A stretch of 64,000 nt of DNA from an uncultured Flavobacteriales bacterium. Its GTDB lineage: Bacteria > Pseudomonadota > Alphaproteobacteria > UBA8366 > CAVOAK01. Of this stretch, positions 1 to 64,000 are shown piece after piece (the stretch's first letter is position 1; each line of letters opens with the position of its first letter). The notes under the pieces were generated by a model. It made no database searches, was not told the origin of the DNA, and saw only the letters and a list, made by a program, of their open reading frames with translations. The position numbers were made by a program, and so were the translations under genes. The stretch covers positions 413,918 to 477,917 of the forward strand of contig CAYQNO010000019.1 in assembly GCA_964419045.1 (NCBI GenBank), read 5' to 3'.

Positions 1-984
1 AAAGTTGCCCCACTGGCTAAAATCGGCTGTGGTATATCCGGTACCAGTTGTCATTGAAACGACGTTGAAGACGGCATAACGGAAGGCCCCACTAGTTTCT
101 AAACCCAGACTAACAATTAGATAAATTGAAGTGAGTACTACGGTGATAAAAACTAGCAAGGCGAATAACCGAACTTGGCTGTCCGCAAAAAGCGCTCCGC
201 GCTGTCCACGAATAAAACGAAGATAGAGTACGAAGGGTAGGGCGCCAGCTAACATAAATATTGTCGCTATTGTATCAATCATAGGGCTATTAAAATGGCC
301 AATTGACTGATCGTGTGTAGAAAACCCGCCGGTTGCTATCGTCGTCATTGAATGGACCCAAGCATCGAAAGTGCCCATACCCGCGAGCCAGTATGCGAAA
401 GCACAGACGACTGTAAGCACAAGATAGATGACAGCGATCCATGCGGTGATCTGTGCCGCCCGCGGAAGTACTTTCTCTGAAGTATCTGATGATTCCATGT
501 GGAATAGTTGCATGCCTCCAACTCGCAACAAGGGTAGCACCGCAATCGCCATGGCGATTATGCCGATTCCGCCAAGCCATTGAAGAAGCGCACGCCATAA
601 AAGGATGCCTGGAGGTGCATTATCGAGGCCCGTAATGACAGTGGCTCCTGTAGTTGTGACGCCTGACATTGCCTCGAAGAACGCATCGGTATAGCTCAGC
701 TCTAGATTCGCAAAGGAAAATGGAATGGCGGCAAATGCAGGTGTGATTACCCAACAGAGCGTTGTAAGCACGAAAGCCTGACGCAGACCTAATTGTCTAA
801 TGGTTGAGCGCATAGTCAGCATTAGTAGTACGCCGATAAACAGTGTTAACGTTGCAGAGCCGGCAAACACTTGCCAGTCAGAATTACCCGACGAAGCGTC
901 CACGATAGCCGGTATGCACATTGCAAGCGCTAACGTTGACATGAGAATGCCAGTAATGAACAAAATGGGACGAAAATCGAACAC
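1..984 (-). CDS. trkH: Trk-type K+ uptake protein TrkH (N-terminal 328 codons; gene runs off the window start)
   Basis: Absent from the ORF track because no stop lies in the window. My minus-strand translation from GTG at 984 gives VFDFRPILFITGILMSTLALAMCIPAIV, then LSYTDAFFEAMSGVTTTGAT (TrkH-type TTTG pore-loop motif). An in-frame TAA two codons upstream fixes the start. Confidence 0.85.
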   Translation of the reverse strand, partial: MFDFRPILFITGILMSTLALAMCIPAIVDASSGNSDWQVFAGSATLTLFIGVLLMLTMRSTIRQLGLRQAFVLTTLCWVITPAFAAIPFSFANLELSYTDAFFEAMSGVTTTGATVITGLDNAPPGILLWRALLQWLGGIGIIAMAIAVLPLLRVGGMQLFHMESSDTSEKVLPRAAQITAWIAVIYLVLTVVCAFAYWLAGMGTFDAWVHSMTTIATGGFSTHDQSIGHFNSPMIDTIATIFMLAGALPFVLYLRFIRGQRGALFADSQVRLFALLVFITVVLTSIYLIVSLGLETSGAFRYAVFNVVSMTTGTGYTTADFSQWGNF

Positions 985-1041
985 GGGTTAAGAATTGCCT
1001 TCCCGGGGCGCCGTCATGGTACCGGCTTAGCCCTCGATATG

Positions 1042-1707
1042 TTATTCCCCGCCAATGGCTCTTTGGCTGCCAATCATTCCTAAGAATTCCTGCCGTGTTT
1101 TTGAATCTTCGCGAAACGCGCCCAGCATACGGCTCGTTACCATCATTACTCCAGCCTTATGAATGCCGCGTGTCGTCATACATTGATGAGTTGCTTCTAC
1201 GACGACGGCTACGCCTCGTGGCTGGAGCACTTCGTCAATAGTATTTGCTATTTGCGCTGTCATCTTTTCTTGAATCTGTAAACGTTTAGCATAGACCTCC
1301 ACGAGTCTTGCCAGTTTGCTTATACCTACAACACGATGGTTTGGAAGATAGGCTATGTGTGCCTTGCCGATTATGGGCAACATGTGATGTTCACAATGAG
1401 ACTCAAATAAGATGTTGCGCAGTGTCACCATTTCGTCATAGCCGTCGGTCTCTTCAAAGGTGCGCTTAAGTAGGGTGACTGGATCCACTTTGTATCCACT
1501 AAAAAATTCTTCGTAGGATCGTGCAACGCGATCCGGTGTATCCTTCAGTCCATCACGGTCCGGATTATCCCCTGCCCATAGAATCAGCGTGCGAACGGCA
1601 CGCTCAACTTCATTTCGGTCCGGCCGTGAATCTAAATGTCTCGCAGATTTCCGCTCCTTTGTAGTGCTGCCTTGCGCGGTCCTTTTATTCGTATTCACGT
1701 CATCCAT
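1042..1707 (-). CDS. folE: GTP cyclohydrolase I (FolE type 1)
   Basis: 221 aa. Carries the [22 protein letters not shown] and [14 protein letters not shown] motifs typical of FolE. Confidence 0.95.
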
Positions 1708-1838
1708 TCTTCATCCTCAAATTGACTGAATCTAAAATTTTGATTCAATTTCAACAAGTTCTAGCACCTGATGGCACTCCGACAAACTTTTTGCCTCGAG
1801 TCAGCCATCTTAACTGCCTGTTGGTTAAGATTTCTTCC

Positions 1839-2258
1839 CTAGTGGAGTTGTACAGGCTGGTACGGGCTATCAAGCGAAAATGCCGGTATATCGACTTCAA
1901 ACCTGTCACCATCGGTACATTCCATTTGGTAGTGTCCGACCATTATCCCCGAGGGTGTCGGTAGCGGTGTACCACTAGTGTACTCGAATGTTTCTCCTGG
2001 TTGTAACACAGGCTGTTCACCAACAACGCCCGGCCCACGGACTTCCTGAATTCTTCCTAGAGAATCCGTAATGTTCCAATAGCGATCACGCAGTTGTACT
2101 GTCTTACCCCCATTATTTTCTATACGCACGTGATAGGCCCAAACAAAATGGTTGTCACTGGGGGAAGACTGGTCCTCTAGGTAAAATGGGTTAACCACGA
2201 CCTTAATATCTTGAGTGACCGCCTGATAATGATTGCTCTCTGATTCTTGCAACATCAC
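1839..2258 (-). CDS. apaG: ApaG (DUF525) protein
   Basis: 139 aa. [50 protein letters not shown] match the ApaG fold family. Confidence 0.9.
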
Positions 2259-2329
2259 ACACAGGTTTCCTTATAACTTTCAGACCAGCTAGTTTAAAAC
2301 AGCAGTGCAGGTTGTCCAATAGGCTATAG

Positions 2330-2959
2330 TCAGATTTCAACGATAACTCCATTTGTTGCTTCTGCGTCGGCGGGATCATGCGTTACCAGCAAGGTCGGAA
2401 TCGCTTGTTTTGCAGCATGCTCGAATACGAATTGACGGAACCGTTCGCGCAGTTTCGCATCAAGTTTTGAGAATGGCTCATCGAGGAGAAGGGCGTGTGG
2501 CGCGGCCGCGAGCGTACGCATTAGGGCTACGCGTGCGCGTTGGCCACCTGAAAGGGTTGCTGGATCATATTCCGAGAACGTTAACATATCTGCTTCAGAA
2601 AGCGCAGATTTAACACGCTGGTGGCGTTCACTTGCCGAAAGCGACCGTGGTAATCCAAATGAAATATTCTCTCCAACCGATAAATGGGGAAACAATAGAT
2701 CGTCTTGGAATAAGATGCCTATTCGTCGTTTTTCCGGTGGAAGAGATGTTACGTTGTTACCGTCGAGCAATACGCGTCCATCGGCTACGAATGCTGGATC
2801 AAGTGTACCACAGGCGAAGGCCAGTAGCGTCGATTTTCCCGAGCCACTTGATCCCATGACAGTAACAATCTCACCAGGAGAAACCTTAAGAGAAAGAGGT
2901 CCTAACAGCCGTTCTCCACGGAGTGAAAAGGTTACGTTCTCAAACTCTAAACCACTCAC
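2330..2959 (-). CDS. ABC transporter ATP-binding protein (YnjD-like)
   Basis: 209 aa. Walker A GSSGSGKST, signature LSGGQRARV, Walker B LLLDEPFSKLD. Last gene of an SBP-permease-ATPase operon. Confidence 0.9.
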   Translation of the reverse strand: MSGLEFENVTFSLRGERLLGPLSLKVSPGEIVTVMGSSGSGKSTLLAFACGTLDPAFVADGRVLLDGNNVTSLPPEKRRIGILFQDDLLFPHLSVGENISFGLPRSLSASERHQRVKSALSEADMLTFSEYDPATLSGGQRARVALMRTLAAAPHALLLDEPFSKLDAKLRERFRQFVFEHAAKQAIPTLLVTHDPADAEATNGVIVEI

Positions 2960-2993
2960 TATATGAGACTTCGCATTGTTATCCAGATTTCAA

Positions 2994-4676
2994 TCATTGT
3001 GCCACCCTAAGTGAACGCCGTTCACGATACAACCAGGCAGGTAGACCCAGCGAGATTGAAAAGGCCAAGAAGGGTAATGCAGCTTGCAGAAATACGTAAA
3101 CTCCCATTAAACGACGGTCTGCACCACTGGAAAGGCTAACCGCTTCGGTCGTAAGGGTTACATAACGCCCATCCCCCACAAACACCGTCGGCAGATATTG
3201 GCCTACGCTAACGGCGAAGCCGACGGCGAACGCGATAAGTACTGGCCGCAATAACATCGGTATTTTTACTTGCCAAAAAGTTCGATTTGAACTCGCACCA
3301 AGGCAAAGGGAGCTGCGCACGTAACGTTCATCCAGATTACGAAAGGGATCGCTGAGTGATAAAAAAATATACGGTAATACGAACAAAAGATGACTCCAGA
3401 CCAACGCAAGCCAGGTTCCCGAAAAGCCTGTCCACGAAAGCAATACCTGACACCCAAACAAAAATGCAATTTGCGGAACGAGAAGGGGCACATACAGTAA
3501 CCACAACGCGTTACTCGCCGGTCGTAATCCGTACCTCTTTTCGTTCTCAAGACATCCTAGGGAGAGTGAGAGCCCGAGCATAGCGGCAGCGATACCCACC
3601 GAAATTGTTGTCCATAGCGGCCAAATTAGAGAATCTGCCTGTTGTATCCAATTGGCGAGAGTCCACTCACTCGGTAATAAATTGGGGTAACGCCAGCGAT
3701 GAGTGAGCGACCAGATAGCCATGCTAATCAGGCTCATAAATCCGCTGCAGATTACGATAGTTACGACCCCCACTGATGCTTTGTGCCCAATCGAGCCGAA
3801 GCAGCCGCGGCTGCCGCTCGTAATCCAAATATGTCCCAGGCGGGACATAATTCGTTCGAGTAGGCACCATAACGCCACAGCAACAATCACTACCACAAGT
3901 TGGAGACTGGCACCTGCTGCCGCGAGAAATTGACGGGTGAGATCGGGATCGTTAAACCAGTTTAATATTAATGGGGCTAGGGGTGGTGGTGTGCTTGGAG
4001 CAAGAATGAGCGCTACATCGACGTTAGAGGTCGAGAACGCGAGTACAGCTAAGACTGGGAGACGTATTTGGGGATAGACAAGTGGCAAAACTGTTTTAAG
4101 CCATGATGTTGCTGGTCCGTAGCCGAGCGAGCGGCTAACAGCTAGGATCTCATTGGCACGAGTCTGACCAAGTGCCGCAAAGGTCATAAGGAAAAGGAAG
4201 GGAACTTCTTTTAAGACCAATGCGGCAATATATGAGAGTCCGTAAGGGTCTGGCGAAGTCGCCAGGTCTGGTGGTAGCTGCCATCCTGTCGCCCAAGGTG
4301 AAATAGCGCGTACCAGCCAACCCGACGGTGCAATCAGGTAGGCAAATCCGATCGCTACCGATACGTGAGGTACAGATAAAAGAGGTGAAATCGACCGACG
4401 CAATAAACTGAATAGGTGTGTGCTGTGACAGGTCGAACAACAGCCTATCACAACACCAAGAGAGATTGCAGTAGCGATAACGCCTGTAGCGAGCGATAGG
4501 CTGATGGATGTTTCTATTCCTGGCCATGCAGCGAGTTCGCGCCAAGGGTCTATCGCAAAGTTTGTGCTACCTAATGCCGGCATAAACCCAAGAGATGGAA
4601 GAATGGTCCCAATTAGTCCCACGAGGACTGGTACTAAAAAAAGCATTAGGGTAAGGGCAGGGATCCAACGCAGCAT
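2994..4676 (-). CDS. ABC transporter permease, fused double-domain (YnjC/ThiP-like)
   Basis: 560 aa and highly hydrophobic with about 12 TM segments. Length and position between SBP and ATPase match the ynjBCD/thiBPQ-type architecture. Confidence 0.85.
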   Translation of the reverse strand: MLRWIPALTLMLFLVPVLVGLIGTILPSLGFMPALGSTNFAIDPWRELAAWPGIETSISLSLATGVIATAISLGVVIGCCSTCHSTHLFSLLRRSISPLLSVPHVSVAIGFAYLIAPSGWLVRAISPWATGWQLPPDLATSPDPYGLSYIAALVLKEVPFLFLMTFAALGQTRANEILAVSRSLGYGPATSWLKTVLPLVYPQIRLPVLAVLAFSTSNVDVALILAPSTPPPLAPLILNWFNDPDLTRQFLAAAGASLQLVVVIVAVALWCLLERIMSRLGHIWITSGSRGCFGSIGHKASVGVVTIVICSGFMSLISMAIWSLTHRWRYPNLLPSEWTLANWIQQADSLIWPLWTTISVGIAAAMLGLSLSLGCLENEKRYGLRPASNALWLLYVPLLVPQIAFLFGCQVLLSWTGFSGTWLALVWSHLLFVLPYIFLSLSDPFRNLDERYVRSSLCLGASSNRTFWQVKIPMLLRPVLIAFAVGFAVSVGQYLPTVFVGDGRYVTLTTEAVSLSSGADRRLMGVYVFLQAALPFLAFSISLGLPAWLYRERRSLRVAQ

Positions 4677-4700
4677 TACCCCGCACTCGCCCTGTGTTTC

Positions 4701-5924
4701 CTAATGACCGTAACGTTGCAGCCAAGTTTTCTCAATGCGTGTCATCCAAGACGGGTGAGGCTCTGGCAGGGTAGCCCCAAGCTTATCCGGTGGGAGAGTT
4801 GCAACACCTCTCGGTAAGTTATTAAATTGTTTTCTGTCTTCTGTATCGAGCAGATCCATCGACAGAACAGTGTCATCACCCCAAATATCCGGATTCTGCT
4901 TTTGTGCTTGCGCTTCCGGAGATAGCAAGAAGTTTGCGACAACCATTGCACCTTCTCTTGCGCGGGAATTGAAGGGAATAGCCACAAAGTGAGTATTGCC
5001 GATGGTACCATTGTCGAGCACAAATGTACGCACTGTCTTTGGTAACAAGCCATTGGCAATCGCTGAAGAAGCTTCTGCCGGATGAAACGAAATAGCGATA
5101 TCAACCTCACCGTCATCGAGCAACTGGCGTTGAGCGGGACCGCTCTTTGGGAAGTTTTTTCCATAACGCCATTGGTGCACGTGTAGGGCGTCGAGGAATT
5201 GCCAAAGTGGCGCTGTAATACTTTCAAAATTGGCTCCAGCTGACTTTTGGAGGATATCGGGCTCAGGTAAGAGTTCGTAGAGCGCCTGCTTCAAAAATGT
5301 TGTGCCGATGAAGTCTGGTGGGGCAGGATAGGTGAAGCGGCTGGGGTAGGATTTGGCGAATTCTAAAAATCCTGCGACCGAGCGTGGTGGTTCCTTCAAT
5401 CTTGCTGAATCGTACATGAATACGAGTTTTGCCATGCCCCACGGTGATTCGTATCCATCGGTGGGAACGGTGAAATCGAGAATAGTAGTTGGTTTATCCT
5501 CAATGTCGACAAGCGAAAAGTTCGGTAGACTATTCGCAAAGGGACCAAAAAGTAGATTCTGGTCTTTCATGGCCTTAAAGTTTTCACCATTGATCCAGAT
5601 AAGGTCAATCGATCCGTCGGTCACGCGGCCAGCGGCTTTTTCAGCCAGTACCTTCCGCACCGCTTCAGCGGTGTCGGCGAGTTTTACATGGCGAAGTGTT
5701 ATACCGTAGCGTAGATTCATTTGTGCACCAACCCAGGCAATATACGCATTAATTCGCTTGTCACCGCCCCATGCATTCCAAAACACTTCCTGCCCACGTG
5801 CGTTTGCGATGACGTCCTTCCATGTTTCGTCGGCTAACGCCGAAATGTTGGCCGTGCTCCAAATGAGTCCCACTACAAAAATTACACCACCCATAGCAGA
5901 TCGAAGTATCCTCGTTCCTACCAT
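4701..5924 (-). CDS. ABC transporter periplasmic substrate-binding protein (YnjB-like)
   Basis: 407 aa. N-terminal signal peptide (VIFVVGLIWSTANISALA). First gene of the operon. Substrate cannot be read from the sequence. Confidence 0.8.
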   Translation of the reverse strand: MVGTRILRSAMGGVIFVVGLIWSTANISALADETWKDVIANARGQEVFWNAWGGDKRINAYIAWVGAQMNLRYGITLRHVKLADTAEAVRKVLAEKAAGRVTDGSIDLIWINGENFKAMKDQNLLFGPFANSLPNFSLVDIEDKPTTILDFTVPTDGYESPWGMAKLVFMYDSARLKEPPRSVAGFLEFAKSYPSRFTYPAPPDFIGTTFLKQALYELLPEPDILQKSAGANFESITAPLWQFLDALHVHQWRYGKNFPKSGPAQRQLLDDGEVDIAISFHPAEASSAIANGLLPKTVRTFVLDNGTIGNTHFVAIPFNSRAREGAMVVANFLLSPEAQAQKQNPDIWGDDTVLSMDLLDTEDRKQFNNLPRGVATLPPDKLGATLPEPHPSWMTRIEKTWLQRYGH

Positions 5925-6107
5925 TCGAATTCCCCAGATTAATTTTCACCGACAACGCCCATGAGACGTGATGACGTGGCCGGCGTCAAGGAGACCCATT
6001 TAGGTGTAACATTATGTAGGGTGAACACAATTCATCGGAGTCGTTGATTATCCCGCCAGGTGCGTGCATAGATTATCCAAGTGCAGTTTGCCAACAGGAG
6101 TCCAGTC

Positions 6108-7352
6108 ATGAGTAAGTTTGATTCAGTGCAGCAAGACGATGGTACTGAGGGTCGATTTAGTAGTGTGTGTTTTGTCGGCCGACTTGGTCCACTTGTCTCT
6201 GTCGTCCTCATGAATACGCTACTCAATATTATTACCTTCGGAATATACAGATTCTGGGCCAAAACACGGATACGTAGATATTTCTGGAACCATGTTCGTA
6301 TTGCTGGTGATCCAGTGGAATATGTTGGGTTGGGGAAGGAACTGTTCATCGGATTTCTGATTGCTCTCGCGGTGCTTGTCCCGCTCATTAGTCTCTACCA
6401 AATTATATTGGTTCTTCTCCTTGGGTTGCCAGAGTGGGTGCAATCAATCTGGAGTCTGATTTATGCGGTTTTGATATTCTCGCTTATTCAAGTGGCAATC
6501 TTTCGAATGTTTCGTTACCGCCTAACCCGAACAATATGGCGGGGAATCCAGTTTGGCCTCGACGGATCAACAATGCGGTTCGTATTATTGGCACTTGGAT
6601 GGACCGGGGTTGCAATTATTTCGCTTGGGTTAGCAGTCCCGTGGATGCGCGTTGCACTGATGCGCTATCGGATTAGAAACGCTCGATTTGGCTCGAGCAA
6701 ATTCGACTTTAATGGTAGTGGAAAAGCATTGATTGGAATTTGGTTAATCAATTACGCGCTCTTGGGCGCTGTACTTGTGAGTTTGCTCACATATCCACCG
6801 ATAGCGATATTATTTGTAGTGGCAGTACTTTTCACTTTTACAATTTTTCGTGTCCGTGAGTTTAGATATTTTATAAGTGCTACATCGATCACGGGTGTCA
6901 AATTCGAGTCGCTCGCCGAAACGGGTAAGGTCTTTAAAATGTTTGTATTAACACAACTCATTATATTGCTTGGTATCGTATTATTAGGTGTTTTGGTGAT
7001 TGGTATAGGCGCAGCCGTAGTCCAAAATCTAGGTATTCTTGAATCTGTTTCTACCACAAGTAATTGGCTGGATGAATTTGGAGATCTTTCTGATCTTGAG
7101 GCAGGAAAAAAAGTTATAGAAGTAATAAGTGCTGGTGGGGGGGTATTGGCGTTAACCTCGATAGTTGGGTTATTGACATTCCTGTTTTTCAAGCGGGTCG
7201 TTACGACAGTTGTGTTGCAACATCCACTCATGGTTCATATTTGTTCGACTCTAACAATCATAAATCCATCGAAACTGGATCAGATAGTTAGATCTAATGA
7301 GGCTGTTCCGCGTTTTGGTGAGGGATTTGCTGACGCGTTTGATGTGGGTTAG
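6108..7352 (+). CDS. DUF898 (YjgN-family) polytopic membrane protein
   Basis: ITFGIYRFWAKTRIRRYFW and AVPWMRVALMRYRIRNARFG are the repeated DUF898 signature, with about 8 TM helices. I prefer ATG 6108 (AGGAG 7 nt upstream) over the track's GTG 6081. Confidence 0.8.
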   Translation: MSKFDSVQQDDGTEGRFSSVCFVGRLGPLVSVVLMNTLLNIITFGIYRFWAKTRIRRYFWNHVRIAGDPVEYVGLGKELFIGFLIALAVLVPLISLYQIILVLLLGLPEWVQSIWSLIYAVLIFSLIQVAIFRMFRYRLTRTIWRGIQFGLDGSTMRFVLLALGWTGVAIISLGLAVPWMRVALMRYRIRNARFGSSKFDFNGSGKALIGIWLINYALLGAVLVSLLTYPPIAILFVVAVLFTFTIFRVREFRYFISATSITGVKFESLAETGKVFKMFVLTQLIILLGIVLLGVLVIGIGAAVVQNLGILESVSTTSNWLDEFGDLSDLEAGKKVIEVISAGGGVLALTSIVGLLTFLFFKRVVTTVVLQHPLMVHICSTLTIINPSKLDQIVRSNEAVPRFGEGFADAFDVG

Positions 7353-7361
7353 GGCTGATCG

Positions 7362-8459
7362 GTGGAGTGGTCTGGGATATACTACGATGGGGAACGGGCG
7401 AAAAGTTGGCAAGTACGTGTCTCCTTAGATGGGGACATTCTGCAAATTTGCGATGATAACCATACCGCCTTAGCTCAATGGTCGATCGATGAAATCCGTC
7501 TTGTTTCTAATGTTGAAAAAGATGGTGTTGTCCACTTACGCCGTGGATTAGGAGAAAACGAGCGATTAAATGTTGCTGACCTCAAAATATTGGCTGTGTT
7601 GGAAGCAAAGTGTCCAAACCTCCATCGTACGGCTATTAGTTGGAAGACCAATGTTTGGTCAATCGCAATTTGGATAACAGTTACGATAGTTTCCTTAGGG
7701 CTGCTTGTGAAGATTGTAATTCCGTCACTGAGTGGATCTTTAGCTGCAATCATTCCAACTTCTTGGGAGAGGCAGATTGGAGAAAGGACGGCTGACCAAA
7801 TTATTTTTGCGCTTTCACAATTAGAAGGTGTGTCTTCCAGCGGGAGAACCTGTAAGGACGCGGTGGCGCAGATTGCACTAGAAACTTTTATAGAGCGACT
7901 CGAGTTGGGCGATGGGGAGTTGCCGTATATCAATCTGCGCGTAGTCGATCTCAAGTCTGTTAACGCGCTTGCTTTGCCAGGGGGGCAAATCCTCGTATTC
8001 AATGGGCTTCTTGAATTTGTGGAGAATGGCGACGAACTTTCAGGGGTGCTGGCCCACGAGATTGCCCATGTAGTCCTGCGCCATCCGCTTGAGGTAGCAA
8101 TCAAGGGAGCTAGTTTGTCGGTCCTGATTAGTTTGGTTGTTGGTGACATAACGGGTGGGGTGGCGATCACTACGCTGGGTACCACACTAGTACGGGCAGC
8201 ATATGGTAGGAAAGCTGAGCAGGAGGCCGATGCGCTGGCTATTCGGATGCTTAATTCCACTGGTTTGGAGAGTCTAAAAATGGCGGATTTGTTCGAGAGA
8301 TTCGGACGCGAGCTGCCAGAATTAGAAGGTGCGTTAACGTATTTGTCAAACCATCCATTATCAGGTGAACGAGCGAAATATATAAGAACCTATGGACGAG
8401 TTGGACAACCCGCTTTCGCGCCGGATGTGTGGAAGTTGATCCACTCGATGTGTGGGTAG
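7362..8459 (+). CDS. Membrane-anchored M48-family zinc metallopeptidase with about 95-aa N-terminal cytoplasmic domain
   Basis: HEIAHVVLRH (HExxH) plus a downstream EQEADALA third-ligand region. TM segment WSIAIWITVTIVSLGLLV. Starts 10 nt after the DUF898 stop. Confidence 0.85.
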   Translation: MEWSGIYYDGERAKSWQVRVSLDGDILQICDDNHTALAQWSIDEIRLVSNVEKDGVVHLRRGLGENERLNVADLKILAVLEAKCPNLHRTAISWKTNVWSIAIWITVTIVSLGLLVKIVIPSLSGSLAAIIPTSWERQIGERTADQIIFALSQLEGVSSSGRTCKDAVAQIALETFIERLELGDGELPYINLRVVDLKSVNALALPGGQILVFNGLLEFVENGDELSGVLAHEIAHVVLRHPLEVAIKGASLSVLISLVVGDITGGVAITTLGTTLVRAAYGRKAEQEADALAIRMLNSTGLESLKMADLFERFGRELPELEGALTYLSNHPLSGERAKYIRTYGRVGQPAFAPDVWKLIHSMCG

Positions 8460-8526
8460 AGGTTGCTACTGACCGCTTGTGGGTGTGTCCGTCTTTATCC
8501 TATATAAATCTTCCGAACGGATTGAC

Positions 8527-8600
8527 GCGGGTGTAGCTCAATGGCAGAGCAAGAGCTTCCCAAGCTTTAGACGGGGGTTCGATTCCCCTCACCCGCTCCA
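8527..8600 (+). tRNA. tRNA-Gly (anticodon CCC)
   Basis: Hand-folded cloverleaf. Acceptor GCGGGTG/CACCCGC, D arm GCTC-AATGGCA-GAGC, anticodon arm AGAGC-TTCCCAA-GCTTT, T arm GGGGG-TTCGATT-CCCCT, encoded CCA. Confidence 0.93.
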
Positions 8601-8671
8601 ATCCCATGTAATGTGTGAATGACCTAATGTGCAACAAATCTGCAGCAGCAGAATCTGAGGAGAATGTGTTC

Positions 8672-9556
8672 ATGACGGATTATCAAACTTGGTTCGGAAA
8701 CGAATTTCCACTTGTCGAAACGGACTGGCTGGAAACCAATATCGACGCGCCAGACTTACGCATTCTCGACTGCACGGTACTAATGTCGCCAGATCCTTCT
8801 GGTGGTACTATTGCGGTGAGTGGGCAAACCCAATGGGAAGCTGAACATATTCCGGGAAGTGGATTTGCTGATGTACTGGGTGCTCTTTCAGACCAAGAAA
8901 CAGAGTTACGCTTTACTTTGCCTGGTGCTGATAGATTTGCTGAGGCGATGGGTGTGCTTGGCGTAGATGAAGGTACAAGGGTAGTACTCTACAGTTCGGA
9001 AGGTTACGGGTTCGCGGCTCGTGTATGGTGGATGTTGCGAGAGTTTGGGTTCTGTAAAGCAGCAATTCTCAATGGTGGGCTCACAAAATGGAAGAATGAA
9101 AATCGTCCCCTGACTGATGACTTATCACCAATTGCACCGACCACGTTTATAGTTCGTGAAAGGTCCGGAGATTTTGTTGATAAAGCGCATATGATTGCAG
9201 CGTTAGAGGATAGTGGCGCCTGCATCATTAATGCTCTTACTAACGAGCAACATGCAGGATCGGGTGGGTCAAATTACGGCCGACCGGGGAGAATTCCTGG
9301 TACTTGCTGCATCCCATCCGGGGATCTTGTAAATCAAAGTACAGGGACTTATAAGCCGATGGCTGAACTTCGGTGCAAATTTGCAGAGGTTGGGGTATTT
9401 GAGGCAGATCGGGTGATAACATATTGCGGCGGAGGAATTGCGGCCAGCAGTGATGCATTTGTTTTAAGCATGCTGGGGGTCAATAATATCTCGATATACG
9501 ATGGCTCGCTTCGCGAATGGGTTGCGGACCTTGACTTACCCATGGAGACAGATTAA
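8672..9556 (+). CDS. Two-domain rhodanese-family sulfurtransferase (SseA/3-mercaptopyruvate or thiosulfate type)
   Basis: Active-site loop YCGGGIAAS in the C-terminal rhodanese domain; EHIPGS in the N-terminal domain. ATG 8672 (GAGGAG 9 nt upstream) is preferred over the track's GTG 8615. Confidence 0.8.
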   Translation: MTDYQTWFGNEFPLVETDWLETNIDAPDLRILDCTVLMSPDPSGGTIAVSGQTQWEAEHIPGSGFADVLGALSDQETELRFTLPGADRFAEAMGVLGVDEGTRVVLYSSEGYGFAARVWWMLREFGFCKAAILNGGLTKWKNENRPLTDDLSPIAPTTFIVRERSGDFVDKAHMIAALEDSGACIINALTNEQHAGSGGSNYGRPGRIPGTCCIPSGDLVNQSTGTYKPMAELRCKFAEVGVFEADRVITYCGGGIAASSDAFVLSMLGVNNISIYDGSLREWVADLDLPMETD

Positions 9557-9621
9557 CCCAACCACACTCTGTGCGCAGATAGACGCGAACTATGAACAAC
9601 AATTAGTCATACGCTGCTATA

Positions 9622-10467
9622 TTATTCCTGTTCGCGGGTGCGGTTATTGATAGTGTAATTGTTGGCTCCGCGCTTTAAAGGCTGGATCAGCATCTTATGT
9701 AGGTGCAGATCATTTGATTCGCAAAAGGCATTTAGGCCAATGGTCATTGATTCGTGCCCACGGCTAGGCTGATCCCGATAAGTTCCAAAGAGACGATCCC
9801 AATAGGGTAAGTTGAATCCAAAGTTGCTGTTTGTTTCCGAGGCAACATCCGAATGGTGAACGCGGTGCATGTCGGGAGTCACAATGATCCAACGCAAAAT
9901 CCGATCTAGTGGCAATGGTAGTCGAAGGTTGCCATGGTTGAACAATGATGAGCCGTTAAGTAACACCTCAAATATGACCACTGCCACTGCCGGTGGTCCT
10001 ATAATTAATATAGCAACAAATTTGATTAACGTGGATACGATGATTTCGCCCGGATGAAATCGTGCCCCCGTAGTTACGTCAAAATCGAGATCTGCATGAT
10101 GCATTCGATGCAATCGCCAAAGAGCTGGTACCGCGTGAAACATGACATGCTGCAGATAGATTATTAGATCGAGAACCACTATTGAGATTAGTATGTCCAG
10201 CCAGAAAGGCAGTGTTACGAAATTTAGAGCTCCCCAGCCCCGCAGTTCCGTTGTGACAGCAAGTACGACCGGCGCTATCGGTATAAGAAAGCGAACTACA
10301 ATCGTGTTGAGTAAAGCGACGCCTATATTGCTATACCATCGTAGCCACCGAGGCTGAGTGAGCGCTCGTCGCGGCGCGATCAATTCCCAAACAACGATTA
10401 AGGTAAAGATGCCGAGGAAGAAGCTTAACCGGATCACCAACTCATGGTTACTAATAAATTCCAACAT
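9622..10467 (-). CDS. Sterol desaturase / fatty acid hydroxylase superfamily membrane protein
   Basis: 281 aa. His boxes HVMFH, HRMHHAD, HRVHHS. Four or more TM helices. Confidence 0.8.
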   Translation of the reverse strand: MLEFISNHELVIRLSFFLGIFTLIVVWELIAPRRALTQPRWLRWYSNIGVALLNTIVVRFLIPIAPVVLAVTTELRGWGALNFVTLPFWLDILISIVVLDLIIYLQHVMFHAVPALWRLHRMHHADLDFDVTTGARFHPGEIIVSTLIKFVAILIIGPPAVAVVIFEVLLNGSSLFNHGNLRLPLPLDRILRWIIVTPDMHRVHHSDVASETNSNFGFNLPYWDRLFGTYRDQPSRGHESMTIGLNAFCESNDLHLHKMLIQPLKRGANNYTINNRTREQE

Positions 10468-10569
10468 AACACTATCCTGTCGTGCTTAGTGCAAACACGT
10501 ACTTAATGCTCTGCTTGTGGCATCATCGGCTCAAAGCTACACTCACGTAAACAAAGTTTAGCAGGTATC

Positions 10570-12846
10570 ATGTTAACACAACGAGATAAAGACGTGCGAC
10601 TACCTCCTGGGCGTACCGAAGATAAAAGGCTACTGAGAGGATGTGGGCGCTTTGTTGCTGACATCGAGTTACCGCAACAACTTGCCGCATGTCTGCACCG
10701 TTCACCACACGCACATGCTCGAATTTGTCGAATTGATGTGACTCCGGCATTAAAATTGCCAGGGATCAAAGCAGTTTACACCGCAGTCGATCTTGATGCA
10801 GCTGGAATTACAGACATGCCAAGAACCAAGATGTGGATGGATACGAGTCCACCAATTCCTTCTCGCCCTATTCTTGCAAGAGATACGGTAAGGTTTGTCG
10901 GTGAAGGTATTGCCTTAGTTGTGGGAGTCTCACCTGAACTGGCTCGGGAAGCGGCTGAACTAATTGATGTAGAATTCGAGCCGTTGTCACCGTTAACTAA
11001 TATGCGTGAAGCGAGTGAGTTTTGCTTTGACTGGGAGGCTGGTGACCGCAAGGCGGTGGACCACGCGTTCTCTAATGCTTTTCACACAACATCTTTCGAA
11101 ACAGTCTTCAACCGGATTGCCGTAAGTCCGCTAGAAACGCGTGCTGCGATCGGCGAATATAATTCGAAATATGGCTTTCGCCTCCATGTGCAGAGTCAGG
11201 GCGTTCACCATATTCGTAATGTACTAGCTGATACGGTACTTGGCATTTCGCGTGACCAACTTCAAGTGTTGACCGATGATGTTGGTGGCGCATTTGGCAT
11301 GAAAGTGTCAGCGTTCCCTGAATATGCGCTCGTTCTCCACGCAGCGCGCCAACTTGGATTGCCGGTCAAATGGGTTAGCAGTCGAACGGAAGCCTTTCTT
11401 AGTGACACCCATGGTCGCGATCAAATTGTTCAGGCTGATGTTGCCTTTGATAATAATGGGCGTATTGTCGGGCTACAAGCGTCTAACCTGTCGTCTATGG
11501 GAGCTTATGTCACGGGCGATGGACCCGAAATGGCAACTAATCAGTTTGCTAAGGTATTTGGGCACACTTATGCTGTGCCCGCGTTGCACGTGCGGGTACG
11601 CGGTGTCTGCACCAATATGACGCCTATTGCCGCCTATCGTGGTTATGGTAAACCGGAGGCAATCTCGGTCGTGGAGCGGCTGCTTGACAGAGCTGCAATT
11701 GAGATGGATATCGATCGTATTGAGCTGCGACGCCGAAACCTCATCTCAGAATCATCTATGCCCTACACCAATTTACTTGGCAAAACATATGATAGTGGTG
11801 CGTTCGAGCATGTTATGGACAGTGTGCTGAAACAGGCGGATTGGGATAGATTTTCTGCTCGCCGTGCCGAGAGCGAAGCACAAGGAAAACGACGAGGTAT
11901 AGGCGTTGGTCTGTGCCTGCAGATGACTATGGGTCTATCAAAAGAAGAAAGCGAGGTTTCCCTATCCGCCGATGGAATGGTTATTGTGAAGACTAGCATG
12001 CAAGCGTGCGGCCAAGGACATGAGACAACATATGCCCAATTGGTATCGGAGCGTCTTGGCATTTCAATGAGTGCCGTCCGTGTTGAGCAGGGTGATTCTC
12101 GACATTTGCCTGATGGTATTGGTACAGGTGCTTCCACAGGGTTGACAATTGGTGGTAGCTCGATTTTTCGGGCGACAGAGATGTTGATCGAAAATTGCAT
12201 GCCCCATGTGGCAGAGCACATGGAGGTGGCAGTTGATGATATCGTGTTTGGAGAGGGGCAGTTCAGTGTCACCGGAACCGATCGGCATATAGGGTTGTTC
12301 GAGTTTGCCAAAAACTTTGCAGCTGATAATGTGTTAGTGAATTCAAACCCTTGCATTTCGCGTATTAAGTTGGAGAGCAATTTAGAATCTACGCCAAATG
12401 GTGCATATGTAGCAGAGGTAGAAGTTGACCCGGAGACCGGTGAGATAACGCTCATTGCCGTTACGGCTGTCAATGATTTGGGTCAGGTTATCAACCCTTC
12501 AATAGCCGAGGGTCAAATCCATGGTGGAGTTGCACAGGGTGTGGGACAGGCTATGTTTGAGGATGTGATTTACGATACTGTAACAGGGCAACTTCTAACG
12601 GGTTCATTCATGGATTACTGTTTGCCCCGGGCCAGAGATCTGCCGACTCTAGTTGCTGTGAGCGAGGGTATCCCCACAAAAAATAATCCGCTTGGGTCTA
12701 AGGGAGCTGGTGAGATTGGTGTAATCGGAAGTCTGGCGCCAATTCTTAATGCCGTGGCGGATGCAATTGGCAACGATGAATTCGATATGCCGATGTTATC
12801 AGAATGCATATGGCTACGGCTTCGTGCACAAGATCACGTAGGCTAA
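10570..12846 (+). CDS. Xanthine dehydrogenase-family molybdopterin-binding large subunit (form-II CoxL-like / aldehyde oxidase-like)
   Basis: 758 aa. VGGAFGMK, AAYRGYGKPEA loop (resembles the form II AYRGAGR as I recall it), GSKGAGEIG near the C-terminus. No adjacent 2Fe-2S or FAD subunit genes. Confidence 0.85.
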   Translation: MLTQRDKDVRLPPGRTEDKRLLRGCGRFVADIELPQQLAACLHRSPHAHARICRIDVTPALKLPGIKAVYTAVDLDAAGITDMPRTKMWMDTSPPIPSRPILARDTVRFVGEGIALVVGVSPELAREAAELIDVEFEPLSPLTNMREASEFCFDWEAGDRKAVDHAFSNAFHTTSFETVFNRIAVSPLETRAAIGEYNSKYGFRLHVQSQGVHHIRNVLADTVLGISRDQLQVLTDDVGGAFGMKVSAFPEYALVLHAARQLGLPVKWVSSRTEAFLSDTHGRDQIVQADVAFDNNGRIVGLQASNLSSMGAYVTGDGPEMATNQFAKVFGHTYAVPALHVRVRGVCTNMTPIAAYRGYGKPEAISVVERLLDRAAIEMDIDRIELRRRNLISESSMPYTNLLGKTYDSGAFEHVMDSVLKQADWDRFSARRAESEAQGKRRGIGVGLCLQMTMGLSKEESEVSLSADGMVIVKTSMQACGQGHETTYAQLVSERLGISMSAVRVEQGDSRHLPDGIGTGASTGLTIGGSSIFRATEMLIENCMPHVAEHMEVAVDDIVFGEGQFSVTGTDRHIGLFEFAKNFAADNVLVNSNPCISRIKLESNLESTPNGAYVAEVEVDPETGEITLIAVTAVNDLGQVINPSIAEGQIHGGVAQGVGQAMFEDVIYDTVTGQLLTGSFMDYCLPRARDLPTLVAVSEGIPTKNNPLGSKGAGEIGVIGSLAPILNAVADAIGNDEFDMPMLSECIWLRLRAQDHVG

Positions 12847-12853
12847 TAGTTTC

Positions 12854-13099
12854 TTATTTGCTAGTTGGCGGGATTGTATCGTCACAGCCTTCGGTCGGAT
12901 TACGACGAATGCGCTCGATAGCAAAAATCGTTAAAACTAGGAAAATGCCAAGCATAGGGAATAAAATATAATTGATCCATTCGAGCCAAGTAGTAAGGCC
13001 AAATACGTTAAATATGGTCTCTAGAAATGGAGTGAAACAGCATATGGAAGTAAGTGCGCTTCCGGTGATACCTGTGCGCAGTAACTCGCGTGGCTTCAT
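12854..13099 (-). CDS. MerF-like small two-TM membrane protein (putative metal transporter)
   Basis: 81 aa. LTSICCFTPFL vicinal Cys pair in TM1, a second TM (ILFPMLGIFLVLTIFAI), and a single Cys in GCDD in the C-terminal tail. Its ATG overlaps the TGA of the upstream COG0523 gene. Resemblance to MerF is from memory of that family. Confidence 0.6.
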   Translation of the reverse strand: MKPRELLRTGITGSALTSICCFTPFLETIFNVFGLTTWLEWINYILFPMLGIFLVLTIFAIERIRRNPTEGCDDTIPPTSK

Positions 13100-14184
13100 G
13101 GTGTCATAGAGCCGTCACCGGCTACGAAAGCTGTAAACATTTTTTCGATAGGTTCTCGATTTAAATTTCGTGTAATCATCACAATGCGGGAGCGTTTATC
13201 GTTGTCGGGCCACATCTCAAGCATGGTTGGGGGATGAAAAACGTGCTGCACACCGTGGATTACGACCGGCTGATCCGTTTGATCCACGTTGAGAATGCCT
13301 TTGATGCGTAGCAAAGATTCCCCATGAAGTGCAATGAGAGCCTCAATCCAGCACACGAATCCTTCCCATTTAAGTGGTTCATCGTACGTTAGGCAGAAAG
13401 AACTGATGCTTTCGTCATGACGATTCACATCGTGGTGATGATCATGTTTGTGGTTGTGCGCTTTATGATCGTTGCCATTCTCCTTAACAGCATAGGACTC
13501 TTCTTGCAGCCAGTTCGCGACATCAGGTACTTTCTTGGTTGGGTCGAATAGGCCACAATTGAACAATGTTACGGGGTCAATTTCCCCATGCTTGACCTGG
13601 TAAATGGGAGCCGCGGGGTTGAGTTCCTGCAGTCTCTCGGTTAGTATCCTGACCTCATCTTTTTCAGCAATATCCCCTTTAGTCACTAGAAGTCGATCGG
13701 CAACAGCGGCCTGTTTTACCGACTCGTAATGACTATTCAACTGCGTTGAGCCATTGACTCCATCGACAGTTGAAATCACACCATCAAGTCGATAGCGTGC
13801 GGCAAGTACAGGATCGCTCATCAGTGTGTGAAGGATCGGTGCCGGGTCTGCTAGGCCAGTCGTTTCAATTACTAGGCGGTTGAATTCCGGTATTTCACCC
13901 TTGGCTCGGCGAACGAAAAGGTTGCGTAAAGTGTCGATCAAGTCACCACGGATGGTACAGCACAGGCAACCGCTGTTTAACAAAACAGTATCCTCGCCCG
14001 ATTGCTCCACGAGCATATGATCGAGACCCACCTCGCCGAATTCGTTGATGACCACTGCTGTATTAGCCATCCCTGGGTGATGTAAAAGACGGGCCAAAAG
14101 TGTCGTCTTTCCGCTACCAAGGAATCCTGTCAAAACTGATACGGGAAGTCGGGCGTTTGCCTCAGGAATCTGTACTTCGGTCAT
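13096..14184 (-). CDS. COG0523 G3E-family metallochaperone GTPase (CobW/YeiR/ZigA-like)
   Basis: 362 aa. Walker A GFLGSGKTTLL, CLCC (CxCC) metal motif at 13957-13968, ETTGLADP, His-rich insert HKAHNHKHDHHHDVNRHD at 13417-13470, CobW_C-like C-terminus. Confidence 0.9.
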   Translation of the reverse strand: MTEVQIPEANARLPVSVLTGFLGSGKTTLLARLLHHPGMANTAVVINEFGEVGLDHMLVEQSGEDTVLLNSGCLCCTIRGDLIDTLRNLFVRRAKGEIPEFNRLVIETTGLADPAPILHTLMSDPVLAARYRLDGVISTVDGVNGSTQLNSHYESVKQAAVADRLLVTKGDIAEKDEVRILTERLQELNPAAPIYQVKHGEIDPVTLFNCGLFDPTKKVPDVANWLQEESYAVKENGNDHKAHNHKHDHHHDVNRHDESISSFCLTYDEPLKWEGFVCWIEALIALHGESLLRIKGILNVDQTDQPVVIHGVQHVFHPPTMLEMWPDNDKRSRIVMITRNLNREPIEKMFTAFVAGDGSMTP

Positions 14185-14516
14185 CTAATTGTCTTCCTGT
14201 GGTGCTATTGTTTACCTACTACAACTAAGATAAGTATCCCTAACCTTAATTGCTTCTTGTACGGAAACTCAAAGCCCTATTCGCTCTGTACCATCGCGGA
14301 TAAGGCGGATATTCTTTGGATCTGTCATGCCTTGTATTGTAGCACATTCCCGGCAAATCAAAAGTCGGCCAGTATTTGGAAGGGAATTTTGGTGGTCTTG
14401 ATCATTGGCAAAAATCGGAATGGATGTCCAATTTGTGTAATAACATTGGTTGCATCATAACTTACAACGGTGTCCTATGAGGGTAATAATCTCATTCCTA
14501 ATTACGAATTTTACTT

Positions 14517-15959
14517 ATGTCTGTAGATGAGACTCTTACTACGCTTACGGCTCGCGAGGTTGTAACAAAATTAAGGTCTGGCGACGTTAGTCCACTTGAA
14601 CTTGTTGAAGCAGCGCTGGCGCGTCATGAGGAAGTTGATGGTTCGGTTAATGCCCTACCCACAATCTGTGCTGAACGTGCGCGTGATCATGCACTCCACT
14701 TAATGAACTCTGGGGCTATGTTTGATGATGTTCTGATGAATCATGCTGGTTGGCTAGGAGGCTTACCAATAGCTGTTAAGGATCTGCTTGACGTAAAAGG
14801 AGTGCGGACAACCTATGGATCCCCGATATTCAAAGAAAACATCTCGGAATTTTCGGATCTTGTGGTTGAAAAATTAGAAGAAAGTGGTGCGATCGTTTTG
14901 GGAAAATCGAATACGCCGGAGTTTGGTGCTGGCGCAAACACTTTCAACGAAGTGTTCGGAAAATCGCGAAATCCTTGGAATACGGAGTTAACCTGTGGCG
15001 GTTCGTCAGGAGGATCAGCAGTAGCTTTAGCAACTGGGCAAGTCTGGTTGGCTACGGGCTCGGACCTTGGTGGTTCCCTTCGTATTCCGGCGAGTTTTTG
15101 CTCTGTTGTCGGTTTACGACCAAGTCCAGGCCGCGTTGCACGAGGACCGGTATCGATGCCATTTGATTTTTTAAGTGTCGAAGGGCCGATGGCCCGCAAT
15201 GTAGGCGACGTAGCGTTGATGTTGGATGCGATGAGTGGATGGCATGCTTTTGATCCAATCTCACTACCTGACTCGTCCAGTTCGTTTTTAATGGATCTCG
15301 AAATTCCGGAAATACCAAGCCGAGTAGCGTTTAGTAGGGACCTAAATTTTTTACCGGTCGACGGAGAGGTGGCGGATGTTTGCGAAGTTGCATGTAGAAA
15401 GCTAGAGTCATGTGGAGCAATTGTTGAAGAAATCTGTCCGAATTTTACTGACGCTGCAAAAATCTTTCAGACCTTGAGAGCGGCTCTGTTTGCCTCTCGT
15501 TTTGCATCCTTATTGGAGGAGCGGAGGGATTTACTCAAACCAGAAATTATTTGGAATATCGAAAAGGGTCTAAAATTAACGGCTGATGAGATCGGTCAGG
15601 CTGAACGTGCGCGAGCGACCATGTACGAAGAGGTCAGTCGCTTTTTTGAAAAATTTGACCTTTTGATTTGTCCGGCGGTTACGGTGCCACCCTTTGATGT
15701 GGAAATACGCTATATTACCGAGGTTGCGGATCGCAAGTTTGATAATTATGTAGATTGGCTGGGTTTTACATATGCGATTACGCTGACCACGTGCCCGGCA
15801 ATTTCAGTGCCTGTAGGATTCAATAAGGATGGGTTACCAATAGGGCTGCAAATGGTAGGTCGTCCAAAAGGCGACGGTGAACTTCTTAATTTCGCATCTG
15901 TATTGGAGGGTGAGATTAATATAGGTGATTTCGTACCATTGCCGATCGATCCTAGGTAA
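14517..15959 (+). CDS. Amidase-signature family amidase
   Basis: 480 aa. AVKDLLDVKG (catalytic Lys region) and the GGSSGGSAVALATG signature. Confidence 0.88.
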   Translation: MSVDETLTTLTAREVVTKLRSGDVSPLELVEAALARHEEVDGSVNALPTICAERARDHALHLMNSGAMFDDVLMNHAGWLGGLPIAVKDLLDVKGVRTTYGSPIFKENISEFSDLVVEKLEESGAIVLGKSNTPEFGAGANTFNEVFGKSRNPWNTELTCGGSSGGSAVALATGQVWLATGSDLGGSLRIPASFCSVVGLRPSPGRVARGPVSMPFDFLSVEGPMARNVGDVALMLDAMSGWHAFDPISLPDSSSSFLMDLEIPEIPSRVAFSRDLNFLPVDGEVADVCEVACRKLESCGAIVEEICPNFTDAAKIFQTLRAALFASRFASLLEERRDLLKPEIIWNIEKGLKLTADEIGQAERARATMYEEVSRFFEKFDLLICPAVTVPPFDVEIRYITEVADRKFDNYVDWLGFTYAITLTTCPAISVPVGFNKDGLPIGLQMVGRPKGDGELLNFASVLEGEINIGDFVPLPIDPR

Positions 15960-16054
15960 GATTGTAAACTTATACGTAGCAATTCATTTCGGTCCAAGGC
16001 TGCTGCGCTAATATATTGTCGTGAATTAAGTATGGTTGTCGTCAGGAACCAAAT

Positions 16055-17020
16055 ATGAAAATTATGCGACATTATGATGCAATTCCACACAAGTTTCGCG
16101 GAAGTGTCGTTCTCATCGGTAATTTCGATGGTGTGCACCAGGGTCACAAGGAGGTAATAGGAAAAGCGGCTCAGTGGGCACGAGCAAGTGAGGTGCCGCT
16201 GGTTCTTATAACTTTCGAACCCCATCCTAGGCGGTACTTTCGACCGAAGGATCCGCCGTTTAGCCTAACACCACTCCGTAGTAAGATGCGGCATCTTAGT
16301 ACTTTGGGCTTGGACCTCATATTATTGTTACATTTTGACGATAAATTATCACAAAAGTCAGCGGAGGATTTCGCCCGAGAACTTCTGACAGAAGCACTTG
16401 AAGCTTCTAGGGTAGTTGTCGGATATAATTTTGTGTTTGGTCACAAACGAAAAGGCGACGTGTCATTACTAAAATCAATCTCCAGGACACATGGCTTTTC
16501 TGTCGCGGAAATTGAACCTGTTGGCACCGTGGGAGGCGAAGTCTATTCATCAACCCTAATTCGTGAATATCTGGAGTCTGGAAAACCTATTCGTGCTGCT
16601 GAGTTGCTGGGCCGTCCTTTCGAAATTGAAGGCCGTGTGATCCCCGGCGATCGTCGAGGCGTTAAGATTGGGTTTCCCACCGCGAATATAAGTTTAGGTG
16701 ATTATATCAGACCCGCATTCGGTGTCTATGCGGTGCATGCCGGAGAGGTTCAAGGCGAAAAAATGGTATGGCATGAAGGTGTTGCTAATCTCGGTATACG
16801 ACCGACAGTTGACGGGTCACTTCCCTTGCTTGAAACATATTTATTCGATTTTTCTGATGACCTTTACGGCAGGCATCTCAGGGTACGCCTCATTGAATAT
16901 CTTCGTCCAGAACGGAAGTTCGAAAACCTTGACACTTTGAGTGCCCAGATTGCAGAGGATTGCGAGAGTGCTCGCAGAATGCTTCTAAAGTGCGACAAGG
17001 GCGCACTTGACCGCCTCTAA
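16055..17020 (+). CDS. ribF: Bifunctional riboflavin kinase / FAD synthetase
   Basis: 321 aa. GNFDGVHQGH, GFPTANI, and LRPERKFENLDTLSAQIAED in the C-terminal kinase domain. Confidence 0.95.
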   Translation: MKIMRHYDAIPHKFRGSVVLIGNFDGVHQGHKEVIGKAAQWARASEVPLVLITFEPHPRRYFRPKDPPFSLTPLRSKMRHLSTLGLDLILLLHFDDKLSQKSAEDFARELLTEALEASRVVVGYNFVFGHKRKGDVSLLKSISRTHGFSVAEIEPVGTVGGEVYSSTLIREYLESGKPIRAAELLGRPFEIEGRVIPGDRRGVKIGFPTANISLGDYIRPAFGVYAVHAGEVQGEKMVWHEGVANLGIRPTVDGSLPLLETYLFDFSDDLYGRHLRVRLIEYLRPERKFENLDTLSAQIAEDCESARRMLLKCDKGALDRL

Positions 17021-17210
17021 CCCCACACCATAGGATGTGAATCTATTTTCGCACGCCGAGACGCACACACATCGTGTCCTATACAAAAGGCGGGGCTGGT
17101 TCTCTAGTATCAAGCGCCGCGGGTTTGTCTGCAGCCTGTGTGTCGTTAAGGAATGGGTAAATCATGATTCCACTTGGTGATTTGGGCTTGCTCAAACGGG
17201 ACGTCTCGCG

Positions 17211-20039
17211 ATGACTAACGACTATCGAGATACGGTAACCCTGCCAAAGACATCATTCCCTATGAAGGCAGGTCTCCCCACACTGGAACCGATGCTTCTC
17301 CAACGATGGGAGGATATGGGGCTGTTTAAGCGACAGCGTGAAGTGTCGGCCGGGCGGCCCAAATTTACGTTGCATGACGGTCCACCATATGCAAACGGCC
17401 ATTTACACATTGGTACAGCACTCAACAAGATTCTCAAGGACATCACGAACAGATCTCAGCAAATGCTCGGCCGAGACGCAAACTATGTGCCAGGTTGGGA
17501 TTGCCACGGCCTTCCGATCGAATGGAAGATTGAAGAGCAATACCGCGCCAAAGGGCTTAATAAAGATTTAGTACCTATTATAGAATTCCGCCGTGAGTGT
17601 CGTGAGTTTGCATCGCATTGGATAAATATACAGCGCAAGGAATTCAAGCGTTTAGGTGTGCTCGGTGCCTGGGAAGACCCATATATGACCATGACATACG
17701 AGGCTGAAGCACAAATAGCGGCTGAAATTGGAAAATTTTTGATGAATGGGAGCCTTTACAAAGGCTCAAAACCAGTCCTTTGGTCAATTGTTGAGAAGAC
17801 AGCTCTCGCTGAGGCAGAGGTTGAGTATCTAGATCACACCTCGACTACAATCTGGGTGCGTTTCCCAGTGACCATCCCGAGTATTCCGATATTGGAAGGC
17901 GCTTCGGCTATAATTTGGACGACAACACCATGGACCATACCCGCTAATCGCGGTATCGCCTACGGAGCGGATTTGGACTACGTCATCATCAAGGTTACAG
18001 AGATAGATAACAAGTCAGCTGCCCATATAGGTGAAATTCTTATAGTAGCTGCTTCTAGGCTTGAAGTACTAAAGGCGGACATCGGATTGGTCGAGGTAGA
18101 AGTATTAAATACTGTTTTGGGCAAAGCCCTAAAGGGTACCATTTGTGCACATCCATTTCGTGGGGAACAGCCAGGTGTTTATGATTTTAATGTGCCACTA
18201 CTATCGGCTCATTTTGTTACCCTAGATCAGGGCACGGGTCTTGTTCACGTTGCGCCAGGGCATGGTTCAGACGACTTTCTCCTAGGCCAAGAGCATGGAC
18301 TAGATGTCCCTCAGACGGTAGGAGAGGATGGTCAGTATTTCGATGATGTCCCTTTGTTTGCTGGGTTGTCGGTTTACCGTGAAGATGGAACGGTAGGAGA
18401 TGCTGACGCGGGAGTGATCGCTGCGCTCGAACGCGTAGACTCGCTTCTGGCGAGTGGAAAGTTGACACATAGCTATCCTCATTCTTGGAGATCGAAGGCA
18501 CCGCTGATATTCCGAAACACGGATCAGTGGTTTATTTCTATGGAGAGCAATGATCTACGAGCAAAAGCGCTGGAAGCAATAAAGAAGACCGATTTTTTCC
18601 CGCCATCAGGTCAAACTCGTCTTGCTTCAATGATACAGAGTAGACCAGATTGGTGTATCTCACGCCAACGCGCGTGGGGAGTGCCAATCACCGTATTTGT
18701 TGACAGGAAAACAGGCGAACCGCTACGAGATCAAAATGTAGTGGACCGTGTGGTTAAAGCTTTTCAGGCTGAGGGCTCCGATGTGTGGTTCACGGCCGAG
18801 CCCTCAAGATTTTTAGGTGATGATTATGATTCAGAGTGTTATGAGCAAGTAACAGATGTAGTGGATGTATGGTTTGATTCTGGATCGACTCACGCCTTCG
18901 TGTTGGAACAGCGTGAAGAGCTAGATTGGCCGGCATCTCTTTATCTTGAAGGTTCCGATCAGCATCGCGGTTGGTTTCAGTCATCCATTCTTGAATCATG
19001 CGGTACCCGAGGCATGGCACCTTATAAGGGTGTGCTTACTCATGGATTCGTAATGGCTGAAGATGGCCGCAAGATGTCGAAATCACTAAATAATATTGTC
19101 TCACCGCTAGAGGTTGTGGAGAAGTATGGTGCAGAAACACTGCGAATATGGGTGGTCGCGACTGATTATGCCGAGGATGTAAAAATTGGTCAGGATATAA
19201 TTAAAAAGCAGATTGACACATACCGTCGACTACGCAACACATTGCGTTACTTGCTAGGTAACCTTAGTGACCGCGATGATGTAGCTCTTGTTCCAGTGGT
19301 GGATATGCCGGAGCTTGAACGTTGGGTATTACATCGGTTATGGCAACTTGATAAGTTTGTCCGCCAGCGGTGCGGACGCTACGATTTTCATGATTTATTT
19401 CGTGAATTATATAAATTTTGTGCAGTAGATTTATCAGCACATTATTTTGATATTCGCAAAGATTGCTTATATTGCGATCGACATGATGAACCTAGGCGAC
19501 AGGCGACGCTAACAGTTCTCGAACATTTGTTTGAATGCCTCACCGCCTGGCTTGCTCCAATCCTTTGCTTCACGGCAGAGGAAGCCTGGCTTACTCGTAA
19601 TCCAGACTCGAGTGTGCATCTGCGAGTATTTCCCGATATACCAGAGGAATGGCAGAATGAAACGTTGGCTGAAAAATGGGAAATGATATGGCAGGTTAGA
19701 CGTGTTATCACTGGTGCTCTCGAGGTCGAAAGAGGGGAAAAGCGGCTTGGATCGAGTCTGCAGGCTGCGCCTGAAGTTTATATGACACAAAACTATGCGA
19801 CGAATTTGGAAGGTGTGGATCTCGCTACTGTGGGAGTTACCTCAGCGGTTTCCATTATAGAGGGGTTAGCTCCGGAGAATGCCTATACGCTAGATGATGT
19901 AACCGGAGTGGGTGTCATTGTACAAAATGCCACTGGTGACAAATGTGAAAGGTGCTGGCGAATATTGCCAGACGTTGGTTTAGAATCTAATTTGCCGGAT
20001 TTGTGCGGACGTTGTGTCTCAGCTGTTCAGAGTTTGTGA
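17211..20039 (+). CDS. ileS: Isoleucine--tRNA ligase
   Basis: 942 aa. HIGH-type PPYANGHLHIGTAL, KMSKS, C-terminal Zn-finger CERCW...CGRC. Confidence 0.97.
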   Translation: MTNDYRDTVTLPKTSFPMKAGLPTLEPMLLQRWEDMGLFKRQREVSAGRPKFTLHDGPPYANGHLHIGTALNKILKDITNRSQQMLGRDANYVPGWDCHGLPIEWKIEEQYRAKGLNKDLVPIIEFRRECREFASHWINIQRKEFKRLGVLGAWEDPYMTMTYEAEAQIAAEIGKFLMNGSLYKGSKPVLWSIVEKTALAEAEVEYLDHTSTTIWVRFPVTIPSIPILEGASAIIWTTTPWTIPANRGIAYGADLDYVIIKVTEIDNKSAAHIGEILIVAASRLEVLKADIGLVEVEVLNTVLGKALKGTICAHPFRGEQPGVYDFNVPLLSAHFVTLDQGTGLVHVAPGHGSDDFLLGQEHGLDVPQTVGEDGQYFDDVPLFAGLSVYREDGTVGDADAGVIAALERVDSLLASGKLTHSYPHSWRSKAPLIFRNTDQWFISMESNDLRAKALEAIKKTDFFPPSGQTRLASMIQSRPDWCISRQRAWGVPITVFVDRKTGEPLRDQNVVDRVVKAFQAEGSDVWFTAEPSRFLGDDYDSECYEQVTDVVDVWFDSGSTHAFVLEQREELDWPASLYLEGSDQHRGWFQSSILESCGTRGMAPYKGVLTHGFVMAEDGRKMSKSLNNIVSPLEVVEKYGAETLRIWVVATDYAEDVKIGQDIIKKQIDTYRRLRNTLRYLLGNLSDRDDVALVPVVDMPELERWVLHRLWQLDKFVRQRCGRYDFHDLFRELYKFCAVDLSAHYFDIRKDCLYCDRHDEPRRQATLTVLEHLFECLTAWLAPILCFTAEEAWLTRNPDSSVHLRVFPDIPEEWQNETLAEKWEMIWQVRRVITGALEVERGEKRLGSSLQAAPEVYMTQNYATNLEGVDLATVGVTSAVSIIEGLAPENAYTLDDVTGVGVIVQNATGDKCERCWRILPDVGLESNLPDLCGRCVSAVQSL

Positions 20040-20105
20040 TCGATTGTAGATTTAGATCTGATATCACGAGTGCTGTAGGGAAACAATTAGCGTCAGCAAA
20101 GGATC

Positions 20106-20585
20106 GTGAACGGTATGTTAGGGTTGGGTTTAGGCATTGCCACAGCGACCACAATTTTTGATCAAGCAACGAAGTGGCTGATACTTGCTTGGATTGCACC
20201 ACTACCACATACGGTAGAAGTTTTTTCTATCTTCAACATAGTTTTGGTGTGGAATCGTGGTGTAAGTTTCGGATTATTTGATTCAGCCTCGCCCTGGGCC
20301 CCAGTTTTACTTTCGGCACTCGCCAGCACAGTCACACTATTTCTAATAATCTGGCTGCGAAGAATTGAAAACAGACTACTTGCAATTGGAGTCGGATTAA
20401 TAATTGGAGGGGCAGTAGGAAATATCATAGATCGACTTCGATATGGTGCTGTGGTCGATTTTTTTGATTTCCATATTGGCGAATACCACTGGCCAGCTTT
20501 CAATATAGCCGACATTGCAATATCTGTGGGTGTCTTTCTAGTTATCTTCGATGGTATAATTGCAAGACGCCGAGTAGACGGCTAA
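20106..20585 (+). CDS. lspA: Lipoprotein signal peptidase II
   Basis: 159 aa. NRGVSFG, GGAVGNIIDR, FNIADIAISVG. Canonical ileS-lspA synteny. Confidence 0.95.
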   Translation: MNGMLGLGLGIATATTIFDQATKWLILAWIAPLPHTVEVFSIFNIVLVWNRGVSFGLFDSASPWAPVLLSALASTVTLFLIIWLRRIENRLLAIGVGLIIGGAVGNIIDRLRYGAVVDFFDFHIGEYHWPAFNIADIAISVGVFLVIFDGIIARRRVDG

Positions 20586-20627
20586 ATTGATTGTGTAAAC
20601 CTCGGAGGTTGAGTAATCAAATCGACG

Positions 20628-21179
20628 TTGAAAAATTCTGTTGTAATCCTGAGTATTTCATTGTTGCTCGTTGGCTGCGGGGGCAAGTCTGGTAATATTC
20701 TTGGATTGGGTAAAACAGCACCTGATGAGTTCTCTGTCGTTCGTCGTGCGCCTCTTAGTCTACCACCAGATTATGATCTTCGACCACCTGACGCAGCCGG
20801 ATCTCGAACACAAGACGTTGCACCGCGTGAAAAGGCAAAAAATAGTCTTTTCGTTGATGCTAAAGGAAACAAGATGGCTTCAGCCTCTACAATTGGGGAT
20901 AACCGTTCTGCCGGAGAACTTGCTCTCCTGGCACAGTCGAATGCACTTTCAGCTGATGCAAATATACGAACGCTTATCAACCGTGAAAGTTCTGTCCTTG
21001 CGAGGGAGGATGGTGCATTTGTCGAAAAATTAATTTTTTGGCGTTCGAGACCAATACCCGGTGTTATTCTTGACCCTAAGCTTGAGGCTAAACGTCTGCG
21101 AGAAAATGCTGCACTAGGAAAGTCTGTAACTGACGGCGAAACGCCACTGATTAAGAGGAAGAAGGTGGGCCTATTCTGA
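20628..21179 (+). CDS. DUF3035-family lipoprotein
   Basis: 183 aa. Lipobox LLVGC, PDEFSVVRRAPLSLPPDYDLRPP motif. Usual alphaproteobacterial position after lspA. TTG start assumed. Confidence 0.75.
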   Translation: MKNSVVILSISLLLVGCGGKSGNILGLGKTAPDEFSVVRRAPLSLPPDYDLRPPDAAGSRTQDVAPREKAKNSLFVDAKGNKMASASTIGDNRSAGELALLAQSNALSADANIRTLINRESSVLAREDGAFVEKLIFWRSRPIPGVILDPKLEAKRLRENAALGKSVTDGETPLIKRKKVGLF

Positions 21180-21313
21180 GTCGATACCGTTTTACCCATT
21201 GCGTTACTGTGAAGAACAATCGGGTCTTTTGAAGACGATCCCAAGGCACTCAATGTCTGCCAATAGATCCTAGCTGATATTACCTTGTTTTGTAGGAATT
21301 CGCTGACACCTTC

Positions 21314-22669
21314 ATGATGTTTTTTGTGCAAAATATAGTAGGGAAATATCTCGGATGGATATTCTTCGTCGTCTTGTTACAGTCAGCGCTGTCTGCGAAC
21401 GCAACTGTTTTTAACGCTAAATCGTTTACTTTATCAAACGGTATGCGAGTTGTGGTGGCATCCAACCACCGTGTTCCAGTGGTTACGCACATGATTTACT
21501 ATCGGGTTGGAGCTATGGATGAACCTAGTGGGCAGTCAGGGATTGCTCATTTTCTAGAACATTTAATGTTTAAGGGAACAAAAAAACTGAAACCTGGCGA
21601 ATTCTCAGAAATTGTAGCCCGTAATGGTGGACAAGAGAATGCGTTTACAACATCGGATACAACTTCGTATTTTCAATCAATTTCACGAGACCGGTTAGAA
21701 ATTGTAATGAATATTGAAGCTGATCGTATGACTAATCTTGTGTTGACTGATGAAAACATTGAACCGGAGAGGCTCGTTATACTTGAAGAGCGGCGTAGTC
21801 GAGTTGAAAGCCGTCCAGGATACCAATTGCATGAGGAAGCGCGGGCAGCACTCTATTTAAATCACCCTTATCGAAAACCTGTTATTGGGTGGGAACATGA
21901 GATTCGTGCTCTTACTCGTGCGCAGATTATTGATTTCTATCGGAAATGGTATGCGCCAAATAATGCGGTCCTCGTGTTGTCTGGAGATATAAACGAGATG
22001 GATGCTCTCGTACTTTCAAAAAAAATCTACGGAGTAATCCCAGCCAAGGCGCTACCCGAGCGACAGAAATGGCAGGAACCAAGGCATCGTACTGACCGTT
22101 TGGTTGAAATGCGCCATCCACAAGTACGACAATCATCGTGGACAAGGCAATTTATCGCACCAAGTTACAGTTATGGCGACACTGAACATGCGTACGCGCT
22201 GCAGGTTCTCGAAGAAATTCTAAGTGGTAGTTCTACCAGCCGCCTTTACAAATCTCTCGTAGTTGAAAAGAAAATAGCAGTCTCGGCAGGCGCTTGGTAC
22301 AGAGCCAACTTGCGTGGTCCAGCGACTTTTGGGTTTGCGGTTACACCGGCGATTAAAGAAGAAATTGTAGCTGTCGAGAGCGCAATTAAGGTGGAAATCA
22401 ATAAACTGATTAAGAATGGTGTGAGTGATGATGAGGTTGCCCGTGCCATAGCGAGGCTACAAGCAAGTGCAATTTTTGCTCGGGATTCAAATCGTGTGCC
22501 TGCACGATTGCTGGGTGGTGCTCTCGCGATCAATCGGAGTGTGGAAGATGTGGAATCTTGGCCGGACCACATTGGAAACGTAAACGCTAAGGATATATCC
22601 AAAGCGGTACATGCCGTTTTTGCTGACCGTCCTTCATTAAGAACAATTCTGTTGCCAGAGCAAGAATAG
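21314..22669 (+). CDS. M16-family zinc peptidase (catalytic subunit)
   Basis: 451 aa. Signal peptide, inverted zincin HFLEHLMFKGT (HxxEH). Confidence 0.9.
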   Translation: MMFFVQNIVGKYLGWIFFVVLLQSALSANATVFNAKSFTLSNGMRVVVASNHRVPVVTHMIYYRVGAMDEPSGQSGIAHFLEHLMFKGTKKLKPGEFSEIVARNGGQENAFTTSDTTSYFQSISRDRLEIVMNIEADRMTNLVLTDENIEPERLVILEERRSRVESRPGYQLHEEARAALYLNHPYRKPVIGWEHEIRALTRAQIIDFYRKWYAPNNAVLVLSGDINEMDALVLSKKIYGVIPAKALPERQKWQEPRHRTDRLVEMRHPQVRQSSWTRQFIAPSYSYGDTEHAYALQVLEEILSGSSTSRLYKSLVVEKKIAVSAGAWYRANLRGPATFGFAVTPAIKEEIVAVESAIKVEINKLIKNGVSDDEVARAIARLQASAIFARDSNRVPARLLGGALAINRSVEDVESWPDHIGNVNAKDISKAVHAVFADRPSLRTILLPEQE

Positions 22670-24051
22670 TGAGTAGATATTGCTCAGGCGGATCAAGACA
22701 AAGCACGAGTCCAATATTTCGATTCTTAGCGGTTCTTGTTAGCTTATGTTTTCTTGTCCTCACATCTGCATACGCTGGAAAGGTTCAACAAGTAACCAGT
22801 CCAGGAGGTATAGTTGCTTGGTTAGTGGAAGATCATTCGATCCCCATTACTTCAATTGAATTCTCGTTCCGTGGTGGGGCCGGACTTGATCCAGTAGGCA
22901 AGACAGGGCTTGCAAATTTTGTTGCGAGCGTCATCGATGAAGGTGCGGGTAATCTTGATAGCCAGGCATTTCAAGGACGGCTCAATGACCTCTCTGTGAC
23001 TCTCAGATACTCGGTAGGTTTTGATACTTTTCGTGGCAGCTTGAAAACACTTAACCGCCATCGTAAGGCGGCTATAAACTTGCTTCGAATGTCACTTGCG
23101 CAACCACGATTTGACCCAGAGCCTGTCCAACGAATTCGCCAACAGATCCTAACTTCCATCCGTCGTCGGTCAAATAATCCAACAGAATTAGCGAGTCGCA
23201 CTCTTTGGCGTGCTGTATTTTCTGATCACCCTTACAGTCGCAACTTACAAGGGACAGAAAAGTCTGTGAATGAAATTACCATAGAAGATATCCGTACTTT
23301 TGCCTCGAGACGACTTGCTAAGGATAATCTCATCGCAGGTGTAGTAGGCGATATTACCGCTGAGGAATTAGCTCCCTTGTTGGACGAAGCATTTGGTGAC
23401 CTCCCTAATCTAGCAGCTTCGTCACAACTTGAGAAAGCGTATGTGGCGGAGCTTGCAAAGATATTTGTTGTTGAGAAGGATATACCACAGTCGGTTATCA
23501 TGTTTAGTCAACCTGGAATAGCACGCGGTGATTTGGATTATTATGCGGCATATGTCATGAATCATATTCTCGGTGGTGGTGCATTCTCTTCGCGTCTATA
23601 CCAGGAAATTCGCGAGAAGCGCGGCCTTGCATATTCAGTCTACAGCTATATTAACCCTCTTGATGCCGGATCAATTTTGACGGGTAGCGTATCAACAGAA
23701 AATGCACGAGCTGGCAGGTCACTAGAGATTGTACGTGCAGAGTGGTCTCGAATGAGTGACAAAGGAATAAGTGAGGAAGAACTTAATAAAGCGAAGCAGT
23801 ACATTACCGGTTCGTGGCCGTTGAGATTTGACAATGTGGCCCAGATGGCCCGTATGCTTGTTGGTATGCAGTACAACGAACTAGGGATTGAGTACTTGGA
23901 TATGCGTAACGATTACATTAACGCAGTAACACGTGAGGATATCAATCGCGTGGCGAGGAGAATTCTCGATGTAGCCAAGCTTACTGTGGTAGTGGTAGGC
24001 AAACCACTTGGTATCCGGGCGACAGCTGAAGTGTTGGACGAAGACGGTTAA
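22669..24051 (+). CDS. M16-family peptidase, non-catalytic partner subunit
   Basis: 460 aa. M16 fold-like sequence without HxxEH. Overlaps the upstream M16 stop by 1 nt. Confidence 0.85.
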   Translation: MSRYCSGGSRQSTSPIFRFLAVLVSLCFLVLTSAYAGKVQQVTSPGGIVAWLVEDHSIPITSIEFSFRGGAGLDPVGKTGLANFVASVIDEGAGNLDSQAFQGRLNDLSVTLRYSVGFDTFRGSLKTLNRHRKAAINLLRMSLAQPRFDPEPVQRIRQQILTSIRRRSNNPTELASRTLWRAVFSDHPYSRNLQGTEKSVNEITIEDIRTFASRRLAKDNLIAGVVGDITAEELAPLLDEAFGDLPNLAASSQLEKAYVAELAKIFVVEKDIPQSVIMFSQPGIARGDLDYYAAYVMNHILGGGAFSSRLYQEIREKRGLAYSVYSYINPLDAGSILTGSVSTENARAGRSLEIVRAEWSRMSDKGISEEELNKAKQYITGSWPLRFDNVAQMARMLVGMQYNELGIEYLDMRNDYINAVTREDINRVARRILDVAKLTVVVVGKPLGIRATAEVLDEDG

Positions 24052-24123
24052 AGACAAATGGAGAAAAAGAGTCGGTGACTTGTTGCACGTGACCGAGCAC
24101 TGGGTCAGAATTGTGATGCACCA

Positions 24124-25398
24124 ATGACTTATTTTCAATTGATAGATTCCTGCTTTCCCGCAGCCGGCGGTGCGGCTCTGAGAGAGTTATATGATCGCCT
24201 GCTGTGCGCGGCGATGCGGGAGGTACATGTTCTCCGAGAAGAGGTCGAAAAGGGTGGCGCCGCCTTTTTAGACCTGAAAACTCACACCGATAACATCAAG
24301 GTTGTGGAAAATTTAGCACAACGATATCGCGAAAAGTTTGCTGATGTTGTTCTCCTAGGTACCGGTGGGTCTAGCCTCGGAGCGCGAGCTCTCTGTAGCC
24401 TGGGAGAAGCCGGCGGGCCGCGGCTTCACTTTATCGATAATATTGATACACACACAATTACCAGACTTTTTGAACAAGTAGAACTTTCTAAAACCGGATT
24501 TATAGGGGTTTCAAAATCAGGTGAGACAGCCGAGACGTTAGCACAGATATTAATTACGATCGATTATCTGCAGTCATCGTTTGGAGAAAAATCCATTGTT
24601 GATCATATGACTCTGATCACTAAACCTGGTGACAATACCCTCCGCAGACTAGCCAATCCACTGAATATCCGCATTCTTGACCACGATCCATTGATAGGTG
24701 GACGTTATTCTGCTCTTTCGATCGTCGGTCTATTGCCGGCGATGATCGTAGGCCTGGATCCGAGGGCAATTCTTGCGGGAGCCAGCAAGTCGCTTAGCGA
24801 TGCCATTAAAACGGAAAAGCCTGGAGATAGTGCCCCAGCTTCGGGTGCCGCGATTTCGGTTGCGCTGCAACGTCAGCTCGGAATAAATACGACGGTCGTC
24901 ATGCCTTATGTTGATAGATTGGCAGCTTTCGCGAGTTGGTATTGCCAGCTTTGGGCAGAAAGTCTGGGAAAAAACGGGTTGGGAACAACACCAATTGCGG
25001 CCCTCGGTACCGTCGACCAACATAGTCAACTACAACTTTATCTAGATGGACCAGCGGACAAGTTAATAACTATCTTGGTTGGCCCCATGGCTGGCGATGG
25101 CCCCAAATTTGATGCCTCCTTTACCAGTAGTCCGGGGTTATCGTACTTCACGAACCGCTCTCTTGGTGACCTCATGGATATGAGTGGCGAAGCGACGATA
25201 GAAACTCTTGTTCATCATGATTGCCCTGTACGGATTATCCGCATTGGAAAGATGAATGAATCGACGCTTGGAGCACTTATGATGCATTTCATGCTCGAGA
25301 CAGTAATCACAGCCAGGCTAATAGGTGTGAATCCGTTCGACCAACCGGCAGTTGATAGAGGCAAAGAATTAATACTTCGCCGTATGACTGAACTCTAA
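24124..25398 (+). CDS. pgi: Glucose-6-phosphate isomerase (short form)
   Basis: 424 aa. [38 protein letters not shown]. Confidence 0.9.
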
Positions 25399-25409
25399 GG
25401 AGTAGTTTC

Positions 25410-27236
25410 ATGACGATCCGCCGTTTGCCTAAGATAATAGTTAACCAGATTGCGGCCGGTGAAGTAATTGAGCGACCCTCGGCAGTGGTAAAGGAGCTTG
25501 TCGAAAACAGCCTCGACGCTGGAGCAACACGCGTTGATGTTGTTTTGCGTGATGGGGGTAAATCCCTAATTCAGGTGATTGACGATGGAAACGGTATGAA
25601 ACAGGAGGAATTATCACTGGCGGTTGAACGTCATGCGACCTCCAAACTGCCAAAAGATGATCTCGAATCGATTATGACGTTGGGATTTCGTGGCGAGGCA
25701 CTACCATCGATAGGTGCGGTGAGCCGGACAAAAATCACCAGTAGATCTAAGTTATCGGATTCCGCGTGGCAACTGCGGGTAGAAGCAGGTATCGTTGGAG
25801 AACCGACGCCCGCAGCTCTCCCCGCGGGCACGAGTGTGGAAGTGAGTGACTTATTTTTTGCAACGCCGGCACGACTGAAATTTCTCCGCACTGAACGGAC
25901 GGAAACATCACTGATAATAGAGGCTGTGACACGCCTTGCGATGGCCTCGTCTAGCGTAGCATTTTCTGTTAACGATGGTCGACGAAACCGTCTCAATCTA
26001 GCGGCTATCGAGCAGGAGCTTATCGACTCGCGATTAGTGCGACTCGAGCAGATAATGGGCCGCGAATTTTCAGAAAATGCGGTCGCAATAACGGGCGAGC
26101 GTGCGGAAGCTCGACTGACGGGATTCGCGGGTCTGCCTACCCTTAATCGAGCCAATTCCGCAAAACAATATTTATTTGTTAACAAACGGCCAGTCCGTGA
26201 CAAGTTGCTATTAGGCGCTGTACGCGGTGCTTATGCGGACTTTCTTGCTAGAGGTCGTCACCCCATCGTAGCTCTATTTCTTGATGTGGAACCGGATTGG
26301 GTAGATATAAATGTTCATCCAACCAAGGCAGAAGTGAGATTTCGTGATCCAGGTCTGATACGTGGACTTATTGTAGGTGCGTTGAAGCACGCGCTGGCAG
26401 CGGCAGGGCATCGGGCGTCTACTACTGTGACGACGCTAGCATTAGGCAAAATGCGACCCAGTAATGATCCGTATGGTAGTATGAATAAAACGCTTCCATA
26501 TTCGAAGAGACAGTCAAGCTATGGACAAAATATTGGTGGGCGATCGTATTCATCACAGGCGCCTTTGGATGAAGTTACACCAGACATTCATACGCCATCA
26601 GCCCGAGATGACGATTACTCGTCTGGTCAACACTCTGAACGGGATAGTCCAACAAATTTTCCGTTGGGTGCCGCGAGAGCCCAGCTTCATGAAACTTACG
26701 TAGTAGCTCAGACCAAGGACGGAATGGTCGTAGTCGATCAACATGCAGCTCATGAACGACTGGTCTATGAACGTATGAAGGCGGCTTTAGATGCCAGTGG
26801 AGTAAACCGACAGGGCTTGTTAATTCCTGAAGTAATTGAACTTGATGAATCTTCGGTTCAACGTCTTGGTAGCCGTAAGACTGAACTAGCTGAATTAGGT
26901 CTAATTTTGGAACCTTTTGGCCCTGGTTCGGTAGTGGTACGAGAGGTTCCGGCACTGCTCGGTGAGGTCGACGTACAATCGCTGGTGCGAGATTTGGCGG
27001 ATGACCTGGCTGAGCTGGGAGAGACGTTGTCTTTATCCGAAAAACTTCAGGAAGTTTGTTCGACTATGGCATGTCACGGATCGGTGAGAGCAGGAAGACG
27101 TCTCAACGTCGATGAGATGAATGCACTATTGCGGCAAATGGAGGCAACGCCCCATTCGGGCCAATGCAACCATGGTAGACCAACATATGTTGAGTTGAAG
27201 ATAGCAGATATAGAGAGACTGTTTGGTCGACGCTAG
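25410..27236 (+). CDS. mutL: DNA mismatch repair protein MutL
   Basis: 608 aa. GHKL ATPase motifs [40 protein letters not shown]-terminal [12 protein letters not shown]. Confidence 0.96.
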
Positions 27237-27254
27237 GCACAAAATTTGAGTGAT

Positions 27255-27839
27255 TCAAGTAGCCTCTTGCAGCTCGTTCTCCGTCGCATTTCGAAATCGA
27301 AGAATTATGGTACGCGAAACTCCATATTTACGTTCGTCTATTACCTCAAACTTAGGGGGAAAAGCGAATGGTTCTGTGCTAGCAAGTTCGACTATGCAGA
27401 TCGCGCTATGGTTGAGCCATCCATTCCTGGAAAGTGCTGAGAGAGCGGGGCCTGCCAATCCATTTCCATAGGGTGGGTCCAAAAATACAAGGTTACTAGC
27501 TGACTGTGACGTTGGTGGGCAGGTAGCGTCCGCACAAATGATTCTAGACCGTTCACCCTCGCCACAAAGTACTATGTTTTGCTGCAATATTTCGAGCGCA
27601 ATTGGATTGTTTTCGATAAAAATTGCTTGCCTGGCACCACGGCTCAATGCTTCGAGACCCAGTGCTCCTGTTCCTGCAAACACGTCTACAACTCTAGCAC
27701 CATGCAATTTTATACCATGATTACCATGTTCTAAAATGTTGAATAGTGCTTGTCGTAGACGGTCCGAGCTTGGCCGGATAGCCTGACCAGAGGGCGATGC
27801 AAGTCTAAGTCCTCGATTTTTACCTGCTATGATGCGCAT
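27255..27839 (-). CDS. rsmD: 16S rRNA (guanine966-N2)-methyltransferase
   Basis: 194 aa. MRIIAGKNRG, DVFAGTGALGLEALSRGA, FLDPPY. Confidence 0.9.
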   Translation of the reverse strand: MRIIAGKNRGLRLASPSGQAIRPSSDRLRQALFNILEHGNHGIKLHGARVVDVFAGTGALGLEALSRGARQAIFIENNPIALEILQQNIVLCGEGERSRIICADATCPPTSQSASNLVFLDPPYGNGLAGPALSALSRNGWLNHSAICIVELASTEPFAFPPKFEVIDERKYGVSRTIILRFRNATENELQEAT

Positions 27840-28608
27840 AGCGAGACATCGCAGTGAAACTTTCGCCGCCTAATTGCTGATGAAAGGTATGTGAGGGTAT
27901 TTCAGCGATACTATTTCGAGCGAGTTGGCCCAATTGGAAAGGACCAAAACTTTTACGGATAAGTCGACTAACTGGCCAGCCAAAAAATGCACAAATCTTC
28001 CGTACTTCCCGGTTGCGACCTTCTCGGAGGGCTATTGAGAGCCATGCATTACTTCGTGTTTGCTTCTCAATTTGAGCTATGATAGGCCCATATTGAACTC
28101 CTCCAATAGAAATTCCGTCTGAAATGGACGCGAGTTTATCTGGGTCTGCCCGGCCGCGCACGCGAACGCGGTAGTTCCTAATCAAACCCGTCTCTGGTAA
28201 CTCTAGTCTTCTCGCCAGTTTACCATCATTAGTGAGTAGTAAGAGGCCTTCTGAGTTGAGATCTAGTCGACCCACTGTTATCACGCGCGGAAGGTTCTTG
28301 GGTAAGTGATCGAAGATTGTCGGACGGCCTAGCTCATCACGGTTTGTTGTGACAAGTCCTCTGGGTTTGTTATAGCGCCACAATCGACTAGGTAGAGGCT
28401 TCGCAAGAAGGGTGCCGTCGACTGTTATCTGATCACTTGTAACAACTGACACCGCTGCTGTTTCAAGAATCCGTCCATTGATAGCTACACGCCCGGCAAC
28501 GATCAGTCGCTCGGCCTCACGTCGTGAACAAAGGCCGGCTCGTGCTATGACCTTAGCAACTCGGTCTCCCTTAACAGCAGATGCAAACTTCTCATCGGTC
28601 ATGACCAT
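27820..28608 (-). CDS. RsuA/RluB-family pseudouridine synthase with S4 domain
   Basis: S4 region RVAKVIARAGLCSRREAERLI, catalytic VGRLDLNSEGLLLLTNDG. An internal Met (28608 or 28602) is judged the true start rather than the track's 28719. Confidence 0.88.
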   Translation of the reverse strand: MVMTDEKFASAVKGDRVAKVIARAGLCSRREAERLIVAGRVAINGRILETAAVSVVTSDQITVDGTLLAKPLPSRLWRYNKPRGLVTTNRDELGRPTIFDHLPKNLPRVITVGRLDLNSEGLLLLTNDGKLARRLELPETGLIRNYRVRVRGRADPDKLASISDGISIGGVQYGPIIAQIEKQTRSNAWLSIALREGRNREVRKICAFFGWPVSRLIRKSFGPFQLGQLARNSIAEIPSHTFHQQLGGESFTAMSRYAHHSR

Positions 28609-28728
28609 AATATTACGGTTGTGAACAATATTGAGCAACGTAGTGTAGAGGGGAACTTGTAAGAGGAGAAGCCGATAGTTTTCTGTCATTACTTGACGAG
28701 TCTTGGTTAGTGAGATCAAGTTACAGAC

Positions 28729-29202
28729 ATGGGATCTAAAAATTTAGAATCCGGCACCGGATTTATGTCTTCAGCACTGGGATTAGCGGAAGTGGCATCG
28801 TCACGTGGAGAAGTGCCTGTCGGTGCGATTGTGGTCGATAGTAGGAATGGCGTGGTATTAGCGCGAGAGCATAACCGAGTTGAAGAACTGTGCGATGCGA
28901 CTGCCCATGCGGAATTGCTAGCCTTGCGGGAGGCTATGCATGCGATTAAAGCATCGCGTCTTGAACATTGTGACGTTTATGTAACATTAGAACCTTGCGC
29001 TATGTGCGCAGGAGCTTTGTCTCTGGCTCGTGTTCGCCGTCTTTACTTTGGTGCAGCTGATCCCAAAGGTGGTGGAGTTGAACACGGTGCACGTGTTTTC
29101 AGCCAGGTGACTTGCAACCATGTGCCGGAGGTCTATGGCGGTATAGACGCTCGTAGAGCGGAAGAATTACTTCTCAATTTTTTTGTTGGTTTACGAAAAT
29201 GA
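28729..29202 (+). CDS. tadA: tRNA adenosine(34) deaminase
   Basis: 157 aa. HAELLALREA and PCAMCAGAL zinc-binding deaminase motifs. Confidence 0.93.
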   Translation: MGSKNLESGTGFMSSALGLAEVASSRGEVPVGAIVVDSRNGVVLAREHNRVEELCDATAHAELLALREAMHAIKASRLEHCDVYVTLEPCAMCAGALSLARVRRLYFGAADPKGGGVEHGARVFSQVTCNHVPEVYGGIDARRAEELLLNFFVGLRK

Positions 29203-29443
29203 CAAAGATACAGAGACCTTTCAACTCCGTCGGATGATGTGGTCCCATAAACACGGGGTACCGCTCCCGCGGTCAAACCTCCTTACTTCTAGTTCTCTAA
29301 CTGTTTGATAAGTTTGTTCCAGATATGAGGGTTTAGACCACTTTCGTCCCCGTCACTCATGAAATTTTGAACTGTGTCCCAATGGGAATCCCTAAACACT
29401 TGTTTAATAATTAAGTGCTTAAAACGTGTATAATGAAATAATT

Positions 29444-30736
29444 TCAATGATCTTCCGATTTTATAGCTCGCCAACCGATATCGCCACGATAGAATCCCGC
29501 AGGCCAGTCGATTGCATGCACTGCGGCGTACGCGCGAGTCTGCGCGATGGACACGGAAGACCCCATGGCTGTCACGTTTAATACACGACCACCATTGGCA
29601 ACTAACTTACCGGTTTCGTCTCGATCGGTTCCGGCATGGAAAATAACGACATTACCGTCATTGCCAGCTTCAACCGCCTTATCTAGGCCACTGATTTCCG
29701 AACCCGTATCATACGAATCGGGATATCCTTGGGCGGCCATTACTACGGTTAGCGCCGTATCTTCGTGCCAGCGTAGATGAAATGTGTCGAGGACACCGTC
29801 ATGTGCGGCAACGAGTGCCGTCAGTAGGTCCGACATAAGACGCATACAGAGAACCTGACATTCAGGGTCACCAAACCTTACATTGTATTCGAGGAGTTTT
29901 GGGCCGCTAGCAGTTAGCATCAAACCCGCATAAAGAATACCTTTGTAAGGTGTGCCTGCGCCTGCCATAGCTGTTAGGGTTGGGTTGATTATCAACGACA
30001 TAATTTCAGAGATAAGGGAATCTGTCATCATGGGAGCGGGTGAATATGCTCCCATACCACCAGTGTTGGGACCCTTGTCATGATCAAAAGCCGTTTTGTG
30101 GTCCTGAGCCGAAGCAAGTGGCAATGCGGTTTTACCATCGCATAAGGCAAAGAAACTCACTTCCTCTCCTTCCAAGTATTCTTCGATCATGACCTCGTTG
30201 CCGGCTTTACCAAAGCGACCTTCGACAATTGCGGCGTCGATAGCTGTAATTGCATCTTCAATTGTATGAGCGACGGTAACTCCCTTTCCGGCAGCAAGTC
30301 CATCGACTTTGACGACGATGGGGACTCCTTGTTTCTCAACAAAGGTGCGAGCGGCCGTGGCATCAGTAAATCGTTCATAGGCCGCAGTAGGAATGTCGTT
30401 GGTTGTGCATAGGTCCTTCATAAAGCTTTTTGAACCTTCTAGTCTTGAGGCGGCAGCCGATGGGCCAAAGGCTTTTATCCCAGCAGATTCGAGTCGGTCA
30501 ACTAGTCCAGCAACGAGTGCAACTTCTGGGCCAACAACCACAAAATCTATCTTTTCTTTCAAGGCGAGGCTTACCAGGTTTTCAACATCACTCACATCGC
30601 CTGGTATACAAAGTGCCTGTTCAGAAATACCAGCATTCCCGGGCACACAAATAACTCTGTTTGCTAACGGTGACGCAGCAATGGACCAGCATAATGCATG
30701 CTCACGTCCGCCAGAACCTACAACAAGAATATTCAC
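29444..30736 (-). CDS. purD: Phosphoribosylamine--glycine ligase
   Basis: 430 aa. MNILVVGSGGREHAL, ATP-grasp core, GGRVLNVTA. Confidence 0.96.
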   Translation of the reverse strand: MNILVVGSGGREHALCWSIAASPLANRVICVPGNAGISEQALCIPGDVSDVENLVSLALKEKIDFVVVGPEVALVAGLVDRLESAGIKAFGPSAAASRLEGSKSFMKDLCTTNDIPTAAYERFTDATAARTFVEKQGVPIVVKVDGLAAGKGVTVAHTIEDAITAIDAAIVEGRFGKAGNEVMIEEYLEGEEVSFFALCDGKTALPLASAQDHKTAFDHDKGPNTGGMGAYSPAPMMTDSLISEIMSLIINPTLTAMAGAGTPYKGILYAGLMLTASGPKLLEYNVRFGDPECQVLCMRLMSDLLTALVAAHDGVLDTFHLRWHEDTALTVVMAAQGYPDSYDTGSEISGLDKAVEAGNDGNVVIFHAGTDRDETGKLVANGGRVLNVTAMGSSVSIAQTRAYAAVHAIDWPAGFYRGDIGWRAIKSEDH

Positions 30737-30855
30737 TCAAAACTCCTTTAAGTATTTTTTATGAACGACTGAATATTTTCCAAATGCGATCGGGATATTT
30801 TGCATTATAGGCTAGGGTTACATATCATAGTACCAAGCTAAAACCGAGAGATCAC

Positions 30856-32418
30856 ATGAGTGGACAAGAAGCTGATCTAAGTCATAATTTACCGGAATAC
30901 ACAGTTTCGGAAATTAGTCAGGCGCTCAAGCGCACGGTTGAACAGGCCTACACACGCGTTCGGATTAAAGGTGAAATTTCTGGTTTCAAGAGGGCAGCAT
31001 CGGGTCACCGATACATGTCGTTGAAGGATGAGATTGCCGTATTGGATGCTGTGAGCTGGCGTGGAACTGCATTAGGTATGGAGCCCGAAGACGGGTTAGA
31101 AGTCATTGTTTCTGGCAGGCTCACAACATATCCGGGGCGTTCTAAATATCAGATTATAATAGAGGCTATGGAAATTGCAGGTGAAGGTGCGCTGCTCAAA
31201 CTCCTTGAGGAACGACGGCGAAAATTTACCGAGGCTGGCCTGTTTGATGAGGCGCGAAAAAAAGATCTACCATACCTTCCCGAAGTAATTGGTGTCGTTA
31301 CCTCACCAACTGGAGCCGTGATACGTGATATCTTGCATCGCCTGCGCGATCGCTTTCCACGTCACGTACTTCTGTGGCCAGTCGTTGTGCAAGGTGAAGG
31401 CGCTGCTAAACAAATCGCAGCTGCTATTGGGGGGTTTAACAATTTAAAGGGTGATGTAATTCGGCGACCGGATATTCTGATTATAGCGCGTGGTGGCGGA
31501 AGCCTGGAAGATTTATGGGCGTTCAATGAAGAAATCGTGATACGCGCCGCTGCTGCTTCGAAGATCCCAATTATATCCGCCGTGGGTCATGAGACTGACG
31601 TAACATTGATCGATTTTGTGGCCGATAGGCGGGCACCCACACCCACTGCTGCAGCGGAAATTGCAGTGCCGGTAAGAAGTGATTTGGCCGCAGGTATAAT
31701 GGACGATGGGCGTCGCCTCCTCGTTACGGTATCGCGGATGTTCGAAGAACGGCGCATTCGTCTTGAAGGACTCACACGCGGGTTACCGGACCTAGTAGGG
31801 TTAATAGGTGTCAATGTACAGCAAATCGACGTTGCAGCGGAGAGACTTATCAACGCACTTAAAGGTCATTTGCAATCACTTTCACACGACATTGTTAGGC
31901 TTGGGTTGGGCCTTGTAGATCCTGGTCAGCAGCTCTCTAATGCAAGCGAACGCACATCTGAATCAGGTCATGCCCTTGAATTTGCGTATAAACAACGTTT
32001 GCGTCTATTGGATGACCGATTAGATGGTGTAAGGAAACGGCATAATCTTGAACCGCTAGCACGTATGATATTACACCGGAGAGCGAGTCTTGTTGATTTT
32101 GCCCCGCGACTAGTAGATGCAATTGGTAGAACAGTTGTTGAAGCAGTGGCCGTAACTAAGCAACAGTCGTCCCTGTTGGAAAGTCTCTCATTCGTACGTG
32201 TACTGGAGCGTGGATATGTAGTTGTTCGAGATGCAGTGGGCCAACCTATAAATCGCGGTAGTGATACGAAAAAGAATGAAAATATTACTTTACAATTTGT
32301 GGACGCACGGATTGCAGCAACAATTAGTAAATCCACGCAGTTGGATCGAAAAAACAATAGTAACCATGAAGGTAGATCAACATCAAAAAAAGCCGACCCA
32401 CAACAACGGCTATTTTAA
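30856..32418 (+). CDS. xseA: Exodeoxyribonuclease VII large subunit
   Basis: 520 aa. OB-fold N-terminus VRIKGEISGFKRAASGHRYMSLKD, ARGGGSLEDLWAFNEE, SAVGHETD. Confidence 0.94.
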   Translation: MSGQEADLSHNLPEYTVSEISQALKRTVEQAYTRVRIKGEISGFKRAASGHRYMSLKDEIAVLDAVSWRGTALGMEPEDGLEVIVSGRLTTYPGRSKYQIIIEAMEIAGEGALLKLLEERRRKFTEAGLFDEARKKDLPYLPEVIGVVTSPTGAVIRDILHRLRDRFPRHVLLWPVVVQGEGAAKQIAAAIGGFNNLKGDVIRRPDILIIARGGGSLEDLWAFNEEIVIRAAAASKIPIISAVGHETDVTLIDFVADRRAPTPTAAAEIAVPVRSDLAAGIMDDGRRLLVTVSRMFEERRIRLEGLTRGLPDLVGLIGVNVQQIDVAAERLINALKGHLQSLSHDIVRLGLGLVDPGQQLSNASERTSESGHALEFAYKQRLRLLDDRLDGVRKRHNLEPLARMILHRRASLVDFAPRLVDAIGRTVVEAVAVTKQQSSLLESLSFVRVLERGYVVVRDAVGQPINRGSDTKKNENITLQFVDARIAATISKSTQLDRKNNSNHEGRSTSKKADPQQRLF

Positions 32419-32426
32419 GGAGCCTC

Positions 32427-33230
32427 TTGTTTGTAATCGTATTTTCTCTCTTGTTTGCGAAAGTCACGGCCGCATCAGTGATTGAACTTACAGGACGGTT
32501 CGTCCAAGGCGGACTTGTCCTAGGCCAAACAGAAGCGGGTGCTAATGTAACTTTTGAAGGTCGGAGGTTGCGCGTTTCACCCAGTGGTATTTTCCTTATC
32601 GGATTTTCACGTGATGCGCCAGAGACGGCAACACTATTCATTCGTTACTCGGATGGTAGTAGTGTGAGAAAGACCCTTGTAATTGCTGGGCGAACCTATG
32701 AAGTTCAGAGGATCGACGGTCTGGCAACTGCAATGGTTACACCGCCCTCCGAATTTCTAGATCGTATCAAAGAGGAAAATGCACATATTCGTTTGGTCCG
32801 AAACCAGGATACGCCTGTGACTTTGTTTAAGAGTGGTTGGATTTGGCCGGCCCGAGGCAGAATTACGGGGGTTTATGGTAGTCAACGTATACTCAATGGT
32901 GAGCCTCGCCAGCCCCATTACGGCGTCGATATCAGTGCACCAGAAGGCTCAACCGTCGTAGCACCAGCGGCTGGTATTGTAGCGCTTGCAGAAGAGAATA
33001 TGTATTTCAGTGGTGGAACATTGATCCTCGATCATGGGCATGGCCTCACATCCGCGTTCTTGCACTTGAGTAAGCTTTATGTGCTGGCAGGAGAGAATGT
33101 TATTCGCGGCGAGCCGATCGGTGAAATTGGTGCAACTGGACGGGCAACAGGAGCTCATCTCGATTGGCGCATAAATTTGTTTGATACTCGTCTCGATCCT
33201 TCTCTTTTATTTAGCGAACCCACACAGTAA
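32427..33230 (+). CDS. M23-family (LytM-type) peptidase
   Basis: 267 aa. Signal peptide, HYGVDISAPEGSTVVAPAAG, DHGHGLTSAFLHLS, ATGAHLDW. Confidence 0.9.
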   Translation: MFVIVFSLLFAKVTAASVIELTGRFVQGGLVLGQTEAGANVTFEGRRLRVSPSGIFLIGFSRDAPETATLFIRYSDGSSVRKTLVIAGRTYEVQRIDGLATAMVTPPSEFLDRIKEENAHIRLVRNQDTPVTLFKSGWIWPARGRITGVYGSQRILNGEPRQPHYGVDISAPEGSTVVAPAAGIVALAEENMYFSGGTLILDHGHGLTSAFLHLSKLYVLAGENVIRGEPIGEIGATGRATGAHLDWRINLFDTRLDPSLLFSEPTQ

Positions 33231-33245
33231 AAGATCCAGGTTGCC

Positions 33246-34139
33246 TTAATTGGGCCAACGACGGTGTACCCAGAACCACTGTTCTGGCCGTTCACGGATC
33301 CAAGTTTCTAAGAGTTGATTAATCTCGGTCATCAATGCCAGCACGTTTGCCTCTTTATCATCAGAATCGGGTAATATTAAAGGTTCGCAGAAGGTCACGC
33401 GAAAGCGTACCCCAGGTAAACGTTCGAAGCGTGCTGGAACAAGGGGACATTTTAGTCTAAGCGCGAGTTGTGCAGGCATCGGCGTTGTCATGACTGGCCT
33501 GCCAAAAAATGGGACAGCAATGCCAGTATTGAGTTTTTGGTCAACCATTACACCGAGATGACCTCCACTACGTAACACTGCTAGCGCCCGATGGGCACCT
33601 TCACGTCCCTTGAAGAGAACTTCACTAACTAAACCTTTTCTAACTTTATGCAGCAGACGGTTGAGCCATGGGTTGGCAGCGCCTCGATAAATCGACGCCA
33701 GTGGCAAACCATGTTTCATCGCCACAAGAGGTGCACATTCCCAGTTACCGAGATGGCCGCCAACTATGATGCCCGGTTGTCCATCGTCACGGAGCATTTC
33801 AAGGATTTCGCGACCCACAACTTCTACGCGACTATTATTTTCGGTAATATCAATCCCATTGAGATGCGCGTACTCGCCAGCTCCACGGCCCAAATTATCC
33901 CACATACCACGAACAATAAGATCAATTTCTTCTGTTGATTTGTTGGGGAACGCTCGAGTCAGGTTGTCACGCGCTATACGATCGACCTTCATACGGCTCC
34001 CAATGAGCCGAAACAGAAATGCGCCAAACGCTGATGCCCATTCGATTGGCATCGTGTGGCACAGACCGTATGCAGCGTAAACAGCAATCGCTTGCAGTGG
34101 GTATATTAATCCACGTTTGAGAATTTGTGTCTCCTTCAA
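33246..34139 (-). CDS. Lipid A biosynthesis (lauroyl/late) acyltransferase, LpxL/HtrB family
   Basis: 297 aa. GGHLGNWE acyltransferase motif. Sits in the lipid A gene block. Confidence 0.85.
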   Translation of the reverse strand: MKETQILKRGLIYPLQAIAVYAAYGLCHTMPIEWASAFGAFLFRLIGSRMKVDRIARDNLTRAFPNKSTEEIDLIVRGMWDNLGRGAGEYAHLNGIDITENNSRVEVVGREILEMLRDDGQPGIIVGGHLGNWECAPLVAMKHGLPLASIYRGAANPWLNRLLHKVRKGLVSEVLFKGREGAHRALAVLRSGGHLGVMVDQKLNTGIAVPFFGRPVMTTPMPAQLALRLKCPLVPARFERLPGVRFRVTFCEPLILPDSDDKEANVLALMTEINQLLETWIRERPEQWFWVHRRWPN

Positions 34140-35125
34140 TGTGTGAGTGCCCTGTCAAGCATGAGATTTAGTTCCGCCTCATTCTGCCACGCGACTTCGA
34201 CCGGTAGTACCTCCACCATCAGACGAGCACGCGGCGGTAACCGTGCAGCATCTTTTGAGGTTGTCACGGGTGTGGCATTTAGTTTGTTTGCTTCTTCAAC
34301 GATTTTCATGATTTTGTCAGGTGAATAAAGGTGGTGATCTGCGAATTCAAATGTCATGACAACTTCACAGTTTAATTCTTTCAGTGTTTGAAAAAATTTG
34401 GCAGGTCTCGCTATGCCTGCAAATGCAACAACACGGCGCCCATTGAAGTTTGAAGCTACCTCAGTAGGAACGACTAACGTAGCATTGAGTATGGCCTTAT
34501 TCGTTGGCAACTTTTCCTCCACTCGAAATCGATCTTTGCCAACAATAACGATTTTGTCCACACGCTTTAAGGCGTCAGCTATTGGCTCACGGAGAGGACC
34601 AGCTGGGATGATTTTCTCGTTGCCGAAGCCGTATCCACCATCGATTGCCAAAATTGAAATGTTCTTAGCTAGCGTTAGATTTTGGAGGCCGTCGTCCATG
34701 ATTAATACATCGGCGCCCTCGTCAATAGCTGCCTTTGCTGACGCGGCGCGATTACGGGAAACCCACGTGGGAGCAACATCGGCAAGTAAAAGTGGCTCGT
34801 CTCCAACTTCCTTCGCGCCATGATAATCATTATTGACTCGAACTGGGCCTTTTAAAGAGCCACCATACCCCCGAGTCAAAAAATGTACGTTGTGTCCTCG
34901 TTCACGCAGGCGCGCGCCAATGGATAGTGCGAGCAACGTTTTACCTGCCCCTCCAACTACAACATTACCGATGCATATAACTGGTATAGGTGACCTCCAT
35001 GGCGTATGTCGGCGACGTAGGAGGCGTCCCGCCATCGCATAAATGAATCCAGCTGGAGTAAGAAGCGTCGACGTGCCGCCGGAATGTTGCCAGAATTCTG
35101 GAGTACGCATATTAGCGATGTTCAC
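34136..35125 (-). CDS. lpxK: Tetraacyldisaccharide 4'-kinase
   Basis: 329 aa. P-loop GNVVVGGAGKT, FLTRGYGG, DDGLQN. Confidence 0.94.
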   Translation of the reverse strand: MNIANMRTPEFWQHSGGTSTLLTPAGFIYAMAGRLLRRRHTPWRSPIPVICIGNVVVGGAGKTLLALSIGARLRERGHNVHFLTRGYGGSLKGPVRVNNDYHGAKEVGDEPLLLADVAPTWVSRNRAASAKAAIDEGADVLIMDDGLQNLTLAKNISILAIDGGYGFGNEKIIPAGPLREPIADALKRVDKIVIVGKDRFRVEEKLPTNKAILNATLVVPTEVASNFNGRRVVAFAGIARPAKFFQTLKELNCEVVMTFEFADHHLYSPDKIMKIVEEANKLNATPVTTSKDAARLPPRARLMVEVLPVEVAWQNEAELNLMLDRALTH

Positions 35126-36392
35126 AAATTGAAATTATATGGGAAGAGAGGCCATCAAATATCGAGTCGACAACCTTACAGTTTTCCAGTGCGATTTTCA
35201 TTGCAGCTTTAGCCTTATACTTCCGTTCGGCATCGTCCGTAAGAAGAAATTGGACTGCATTTGTGAGCGCTACCACGTCGGGTGTAAGAAGCACACCACT
35301 GACGGCTGCCAACTGTTCCGCGACGTCAGAGAAATTAGTCATATCGGGACCGTGAATTATTGCGCAGTCGAGTTGAGCAGCCTCTAAGGGGTTATGTCCG
35401 CCATGGCCTCCCATGCTGCCCCCTATAAAGACGACATCTACAAGTCGATAATAGAGACCGAGTTCACCGAGAGTGTCTGCAATGTAGATGTCGTCTCTGG
35501 GTCCGATAGTATCTCCAACACCGCGATGGCTGACTGTTAGCCCGTAAGTTGAAAGCTCATTCATGAGGTCAGGACCTCTGCGGGGATGTCGGGGAACAAT
35601 AATTGTGAGCAAATTAGGTAGTTTTTTGCACAAGTTGACATGCACAACTGCGGCCATCGATTCCTCCCCGGGATGAGTGCTGGCAGCGAGCCATACAGGG
35701 CGTTTGTTCAACGCCTTTCTCATATTTATTAGCTCGTCCTCGTTTACTGGAAGGGCCTGGGCTGAAAACTTTAGGTTTCCACAATATCTTACATCACGGG
35801 CACCCAAAATTCTTAGACGCTCGGCTTCGGCTTCGGTTTGAGCGAAGCAAATATCAAATCCACGCAATAGTGCACGGATAATTCCTGGGGCTAAGCGCCA
35901 GTTTGCAAACGAGCGGGCAGATATTCGACCATTAACTAGTATTGCTGGAATACTGCGTTCTAGTGTCTCCGTAATAAGGTTGGGCCAAAACTCTGACTCG
36001 ACCCAAATGGCAAGATCAGGCTGCCAGTGATTAAGAAATCGACGTACCCAAGGAAGTCGATCAATTGGAATGAATTGGTGGAAACTACGAGCTGGCAACC
36101 TACCATCCAAAATTTCGGCAGACGTCACTGTTCCCGTTGTAACCAACACCGACAATTGTTCATCCCATGCCAGTATTCGGTCTACCAGAGAGAGTGCAGA
36201 TTGCGCTTCACCAACACTGGCTGCGTGTAACCATATGAGTGGTCCTTCTGGACGCGATCGTGAAGTCCTTCCCTGGCGTTCAGCAAAGCGTTCTGGATGT
36301 TCCTTGCCTTGTACAAGGCGTTTTCGCAAATAAAAATAGATGATTGGGGCCGCAAACTCGGTAAAGCCGCGATAAAGGCTAAGCCCTAACAT
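35112..36392 (-). CDS. waaA: 3-deoxy-D-manno-octulosonic acid (Kdo) transferase
   Basis: 426 aa. LIWLHAASVGEAQSA, GGSMGGHGGHNPLEAA. Confidence 0.93.
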   Translation of the reverse strand: MLGLSLYRGFTEFAAPIIYFYLRKRLVQGKEHPERFAERQGRTSRSRPEGPLIWLHAASVGEAQSALSLVDRILAWDEQLSVLVTTGTVTSAEILDGRLPARSFHQFIPIDRLPWVRRFLNHWQPDLAIWVESEFWPNLITETLERSIPAILVNGRISARSFANWRLAPGIIRALLRGFDICFAQTEAEAERLRILGARDVRYCGNLKFSAQALPVNEDELINMRKALNKRPVWLAASTHPGEESMAAVVHVNLCKKLPNLLTIIVPRHPRRGPDLMNELSTYGLTVSHRGVGDTIGPRDDIYIADTLGELGLYYRLVDVVFIGGSMGGHGGHNPLEAAQLDCAIIHGPDMTNFSDVAEQLAAVSGVLLTPDVVALTNAVQFLLTDDAERKYKAKAAMKIALENCKVVDSIFDGLSSHIISICEHR

Positions 36393-36396
36393 TATG

Positions 36397-37203
36397 TTAC
36401 CGTCGAAAACCAGTTGTCATACTGATAGTTGTCTCTGTCTTAGTTGTCTCTGTCTCGGTTTTGTTGCTTGTTTTTGTAGTGATATTAGCCTTGCCATCAG
36501 TGAAGTCTAAGGGCGCTTGTTCTATCGCAGTTTGTCCCATTAATTGATCTGCTCGATTTGCAAGAGAAACGAGGGATTTTTCAAGTTCAAGCTTTTTTTC
36601 TTCCATACCGTTTTCATCTAACTTGGCTGGAACTTGAATTGGGTTGCCCCACAGAAAAATTCCTCGCGTGAAGGGCAACGGCAGCATGAAGCGGTCCCAG
36701 GTTGCAAACACTTTCCGCCTGGACGCAGAGCAGGCCAGTGGTAAAATAGGTGCTCTGGCTAAACGTGCAATTGTAATGACGCCATCACTCACGCGCATTC
36801 GTGGTCCTTGTGGTCCGTCCGGGGTGATTCCTACTATCCCACCATTGCGCAGAGTTTTTGCAATTGAGCGCATAGCATTCCAACCACCACGTGTGGTCGA
36901 TCCAATTATGCTGGGAACACCAAAATGGGCCATGGTTCGTGCCACGAACCGGCCGTCAGGATGTCCAGAAATTAACATATTGACACTAGATTTATAACGC
37001 CATGCGTAACTCATCATCAATAACCGACCATGCCAAAATGCCAGAATAAACGGACTACCCGCTTCATGAAGTCGGTTAGCTGTTGCTTCACCTTCTATCC
37101 GCCAATCTCCAGTCGCATAGACAAAACGGATGTAGAGCGATGCCAGATAACATAAGATCGCTTGTACCAGAGCATTACGTAGAATGTATTTAGTCGAGCC
37201 CAA
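36397..37203 (-). CDS. DUF374 lysophospholipid-acyltransferase-like protein with Thr/Glu/Lys-rich C-terminal tail
   Basis: 268 aa. FWHGRLLMM, SGHPDGRFVA, ITPDGPQGPR are typical DUF374 motifs. Conserved position between msbA and waaA. Confidence 0.8.
   Translation of the reverse strand: MGSTKYILRNALVQAILCYLASLYIRFVYATGDWRIEGEATANRLHEAGSPFILAFWHGRLLMMSYAWRYKSSVNMLISGHPDGRFVARTMAHFGVPSIIGSTTRGGWNAMRSIAKTLRNGGIVGITPDGPQGPRMRVSDGVITIARLARAPILPLACSASRRKVFATWDRFMLPLPFTRGIFLWGNPIQVPAKLDENGMEEKKLELEKSLVSLANRADQLMGQTAIEQAPLDFTDGKANITTKTSNKTETETTKTETTISMTTGFRR
36426..36455. repeat. Perfect tandem duplication, 2 x 15 bp (tagttgtctctgtct)
   Basis: Read directly: 36426-36440 is identical to 36441-36455. 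It encodes the repeated T-E-T-T-K/I pentapeptide in the DUF374 protein tail. Confidence 0.9.
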
Positions 37204-37207
37204 TTCT

Positions 37208-39040
37208 CTACGCCCGTTTTACCATAATTTTAGTATCAGATTGTCTCTCTTGCTCCCAATCATGAAACTGCAGTCGACAAAGTCGGGCATAGGCGCCGTT
37301 TCTCAACATTAATTCGTTATGTGTTCCGCTCTCGACGACACGGCCAGAGTCGAGAAAGTAGATTAGATCCGCATCCACAACGGTCGATAGTCGATGGGCA
37401 ATGACCAATGTTGTGCGGTCCCGCATTAGCTCTCTAAGTGCTGCCTGTACTGCCCTTTCCGATTCGCTATCTAGTGCTGAGGTTGCTTCGTCTAGTAGGA
37501 GAACGGGTGCGTTCTTTAGTATTGCGCGAGCGATAGATAATCGTTGGCGTTGTCCTCCAGACAGTTTAGTTCCACGTTCTCCAACCACCGTATCGTAACC
37601 TTCAGGCAGAGCCAATATGAAGTCATGTGCAGCGGCATCTTTGGCCGCACGAATAATTTCATCGTTCCCGACTCCGAGCCGACCATAGCCGATATTTGTT
37701 CGCACGGTGTCGTTAAAGAGTCCTGTTTCCTGAGTCACTAACCCAATTGCTGATCTCAACGACTTCAACGTGACATCCCGTACGTTTTGTCCATCTATCT
37801 CGACTGCTCCACTGTCGACATCATAAAATCTTGGAATAAGGTTTAATACGGTTGACTTGCCCGCTCCCGATGGCCCAACAAGGGCAACGGTTTTTCCGGC
37901 AGGTACCTCTATTGAGACATCTGAAAGCGCACATGTCATGGGAGAGTAATAAAAGGTCGCTGCACGAAGGGTAATAGCGCCTTTGTTCACAGTTAAGGGC
38001 TTAGCATCGCTCCGGTCTACTATTGTTGGCTGGTAATCGATCATAGCTAGTATACGCTGGGCGGCAGCTAATCCCTCCTGCAGGCTCGCGTTGAGGTTGG
38101 CGAGGCTCCGCATTGGTTGATATGCCATGATCATGGCGGTAAAAAATGCCATAAATCGGCCAACTGTTGTCTCGCCGTTCAACACCTGATATCCGCCGTA
38201 GCCAATGATCGCCGCAACAGCTAAGCCACCCAAAATTTCCATAATTGGGTAATTGCGAGACCGAGCTTTCACCGACTTTAGAAAGAGCCGATAAATATTT
38301 TCAAACAGGCCCTTTGCGCGCTGATTTTCGTAGGTCTCCATACCATAGGCTTTGACCTGGCGGGCACCTTTAAATACATCGTCTAACGTGGCCGTCAACA
38401 GCCCTATTTCAGACTGGGTATTGGCAGAAACACGTCTTAACCTACGGCCAATTTTTACGATCGGCACGACGCTGACTGGAAACGCAAAAAATGCTAATGT
38501 TGCGAGACGCCAATCCGTGTAGAACATAACACCTACCAACACTGTGACTATAAGCACATCGCGCGCCATTCCCGTGATAGATTTTACGATTGCATCACGC
38601 AGGAAGTTCACATCACTTGTGAATCTTGATAACAGTTTTCCTGTTGCATCACTCTGTATGAACGCCAGATCTGAATCAACGAGCTTCTCGAACATCTGGC
38701 CTTGCATAGTTGCAATAACTCTCAATCCAACCATTTGCATGAGTACGCTTTGTCCATAGCTTGCGAAACCCTTGACAATTGCAACGCCGAGGAACACAAG
38801 CGGTAAAACCCAAACAAGTTTGTGATTGCCTTCTACCAGAACCTTGTCGAGCGCCGGCTCAACGAGTCGCGCCTGCATACCCACGCTGGCAGCTATCACA
38901 ACCATACAAATAACACCGGCTACAATTTTACCAAAATGCATACGCATATAGTCACGCCAGATTCGCGCAACCAGAACATGCGTCGATTGATCGAGCCGGA
39001 TTTCCTTCTCAGAGTCGTCCGCCAAGCCGTCTAACCTCAT
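37208..39040 (-). CDS. msbA: Lipid A export ABC transporter, fused permease/ATPase (MsbA-like)
   Basis: 610 aa. Six-TM N-terminal domain, Walker A GPSGAGKST, LSGGQRQR, LLLDEATSALD. Heads the lipid A operon. Confidence 0.88.
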   Translation of the reverse strand: MRLDGLADDSEKEIRLDQSTHVLVARIWRDYMRMHFGKIVAGVICMVVIAASVGMQARLVEPALDKVLVEGNHKLVWVLPLVFLGVAIVKGFASYGQSVLMQMVGLRVIATMQGQMFEKLVDSDLAFIQSDATGKLLSRFTSDVNFLRDAIVKSITGMARDVLIVTVLVGVMFYTDWRLATLAFFAFPVSVVPIVKIGRRLRRVSANTQSEIGLLTATLDDVFKGARQVKAYGMETYENQRAKGLFENIYRLFLKSVKARSRNYPIMEILGGLAVAAIIGYGGYQVLNGETTVGRFMAFFTAMIMAYQPMRSLANLNASLQEGLAAAQRILAMIDYQPTIVDRSDAKPLTVNKGAITLRAATFYYSPMTCALSDVSIEVPAGKTVALVGPSGAGKSTVLNLIPRFYDVDSGAVEIDGQNVRDVTLKSLRSAIGLVTQETGLFNDTVRTNIGYGRLGVGNDEIIRAAKDAAAHDFILALPEGYDTVVGERGTKLSGGQRQRLSIARAILKNAPVLLLDEATSALDSESERAVQAALRELMRDRTTLVIAHRLSTVVDADLIYFLDSGRVVESGTHNELMLRNGAYARLCRLQFHDWEQERQSDTKIMVKRA

Positions 39041-39196
39041 GAGAGTTCAAGCGAAATATAACACCATGTGACGGTGTCGGCCAATTACGGTGACACAACT
39101 AATTTGGTGTGTATCCAACCTTTAGAAAGTACTCAAAAAATTAATGCTCTACTTTGTCCCCATAAAGGGCGTGTCACAAATGACTACATACAACAG

Positions 39197-39874
39197 TCAG
39201 CTGAGCGCGGCTAATGAATTAAGTCCTATAGGCCTCCCGTCGAATTCAGCCATTGCGTCCAGGAGTGACGTCCAGAAATAGTCGGCTGTAGTACTATCGG
39301 CTATCAGATGATAGGCAAAGTGTGGGCCTCTGTCGTCACGGATAGCGACAGTTCCGAGGCGAGCGATAGATGTTTGTGCAATAGAATGGTTGGGAAATTT
39401 ATGAGGACGTATATCAACTCCGCAAACCTTGAGCAGACAGTCTGGTGCGTGTACACCTGTCAAAAGGAACCAAAAATAAGTTTCAGCGCGTGGCACGACG
39501 TAACAACCTTGGCTTGTCTGCATGGTTTCGAGCCTGGAGATAGTGGCTCCTTCATCGCCAATATTACTTAAAATGAGTACTTCAGTATCGGCGAGTCTAG
39601 CCACTAGGCTGCCATCTGGTAATGGGGTTGCCATATTATTAAGTGATGGCACGTCGATGTTCTGTCCTTCCACCCAGGTAAGCGCTTTCGGGCCTTTGAA
39701 GCCAATGCGAGGCAATGGCGATAAGTCCGCTATCCCAAGGTTGGTCGCATCTCCCTCCTCAAGAAACTGATTTGCGACGGCTGCCTCTGCAACATCGATG
39801 AATTCAGCTCCTGCCGCCTGGAGTCGACGATAGATAAAGCTGCGCCGCTGGAAGTTTTCTGGATTTATCATCAC
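39197..39874 (-). CDS. soxG: Heterotetrameric sarcosine oxidase, gamma subunit
   Basis: 225 aa. Last gene of the soxB-D-A-G order and overlaps the soxA stop. The call rests mainly on operon context. Confidence 0.8.
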   Translation of the reverse strand: MMINPENFQRRSFIYRRLQAAGAEFIDVAEAAVANQFLEEGDATNLGIADLSPLPRIGFKGPKALTWVEGQNIDVPSLNNMATPLPDGSLVARLADTEVLILSNIGDEGATISRLETMQTSQGCYVVPRAETYFWFLLTGVHAPDCLLKVCGVDIRPHKFPNHSIAQTSIARLGTVAIRDDRGPHFAYHLIADSTTADYFWTSLLDAMAEFDGRPIGLNSLAALS

Positions 39875-42753
39875 AGTTCCTGCCGCTTGTTCTCTGGATC
39901 ATAGAACGGTGTATTCGTGACTCGTGCTTTGATCATCTGGCCATCGCTAATTTTAATCGAAAAAATTTGGCCAGGTTCTGATTGGTCCGGTGCTACAAAC
40001 GCGAGTCCGATCGGCATATCAAGAGTTGGAGAATGAACAATTGAGGTCACGCGTCCAGTGATATTGCCTTCGCGAATAACAAGATGACTTTCTTCCGGTA
40101 GTGGCCCTCCAGGGTTAGCTAGTGTAAAACCCACTAGTTTGCGGGTCAGGCCTCGTTTCATTTGTGCTGTAATCGCACGGCTACCAAAATAGAATGGTTT
40201 GCGACGGGAGAGTGCCCACTCCATACCTGCTTCGTGCGGGTGGGTAAGTCCGTCTGTGTCTTGGGAAATTATTATATGGCCCTTCTCAAGGCGCAGTATT
40301 CGTTGAGCTTCAACACCATACGGTTTAATATTGAATTCCGTGCCGGCTTCCATGAGGGCGTCCCAAAGGGCCTCACCCTTGCTAGCTGGGGCGTGTATTT
40401 CGTAACCAAGTTCACCAACAAATCCGACTCGGAGAAGCCGCGAGCGGATGCCTGCGACATTGGCTATGCGAACTCCCATATAAGGAAATGCATCCGCTGA
40501 AAGATCCAGGTCTTGGCAAATTTTTTCTAATGCGTCGCGCGAACGTGGGCCGGCGATATTGACGGCGGCCAGCCCGCCAGTCATGTTCGTAATGTCGACA
40601 TTGAGGCGCCACTGCGCATTCCAAAACAGCATTGTGCGATAAACTGCGTCAGAACCTCCGGTCGTGGCAGTTACGTAAAAATCTTCTTCTGAGAATCGGC
40701 AAGCGACACCATCGTCGCTAATCGCGCCCGATTGGTCGCACATTAATACATATCGAGCGCGACCCACTTTTTGATTCGTATAAGAAAGCGTGTATACGCG
40801 GTTTAGGAATTCTGCGGCGTCAGGACCGCGTACATCGAGTCCACCAAGCGTTGAGACATCCATAAGCCCGACATTTTCGCGCACGCACTGCACTTCTTCT
40901 TGAATCGCGATGTCACGGTCGGTACCGTAGTAACCAGGACGTTGCCAAGCACCTGCCAACATCATTTCCGCGCCCGCTTCGGTGTGGCGATTATGCATTG
41001 CAGTTAGTCGCAGAGGTTCGAATCCACGACCACATAAATGGCCAAATTTTTCCGGTGTAAGGGGCGGGCGATTGGTTGTGCCTTGTACTCCATCGAGTGG
41101 TTTATCAGCAAAACGTTGTACCAGTTTCAAAGCGTTGAGTGCTGACACTCGGCCTTGGCTTGGTCCCATTACAACCGTTGAGAAGCGCTTAACCAGCTCG
41201 ATATCATCGAATCCCTCAGCGACTGCGTTACGCATGTCTGCAACTGTCAAGTCTTCGTCAAAATCAACGAAATCTTTACCTTTGTCGTGAGGAAAAATTG
41301 ACCATGGGACGGGTGGGTGATCATCGGCTGCTCGCGGTACCATAACAGGTTTAACATCCTGACCAGATGCGGCTGCACCAGCCCGGCGGCCCTCTTCAAT
41401 GGCCAAATCGACCCCCCGGGTGCCGTTTACTGCGCCCACGACCTGCATTTTTTGGGGGATGGATTGTACTGCGAATGTGCCAAATTCCTCTCGGTAAACG
41501 ATTTTGCCCGTGGCATGAGCCACAAGCGACGCCGCGGGGATCCACCCTGTCGATACGCAAAGTAGGTCGCAATCCAGGGTTTGTTGCGCATCAGAAAGTT
41601 GCCCTTCATCGATAACGGGCGCTACAATGACTTGTGCGATATGTGCACTACTTTTGTCTACAATCGCTTCGCGTAGTCCGTAACCTTTAAGGATTTTTAT
41701 ACCATAATCTGATACCGCGTGGTGTCGTGGATCTTCGGTTGGTGTGTCAGATAGATCGATTACTGCCACAACTTCTACACCTACTTCGATCAGATCGAGT
41801 GCAACGCCGTACCCAGTGCCATTGTAGCAGGCAACAACTGCGCGTTTACCCGGCTTGACGCCGTAAAGCCTGATCAAACGTTGGACTGCTGAGCCAAGCA
41901 TGATCCCAGGCAAATCGTTGTTTCGGAACACTGCCGGTTGTTCTATTGCGCCGGTCGCTACAATGACCTGTGCCGCTCGCAGTTTAACCATTCGGTTACC
42001 TTTGATAACCGGCAGATAGTTATCACTGAACCAACCGGTACAGGTTGCGCCTGTCATAATGGTAATGTTTTCTTGGTTCTTTAATTGGCATATCAAATCT
42101 TGGATTAGTACGAGGCCACTTTTATCTTCAACATCCGTGCGCGTGAATCTCAGGGAACCACCTAGGGTTTGCTCTCGTTCGATCAGGATGACCTCGACAC
42201 CCGATTTTGCGGCCTCTAGTGCTGTGGCCATGCCTGCCACACCACCCCCAATTACAGCAACGTCGGCAAATGCATATGCTTTGTCATAATATCTATGGTT
42301 GGCTTCCAAATCGACACGCCCGAGCCCTGCCTTACGACGTATAAATTTTTCCCATAGATTCCAAATTCCCTTAGGTTTGAAAAACGCGCGGTAGTAAAAG
42401 CCAACTGGCAAAAATTTAGAAAACTTTTCAATCCATCGATCCCAATCCGTAGTTAGGCTTCCGGAGTAATGTTGGCCCATGGCAATAAGCCCATCATGGA
42501 TAGGTAGAATATCAGCGAGCACGTTGGGCTCTTGGCCAACCTGGATCATGGTATTGCCATCATCACCAGACATGGTGAGGACTCCACGCGGTCGGTGGTA
42601 TTTGAAAGATCGTGAAATCAACCAGACGTCGTTAGCCGCTAGCGCACTTGCTACTGTGTCGCCAGAAAATCCTTGGTAGGACTTGCCTTCGAAACTGAAG
42701 GTGACGGGCCTATTTCTGTCTATTGACGTTCCGTAAGGTGCAGCTAGCCTCAT
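39871..42753 (-). CDS. soxA: Heterotetrameric sarcosine oxidase, alpha subunit
   Basis: 960 aa. N-terminal FSFEGKSYQGFSGDTVASALAANDV...FKYHRPRG, dinucleotide fold VAVIGGGVAGMATA, C-terminal GcvT-like folate-binding domain. Confidence 0.93.
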   Translation of the reverse strand: MRLAAPYGTSIDRNRPVTFSFEGKSYQGFSGDTVASALAANDVWLISRSFKYHRPRGVLTMSGDDGNTMIQVGQEPNVLADILPIHDGLIAMGQHYSGSLTTDWDRWIEKFSKFLPVGFYYRAFFKPKGIWNLWEKFIRRKAGLGRVDLEANHRYYDKAYAFADVAVIGGGVAGMATALEAAKSGVEVILIEREQTLGGSLRFTRTDVEDKSGLVLIQDLICQLKNQENITIMTGATCTGWFSDNYLPVIKGNRMVKLRAAQVIVATGAIEQPAVFRNNDLPGIMLGSAVQRLIRLYGVKPGKRAVVACYNGTGYGVALDLIEVGVEVVAVIDLSDTPTEDPRHHAVSDYGIKILKGYGLREAIVDKSSAHIAQVIVAPVIDEGQLSDAQQTLDCDLLCVSTGWIPAASLVAHATGKIVYREEFGTFAVQSIPQKMQVVGAVNGTRGVDLAIEEGRRAGAAASGQDVKPVMVPRAADDHPPVPWSIFPHDKGKDFVDFDEDLTVADMRNAVAEGFDDIELVKRFSTVVMGPSQGRVSALNALKLVQRFADKPLDGVQGTTNRPPLTPEKFGHLCGRGFEPLRLTAMHNRHTEAGAEMMLAGAWQRPGYYGTDRDIAIQEEVQCVRENVGLMDVSTLGGLDVRGPDAAEFLNRVYTLSYTNQKVGRARYVLMCDQSGAISDDGVACRFSEEDFYVTATTGGSDAVYRTMLFWNAQWRLNVDITNMTGGLAAVNIAGPRSRDALEKICQDLDLSADAFPYMGVRIANVAGIRSRLLRVGFVGELGYEIHAPASKGEALWDALMEAGTEFNIKPYGVEAQRILRLEKGHIIISQDTDGLTHPHEAGMEWALSRRKPFYFGSRAITAQMKRGLTRKLVGFTLANPGGPLPEESHLVIREGNITGRVTSIVHSPTLDMPIGLAFVAPDQSEPGQIFSIKISDGQMIKARVTNTPFYDPENKRQEL

Positions 42754-42758
42754 GGCGA

Positions 42759-43076
42759 TTATTGAGCACCCCCTTCATTATTGTCTTTCTCAGGTAGTTG
42801 TTCGAACTCGAGGCGTTCGGTAAAAATTTGGTTAGACGGATAAGTAGAAACTATTTCATCGGTAGTGGTGTTCCGTTCAGCAATGAACCAGTATCCAGAA
42901 GTTGTGTGTAACCACCATTCGCGCACCACGCCAGCGGTATTATTTTCCATGAAAACATAGTCTGCCCAGTCTACATCTTGGGCGGACACAGCCATTGGCA
43001 TTTCAGTTACCTCGCCTCCACAGACAAATTCTGAAATATTACGAAAGCCATTGAGTGGACATCGCATAATTTTCAT
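42759..43076 (-). CDS. soxD: Heterotetrameric sarcosine oxidase, delta subunit
   Basis: 105 aa. MKIMRCPLNGFRNISEFVCGGE is the SoxD N-terminus. Lies between soxB and soxA. Confidence 0.9.
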   Translation of the reverse strand: MKIMRCPLNGFRNISEFVCGGEVTEMPMAVSAQDVDWADYVFMENNTAGVVREWWLHTTSGYWFIAERNTTTDEIVSTYPSNQIFTERLEFEQLPEKDNNEGGAQ

Positions 43077-43088
43077 ATTTAACGTTCC

Positions 43089-44330
43089 TTAATGCCCAAC
43101 TGAGGCAGCACCGCGCTCACCTACCTGCAGGAATGAATTGAACCGCTCTAGTGCAAATGGTTCAAGTATAGTCGGCTGTCTGTCCGTCGCGACACATTCA
43201 GCCATTCGCAGGCCTGCGACAGGTGTTGCTTTGAAACCCCAAGTACCCCAACCTGAGTCAATATAGTAATTCTCCACTGGGGTACGTCCCATAATGGGTG
43301 AAAAATCGGGCGTCATATCTGCCATGCCCGCCCATTGTCTTAGTAACTTGACCTCGCCTAAAAAAGGGAACAGTTCTAAAACGTGCATCATCAGACCCTC
43401 TTTAAACTCAAGCGAGGATCGTGTTGAGTAGAGCTGATAGGGGTCGGTTGATCCACCCATGACAATCTCTCCTCGCGCGGTTTGCCATATGTATACGTGC
43501 AAACTGCCGGAGACAATTATGGGGTCGAGGAATGGTTTAAGCGGTACAGATACGCAGGCCTGAAGGGGGATTGTCCGGATAGGTAACTTGATTCCAGCCA
43601 TATCGGCGACCAACGATGAGGATCCGGCCACTGCTTGTAGCACTTTGCCGCAACTGATATCTCCCTTCGTTGTTTTGACACCAGTTACTCGACCGGCTTC
43701 AATATTCAGTCCAGTAACTTCGGTATTTTGATGAATCTCTACACCACGTTCTGTTGCCCCACGTGCGTACCCCCAAGCAACCGCGTCATGCCGGGCGGTC
43801 GCTCCTGGAGGATGGTAAAGTGCACCAAGAATTGGGTAGCGAACTTCTTGGGACATATTTAGCTGCGGACATAGTTTTGCAACTTCATCTGCATACGCGA
43901 GTTCAGAATTTACACCCATATGCTTGTTTACTTCTGCACGCCAGCGCATGGTTCTTAATGCGCCGTCGGTATGGGCAAGCGTCATATGACCACGTCGGGA
44001 GTACAGTAGATTGAGGTTAAACTCGCCCGAGAGATTTTCCCATAGTAACATAGACTCTTTATAAAAATCGACGCCCTCGGGTGTGAGATAGTTCGCGCGG
44101 ACGATTGCTGTGTTGCGCGCTGTGTTACCGCCGGCGAGGTAGCCTTTGTCAAGCACCGCAATATTAGTAATGTTGTGTTGGCGGGCTAGGTAATAAGCGG
44201 CGGCAAGGCCGTGCCCACCGGCACCAATAATGACAACGTCATATGTGGTTTTTAGGTCACATTCCGGAGGTAACAGCCGGTCGGCCGGGTAGGTTTTGGA
44301 AAGGCCGTATTTAATAAGTCCGAAGGGCAT
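43089..44330 (-). CDS. soxB: Heterotetrameric sarcosine oxidase, beta subunit
   Basis: YDVVIIGAGGHGLAAAYYLA FAD fold, GGNTARNTAIVRANY. I prefer the start at MPFGLIKYGL (44330) over the track's 44402. Confidence 0.93.
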   Translation of the reverse strand: MPFGLIKYGLSKTYPADRLLPPECDLKTTYDVVIIGAGGHGLAAAYYLARQHNITNIAVLDKGYLAGGNTARNTAIVRANYLTPEGVDFYKESMLLWENLSGEFNLNLLYSRRGHMTLAHTDGALRTMRWRAEVNKHMGVNSELAYADEVAKLCPQLNMSQEVRYPILGALYHPPGATARHDAVAWGYARGATERGVEIHQNTEVTGLNIEAGRVTGVKTTKGDISCGKVLQAVAGSSSLVADMAGIKLPIRTIPLQACVSVPLKPFLDPIIVSGSLHVYIWQTARGEIVMGGSTDPYQLYSTRSSLEFKEGLMMHVLELFPFLGEVKLLRQWAGMADMTPDFSPIMGRTPVENYYIDSGWGTWGFKATPVAGLRMAECVATDRQPTILEPFALERFNSFLQVGERGAASVGH

Positions 44331-44557
44331 TCGGGTGATCCGCGTCGCAGAGGTCTCAGCGAAATTGCAGATGACCCTATCGCGCACGATGATGTGGCGC
44401 AATACTGTTTGAATAACAAATGTGCATTAACTTGAAGGAAAATACCTATTAAGTAGTGTTTGTTTGCGTAAGGACGACCCTCTTATCAAGAATTACACTT
44501 AAACTAAGGTAAAATCGATTACTAAGTTTTCCTTCGCTTGTGATTACAAATTACGCA

Positions 44558-45625
44558 TCATCGCAAGAGGTGTGTCGTCCATATCGTAGCTGTGAAAAGT
44601 GCTACGGCACCGGACTGGTGTGCAATGGCAAGCGGCAATGGAACGACGAGTAAGAGCGTCGAGATGCCTAAGAGGACTTGTACACCAAGAGTTCCCAGAA
44701 GCACATTACTTGTTAATATCCAATTGGACTGTTTTGGCTTTCGTCGCATGCAAAAACATAAGGTAATTACACAACCGGATGTTAAATATGCGAGAATACG
44801 ATGGTCAAATTGTACAGTGGTTGGATTATCGAAAATATTTAACCAAAATGGAGTTTTAGCAAAGAGTGATTCTGGAGTGATTCTGCCCTCCATTAACGGC
44901 CAAGTGTTATAAATTAACCCGGCGTCGACTCCCGCAGTTAAACCGCCTGAAACTATTGTTATACTGACGACGCAGAGGGTAAATATCGAGAGCTTACGCA
45001 TGTTCAAGTTTGCACTTACGCGTCCTGGCCGCTCAATCAGAATTAGGGCGAGCCATAACATATAACCAAATATTACAAATGCCATACCCAGATGGATAAC
45101 AAGTCGATACTGGCTAACGTCTGTTCGGTCAGCGAATCCGCTAAGAACCATCCACCAACCAATTATGCCTTGCAATCCACCTAGAATGAAGAGTGTAAAA
45201 AGGTGGGGCAGTTGCTCTCTCATAATTTTCTTCTGCAAATGTAGCCAAAAAAAACCGACAACGAACAAGACAGCAATTAACCTTCCCCACATACGATGTA
45301 GGTATTCCCACCAGAAGATAGATTTGAATTCGGTCAAGGTAATGTGCGGATTTTCAAGACGGAATTCCGATGTTTCTCGGTAGAGGCTAAATATTCTCTC
45401 CCACTCGACGATCGAAAGAGGTGGTAATATACCTATTAATGGTCGCCACTCGATCATCGACAAACCAGATTCGGTCAATCGGGTAATTCCACCAATCACG
45501 ATCATGACATATACCGCGCCACAGCATAAAAACAGCCAAATGGCGACGTGTCGCTGATTGCATGAACACATTCCGTTTACTGATTCGGCTTCGGGCGAAT
45601 TCTTCAATTTCATTAATTCATCCAT
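44558..45625 (-). CDS. ctaA: Heme A synthase, COX15/CtaA family
   Basis: 355 aa with 8 TM helices. GGITRLTESGLSMIEWRP, EFKSIFWWEYLHRMWGR, QFDHRILAY, LAIAHQSGA His-containing motifs. Confidence 0.92.
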   Translation of the reverse strand: MDELMKLKNSPEAESVNGMCSCNQRHVAIWLFLCCGAVYVMIVIGGITRLTESGLSMIEWRPLIGILPPLSIVEWERIFSLYRETSEFRLENPHITLTEFKSIFWWEYLHRMWGRLIAVLFVVGFFWLHLQKKIMREQLPHLFTLFILGGLQGIIGWWMVLSGFADRTDVSQYRLVIHLGMAFVIFGYMLWLALILIERPGRVSANLNMRKLSIFTLCVVSITIVSGGLTAGVDAGLIYNTWPLMEGRITPESLFAKTPFWLNIFDNPTTVQFDHRILAYLTSGCVITLCFCMRRKPKQSNWILTSNVLLGTLGVQVLLGISTLLLVVPLPLAIAHQSGAVALFTATIWTTHLLR

Positions 45626-45791
45626 CGCAAAAAGCCATCGTAATCTGGATAGCTAGTCTAAAAGGCGACTGCTAACTGTGATCATTGTACTGTGCAGAAA
45701 TACTCTTTATCCAAAGAATCACCATATTGACATGCGATAGTACATATATTTTGTGCTTGTGATCTTAATTTTAAAATCAGTTGGGAATAGT

Positions 45792-47105
45792 TTATTTCAA
45801 GACACTAAGCATATCTTCAATGGTAACAAATTTTTTTCGCGGAGCGCCCAAAGGTGCGTTGGCTATTTCCTCTTTATCAATTTTTTGCCAGTCTTTATAA
45901 CTTACCCAGCGTACTCCATGCTCGCGCAATATAAGCTCGAATGCCTCACGTCCCTGTTTGCGACTCTTGCTAAAGTCCTTGCATATATGTTGGGCAATTT
46001 CGTCGCCGTCATGTTTGTTAGTTCCTATGACTCCTGTGGGGCCACGCTTGAGCCAGCCAACCACGTATAAACCGTCGTCGACTCGGCCGTCCGTATTGGC
46101 AAGTGTACCTGCAATCGGATCTAGACGAACACCTGAAATTGGTTCAGCCGTGTAGCCAATCGCGTAGACTACAAGGCCACAAGCAACTTCAAAGAATTCT
46201 CCTGAACCTATGGCTTTTCCGCTTATGACTTCCGTTTTTTCGAGCTTGAGTCCTTCAGCTTTTTCATCACCTAATATCTCAACTGGGTTTGAGTAAAATC
46301 TAAAATGCACACGTTTCGTCTTTGATGAAGGATCAAAGGCAGAGAATTCACGAAAACTCGAGAGGTTCTTCTCCTTGAGTCTTTCATCACGTTTAGACAA
46401 ACCTTCGGATATGTGGTCAGGTAACTGTGTTGGGTCTACCACGGGAACACAGCTTTCAAGGTGGCCCATCTCACGGAGTTCTACATTTGTGAACTTACAT
46501 TCGACCGGTCCGCGGCGGCCAAAGACGTATACATCACTTATAGGAGAGGAGTGGATTTTTTCAGCCGCATAATTCGGTAGATCTGATTCCACCATTTCAG
46601 CTTCAGTTTTAACTAGCACTCTCGCAAAATCTAACGCGACATTACCGTTTCCTATAACCGCCACTGCGGGAGTATCTAAGTCGGGGTCGAGGTCACAGAA
46701 GTTGGGAAGTCCGTTATACCATCCAACAAAGGCGGATGAGCCGATGACGTTCTTTTTATCCGCGCCCAAAATTTCAAGTGGTCGGTCTGCTGGCATGCCG
46801 GTTGCAAGGACAACGGCATCGTAGCATTTCCTCAGTTCTTGAATTGTCACGTCCTCTCCTACGATTATATTCCCGTAGTATCGGACTCGATCGGATAAAG
46901 CCGTTTGTTCGTATTTACGTGCGACGCGCTTGGTGCTTTGATGGTCTGGCGCTACTCCACCGCGTACCAGTCCGAATGGTGTAGGTAAGCGTTCTATCAT
47001 ATCAATTTGGCAATCTGTATCCGACCTAATCAACGCTTCCGCTGTGTAGAAGGCGCTCGGACCTGATCCAACAATGGCAACTTTAAGCGGCATTATGTAT
47101 CCCAC
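45792..47105 (-). CDS. Adrenodoxin-reductase-type NADPH:ferredoxin oxidoreductase (FprA/AdR family)
   Basis: 437 aa. VAIVGSGPSAFYTAE, ERLPTPFGLVRGGVAPDH, FVGWYNGLP, AVIGNGNVALDFARVL match the AdR/FprA pattern. Confidence 0.85.
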   Translation of the reverse strand: MGYIMPLKVAIVGSGPSAFYTAEALIRSDTDCQIDMIERLPTPFGLVRGGVAPDHQSTKRVARKYEQTALSDRVRYYGNIIVGEDVTIQELRKCYDAVVLATGMPADRPLEILGADKKNVIGSSAFVGWYNGLPNFCDLDPDLDTPAVAVIGNGNVALDFARVLVKTEAEMVESDLPNYAAEKIHSSPISDVYVFGRRGPVECKFTNVELREMGHLESCVPVVDPTQLPDHISEGLSKRDERLKEKNLSSFREFSAFDPSSKTKRVHFRFYSNPVEILGDEKAEGLKLEKTEVISGKAIGSGEFFEVACGLVVYAIGYTAEPISGVRLDPIAGTLANTDGRVDDGLYVVGWLKRGPTGVIGTNKHDGDEIAQHICKDFSKSRKQGREAFELILREHGVRWVSYKDWQKIDKEEIANAPLGAPRKKFVTIEDMLSVLK

Positions 47106-47298
47106 TTGAAAAATTTGAGGCGACGAAAAATAAAACTGGCTAGAATTTTACCGCGGCTAGCCACCGCCGTCTTCAACTTTTGAATTTCAACGTGGTTATA
47201 ACTCCTAGTTTAATGACAGCTGGGAGAACAGACATGAATATTACCGTGGTGTGACTTCTTAGCCTCTGAGTCCATTACTTGTCTTTTCTCACACCACC

Positions 47299-47326
47299 TT
47301 GACATAGTAGATTGAATCTATAAATA
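47299..47326 (+). promoter_or_regulatory. Candidate sigma70-like promoter of groES (TTGACA-N16-TAAATA)
   Basis: Read directly: TTGACA at 47299-47304 and TAAATA at 47321-47326, about 90 nt upstream of the groES ATG. Not experimentally anchored. Confidence 0.35.
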
Positions 47327-47332
47327 GAGCCT

Positions 47333-47355
47333 AACACTGGCCAAATAGCGGTGCT
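47333..47355 (+). promoter_or_regulatory. Degenerate CIRCE-like inverted repeat (AACACTG-N9-CGGTGCT)
   Basis: The arms pair with one mismatch and one G-T wobble across a 9-nt spacer. Only about 11 of 18 positions match the TTAGCACTC-N9-GAGTGCTAA consensus. The position in the groES 5' leader is appropriate. Confidence 0.25.
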
Positions 47356-47415
47356 GGTACTTAGTCTATACGATTAGGGAATTGGTTCCAAATTCACTTG
47401 ACAAGGAGTTGAGGC

Positions 47416-47703
47416 ATGAAATTTAGGCCGTTGCACGATCGTGTCCTAGTGATGCGAATTGAAGGTGAAGAAAAATCTGCCGGCGGTGTGATTATACCTG
47501 ATACCGCTCAGGAAAAGCCTATGGAAGGGAAGGTAATCTCGGTTGGGCCTGGGGCGCGGGATGAAGATGGCAAGCCTGTTGCTCTTGAAGTCAGGGTGGG
47601 CGATCGGGTGCTGTTTGGAAAATGGTCTGGGACAGAAGTCAAAGTCGATGGCGATGAGCTCTTGATCATGAAAGAGTCAGATATCATGGGAATTATCGAA
47701 TAA
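47416..47703 (+). CDS. groES: Co-chaperonin GroES
   Basis: 95 aa. [27 protein letters not shown] mobile loop, [24 protein letters not shown] upstream. Confidence 0.96.
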
Positions 47704-47775
47704 TTAGGGTCTCTAATATTTGTGTTCTGTGGTTGGTCAGAAATGGTAGATGAGGGCATATAGTCTGTTGTCAGC

Positions 47776-50523
47776 CTAGGTTTCCATGTCATTCGGAAGA
47801 AAAGATCGAACAGTGTTTACTGCTTCCGAGAGGCTAACACGAATGATATCTACCCCAGGAGGAAACGCACCGGCCAGTCGGGATGGCATCATCGGATCGA
47901 GTAAAACAAAAACACCACGATCCGTTTCCTGTCGCACTAACCGGCCAAACGCTTGTTTCAGACGCAGGCGTGTTACTGTGTCGTCGAGTGCTGGGCCTCC
48001 GAAATGGAGCCGACGCGCACGATGTAGGATGGTCGGCCTCGGCCACGGCACTCGCTCAAAGACAATCAGTCGGAGTGCAGTACCAGGTACATCTACACCA
48101 TCGCGCATCGCATCGGTTCCAAGAAGACATGCATTTTGTTCTGCTCGGAATATATCGACCAAAGTAGCCAGATTAAGGCCGTCTACATGTTGCGCATAAA
48201 GCGAGAGGCCAGCTTCATCGATTGCATTGGAGATAAGTTTGTGAACCTCCCGTAGCCGACTGATCGCCGTAAAAAGGCCGAGCGCACCTCCACGTGAAGC
48301 AGTAAATAGTTCCCTGTAGGCAGCTGCAACCTCGTTTATATTGCCTCTATGTACATCTGTTACCACAATGACGCGCGTAAGGTTTTTGTAGTCAAACGGT
48401 GACGGTACTTCAGCTCTGATAGCGGCTTGACTCAGATGTTGCACACCAGTACGTGATTCGGCGACTCGCCAATCTGTCTCTAAATCGCCAGAACCGTCCT
48501 TTAATGTAGCGGAAGTGATAATTAATCCATGAGCCGGCTCGGCAACAATTTTTACAAATGGAAGTGTTGGATCTACCCAGTGACGCTTCAGGCCTATGTC
48601 AATTTCACGGCCATCGATACGATCTACAGAAAACCAGTCAACAAATTGCTCGGGTGTGCCTTCCGTCAGTGAGCTGAGCATGGATCGCCAAGACTGGATA
48701 GTGCAGAGTCCCTTATAACTCAGCGATCGCAAGACTGACTCTAGTTTACTGCGAGTTTCTATTTCTAGCGTATCAAAATTTTCCTCCAAGCGTGCAGCGA
48801 ACGAAACCATAAGTTTAGAAAGCGGTTCTTCAATTACCAATAACGAACTATTGAGTTCTGATGCTGCGGCTATGAGCTCGTCATCTAGATCGTCGCAGAC
48901 TACTTCCAGGCTGTACGATGTGTGTTCAATACCTGACAGTGCGAACACTCGATTTCGGACCGCGGTAAGAAAATTTTCAACGGTTCCCTTTGGTCGGCCA
49001 TCGACACAGCGTTGGTGCCAGCCGTCGCCCGGTAACGCTTGGGCAGCAGCCAATATATCCTTCAATGTCGATGAGTCGTCGTTTTCTTCCACAAGATCCT
49101 CAATCCGTTTTTTCAGTCCACGGTCACGACCATGTTGACGACTTCTTGAGTCGCATAACCAGCGTCTTAAATCTGCCGTTTCAAGTCCACTTAGATAAAC
49201 TGAAAACACACTGTCGGCTGCGTCAAAGACGTGATGACCTTCGTCAAACACGTAGCGAACAGCCGGCATATGATCATTCTCCCTATTATGTGCGGCTTGA
49301 ATCATAACTAGGGTATGGTTCGCAATTACAATTTTGGCATAGCGGGCCCTGCGGATACCTCGTTCGATAAAACAGCGAGAATAATGTGAGCATGCGGAGT
49401 AGATGCATTCACCCCGATGGTCGGTGAGGCCCACACTGTGTTGATAACCAACCAGGTCACTTAACCAAGCTGGGAAATCACCTCCGTTCACATCACCGTC
49501 ACGCGTTTCGGCCGCCCAACGTAACATTAATCCTAGTGCAACAGCATCTTTGCCAAGGACCTCTACCGAGCTCACTGCTTCCTCCAAATTGAGTAAACAC
49601 AAATAATTTTCCCTACCTTTACGCAGCACGACCTCGCTATTCTTGGTGGTAGGATCAGAAAACAGACTTGTTAGTTCCTGATCAATCTGATGTTGTAAAT
49701 TTCTTGTGTAGGTTGAGATCCATACTGGGGCACCATTTTTTTCTGCCCATAGACTGGCTGGTGCTAAGTATCCTTTTGTCTTTCCTACGCCGGTCCCGGC
49801 TTCAGCCAAGAGAAAATGTGGTTCGTTATCAACGTTACGTGGTTGAAAGGCTCTTGTGGCAGCGGATGCATAGTCTGCTTGGCTGGGTCTCGCTTCGGCC
49901 GTCTTGCCAATCATGGTAGCAAGCCGAGTACGTGCATCTACAGCTTCCACGGGTTGATCTCCGGCCGGTGGGGGCACGTCTTCCGACCATTCTTCTAACT
50001 CATGCCAGATTTCTAGACCCGTAGATTTTCTGTCAGTGGCTTCAACAGCGTGTTCATCCAAAGCGGCCAGCACAAATTTACTCCACAGCCATCCGCCACG
50101 TTCCATACTCCTCGCTATGGCCACGCTGTCGCTGTGAAATGTCTGTTCGGTAACTATTGTCAGTAGCTTTTTCGCTATCAGTTGGATCAATTTTGGCTGT
50201 TCACTCTTTATCTCCGAGCCATTCATGTCGATAGCGCTCGCAACGCCTCGCGGAGTCGGTATACAGTTATGTGCAGGGGCTACGAAGGCAAAGAGCTCTA
50301 AAATATCGAAAGCCTGAAATAATTTTATGCCTAGACGTCGGGCTGTTGCTGGTGCATGGCAAACTAGGGGAGGTGCACTGATGGCGAGTCGCTGAACAAC
50401 TACTTCGTGGGATAACTCTTCTATCTCACCATCAACTGTGAGCCATACACCCTTTATGGAATTGGCAGAGAGTGAAGGTACTTGGGGTAGATGGGGTGGT
50501 GATCTTTCCATCATGATTGCCAA
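47776..50523 (-). CDS. DinG/Rad3-family ATP-dependent DNA helicase (long alphaproteobacterial form)
   Basis: 915 aa. Walker A AEAGTGVGKT, DEGH box VFDEGHH, Cys cluster GECIYSACSHYSRC (Fe-S type), C-terminal helicase motifs TSATL and GRLVRQETDRGVFVLLD. Confidence 0.85.
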   Translation of the reverse strand: MAIMMERSPPHLPQVPSLSANSIKGVWLTVDGEIEELSHEVVVQRLAISAPPLVCHAPATARRLGIKLFQAFDILELFAFVAPAHNCIPTPRGVASAIDMNGSEIKSEQPKLIQLIAKKLLTIVTEQTFHSDSVAIARSMERGGWLWSKFVLAALDEHAVEATDRKSTGLEIWHELEEWSEDVPPPAGDQPVEAVDARTRLATMIGKTAEARPSQADYASAATRAFQPRNVDNEPHFLLAEAGTGVGKTKGYLAPASLWAEKNGAPVWISTYTRNLQHQIDQELTSLFSDPTTKNSEVVLRKGRENYLCLLNLEEAVSSVEVLGKDAVALGLMLRWAAETRDGDVNGGDFPAWLSDLVGYQHSVGLTDHRGECIYSACSHYSRCFIERGIRRARYAKIVIANHTLVMIQAAHNRENDHMPAVRYVFDEGHHVFDAADSVFSVYLSGLETADLRRWLCDSRSRQHGRDRGLKKRIEDLVEENDDSSTLKDILAAAQALPGDGWHQRCVDGRPKGTVENFLTAVRNRVFALSGIEHTSYSLEVVCDDLDDELIAAASELNSSLLVIEEPLSKLMVSFAARLEENFDTLEIETRSKLESVLRSLSYKGLCTIQSWRSMLSSLTEGTPEQFVDWFSVDRIDGREIDIGLKRHWVDPTLPFVKIVAEPAHGLIITSATLKDGSGDLETDWRVAESRTGVQHLSQAAIRAEVPSPFDYKNLTRVIVVTDVHRGNINEVAAAYRELFTASRGGALGLFTAISRLREVHKLISNAIDEAGLSLYAQHVDGLNLATLVDIFRAEQNACLLGTDAMRDGVDVPGTALRLIVFERVPWPRPTILHRARRLHFGGPALDDTVTRLRLKQAFGRLVRQETDRGVFVLLDPMMPSRLAGAFPPGVDIIRVSLSEAVNTVRSFLPNDMET

Positions 50524-50671
50524 TCATAACTGGATGGATTGTTTGGTGGGAGTCGTAAGGCGCTATTTGAGCTAGATTTCTAACCTATGGGACTCAATAG
50601 CGGCTTCAGTTGACGACGGCCTTACCGTGTGCCTAGTTTCACTTTCATCCTCGAAAAAATTAAGGAACTAG

Positions 50672-52297
50672 GTGACTATGTCGAAGCTACGCAAACTGTC
50701 GCTGAATGCCAAAGCCTGGCCGTTTCAAGAGGCGCGTAAATTACTTGAACGAGTGGGCGAGAAGTTACCGAAAAAAGGTTACATCCTGTTTGAGACAGGC
50801 TATGGCCCTTCGGGTCTACCTCATATTGGCACGTTCGGTGAAGTTGTACGTACCGCTATGGTACGTCATGCTTTTAGCGCACTTTCGGATATGCCAACCC
50901 GGCTTTTTACATTTTCAGATGATATGGACGGGCTGCGTAAAGTTCCAGACAATATACCAAACCGCGAGATGATGCTCGATCATATTGGTAAACCATTGAC
51001 ATCAGTTCCCGATCCTTTCGGTACACATGAAAGTTTCGGCCATCACAATAACGCAAGGTTGTGCAAATTTCTGGATCAATTTGGATTCCATTACGAATTT
51101 AAGAGCTCTACGCAATGTTATCAATCAGGCGAATTTGACGAAGCACTCCTGCGTATTCTCAATCATTATCAAGAGCTCATGGAAATAATGTTACCATCGT
51201 TGCGAGAAGAGCGGGCGAAAACATATAGTCCCTTTTTGCCGATCTGTCCGGATACAGGTCAAGTACTCCAAGTTGAAATTATTATGACTGATGCAAATGC
51301 CGGCACCGTTACGTATCGTCGCGAAGACGGGAAAGTATTTGAAACGTTAGTTACGGGTGGTCACTGCAAACTGCAATGGAAACCCGATTGGGCAATGCGC
51401 TGGGATGCCTTCGGTGTAGATTACGAGATGTTTGGTAAGGACCTAATTGATTCAGGTCGCCTTTCGGGACGTATTGTCCGAGCAATTGGTGGAAAGCCGC
51501 CCGAGAGCCTTACTTATGAGTTATTTCTCGACGAGAACGGTGAGAAGATATCCAAATCTCGTGGTAACGGCTTGACGATCGAAGAGTGGTTGACCTACGC
51601 ACCGGAAGAGTCTCTTGCTCTGTTCATGTTTAGTAAGCCGAAATCTGCCAAGAGGCTTTACTTTGATGTCATTCCGAAGACTGTTGATGATTATCTAGCG
51701 TTGTTAGAGAAAATAGCAGGTGAGGATGCTGCTCAGCAGTTGGAAAACCCAATTTGGCACGTTCATGGTGGCAAACTCCCAGTTGATAGGATCCCCTTGA
51801 GTTTTAATGTTCTGCTCAATCTTGTGAGTGTATGCAATACAGAGGACAAGTCAGTATTGTGGGGGTTCATTTTACGGTATGCACCGCACGCGGAGACGAG
51901 GCCTAATGGCCTCCTTGACAAGCTTGTTGGTTATGCAATTCGCTACTATTCAGACTTCGTGAAGCCTTTTAAACATTACCGTAAGCCAAGCACGAAGGAG
52001 CGCAAGGCACTAGAAGAGCTAGTTGCAGAATTATTAAAGATGTCAGAGAATGCGACTGCTGAAGAAATCCAATCATGTGTGTATGAAGTGGGCAAGCGCC
52101 AGGACTTTGACTCTTTGCGGCGATGGTTTCAGATACTCTACGAGATTTTATTGGGTCAGGAGCAGGGGCCGCGCATGGGGTCGTTCATTAGGTTGTATGG
52201 AATCGGTGAAACTACGTTACTGATTCACCGTGTGCTTGCTGGTGACGATTTGTCTGTGTCGGGGCCGGCCACACATCCTAGGAATAATTTAGGGTAG
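50672..52297 (+). CDS. lysK: Lysine--tRNA ligase, class I
   Basis: 541 aa. GYGPSGLPHIGTFGEV (HIGH-type) and KISKSRGNG (KMSKS-type). The start may instead be ATG 50678. Confidence 0.93.
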   Translation: MTMSKLRKLSLNAKAWPFQEARKLLERVGEKLPKKGYILFETGYGPSGLPHIGTFGEVVRTAMVRHAFSALSDMPTRLFTFSDDMDGLRKVPDNIPNREMMLDHIGKPLTSVPDPFGTHESFGHHNNARLCKFLDQFGFHYEFKSSTQCYQSGEFDEALLRILNHYQELMEIMLPSLREERAKTYSPFLPICPDTGQVLQVEIIMTDANAGTVTYRREDGKVFETLVTGGHCKLQWKPDWAMRWDAFGVDYEMFGKDLIDSGRLSGRIVRAIGGKPPESLTYELFLDENGEKISKSRGNGLTIEEWLTYAPEESLALFMFSKPKSAKRLYFDVIPKTVDDYLALLEKIAGEDAAQQLENPIWHVHGGKLPVDRIPLSFNVLLNLVSVCNTEDKSVLWGFILRYAPHAETRPNGLLDKLVGYAIRYYSDFVKPFKHYRKPSTKERKALEELVAELLKMSENATAEEIQSCVYEVGKRQDFDSLRRWFQILYEILLGQEQGPRMGSFIRLYGIGETTLLIHRVLAGDDLSVSGPATHPRNNLG

Positions 52298-52545
52298 CGA
52301 CACTCTTGCGTTGTCTGAAACTTGAGAAGACACTTGCCAAAGGCAAATTCGTAAATTACCCAACCTTATTTACAATAATTGTTAATTATATGGCTTCAGA
52401 ACCTATCCATGCGCAATTGTTCTGCGTACCTCCATTTCAAATTACAAGTGTTGTATTTTTAGAAAGCTAAATCAAGTAGATATTGCTGGATTTATTTGGT
52501 ATCCGACCACCTATATTTGTGCAGTTATATGGTGCCATTAATAAA

Positions 52546-53514
52546 TTATGCGGCAGCTTTTTCACGTATTTTAGCACTATTATTAATACCGTTACGGATG
52601 AGGTGGCGAAGTGTCTCCCAATAACCTTTACGTAGTTCGCCGAGATGCGGGTGCAGGATATCATGTAGTTCGCCTAACTTGAAAAAGGGGACCAGTGGAA
52701 TTGCATGGTGCTCAGCATGGTAGGCCATGTTCCATGACAACCAACGTACCGGTCGCGACGTTAAAACTGTTCTCGTGTTCTGCAACATATCGTCGTGCCT
52801 TGGACAGCCAACGTGCTCTGACATGCGTATGATCCGTTCAACAGGCTCCGCAATTATACGCGGTATGAGCCAGAATATAGCTATCGCCCAACTTTGCGAC
52901 CATATAGATCCAACCAGTATTGCCAGATATATTAACCAGAATATGTAAGCCTCCCTACGGATTGCAAGAAATGCACTTTCTGGAATGGCTCGCTTCTCGC
53001 CGTCATTAAATTTTCCAAAAGGATGGCGTAGTAGCGTTGCTGTCAAAGATTGAAAATATGGAACTGCCGATGCGTAGTATATAAATCCGCCGAGAGTTTC
53101 ACCCATAGGTATAGCCTGTGGGTCTCGCTCGACCATTTGCGTATATGTATGATGCTCCGCATGTTGGTAGCGGAACGCGAGTGGTAAAAGTGTCAGGACA
53201 AGTCCACAGGAGAACGCGACCGTACGATTAAGCCACATCGACCTAAAAGGCGTATTATGGGCACATTCGTGGTATGGGGCGAACAAATGAACGATGCCTA
53301 TCCCATGGATAAAACTTGCAGGTACACACCACCATGTTCCGAGAGAAAGATAGAGGAGATACCCGGTGGTTAAGAGAAGAGCAATGTGCGCTGTGGCAAA
53401 GATTAGGCCTTTAACGTTACTACGTCTTGTAAGTTCACCAATTCGCTCTCGACCCACGAGCTCACGGATGCTTCTTGCTTCGTAGACATCACCTGATTCG
53501 GTTCGTTCATTCAT
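52546..53514 (-). CDS. Membrane fatty acid desaturase family protein
   Basis: 322 aa. His boxes HECAHN, HAEHH (twice), 4 TM segments. Confidence 0.85.
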   Translation of the reverse strand: MNERTESGDVYEARSIRELVGRERIGELTRRSNVKGLIFATAHIALLLTTGYLLYLSLGTWWCVPASFIHGIGIVHLFAPYHECAHNTPFRSMWLNRTVAFSCGLVLTLLPLAFRYQHAEHHTYTQMVERDPQAIPMGETLGGFIYYASAVPYFQSLTATLLRHPFGKFNDGEKRAIPESAFLAIRREAYIFWLIYLAILVGSIWSQSWAIAIFWLIPRIIAEPVERIIRMSEHVGCPRHDDMLQNTRTVLTSRPVRWLSWNMAYHAEHHAIPLVPFFKLGELHDILHPHLGELRKGYWETLRHLIRNGINNSAKIREKAAA

Positions 53515-53573
53515 AATAAAATGTAGTGATCACACTATCGTTGCGGTCCCCTAGGTATCGTTCCAGATATTCA

Positions 53574-53894
53574 TTAATCTTTACGGTAAATTATGTGATA
53601 GCCGAATTCTGTTTCAATAATGTCACTTCTGTCGCCAACTTGGAGGTCAAACGCGGCTACCTCAAAAGATGGTACCATCTGACCACGACTAAATTCTCCC
53701 AAATATCCTCCACGCTCACTCGATGGACAGTCCGAACGGTTGCTAGCTAATTCCATAAAATCTGCTCCACCATCAAGTTCGTCGCGGATGTTCTCAATTT
53801 CTGTCAGAGCATCCTTACGAGACCTAGTTGCCTCAGCTCCTACTGCTTCAATGTGCGAGATGAGAATGTGCGAGGCACTAACTATTTCTACCAT
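53574..53894 (-). CDS. Parvulin-type peptidyl-prolyl cis-trans isomerase (PpiC-like)
   Basis: 106 aa. ASHILI, GGYLGEFSRGQMVPSFE, TEFGYHII. Confidence 0.9.
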   Translation of the reverse strand: MVEIVSASHILISHIEAVGAEATRSRKDALTEIENIRDELDGGADFMELASNRSDCPSSERGGYLGEFSRGQMVPSFEVAAFDLQVGDRSDIIETEFGYHIIYRKD

Positions 53895-54156
53895 AGAATT
53901 TCCTCAATTGAACCTAACTCTCATCGAGGCGCTACCGAAGGAGACACTCGCCATAAGTTATAATGAATTTTCTAACGCTATCATAAACTTTACTTCCTTA
54001 CTACTCATACAACATCAGTTGACCCATGAATATATGGACTTATTTAATAGAGCTGTTCGCAAAGCGTGATTTCGTTTAGCGTCATATTATGGAACTGATA
54101 TGTTGCCTTATCTACATGGTATGTTGTTCTTTCTAATTTAGGTTGAAGTAGAATTA

Positions 54157-55218
54157 ATGCGAATGGCAATTATGAACGCGGCCGCACGGATGCTTAGTTG
54201 TCTTGACCCAGAGCGTGCGCACGAATTTACGATTTGGGCACTTGAACATGGTCTTGGTCCAGGCAAGCAGGTTGAGATAGATGATCCAGTCCTCTCGACC
54301 AACCTTTGGGGGATTTCCCTACCAAACCCGATAGGGCTAGCAGCCGGTTTCGACAAAAATGCTCGAGTATTCGCTCCCGCCATTCAAGCAGGTTTTGGGT
54401 TTGTAGAAGTTGGTACGATTACTCCTGTTTTCCAAGCAGGAAACCCGAAACCCCGAATTTTTCGACTTCACGAAGATGGTGCAGTTATCAATAGACTAGG
54501 TTTTAATAGTGATGGCGTAGAATCGGCAGCGCGTCGGCTTGAAAATGATCATATTGGGGTTGTTGGTGCTAACATCGGTATGAATAGAACCAGCGCTGAT
54601 CCAGCTGAAGACTACGCAATAGCGGCGAAGCGAATGGCGCCACTCGTGGACTATATTGCGATAAACGTATCTTCTCCCAATACACCCGGTATTCGTGCTC
54701 TACAGGGGAGTGATTCATTGGCACACATAATTGAGCGCGTAAGGTCTGCCTGTGTAGCATCCACGCCAAGACGTTTGCCGCCCTTAGTAGTCAAGATTGC
54801 ACCTGATCTTTCATTACAGAATCTGCGAGCAATAGTCGATGTATCTTTAAGAGAAGAGGTAAAGGGCTTGATCATTGGAAATTCAACAATTTCGCGACCA
54901 TCAAATCTCAAAAGTTATAACAAAGGAGAGACAGGGGGTTTGAGTGGTCGACCATTGTTTAGCATTACAACTGAACTGTTGGCAGCAGCCTATAATATTA
55001 GTGGTGGGCAACTACCTTTGATCGGAACTGGTGGAGTTGGAAATGGAATGGACGCCTATGCAAAAATTCGAGCCGGCGCATCAGCAGTACAGCTTTATAC
55101 TGCATTGACTTATGGTGGACCAGCACTGATAGGAAAAATTAAACGTGAATTGGCTGCCTGTCTGCGAGCAGATGGCTGTCAGTGTGTCGCTGACGCTGTT
55201 GGAGCCGATCATAAATAA
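54157..55218 (+). CDS. pyrD: Dihydroorotate dehydrogenase (quinone), class 2
   Basis: 353 aa. GLAAGFDKN, GFVEVGTITP, INVSSPNTPGIR, GGLSGRPL, IGTGGV. Confidence 0.95.
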   Translation: MRMAIMNAAARMLSCLDPERAHEFTIWALEHGLGPGKQVEIDDPVLSTNLWGISLPNPIGLAAGFDKNARVFAPAIQAGFGFVEVGTITPVFQAGNPKPRIFRLHEDGAVINRLGFNSDGVESAARRLENDHIGVVGANIGMNRTSADPAEDYAIAAKRMAPLVDYIAINVSSPNTPGIRALQGSDSLAHIIERVRSACVASTPRRLPPLVVKIAPDLSLQNLRAIVDVSLREEVKGLIIGNSTISRPSNLKSYNKGETGGLSGRPLFSITTELLAAAYNISGGQLPLIGTGGVGNGMDAYAKIRAGASAVQLYTALTYGGPALIGKIKRELAACLRADGCQCVADAVGADHK

Positions 55219-55475
55219 ATACCGCGCAAATATCGGGCTTGTTATGATTCGGTAAAGGTATCGCCTGTTAGCAAATCTTACTCCGTAACAAAGGATTTAA
55301 TAAATTTGAAAGGCTAATGAGTGTGATCGGCGTTGAGGTAGAAATCTAGTTATCTAAATTACTAGTCGGAGTTAGCACAGGGTGGATTTGTGACTCATAA
55401 TATTCATTTCAACCGGGGCAGCCCTTTTGGTCAATTACGACTACACGGAATTTGTGTGGACCCGGTAGAGGACGT

Positions 55476-56357
55476 ATGAGTTTATCACGTATGCCTATTG
55501 TTCTAGACGGGATGAAGGAGGTTGCTGACCGTTACGACGGTTACATTTTTGACCTTTGGGGCGTGGTCCACAATGGTGTGGAGGCTCTGCCCGGAGCTAT
55601 TGATGTTATGCAAAAGCTGCGTGCTAATGGCAGTCGTGTGGCGTTTTTGTCTAACGCACCACGTCGCAACATAGCTGTAGCAAACCAATTGTCTGATTTC
55701 TGCATCTTACCAGACCAGTATGATGTAATCATGTCATCGGGCGAAGAGGTTTGGCGTCATTTATTTGAGAGAACGGATCCTTGGTATAGCGACCTTGGAC
55801 ACAAATGCCTGCATATTGGAGCCGAGCGCGACAGAGGCATGTTTGAAGACCTGGATCTCGTTATTACTGAGGATCCCACTGATGCCGAGTTTGTGCTCAA
55901 TACAGGGACGTTTGCCGATGGTGACAGTATTGATTCATACGAATCTTTGTTGCGAGATATAATCGCTCGGAGACTTCCTATGATCTGTGCCAACCCTGAC
56001 CTTGTAGTCATGCGTGGTGACAAAGAACAAATTTGCGCTGGCACACTGGCGGAGCGATTCGAAATACTTGGTGGAACGGTACGTTGGCATGGGAAACCGG
56101 ATCCATCAGTTTATATTGCTTGTCTTGCAAGGCTAGAAATGGAGAACTCTAACCGTACGTTGATGATTGGCGATTCCTTTCGTACGGATATTTGTGGTGC
56201 CAACCATGCCGGAATCGATAGTTTGTTTGTCGCAGGAGGAATTCATGCTACCGATTTGTTTAAAACTGACGGGTCACCCGATCTGTTGAAGGTAGAGGAA
56301 GCCTCGAGGGTCGCGGCGGCTCGACCCGACTATGTCATAGGTACGGTTACTTGGTAG
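55476..56357 (+). CDS. HAD superfamily class IIA hydrolase (TIGR01459-like)
   Basis: YIFDLWGVVHNG (DxWG nucleophile motif), FLSNAPR, MIGDSFRTDICGA. ATG 55476 (GAGGAC upstream) is preferred over the track's TTG 55452. Confidence 0.8.
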   Translation: MSLSRMPIVLDGMKEVADRYDGYIFDLWGVVHNGVEALPGAIDVMQKLRANGSRVAFLSNAPRRNIAVANQLSDFCILPDQYDVIMSSGEEVWRHLFERTDPWYSDLGHKCLHIGAERDRGMFEDLDLVITEDPTDAEFVLNTGTFADGDSIDSYESLLRDIIARRLPMICANPDLVVMRGDKEQICAGTLAERFEILGGTVRWHGKPDPSVYIACLARLEMENSNRTLMIGDSFRTDICGANHAGIDSLFVAGGIHATDLFKTDGSPDLLKVEEASRVAAARPDYVIGTVTW

Positions 56358-56460
56358 TAAATGGTAAGTCCGCTATTCTAGTATTTGTTGATGGGAGAAC
56401 AAATAGAAATCCCTGTGGTGTTAGGTAATATGACTTCTGGCGGAAGAAGGGGTAAGAAGC

Positions 56461-58614
56461 GTGGCCAAATTTTCGGATTTGCGGCTTGACGATTGGCAAA
56501 AGTTGGCTAGGGATGAACTTGATGGGGGTTCACTCGATGCACTGGACTGGCAAACCGCTGAAGGCATAACTGTTTCTCCTTTGTATACGTCTAGCGACTT
56601 GCAAGAAGTTGAGCACCTTAACACTTGGCCAGGACTTGCACCGTTTTTGCGTGGTCCCCGTGCGACAATGTATGCTCATCATCCTTGGACCGTTAGGCAA
56701 TACGCGGGATTTTCTACCGCGCAGGAATCCAATACGTTTTATCGTAAGGCGCTTAAGTCGGGGCAACGAGGCTTGTCAGTTGCTTTTGATTTGGCAACAC
56801 ACCGGGGTTACGACAGCGATCATCATCGGGTTGCTGGTGATGTTGGTATGGCAGGCGTGGCTATAGATTCAGTGGAAGATATGGCTATTCTATTCGATGG
56901 CATTCCGCTCGATCAGACGAGTGTCTCTATGACAATGAACGGCGCAGTTCTGCCGGTTCTCGCAATGTATATTGTTGCAGGTGAGGAAAGCGGTGTGCCA
57001 ATGGAACAACTCAGTGGAACTATTCAGAACGATATTCTGAAGGAATTCATGGTCCGCAATACCTACATCTATCCGCCTGAGCCTTCGATGCGAATCGTCG
57101 CAGACGTCATTGATTATACGGCAAGATATTTGCCAAAATTCAATTCAATTTCAATTTCTGGCTATCACATGCAGGAAGCTGGTGCAACTTGTGTACAGGA
57201 ACTCGCTTACACTATCGCGGACGGGTTGGAATATGTGCGAGCTGCGATATCGAAAGGGTTGGAAGTTGACCGGTTCGCACCGCGGTTGTCTTTTTTTTTC
57301 GGGGTGGGCATGAACATGTTTATGGAAATTGCGAAGCTGCGTGCGGCGCGATATCTCTGGGCACATTTAATGCGCGATATATTTTCTGCAACTGACGATC
57401 GTTCACTCATGCTACGCACCCATTGTCAAACGTCAGGAGTTTCGCTCACAGCTCAAGATCCTTACAACAACGTTGTTCGAACAACCATTGAAGCCCTTGC
57501 CGCGGCCCTTGGCGGAACGCAATCTCTGCACACTAATTCGTTCGATGAGGCGGTAGCTTTGCCGACGGACGCCGCAGCCAAGATAGCTCGCAATACACAA
57601 CTTATTCTTCAGGAGGAAACGGGTATTACCCGCGTAGTTGATCCACTTGCAGGCTCTTACTATGTCGAGAGTCTTACGGCAAGCCTAATTTCCGAGGGAC
57701 GAAAACAGATTGCAGAGATTGAAGAAATGGGCGGAATGGTCAAGGCAGTCATAGCCGGTGTGCCCAAGCTCCGGATAGAGGAGGCGGCTGCTCGGCGGCA
57801 GGCAAGAATTGATCGAGGAGAGGAAGTGATCGTGGGTGTTAATAAGTATCAATCTTTTGATGTCGAAGCAGTCGAAGTTAGAGGAATTGATCATGCCGCA
57901 GTGCGGGAAGCTCAAACGTTAAGAATTAAGAAATTGCGCGATACGCGGAATGAAGTGGCTTGCCTCGCCTCACTGGGGGCGTTAACTGAGGCTGCCGGTG
58001 CAAGCAACAGAAACCTCTTGGAGCTCTCCCTCGAGGCAGCTCGGCGGCGGGCTACCGTGGGCGAGATATCTGATGCTCTGGAGAAGGTATATTCCCGACA
58101 CCAAGCTGTTAGCCAAACTGTAACAGGAGTTTATGGTCGTGCCTACGAAGGTGACGAGGATTTTGTAGCAATTAGAAATGCTGTTGAAAAATTTCTTTTG
58201 GAAGAGGGTCGCAGACCGCGCATACTAGTAGCAAAGTTGGGACAAGACGGTCATGATCGTGGTGCTAAAATTATTGCGTCAGCCTTTGCAGATATTGGCT
58301 TTGATGTAGATATTGGTTCCTTGTTTCAAACACCGGAGGAAGCCGCAGCACAAGCAATTGAAAACGATGTACATGTAGTGGGTGTATCTTCGCAGGCGGC
58401 TGGCCACCGTATACTTATACCTCAGATGATCAAGGCACTTAGAGAGCAGAGTGCGGAAGAAATCATAGTAATTTGTGGTGGCGTGGTACCCCAGCAAGAC
58501 TATGATCAACTAAAGGAGGCGGGTGTGAAGGCTTTTTTTGGGCCTGGTACCAACATTCGTAAAGCTGCTGAAGAAATTATAAATCTCATAAATATTCGTG
58601 GTGTAATTCTTTGA
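56461..58614 (+). CDS. mcm: Methylmalonyl-CoA mutase, single-chain (alpha2-type) large subunit
   Basis: 717 aa. [42 protein letters not shown]12-binding DxHxxG ([10 protein letters not shown]). Confidence 0.95.
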
Positions 58615-58667
58615 AAATAATTCGACTCGACATTAAGTTTATTTTTATATAGGCGCAGAATTTGCAA

Positions 58668-60866
58668 ATGGCTGCCAACGTAACAGAACTGCCTCGTGCT
58701 GGACGGCATGTTGTCAAGACGGATTTGACAGATTTTCGTGTCGAAAGGGAACGAGCCAATAAAACCCGGCGTCGACTGTTTGTTGCATCAGTATTGGTGT
58801 CGCTCGTTTGGCTTGGGTCGTGTGTCTCCTATATTGGTATTTATCTTGGCTGGGGCATATTTTTTCATATGCTGCCGCATGAGATTGGTGCGCTCTTAGC
58901 CGGAATTGTTTTACCGTTGATAGCGCTTTGGGTAACTGTCGCGTTCACCGGTCGCGGGAGTGACATACGTCACCAGACGGAGATGCTACAGCGGCAGCTT
59001 GAAATGTTAACCTATCCGGCCGAAGAGGCAGAGACTCGGATAGAAGAGATATCTGAAGCACTGCGTCGTCAGACCGATGAGCTCAATAAGGCAAGTGACC
59101 GAGCCGAGGTGCAGCTACGCGAGTTGGCCTTAACACAGAGCCAACACATCGATAATTTGACATTGATCACCGACCGAGCTTCAAGCGAAGCAGTTGAGAT
59201 GCGGGCTTCGCTTTCTCAACAGGCCTCATCGCTTGGAGTTCTTGTCGACCGCTTCGAAGTCCAACAAAAGTCGGTTAGTGAAGTGGTCGAACAGCAGATA
59301 CGGAGTTTATCGGATGCAGCGGGTGGCGTGCGTAAGCAGACTGAGGAAGTTGGTGGAGTTCTCCGAGAGCAGGCTGAGCTGCTTTCTAATGTATCGAAAA
59401 ACTCAGTGGGCCAGGCTAAAGATATAGGTGTTTTGTTCCGCGAATATACCGAAATACTCGATAAGACTTCGAAAGGCGCTGTAGATAGAGCAAGTGTCAT
59501 TGAAGAACGCATGGCACAAAGCACGAATCGACTTAATGCTACCAGTGAACTTTCTGTCTTGCGAGCAGAAGAAATAGGAGAAACGGTCCTCCAATATACA
59601 ACCGATCTGAAACATGCGTTTAATCACTCAGCAGAAAATGTGGTTAAAATCCGCGAGGTTTTGGTTCAGGATAAAAAACAATTAAATTCCCTAGTTGAAC
59701 AACTAGCTGAGCAATCAAAATTGATCGAGGGGTCTGTTACCGAGCGGTGGCAAGAGTTGGAGAACATGTCGCAAAGTGTAGGTAGCCGGGCTCAGGACTT
59801 AAGCTCTAATTTGCAACGCCAGGTAAATCAACTTGAAGCACTCGCTGGTTCAGCGAGTGGCCGCGTATTAGAGGCTGGCAGTGTATTCGCATCTGAGACG
59901 ACTGTGATGAAGGGGGCTCTTAGCGATACGTTAGAATTAATGCAGGAGGTGTCGAACCGTTTTTGTGAACAAACGGAACAACTGACGACAGCCTCGATAA
60001 AGGCTAAATCTCAGGTCAGCGATAACTGTGTGGCATTAAGCAGTCAGTCAGAGGCGTTGGCTCAGATTGCCGCTGATGTGACTAAGGCGATGAAGGCCGT
60101 CGGAGACTTATTCACTCAACAAACAAGTGGACTTGTTAATACATCAGAGACCGTATCAGCTCGCCTGTCGATTCTCACAGAGGCTCTTAATCAACAGATA
60201 CGTGATCTTAATGACACGACGGATCAGGCAAATCGAGAAGTGGGGAAAGTAAATGAATTGTTAGAGAAACAGAGCGAGAGAATCTTAAACTCAACTTCGA
60301 AGTCTCAAATCGATGTTCGAAATATGGAAAAGACAGCCAAAAACCTTACTCAAAATTTGGAGTTGGCTCTGGATTCAGCGATGTTTAAGGCCACTGAGAC
60401 GAGCAGAGTGTTTGATGAGCAGGCAAGACTTCTGACACAGGCATCAGTAGATGCAGAAGAGCAAGGTAAGCAGCTCAGTGAAAAAGAGCTGGCAGGTCGC
60501 CGTGATTTGTTTCTCAAGACCGCGCGTTTCATTTTAGAAGACTTAAATTCAACAGCTATTGACCTGACGCGCATAATATACGGTGAGGTATCTGAGGCAG
60601 ACTGGAAGCGTTATACGAAAGGCGATCGAGGTGTGTTTACGAGGGCATTAATGAACGATCGTAATTCTTCGATGATCTCGACTGTTAGACAAAAAATGCA
60701 AGAAGACCGAGAGATGCGGAGCTATGTGATGCGATATGTTGACCAGTTTAATCGACTGCTCAAGGAGGCAGAGGATAGTGATCCCGAGAATCTCCTGCAT
60801 GCGACTTTCATGACTGCTGATGTGGGTAAGTTATATGTTATGCTGTGTGGCGTAGTCGGCCGTTGA
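58668..60866 (+). CDS. Membrane-anchored long coiled-coil protein of unknown function
   Basis: About 732 aa. Two N-terminal TM segments (LFVASVLVSLVWLGSCVSYIGIYL, IGALLAGIVLPLIALWVTVAF), about 500 aa of Q/E/S/L-rich helix-prone sequence, and a distinct C-terminal domain (DWKRYTKGDRGVFTRALM...ADVGKLYVMLCGVVGR). The start may be TTG 58662. Confidence 0.7.
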   Translation: MAANVTELPRAGRHVVKTDLTDFRVERERANKTRRRLFVASVLVSLVWLGSCVSYIGIYLGWGIFFHMLPHEIGALLAGIVLPLIALWVTVAFTGRGSDIRHQTEMLQRQLEMLTYPAEEAETRIEEISEALRRQTDELNKASDRAEVQLRELALTQSQHIDNLTLITDRASSEAVEMRASLSQQASSLGVLVDRFEVQQKSVSEVVEQQIRSLSDAAGGVRKQTEEVGGVLREQAELLSNVSKNSVGQAKDIGVLFREYTEILDKTSKGAVDRASVIEERMAQSTNRLNATSELSVLRAEEIGETVLQYTTDLKHAFNHSAENVVKIREVLVQDKKQLNSLVEQLAEQSKLIEGSVTERWQELENMSQSVGSRAQDLSSNLQRQVNQLEALAGSASGRVLEAGSVFASETTVMKGALSDTLELMQEVSNRFCEQTEQLTTASIKAKSQVSDNCVALSSQSEALAQIAADVTKAMKAVGDLFTQQTSGLVNTSETVSARLSILTEALNQQIRDLNDTTDQANREVGKVNELLEKQSERILNSTSKSQIDVRNMEKTAKNLTQNLELALDSAMFKATETSRVFDEQARLLTQASVDAEEQGKQLSEKELAGRRDLFLKTARFILEDLNSTAIDLTRIIYGEVSEADWKRYTKGDRGVFTRALMNDRNSSMISTVRQKMQEDREMRSYVMRYVDQFNRLLKEAEDSDPENLLHATFMTADVGKLYVMLCGVVGR

Positions 60867-60976
60867 ACTTGAGGTTATAATCTAATTGGTGCTGGCTGCA
60901 GAATGCCTAAGCGGTGATGACATCGTGGATTCGATGTTTCGGTGATCAAAATCGGATGACCGTGAGACGCAGATAA

Positions 60977-61975
60977 ATGCCGAGAAAATCTGAAGTAACA
61001 ACAGTGTCTAATATCGTAAAAGAAGTTTTGGCTGGCGATCGCCGAGCGATTGCTCAAGCTATAACCCTGGTTGAATCGATACACGAAGAGCATCGCGAAA
61101 TAGCTGAAGAAATGCTGGAAGTTCTTCTACCTCACAGCGGTTGCTCAATACGTGTTGCCGTAACTGGACTGCCTGGCGTTGGAAAGTCCAGCTTTATAGA
61201 GGCAATAGGATTGCGTGCAATTGACAATGGCCACCGAGTAGCAGTTCTCGCAGTTGATCCCTCGTCGAGTCTAAGTGGCGGGTCTATATTAGGCGACAAG
61301 ACTAGGATGAAGGAACTGGGACGAAGTCATAATGCTTTTGTTCGACCATCGCCAACTGGTGGTGCATTGGGGGGTGTTACCAGGCGTAGTCGAGAGGTCG
61401 TGATAATCTTCGAGGCTGCAGGTTATGATTTTGTATTGGTTGAGACAGTTGGAGTAGGTCAATCTGAAACGTCTGCGGCAGATATGACAGATATTTTTAT
61501 TTTAATGTTGCTCCCAGGTGCTGGGGATGAGCTTCAGGGTATAAAACGAGGTGTAGTGGAATTAGCCGACCTAATTCTAATCAACAAAGCTGATGGTGAA
61601 TTGGCTAAACAAGCGGCGCAGACAGCAGTCGACTATCTTGCTGCCCAAGGAATACCGAGGTCTTCCAATCCCAACCGAACTATTCCTATCAAAACATGTT
61701 CTATGCTCGATGGAGTGAGTGTAGAAGAAATTTGGACGCTAGTTGGTCAACTGAGAGTAGATCTCGAGAGTTCTGGTGAATTAGTACGTCGCCGCTTTAC
61801 TCAGGCACTATCTTGGGTGTGGTCAGAAATAGGAGAGGAGAAAAAGGTTAAATTTAAGACACATGACTCCGTAATGCGTGTGCTCCCGTTGATCGAAAAG
61901 GATGTTGCTGAGAGGCGAATAACCCCAAAAACGGGTGCACGTCTTATACTCGAAGCCTTCCGCGACAGTAATTGA
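60977..61975 (+). CDS. meaB: Methylmalonyl-CoA mutase-associated G3E GTPase MeaB
   Basis: 332 aa. GLPGVGKSSFIE, DPSSSLSGGSILGDKTRM, ETVGVGQSE, INKADG. Confidence 0.93.
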   Translation: MPRKSEVTTVSNIVKEVLAGDRRAIAQAITLVESIHEEHREIAEEMLEVLLPHSGCSIRVAVTGLPGVGKSSFIEAIGLRAIDNGHRVAVLAVDPSSSLSGGSILGDKTRMKELGRSHNAFVRPSPTGGALGGVTRRSREVVIIFEAAGYDFVLVETVGVGQSETSAADMTDIFILMLLPGAGDELQGIKRGVVELADLILINKADGELAKQAAQTAVDYLAAQGIPRSSNPNRTIPIKTCSMLDGVSVEEIWTLVGQLRVDLESSGELVRRRFTQALSWVWSEIGEEKKVKFKTHDSVMRVLPLIEKDVAERRITPKTGARLILEAFRDSN

Positions 61976-62091
61976 GTACCGAAGTCCGCTTGACGACATT
62001 AGCTTCTGTGCACTAAAAGACCGCTCTTGAGTCTGGGGCGGGTTTATAATACTGGCTAGACTTGGTTATTTACTTGAGAGAGGGAAATTTG

Positions 62092-62379
62092 ATGGCGCGG
62101 CGGTGTGCAATCACTGGCAAGGGTGTGCAGTATGGAAATAACGTTAGCCATGCACACAACAAATCGCGGAGGCAGTTTTTCCCGAACTTGCAATATACTT
62201 CGGTTCAAAGCGATGTATTAGGTCGAATGGTTCGACTCAGAGTAACGCCGCACGGTTTGAGGACTATCGAGGCAAAGGGAGGACTCGATGCGTACCTTAT
62301 GGGCACCACTGATCGCAAACTTACTATAGAGGCAAGACAGATAAAAAAAAGAATAAAGAAAGTTATCGCCGCCGCATAA
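62092..62379 (+). CDS. rpmB: 50S ribosomal protein L28
   Basis: MARRCAITGKGVQYGNNVSHAHNKSRRQFFPNLQ is the canonical L28 N-terminus. The internal ATG at 62092 is taken as the start (GAGAGAGGGAAA RBS upstream). Confidence 0.93.
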   Translation: MARRCAITGKGVQYGNNVSHAHNKSRRQFFPNLQYTSVQSDVLGRMVRLRVTPHGLRTIEAKGGLDAYLMGTTDRKLTIEARQIKKRIKKVIAAA

Positions 62380-62471
62380 ACGTCGTACTTTGAAGCGATC
62401 GTTTGTCCAGCTGACAATTTGTCAAGACTCTGTGTTACATTCGATTAGAGTGTCTGGAGTTTGGAGCGAAT

Positions 62472-63275
62472 ATGCCTCTCTCCCCCGAAGCCCTAATTAC
62501 TATTCTTAATAGACATGCAACGGAAGTCGTATGGCTGCTGATGATTGCAGTTTGTTTCGGTACAATTCTTTTCATGTTACGAATGTTTGGCAAGGTGGGG
62601 CTGCAAGTCTATGTAGTTGTGGCCATAATTATCGCGAATATTCAGGTTCTAAAGGTGGTAAAATTTTCATTTTACTCTGAACCAGTAGCGCTTGGTACAG
62701 TGTTGTTCGCCACAACTTACCTATGTACAGATATTCTCGCCGAACACTATGGTCGTGCGGCTGCACGACAAACGGTGTTTCTCGGGTTTGTTGCATATCT
62801 ATTTTCTACTATTATCATGGTTCTTACATTAGGATTCTCGCCACTTATGCCAGAAAATGTAGGTGATGACATGGCCTGGGCGTCGAAGAATCATCAACAT
62901 ATGTTTGTACTTTTCAGTCCCGCCCCGGCGATTTTTGCAGCTGGTATGACTGCTTATCTGATAAGTCAGTTTCACGATATCTGGCTATATCATCTCGTCA
63001 AACGACTCACCGATGGTCGATGGTTGTGGCTACGTAATAATGTTTCAACTGCTGTGTCGGCACTGATTGATAATGCAATTTTTAGTGTTCTTGCCTGGAT
63101 AATTTTTTCATCTGAACCACTGCCTTGGTACACCGTGGTTTATACATACATCCTCGGAACGTACTGGTTGCGACTTTTGGTCGCGACTATGGATACCCCA
63201 ATCATCTACCTTGCTCGTTTTGTCAGTCCCAATGATAAAACAGTAGATATAGGTGACAGTAGACGGAAGGACTAA
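62472..63275 (+). CDS. yhhQ: Queuosine-precursor transporter (YhhQ / DUF165 / VUT family)
   Basis: 267 aa with about 6 TM helices. ATTYLCTDILAEHYG, SQFHDIWLYHLVKR, VSALIDNAIF are typical of DUF165. Confidence 0.8.
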   Translation: MPLSPEALITILNRHATEVVWLLMIAVCFGTILFMLRMFGKVGLQVYVVVAIIIANIQVLKVVKFSFYSEPVALGTVLFATTYLCTDILAEHYGRAAARQTVFLGFVAYLFSTIIMVLTLGFSPLMPENVGDDMAWASKNHQHMFVLFSPAPAIFAAGMTAYLISQFHDIWLYHLVKRLTDGRWLWLRNNVSTAVSALIDNAIFSVLAWIIFSSEPLPWYTVVYTYILGTYWLRLLVATMDTPIIYLARFVSPNDKTVDIGDSRRKD

Positions 63276-63321
63276 CAATGATTATTGCTGGGTCCCATGT
63301 ATCATGTAAAAGACAAGAACA

Positions 63322-64000
63322 ATGTCTGACTACCCAGGGTTTAGTTTTACAGTTCTGAACCAAGATAAGGTATCGCGTGCGCGCCTAGGTCTGCTGACTA
63401 CGCCACACGGTACGATTGAAACGCCAGCGTTTGTATTTTGCGCGACGAAAGCTTCTGTCAAAGCAGCCACTCCGCGCGACCTAAAGGAACACAACGTCGA
63501 TATCATCCTTGCTAATACCTATCATCTGAAGTTACAGCCGGGACCCGAGTTGATCGAACAAATGGGGGGACTACACAAGTTTATGGGCTGGGATGGCCCT
63601 ATAATAACCGATAGTGGTGGGTTCCAGATTTTTAGCTTGGGTCATGGGTCCGTCGCTGAGGAAGTCAAAGGCCACAGAAAAGAGAGCCGATCTAACTTGT
63701 TACTCGATATAAGTGAGGAAGGAGCCACCTTTCGTTCCTATATTGACGGCACCATTCATAAATTAACACCAGAGTTATCGATTGATATTCAACGGAAGCT
63801 CGGCCCCGATCTGGTGGTGACATTGGATGAATGCACACCTTTTCATGTTGATCGAGACTACACTGCTCGCTCACTGGAGTTAACAAACCGATGGGCTGAC
63901 AGGTCACTTATGGAATTCGAACGCGGTGCGGACGGACGCCAGGCGCTATACGGTGTTCTTCAGGGAGGTGTTTACGACGACTTGCGTCGCGAAGCAGCTT
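63322..64000 (+). CDS. tgt: tRNA-guanine transglycosylase (queuine tRNA-ribosyltransferase), N-terminal part; runs off the window end
   Basis: Absent from the ORF track (no stop in the window). My translation from ATG 63322 gives MSDYPGFSFTVLNQDKVSRARLGLLTTPHGTIETPAFVF...ILANTYHL...ITDSGGFQIFSL...LDECTP, matching Tgt motifs. Confidence 0.9.
   Translation, partial: MSDYPGFSFTVLNQDKVSRARLGLLTTPHGTIETPAFVFCATKASVKAATPRDLKEHNVDIILANTYHLKLQPGPELIEQMGGLHKFMGWDGPIITDSGGFQIFSLGHGSVAEEVKGHRKESRSNLLLDISEEGATFRSYIDGTIHKLTPELSIDIQRKLGPDLVVTLDECTPFHVDRDYTARSLELTNRWADRSLMEFERGADGRQALYGVLQGGVYDDLRREAA

Follow-up and report, generated by a model that had tools for sequence, protein, structure and literature searches.

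A MerF-family protein paired with a COG0523 GTPase in a Zur-linked operon of uncultured alphaproteobacteria

Why a relative of the mercury transporter MerF should be encoded directly behind a COG0523 metallochaperone GTPase, with no mer operon around it, was the question raised by a locus on the minus strand of the window (the whole 64 kb stretch of DNA that was analysed). The original prediction, made from the sequence without database searches, had described a two-TM MerF-like protein containing LTSICCFTPFL, coupled to a COG0523 gene and more likely to handle Zn, Co or Ni than Hg. The two genes and the motifs read in their sequence were as follows.

12854..13099, minus strand: merF-like gene, 81 aa, with PF11431 and NF033565 matches and two TM helices
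12878-12889, minus strand: GCDD in the acidic, polar tail of the MerF-like protein, with one non-conserved Cys
13037-13042, minus strand: vicinal Cys20-Cys21 pair in CCFTP, TM1 of the MerF-like protein
13096-13099, minus strand: ATGA stop/start overlap of the COG0523 TGA with the merF-like ATG, the same in all sister loci
13096..14184, minus strand: COG0523 (G3E) GTPase, 362 aa, with cobW and CobW_C matches and the motifs below
13414-13467, minus strand: His-rich linker of the GTPase, 18 residues, HKAHNHKHDHHHDVNRHD
13672-13683, minus strand: TKGD of the GTPase
13855-13866, minus strand: Walker B ETTG of the GTPase
13957-13968, minus strand: CxCC metal site CLCC of the GTPase
14101-14118, minus strand: Walker A GSGKTT of the GTPase

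By profile searches, the 81-aa ORF is a member of the MerF family, with a similarity well beyond chance. It reached 44.3 bits against PF11431 MerF (E 1.6e-11; gathering score 24.3) and 70.7 bits against NF033565 trans_MerF (E 6.8e-20; cutoff 50), so that the MerF likeness first seen in LTSICCFTPFL passed two curated thresholds. Sister-lineage MerF-like proteins scored 67.5 and 70.0 bits against NF033565, and the small ORF matched the MerF structure 2m67 in the PDB with an E of 2.2e-12. Hydropathy analysis revealed two hydrophobic segments and the AlphaFold2 model placed helices at residues 4-36 and 43-66 (mean pLDDT 65.6, moderate confidence), in agreement with the two-TM layout proposed earlier. 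The residues C20 and C21 were located in SICCFTPF, and this TM1 CC pair was invariant among 18 aligned relatives. Compared with MerF of pMER327/419 and Tn5053-type mer operons (PF11431; PDB 2m67, 2moz), the identity was ~45% over residues 3-67, and the 81-aa length, the two-helix hairpin and the CCFTP vicinal Cys pair in TM1 were alike. The core was conserved as in true transporters, including CCFTP and FP(M/A)L of TM2. Unlike the pMER327/419-type MerF, the window protein had no mer operon and no MerR, MerP or MerA partner, was translationally coupled to a COG0523 gene in an operon of the zur-linked type, carried clade-specific residues and had no C-terminal Cys pair, as is the case for most environmental MerFs. 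The signature residues of the COG0523-linked MerFs were L16, T28, F33, I61, E62, and I64, and a comparison of these with other MerFs showed no extra His or Cys ligands gained in the clade.

The C-terminal Cys pair had been described as reduced to one Cys. The lone Cys in GCDD was indeed present and the second vicinal pair was absent from the tail, but this Cys was neither conserved nor distinguishing. A 96%-identical relative had GYDD instead, the sister lineages had no tail Cys at all, and 128 of the 173 complete MerFs at the loci fetched, which were mostly genuine alphaproteobacterial merRTPFA operons, were also without a tail Cys. Loss of the pair as an adaptation to a new partner was rejected because most alphaproteobacterial mer-operon MerFs lack it likewise.

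The GTPase gene was found as predicted, with GSGKTT, CLCC, the His-rich insert and the ATGA overlap all read in the sequence, and an AGGAAG Shine-Dalgarno-like motif was located 9 nt 5' of its ATG. The protein matched cobW PF02492 (E 3e-45, 154.4 bits), CobW_C PF07683 (E 4e-22, 78.2 bits) and the YjiA structure 1nij (E 1.5e-51), and GFLGSGKTT and SGCLCC were invariant among 28 COG0523 relatives. The best named relatives were from Rhodospirillales (Skermanella, Hwanghaeella, Pelagibius, and Azospirillum) at 60-65% identity. The HMM check suggested with the original prediction confirmed the cobW/CobW_C family, but the protein stayed below every named NCBIfam equivalog cutoff: the best model, PRK11537/YjiA, gave 224.7 bits (cutoff 361), followed by CobW with 129.3 (332), ZigA with 119.2 (600), and MRF with 28 (375). 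Judged by these cutoffs, the GTPase is no equivalog of YjiA, ZigA, CobW or Mrf. Zur control is frequent among COG0523 genes, whose products bind metal with high affinity at the CxCC motif (PMC2770081, PMC11672702). With the Zur-regulated subfamily 1 (YciC/ZagA, ZigA, YeiR; eukaryotic ZNG1), the window protein shared the G3E domain, GCxCC, the His-rich linker and CobW_C, and its sister loci also shared the linkage to zur (PMC2770081). Genes previously noted beside COG0523 members under Zur control encode Zn-enzyme paralogues, ZnuABC, TonB receptors and DUF1826 (PMC2770081). Here, in contrast to that subfamily, a dedicated small membrane partner was encoded alongside, and in the sister lineages zur was the first gene in the same operon.

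The 4-bp overlap of the COG0523 and merF-like genes implied translational coupling, and a survey of the adjacency showed that the pairing was not unique to this genome. A zur, COG0523 and merF-like unit was present at the same chromosomal site in every close relative that could be placed (L165, L167/168, L169-171, L175-177, L178, and L179-182), with an 8-bp FUR-family/COG0523 overlap and the same 4-bp COG0523/merF-like overlap, and the pairing spanned at least six diverged lineages. Among 160 other MerF loci found by the MerF profile (80 from reference genomes and 80 from metagenomes), 136 had mer neighbours and none had a COG0523 gene; the pairing was therefore restricted to one narrow clade and was not family-wide. 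The entire paired clade corresponded to one 50%-identity representative among ~1,100 MerF-family representatives. The pairing is thus confined to one small group of uncultured alphaproteobacteria and, whatever its role, is not a general solution. No common theme was found among the “orphan” MerFs outside a mer context. The zur-COG0523 core without merF occurred at the same ribF-ileS site in the more distant relatives L172 and L183, and Skermanella pratensis (L185) likewise had this core without merF. Because the core exists without it, merF was a later addition to the operon; in the merF-less relatives, the identity of the COG0523 protein was 64-69%.

Several lines of evidence pointed to the source of the added gene. 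The COG0523-linked MerF clade was monophyletic in 198 of 200 bootstraps and nested among the merA-linked MerFs of true merRTPFA operons, and its closest outside relatives were MerFs in real mer operons. As the original prediction had it, no mer operon was present in the window: in tblastn searches across the whole 64 kb, MerR, MerT, MerP, MerA, MerD, and MerE gave no hit better than E 0.85. No merR, merP, merT or merA was found within ~6 kb of the sister loci. The site was on the housekeeping chromosome with no mobile elements near the locus, and no rRNA was found in the 64 kb. The merF-like gene evolves under purifying selection: its dN/dS was 0.09-0.26, with synonymous sites saturated, which was comparable with 0.06-0.13 for zur, and the value for COG0523 was 0.03-0.06. 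Amino-acid identities were 57-64% for the MerF-like protein versus 83-85% for COG0523, the former evolving about three to five times faster. Six or more lineages have preserved the frame, the CC pair, the 4-bp overlap and a protein of 75-83 aa, most often 81 aa. A decayed mer operon, the origin against which the original prediction had been set, was rejected on the grounds of the missing mer remnants, the purifying selection on the merF-like gene and its native base composition. The co-option of a MerF-type carrier into a Zur-linked COG0523 module is well supported by these comparisons.

The third gene of the unit was the one that had decayed in the window. The features upstream of the COG0523 gene were as follows.

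14188..14431, minus strand: zur pseudogene, found by tblastn and three-frame reading
14432..14474, minus strand: conserved promoter block 5' of the former zur start, GACACCGTTGTAAG ... TG-TTATTAC
14432-14446, minus strand: Zur-box-like 15-mer ATGTTATTACACAAA in the promoter block, with 3 mismatches to the Paracoccus motif

In the sister lineages, a Zur-like FUR-family gene was the first gene of the operon and overlapped the COG0523 start, and its presence there in all of them gave real support to the claim that Zn, Co or Ni is likelier than Hg. The best model for these FUR-family proteins was Zur NF008646, with 96-127 bits versus 25-48 for Fur/PerR, although the Zur equivalog cutoff was 167. 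The sister regulator contained a PPTVYRALDFL helix, which is also present in E. coli Zur. In the window, the start codon of the zur pseudogene was now TTG, the N-terminal trace consisted of LDIHSDF and DQDHQ with a frameshift between them, and ~85 codons spanning the winged-helix DNA-binding domain were deleted. The C-terminal half was kept with in-frame stops, one after GRLLICRECATIQGMTDPKNIRLIRDGTERIGL and one after VSVQEAIKVRDTYLSCSR. Residues 105-167 of a sister Zur (L169) matched 14382..14188 at 31% identity (tblastn, E 4.6e-5), and the minus strand of the pseudogene region had no ORF reaching 40 aa. The same arrangement was present in three assemblies with 1 nt differing.

The promoter block, GACACCGTTGT...TGCTATGAT, looks like a -35 element with an extended -10, and its GACACCGTTG was invariant across 5 lineages. 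The EMSA-verified Zur motif of Paracoccus is GTAAYGTAATAACAT (PMC5387054 Table 7). The 15-mer at 14432-14446 was the sole match to this motif in the window at 3 mismatches, where 3.1 were expected, and was not significant. The homologous sites in the sister lineages scored 7.5 bits, versus 20-22 bits for verified Zur sites. The gammaproteobacterial-type Zur box TGTTATNNTATAACA was not found at the locus, and its window-wide counts were under chance. The predicted zinc control is uncertain in the lineage of the window, the local zur being a pseudogene; with this gene dead, the merF-like/COG0523 pair would therefore be either constitutive or under a Zur encoded elsewhere. The poor or insignificant Zur-box matches, the decay of zur in the window and the narrow distribution all count against reading the locus as a zinc module.

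The whole locus can be read as a single capture from a mer operon into a zur-COG0523 operon, with probable Zn(II) uptake and hand-off, and we tentatively give this reading a probability of about 0.45. In this reading, a MerF-family two-helix protein was copied once from an alphaproteobacterial merRTPFA operon into an older zur-COG0523 operon on the chromosome beside ribF-ileS, where it landed right after the COG0523 gene, and has since been inherited vertically with its function kept. Upon zinc scarcity, Zur would let go of the operon, and COG0523 and the MerF-like protein would be co-produced via the stop/start overlap. The metal, a soft divalent ion and most probably Zn(II), would cross the inner membrane on the Cys-Cys pair of TM1. 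Because this pair faces the cytoplasm, COG0523 could then receive the metal through ligand exchange, at either its CxCC site or its His-rich linker. COG0523 would use GTP to deliver the metal to client proteins and would occupy the place of the MerA N-terminal domain in mercury resistance. The gene context suggests such a hand-off of metal from the membrane to the chaperone. The stronger claim, that a MerF-fold thiolate carrier imports zinc or another nutrient metal and loads the COG0523 GTPase directly at the membrane, is possible but doubtful.

In its logic, the proposed relay would resemble that from MerT/MerF to NmerA, with a membrane Cys pair, ligand exchange and a cytoplasmic Cys motif on a soluble acceptor; however, the acceptor would be a GTP-driven CxCC chaperone instead of the GMTCxxC domain of a reductase, and the metal would be a nutrient instead of a poison. 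Induction at low zinc, as inferred for this operon, would be shared with the Zur-controlled importers ZnuABC, ZupT/ZIP, and AztABCD, whereas the fold and size are wholly different (81 aa, with no ATPase or binding protein) and thiolate chemistry would replace the His/Asp/Glu of those systems. In MerT and MerF, only the first CC pair is important for transport, the Cys pairs are cytoplasm-exposed, and MerF alone is enough for Hg(II) uptake (PMC5500634). Vicinal Cys pairs reportedly prefer Hg(II) to other metals (DeSilva 2002, as cited in PMC5500634). This preference and the lack of ligand gain in the clade count against a Zn(II) carrier. In favour of the main reading, MerF is said to have given a positive result for Cd transport. 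Cd transport by MerF was examined in Ohshiro 2020, as cited in PMC9412105.

The same module might serve another metal, in which case the MerF-like protein would bring in a different thiophilic nutrient ion for COG0523, such as Co(II), Ni(II) or Cu(I), and the regulator would sense that metal, or zinc indirectly. Chaperones for cobalt (CobW) and for iron (the nitrile hydratase activator) are known within COG0523 (PMC2770081, PMC11672702), the window GTPase was no equivalog of the named zinc chaperone (ZigA, 119 bits versus 600), and the regulator was under the Zur equivalog cutoff. This explanation is nevertheless unlikely: the regulator, with its PPTVYRALDFL helix, scored two- to threefold higher for Zur than for other FUR-family models, the CobW model gave 129 bits versus a cutoff of 332, and no B12 riboswitch and no cob, ure, hyp or nitrile-hydratase genes were found nearby.

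The MerF-like protein might also transport nothing and instead tether COG0523 to the inner membrane as an anchor or adaptor, close to ZnuABC or to a membrane client, for instance, with the Cys pair as a metal-bridged dock. The translational coupling points to a stoichiometric complex, protein-protein interaction is the presumed function of the C-terminal domain of COG0523 (PMC11672702), and the clade-specific IERIRR, which includes E62, is located at the cytoplasmic end of TM2. Such an anchor seems improbable, however, given that the full MerF core was conserved as in true transporters, CCFTP and FP(M/A)L included, and that the COG0523 relatives with 64-69% identity do without a membrane partner.

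A role in handling toxic soft metals (Hg, Cd), which the MerF-like protein would import and the Cys- and His-rich COG0523 would sequester or pass to a MerA or efflux pump encoded elsewhere, fits the passing of the NCBIfam MerF “equivalog” model and the nearest non-clade relatives in real mer operons. Automated annotation already gives proteins of the clade the name “mercury resistance system transport protein MerF”. Against this role, which is very unlikely, were the absence of merR, merP, merT, and merA from the 64 kb and from ~6 kb around the sister loci, an operon regulator that is Zur-like and not MerR, and the location on the housekeeping chromosome instead of a mobile element. Cells that express MerF without MerA are Hg-hypersensitive, and Hg import without a reductase is known to be harmful. 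Since the merF-like gene was nonetheless retained under selection, its benefit would be unrelated to Hg detoxification. Finally, a neutral hitch-hiker, a functionless leftover of a mer operon, would suit the faster evolution of the merF-like gene, its narrow distribution and the decay of zur in the window, but is largely refuted and hardly credible given the low dN/dS despite saturated synonymous sites, the features kept across six or more lineages and the lack of flanking mer remnants.

Searches of the literature for COG0523/CobW with MerF, for MerF with Zur, and for a mercuric transporter with zinc limitation returned no relevant paper among the searchable sources, in which subscription journals are thinly covered. 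The metal source and the partners of COG0523 chaperones are a long-standing question, and here one of them has a dedicated, co-translated membrane partner. The metal-handling chemistry of MerF is already understood, so the hand-off hypothesis can be tested with two small genes. If true, it would be the first relay from an importer to a G3E chaperone, and a mercury transporter would have been turned to nutrient-metal acquisition by a change of partner instead of a change of metal-binding residues. The locus would also be a clean natural example of exaptation, in which a mer-operon gene joined an operon of the zinc regulon and selection has maintained it there. About 15% of the sampled MerF loci were outside any mer context, and surveys that use merF as a marker of mercury resistance will include genes that probably have nothing to do with mercury.

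The two ORFs of the original prediction, an 81-aa frame with LTSICCFTPFL and GCDD that overlapped a COG0523 GTPase gene, were read exactly so in the window. Together with the neighboring elements, they were arranged as follows:

1042-1707, minus strand: folE, for a Zn-dependent GTP cyclohydrolase I of type I; the COG0523 gene lies ~11 kb away
12854..13099, minus strand: merF-like ORF, 81 aa, with LTSICCFTPFL and the GCDD tail
13096-13099, minus strand: ATGA sequence common to the COG0523 and merF-like ORFs
13096..14184, minus strand: COG0523 ORF, 362 aa, with GSGKTT (14101-14118), CLCC (13957-13968) and HKAHNHKHDHHHDVNRHD (13414-13467)
14188-14431, minus strand: zur pseudogene, with start codon TTG, a frameshift after the first residues, ~85 codons deleted and in-frame stops
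14432-14474, minus strand: conserved promoter block, intact, upstream of the window zur, with GACACCGTTG invariant in five lineages

The 81-aa protein is by sequence a member of the MerF family, as had been proposed, since it exceeded the thresholds of both curated models, with 44.3 bits for Pfam PF11431 (threshold 24.3) and 70.7 bits for the “equivalog” NF033565 of NCBIfam (threshold 50). It also matched the solved MerF structure 2m67 (E 2e-12) and shared 40-50% identity with annotated plasmid MerFs. A two-helix hairpin agreed with hydropathy and with AlphaFold2, whose model (pLDDT 65.6) placed the helices at residues 4-36 and 43-66. Unlike the usual MerF, the protein lacked a mer-operon context; no other mer gene was detectable across the 64-kb window, which bore out the absence of a mer operon claimed earlier. 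The window genes were those of an ordinary housekeeping chromosome (folE, ABC transporter, lspA, ileS, ribF, mutL, purD, xseA, lpxK, and kdtA) with a uniform base composition of ~47% GC. By context and probable role, the protein is probably not a mercury-resistance component. The second Cys pair of MerF was absent as well, but this absence was not peculiar within the family. Among 173 complete MerFs from the fetched loci, 128 had no Cys after TM2, 16 had one, and just 28 had the vicinal pair that would make the textbook description of “two vicinal Cys pairs” true, so the loss that had been considered notable is the common state. Most of the MerFs without a tail Cys were found within complete merRTPFA operons, and for transport by MerT and MerF the first CC pair alone was reported to matter (PMC5500634). 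A 96%-identical relative had Tyr in place of the single tail Cys of the window protein, and all sister lineages lacked this Cys. A longer form of MerF (118-143 aa) also recurred, mostly within mer operons; beyond the MerF core it had two extra predicted helices with LLFWLEFR(F/Y)A(L/I)R(I/L)S as their motif (loci L029, L048, L055, L067, L068, L071, L072, L077-L083, L146, L162, and L164).

The GTPase contained the cobW and CobW_C domains, with E. coli YjiA as the closest solved relative, and fell under the equivalog cutoffs of YjiA, CobW, ZigA, and Mrf. It is a member of COG0523, grouped with the Zur-linked members through gene linkage in the sister lineages, and no named protein is its orthologue. 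Members of COG0523 act as metallochaperones that depend on GTP; many are regulated by Zur, and CxCC is the metal site (PMC2770081, PMC11672702). In B. subtilis, FolE has been reported as a client of ZagA (PMC11672702); nothing was seen in the window tying folE to the COG0523 gene.

The closest COG0523 homologues were P0004 (85% identity) and P0005-P0007 (83%). The P0004 and P0007 loci occupied the same chromosomal site as in the window, flanked by ileS-ribF-(amidase) on one side and by a MoCoBD oxidoreductase and a fatty-acid hydroxylase on the other, and an 81-aa PF11431 protein directly followed COG0523 with the identical 4-bp overlap. The same arrangement was found for P0001, a 96% identical MerF-like protein on a 958-nt contig, and for all three placed members of the nine (P0124-P0132) recovered by a second protein search with a profile of the clade MerF-likes. 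The adjacency is therefore not unique to this genome, as it recurred with the same overlap in at least six diverged lineages, between most of which synonymous sites were saturated. Outside the clade, scanning JGI metagenomes and a single genome for each GTDB species with a MerF profile gave 160 MerF loci, of which 113 had merA within ~5 kb, 23 had only merR, merT, or merP, and 24 had no mer neighbour; a COG0523 gene was within ~5 kb of MerF in none of the 160. The recurrence of MerF beside COG0523 held within one narrow clade, to which the pairing is confined. Among 1.84 billion representatives, ~1,100 belonged to the MerF family (E ≤ 1e-3), and a single one of these stood for all of the COG0523-linked clade. 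The 24 mer-less loci (including L012, L022, L031, L042, L049, L053, L063, L073, and L161) had unrelated neighbours, for example a lysine-decarboxylase-like gene, GntR-aminotransferase, RecQ, a PALP enzyme, DUF2238, a class-V aminotransferase, and PhyH. These loci make merF an unreliable marker of mercury resistance, and its naming is a clear annotation pitfall. Clade members in NCBI (P0131/P0142; MDP6061389.1, MDP6061390.1) carried the name “mercury resistance system transport protein MerF” and were assigned to a Pirellulaceae MAG; their short contigs were probably mis-binned, because the syntenic context and nearest relatives were alphaproteobacterial.

The nearest out-of-clade relatives of the window protein (~50% identity) came from Rhodospirillales-like Alphaproteobacteria, where they lay in typical merR-merT-merP-merF-merA operons. 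When 147 distinct MerF cores were compared by neighbour joining, 198 of 200 bootstraps grouped the COG0523-linked MerFs into one clade, with merA-linked MerFs as nearest neighbours. This grouping indicates that the gene was captured once from a mer operon and then inherited vertically while under purifying selection. Pairwise Nei-Gojobori dN/dS in unsaturated comparisons was 0.09-0.26 for merF-like, 0.06-0.13 for zur, and 0.03-0.06 for COG0523. All clade merF-likes kept the reading frame, a length of 75-83 aa, the 4-bp overlap, and the CC pair; together with purifying selection, this ruled out a decayed mer remnant.

In each sister lineage, a 171-aa FUR-family gene preceded COG0523 and overlapped its start by 8 bp. 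These proteins scored 96-127 bits against the Zur model, two to four times any Fur or PerR model, although below the Zur equivalog cutoff, which is E. coli-centred. The zur-COG0523 core is the ancestral unit and merF a later addition, because distant COG0523 relatives (64-69% identity) retained the core without merF, two of them at the ribF-ileS site and one in cultured Skermanella pratensis (L185, CP030265). The slot downstream of COG0523 was taken by a HAD-like fragment in L183, and in L185 COG0523 had no coupled gene after it. In L172 (7068-8171; also L173 and L174), a Cds1-like L-cysteine desulfhydrase (543 bits against NF052478, slightly below the cutoff of 600) was translationally coupled 3′ of a 67%-identical COG0523, a second, independent tie of the module to thiol/sulfide chemistry. 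Inactivation of zur was restricted to the lineage of the window: the deleted codons encoded the DNA-binding domain, and the remaining C-terminal half contained in-frame stops and had lost one CxxC cysteine. This state was shared by three independent assemblies and is therefore not an assembly artefact. Since zur is dead and the promoter block intact, the pair may be expressed constitutively or controlled by a Zur encoded elsewhere. The sister Zur of L169 (5493-6008) had CGEF in place of the CGEC zinc-site motif, and in L170 zur was not called at all; the adjoining amidase gene was split by an IS1595-family insertion in L169/L171 (2917-5406) and by an ORF without a Pfam match in L170. In L169-L171, a second lineage, zur may have begun to decay, or the long-read assemblies may be in error.

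The 15-mer at 14432-14446 was the sole match in the window to the EMSA-verified Paracoccus Zur motif, with ~3 expected by chance; the homologous sister sites scored 7.5 bits versus 20-22 bits for verified sites. A palindromic Zur-box-like GTTATATGATTAC lay upstream of zur-COG0523 in L185 (3441-3457). With the Paracoccus-derived matrix it scored 14.2 bits on one strand and 12.3 bits on the other, which would fit an autoregulated core operon in this cultured relative. In L167 (5470-5495), L175, L179, and L169, an extended -10-like TGCTATGAT ended 5 nt before the zur ATG, and this spacing suggests a leaderless operon mRNA.

Our results showed co-translation of a COG0523 GTPase and a membrane protein of the MerF family from one operon, which starts with a Zur-like repressor gene in all lineages except that of the window. 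MerF alone takes Hg(II) inward, with its cysteines exposed to the cytoplasm (PMC5500634). The clade protein occurs without MerA, MerP, or MerR. Import of mercury without a reductase is harmful. We tentatively favor, at a probability of about 0.45, that the MerF-like protein is kept for moving or presenting a useful soft metal, likeliest Zn(II), which would then be passed to COG0523 through thiol ligand exchange, COG0523 taking the place of NmerA in the mercury resistance scheme. Against a Zn(II) hand-off, vicinal Cys pairs are reported as Hg(II)-preferring (DeSilva 2002, as cited in PMC5500634), the Zur operator is a candidate only, the distribution is narrow, and no ligands were added: the clade signature residues (L16, T28, F33, I61, E62, and I64) were modest, with no His or Cys gained. 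The same module serving another metal is unlikely, and equally so is a non-transporting membrane anchor for COG0523. Handling of Hg or Cd by the pair is improbable. The membrane protein is kept by selection in the clade, and a neutral hitch-hiker is scarcely credible.

The original reading of the pair is thus supported with corrections, and the co-option of a MerF-family carrier into a Zur-linked COG0523 operon is well supported. Nothing relevant on COG0523/CobW with MerF, or on MerF with Zur, was found in the full-text literature covered, most subscription journals being outside it, and mercury genes are unmentioned in the main comparative study of COG0523 neighbourhoods (Haas et al. 2009). 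Within the scope of one small uncultured clade, and with a mechanism reached by inference, the MerF-like protein provides the COG0523 chaperones with a concrete, testable partner and a possible source of their metal.
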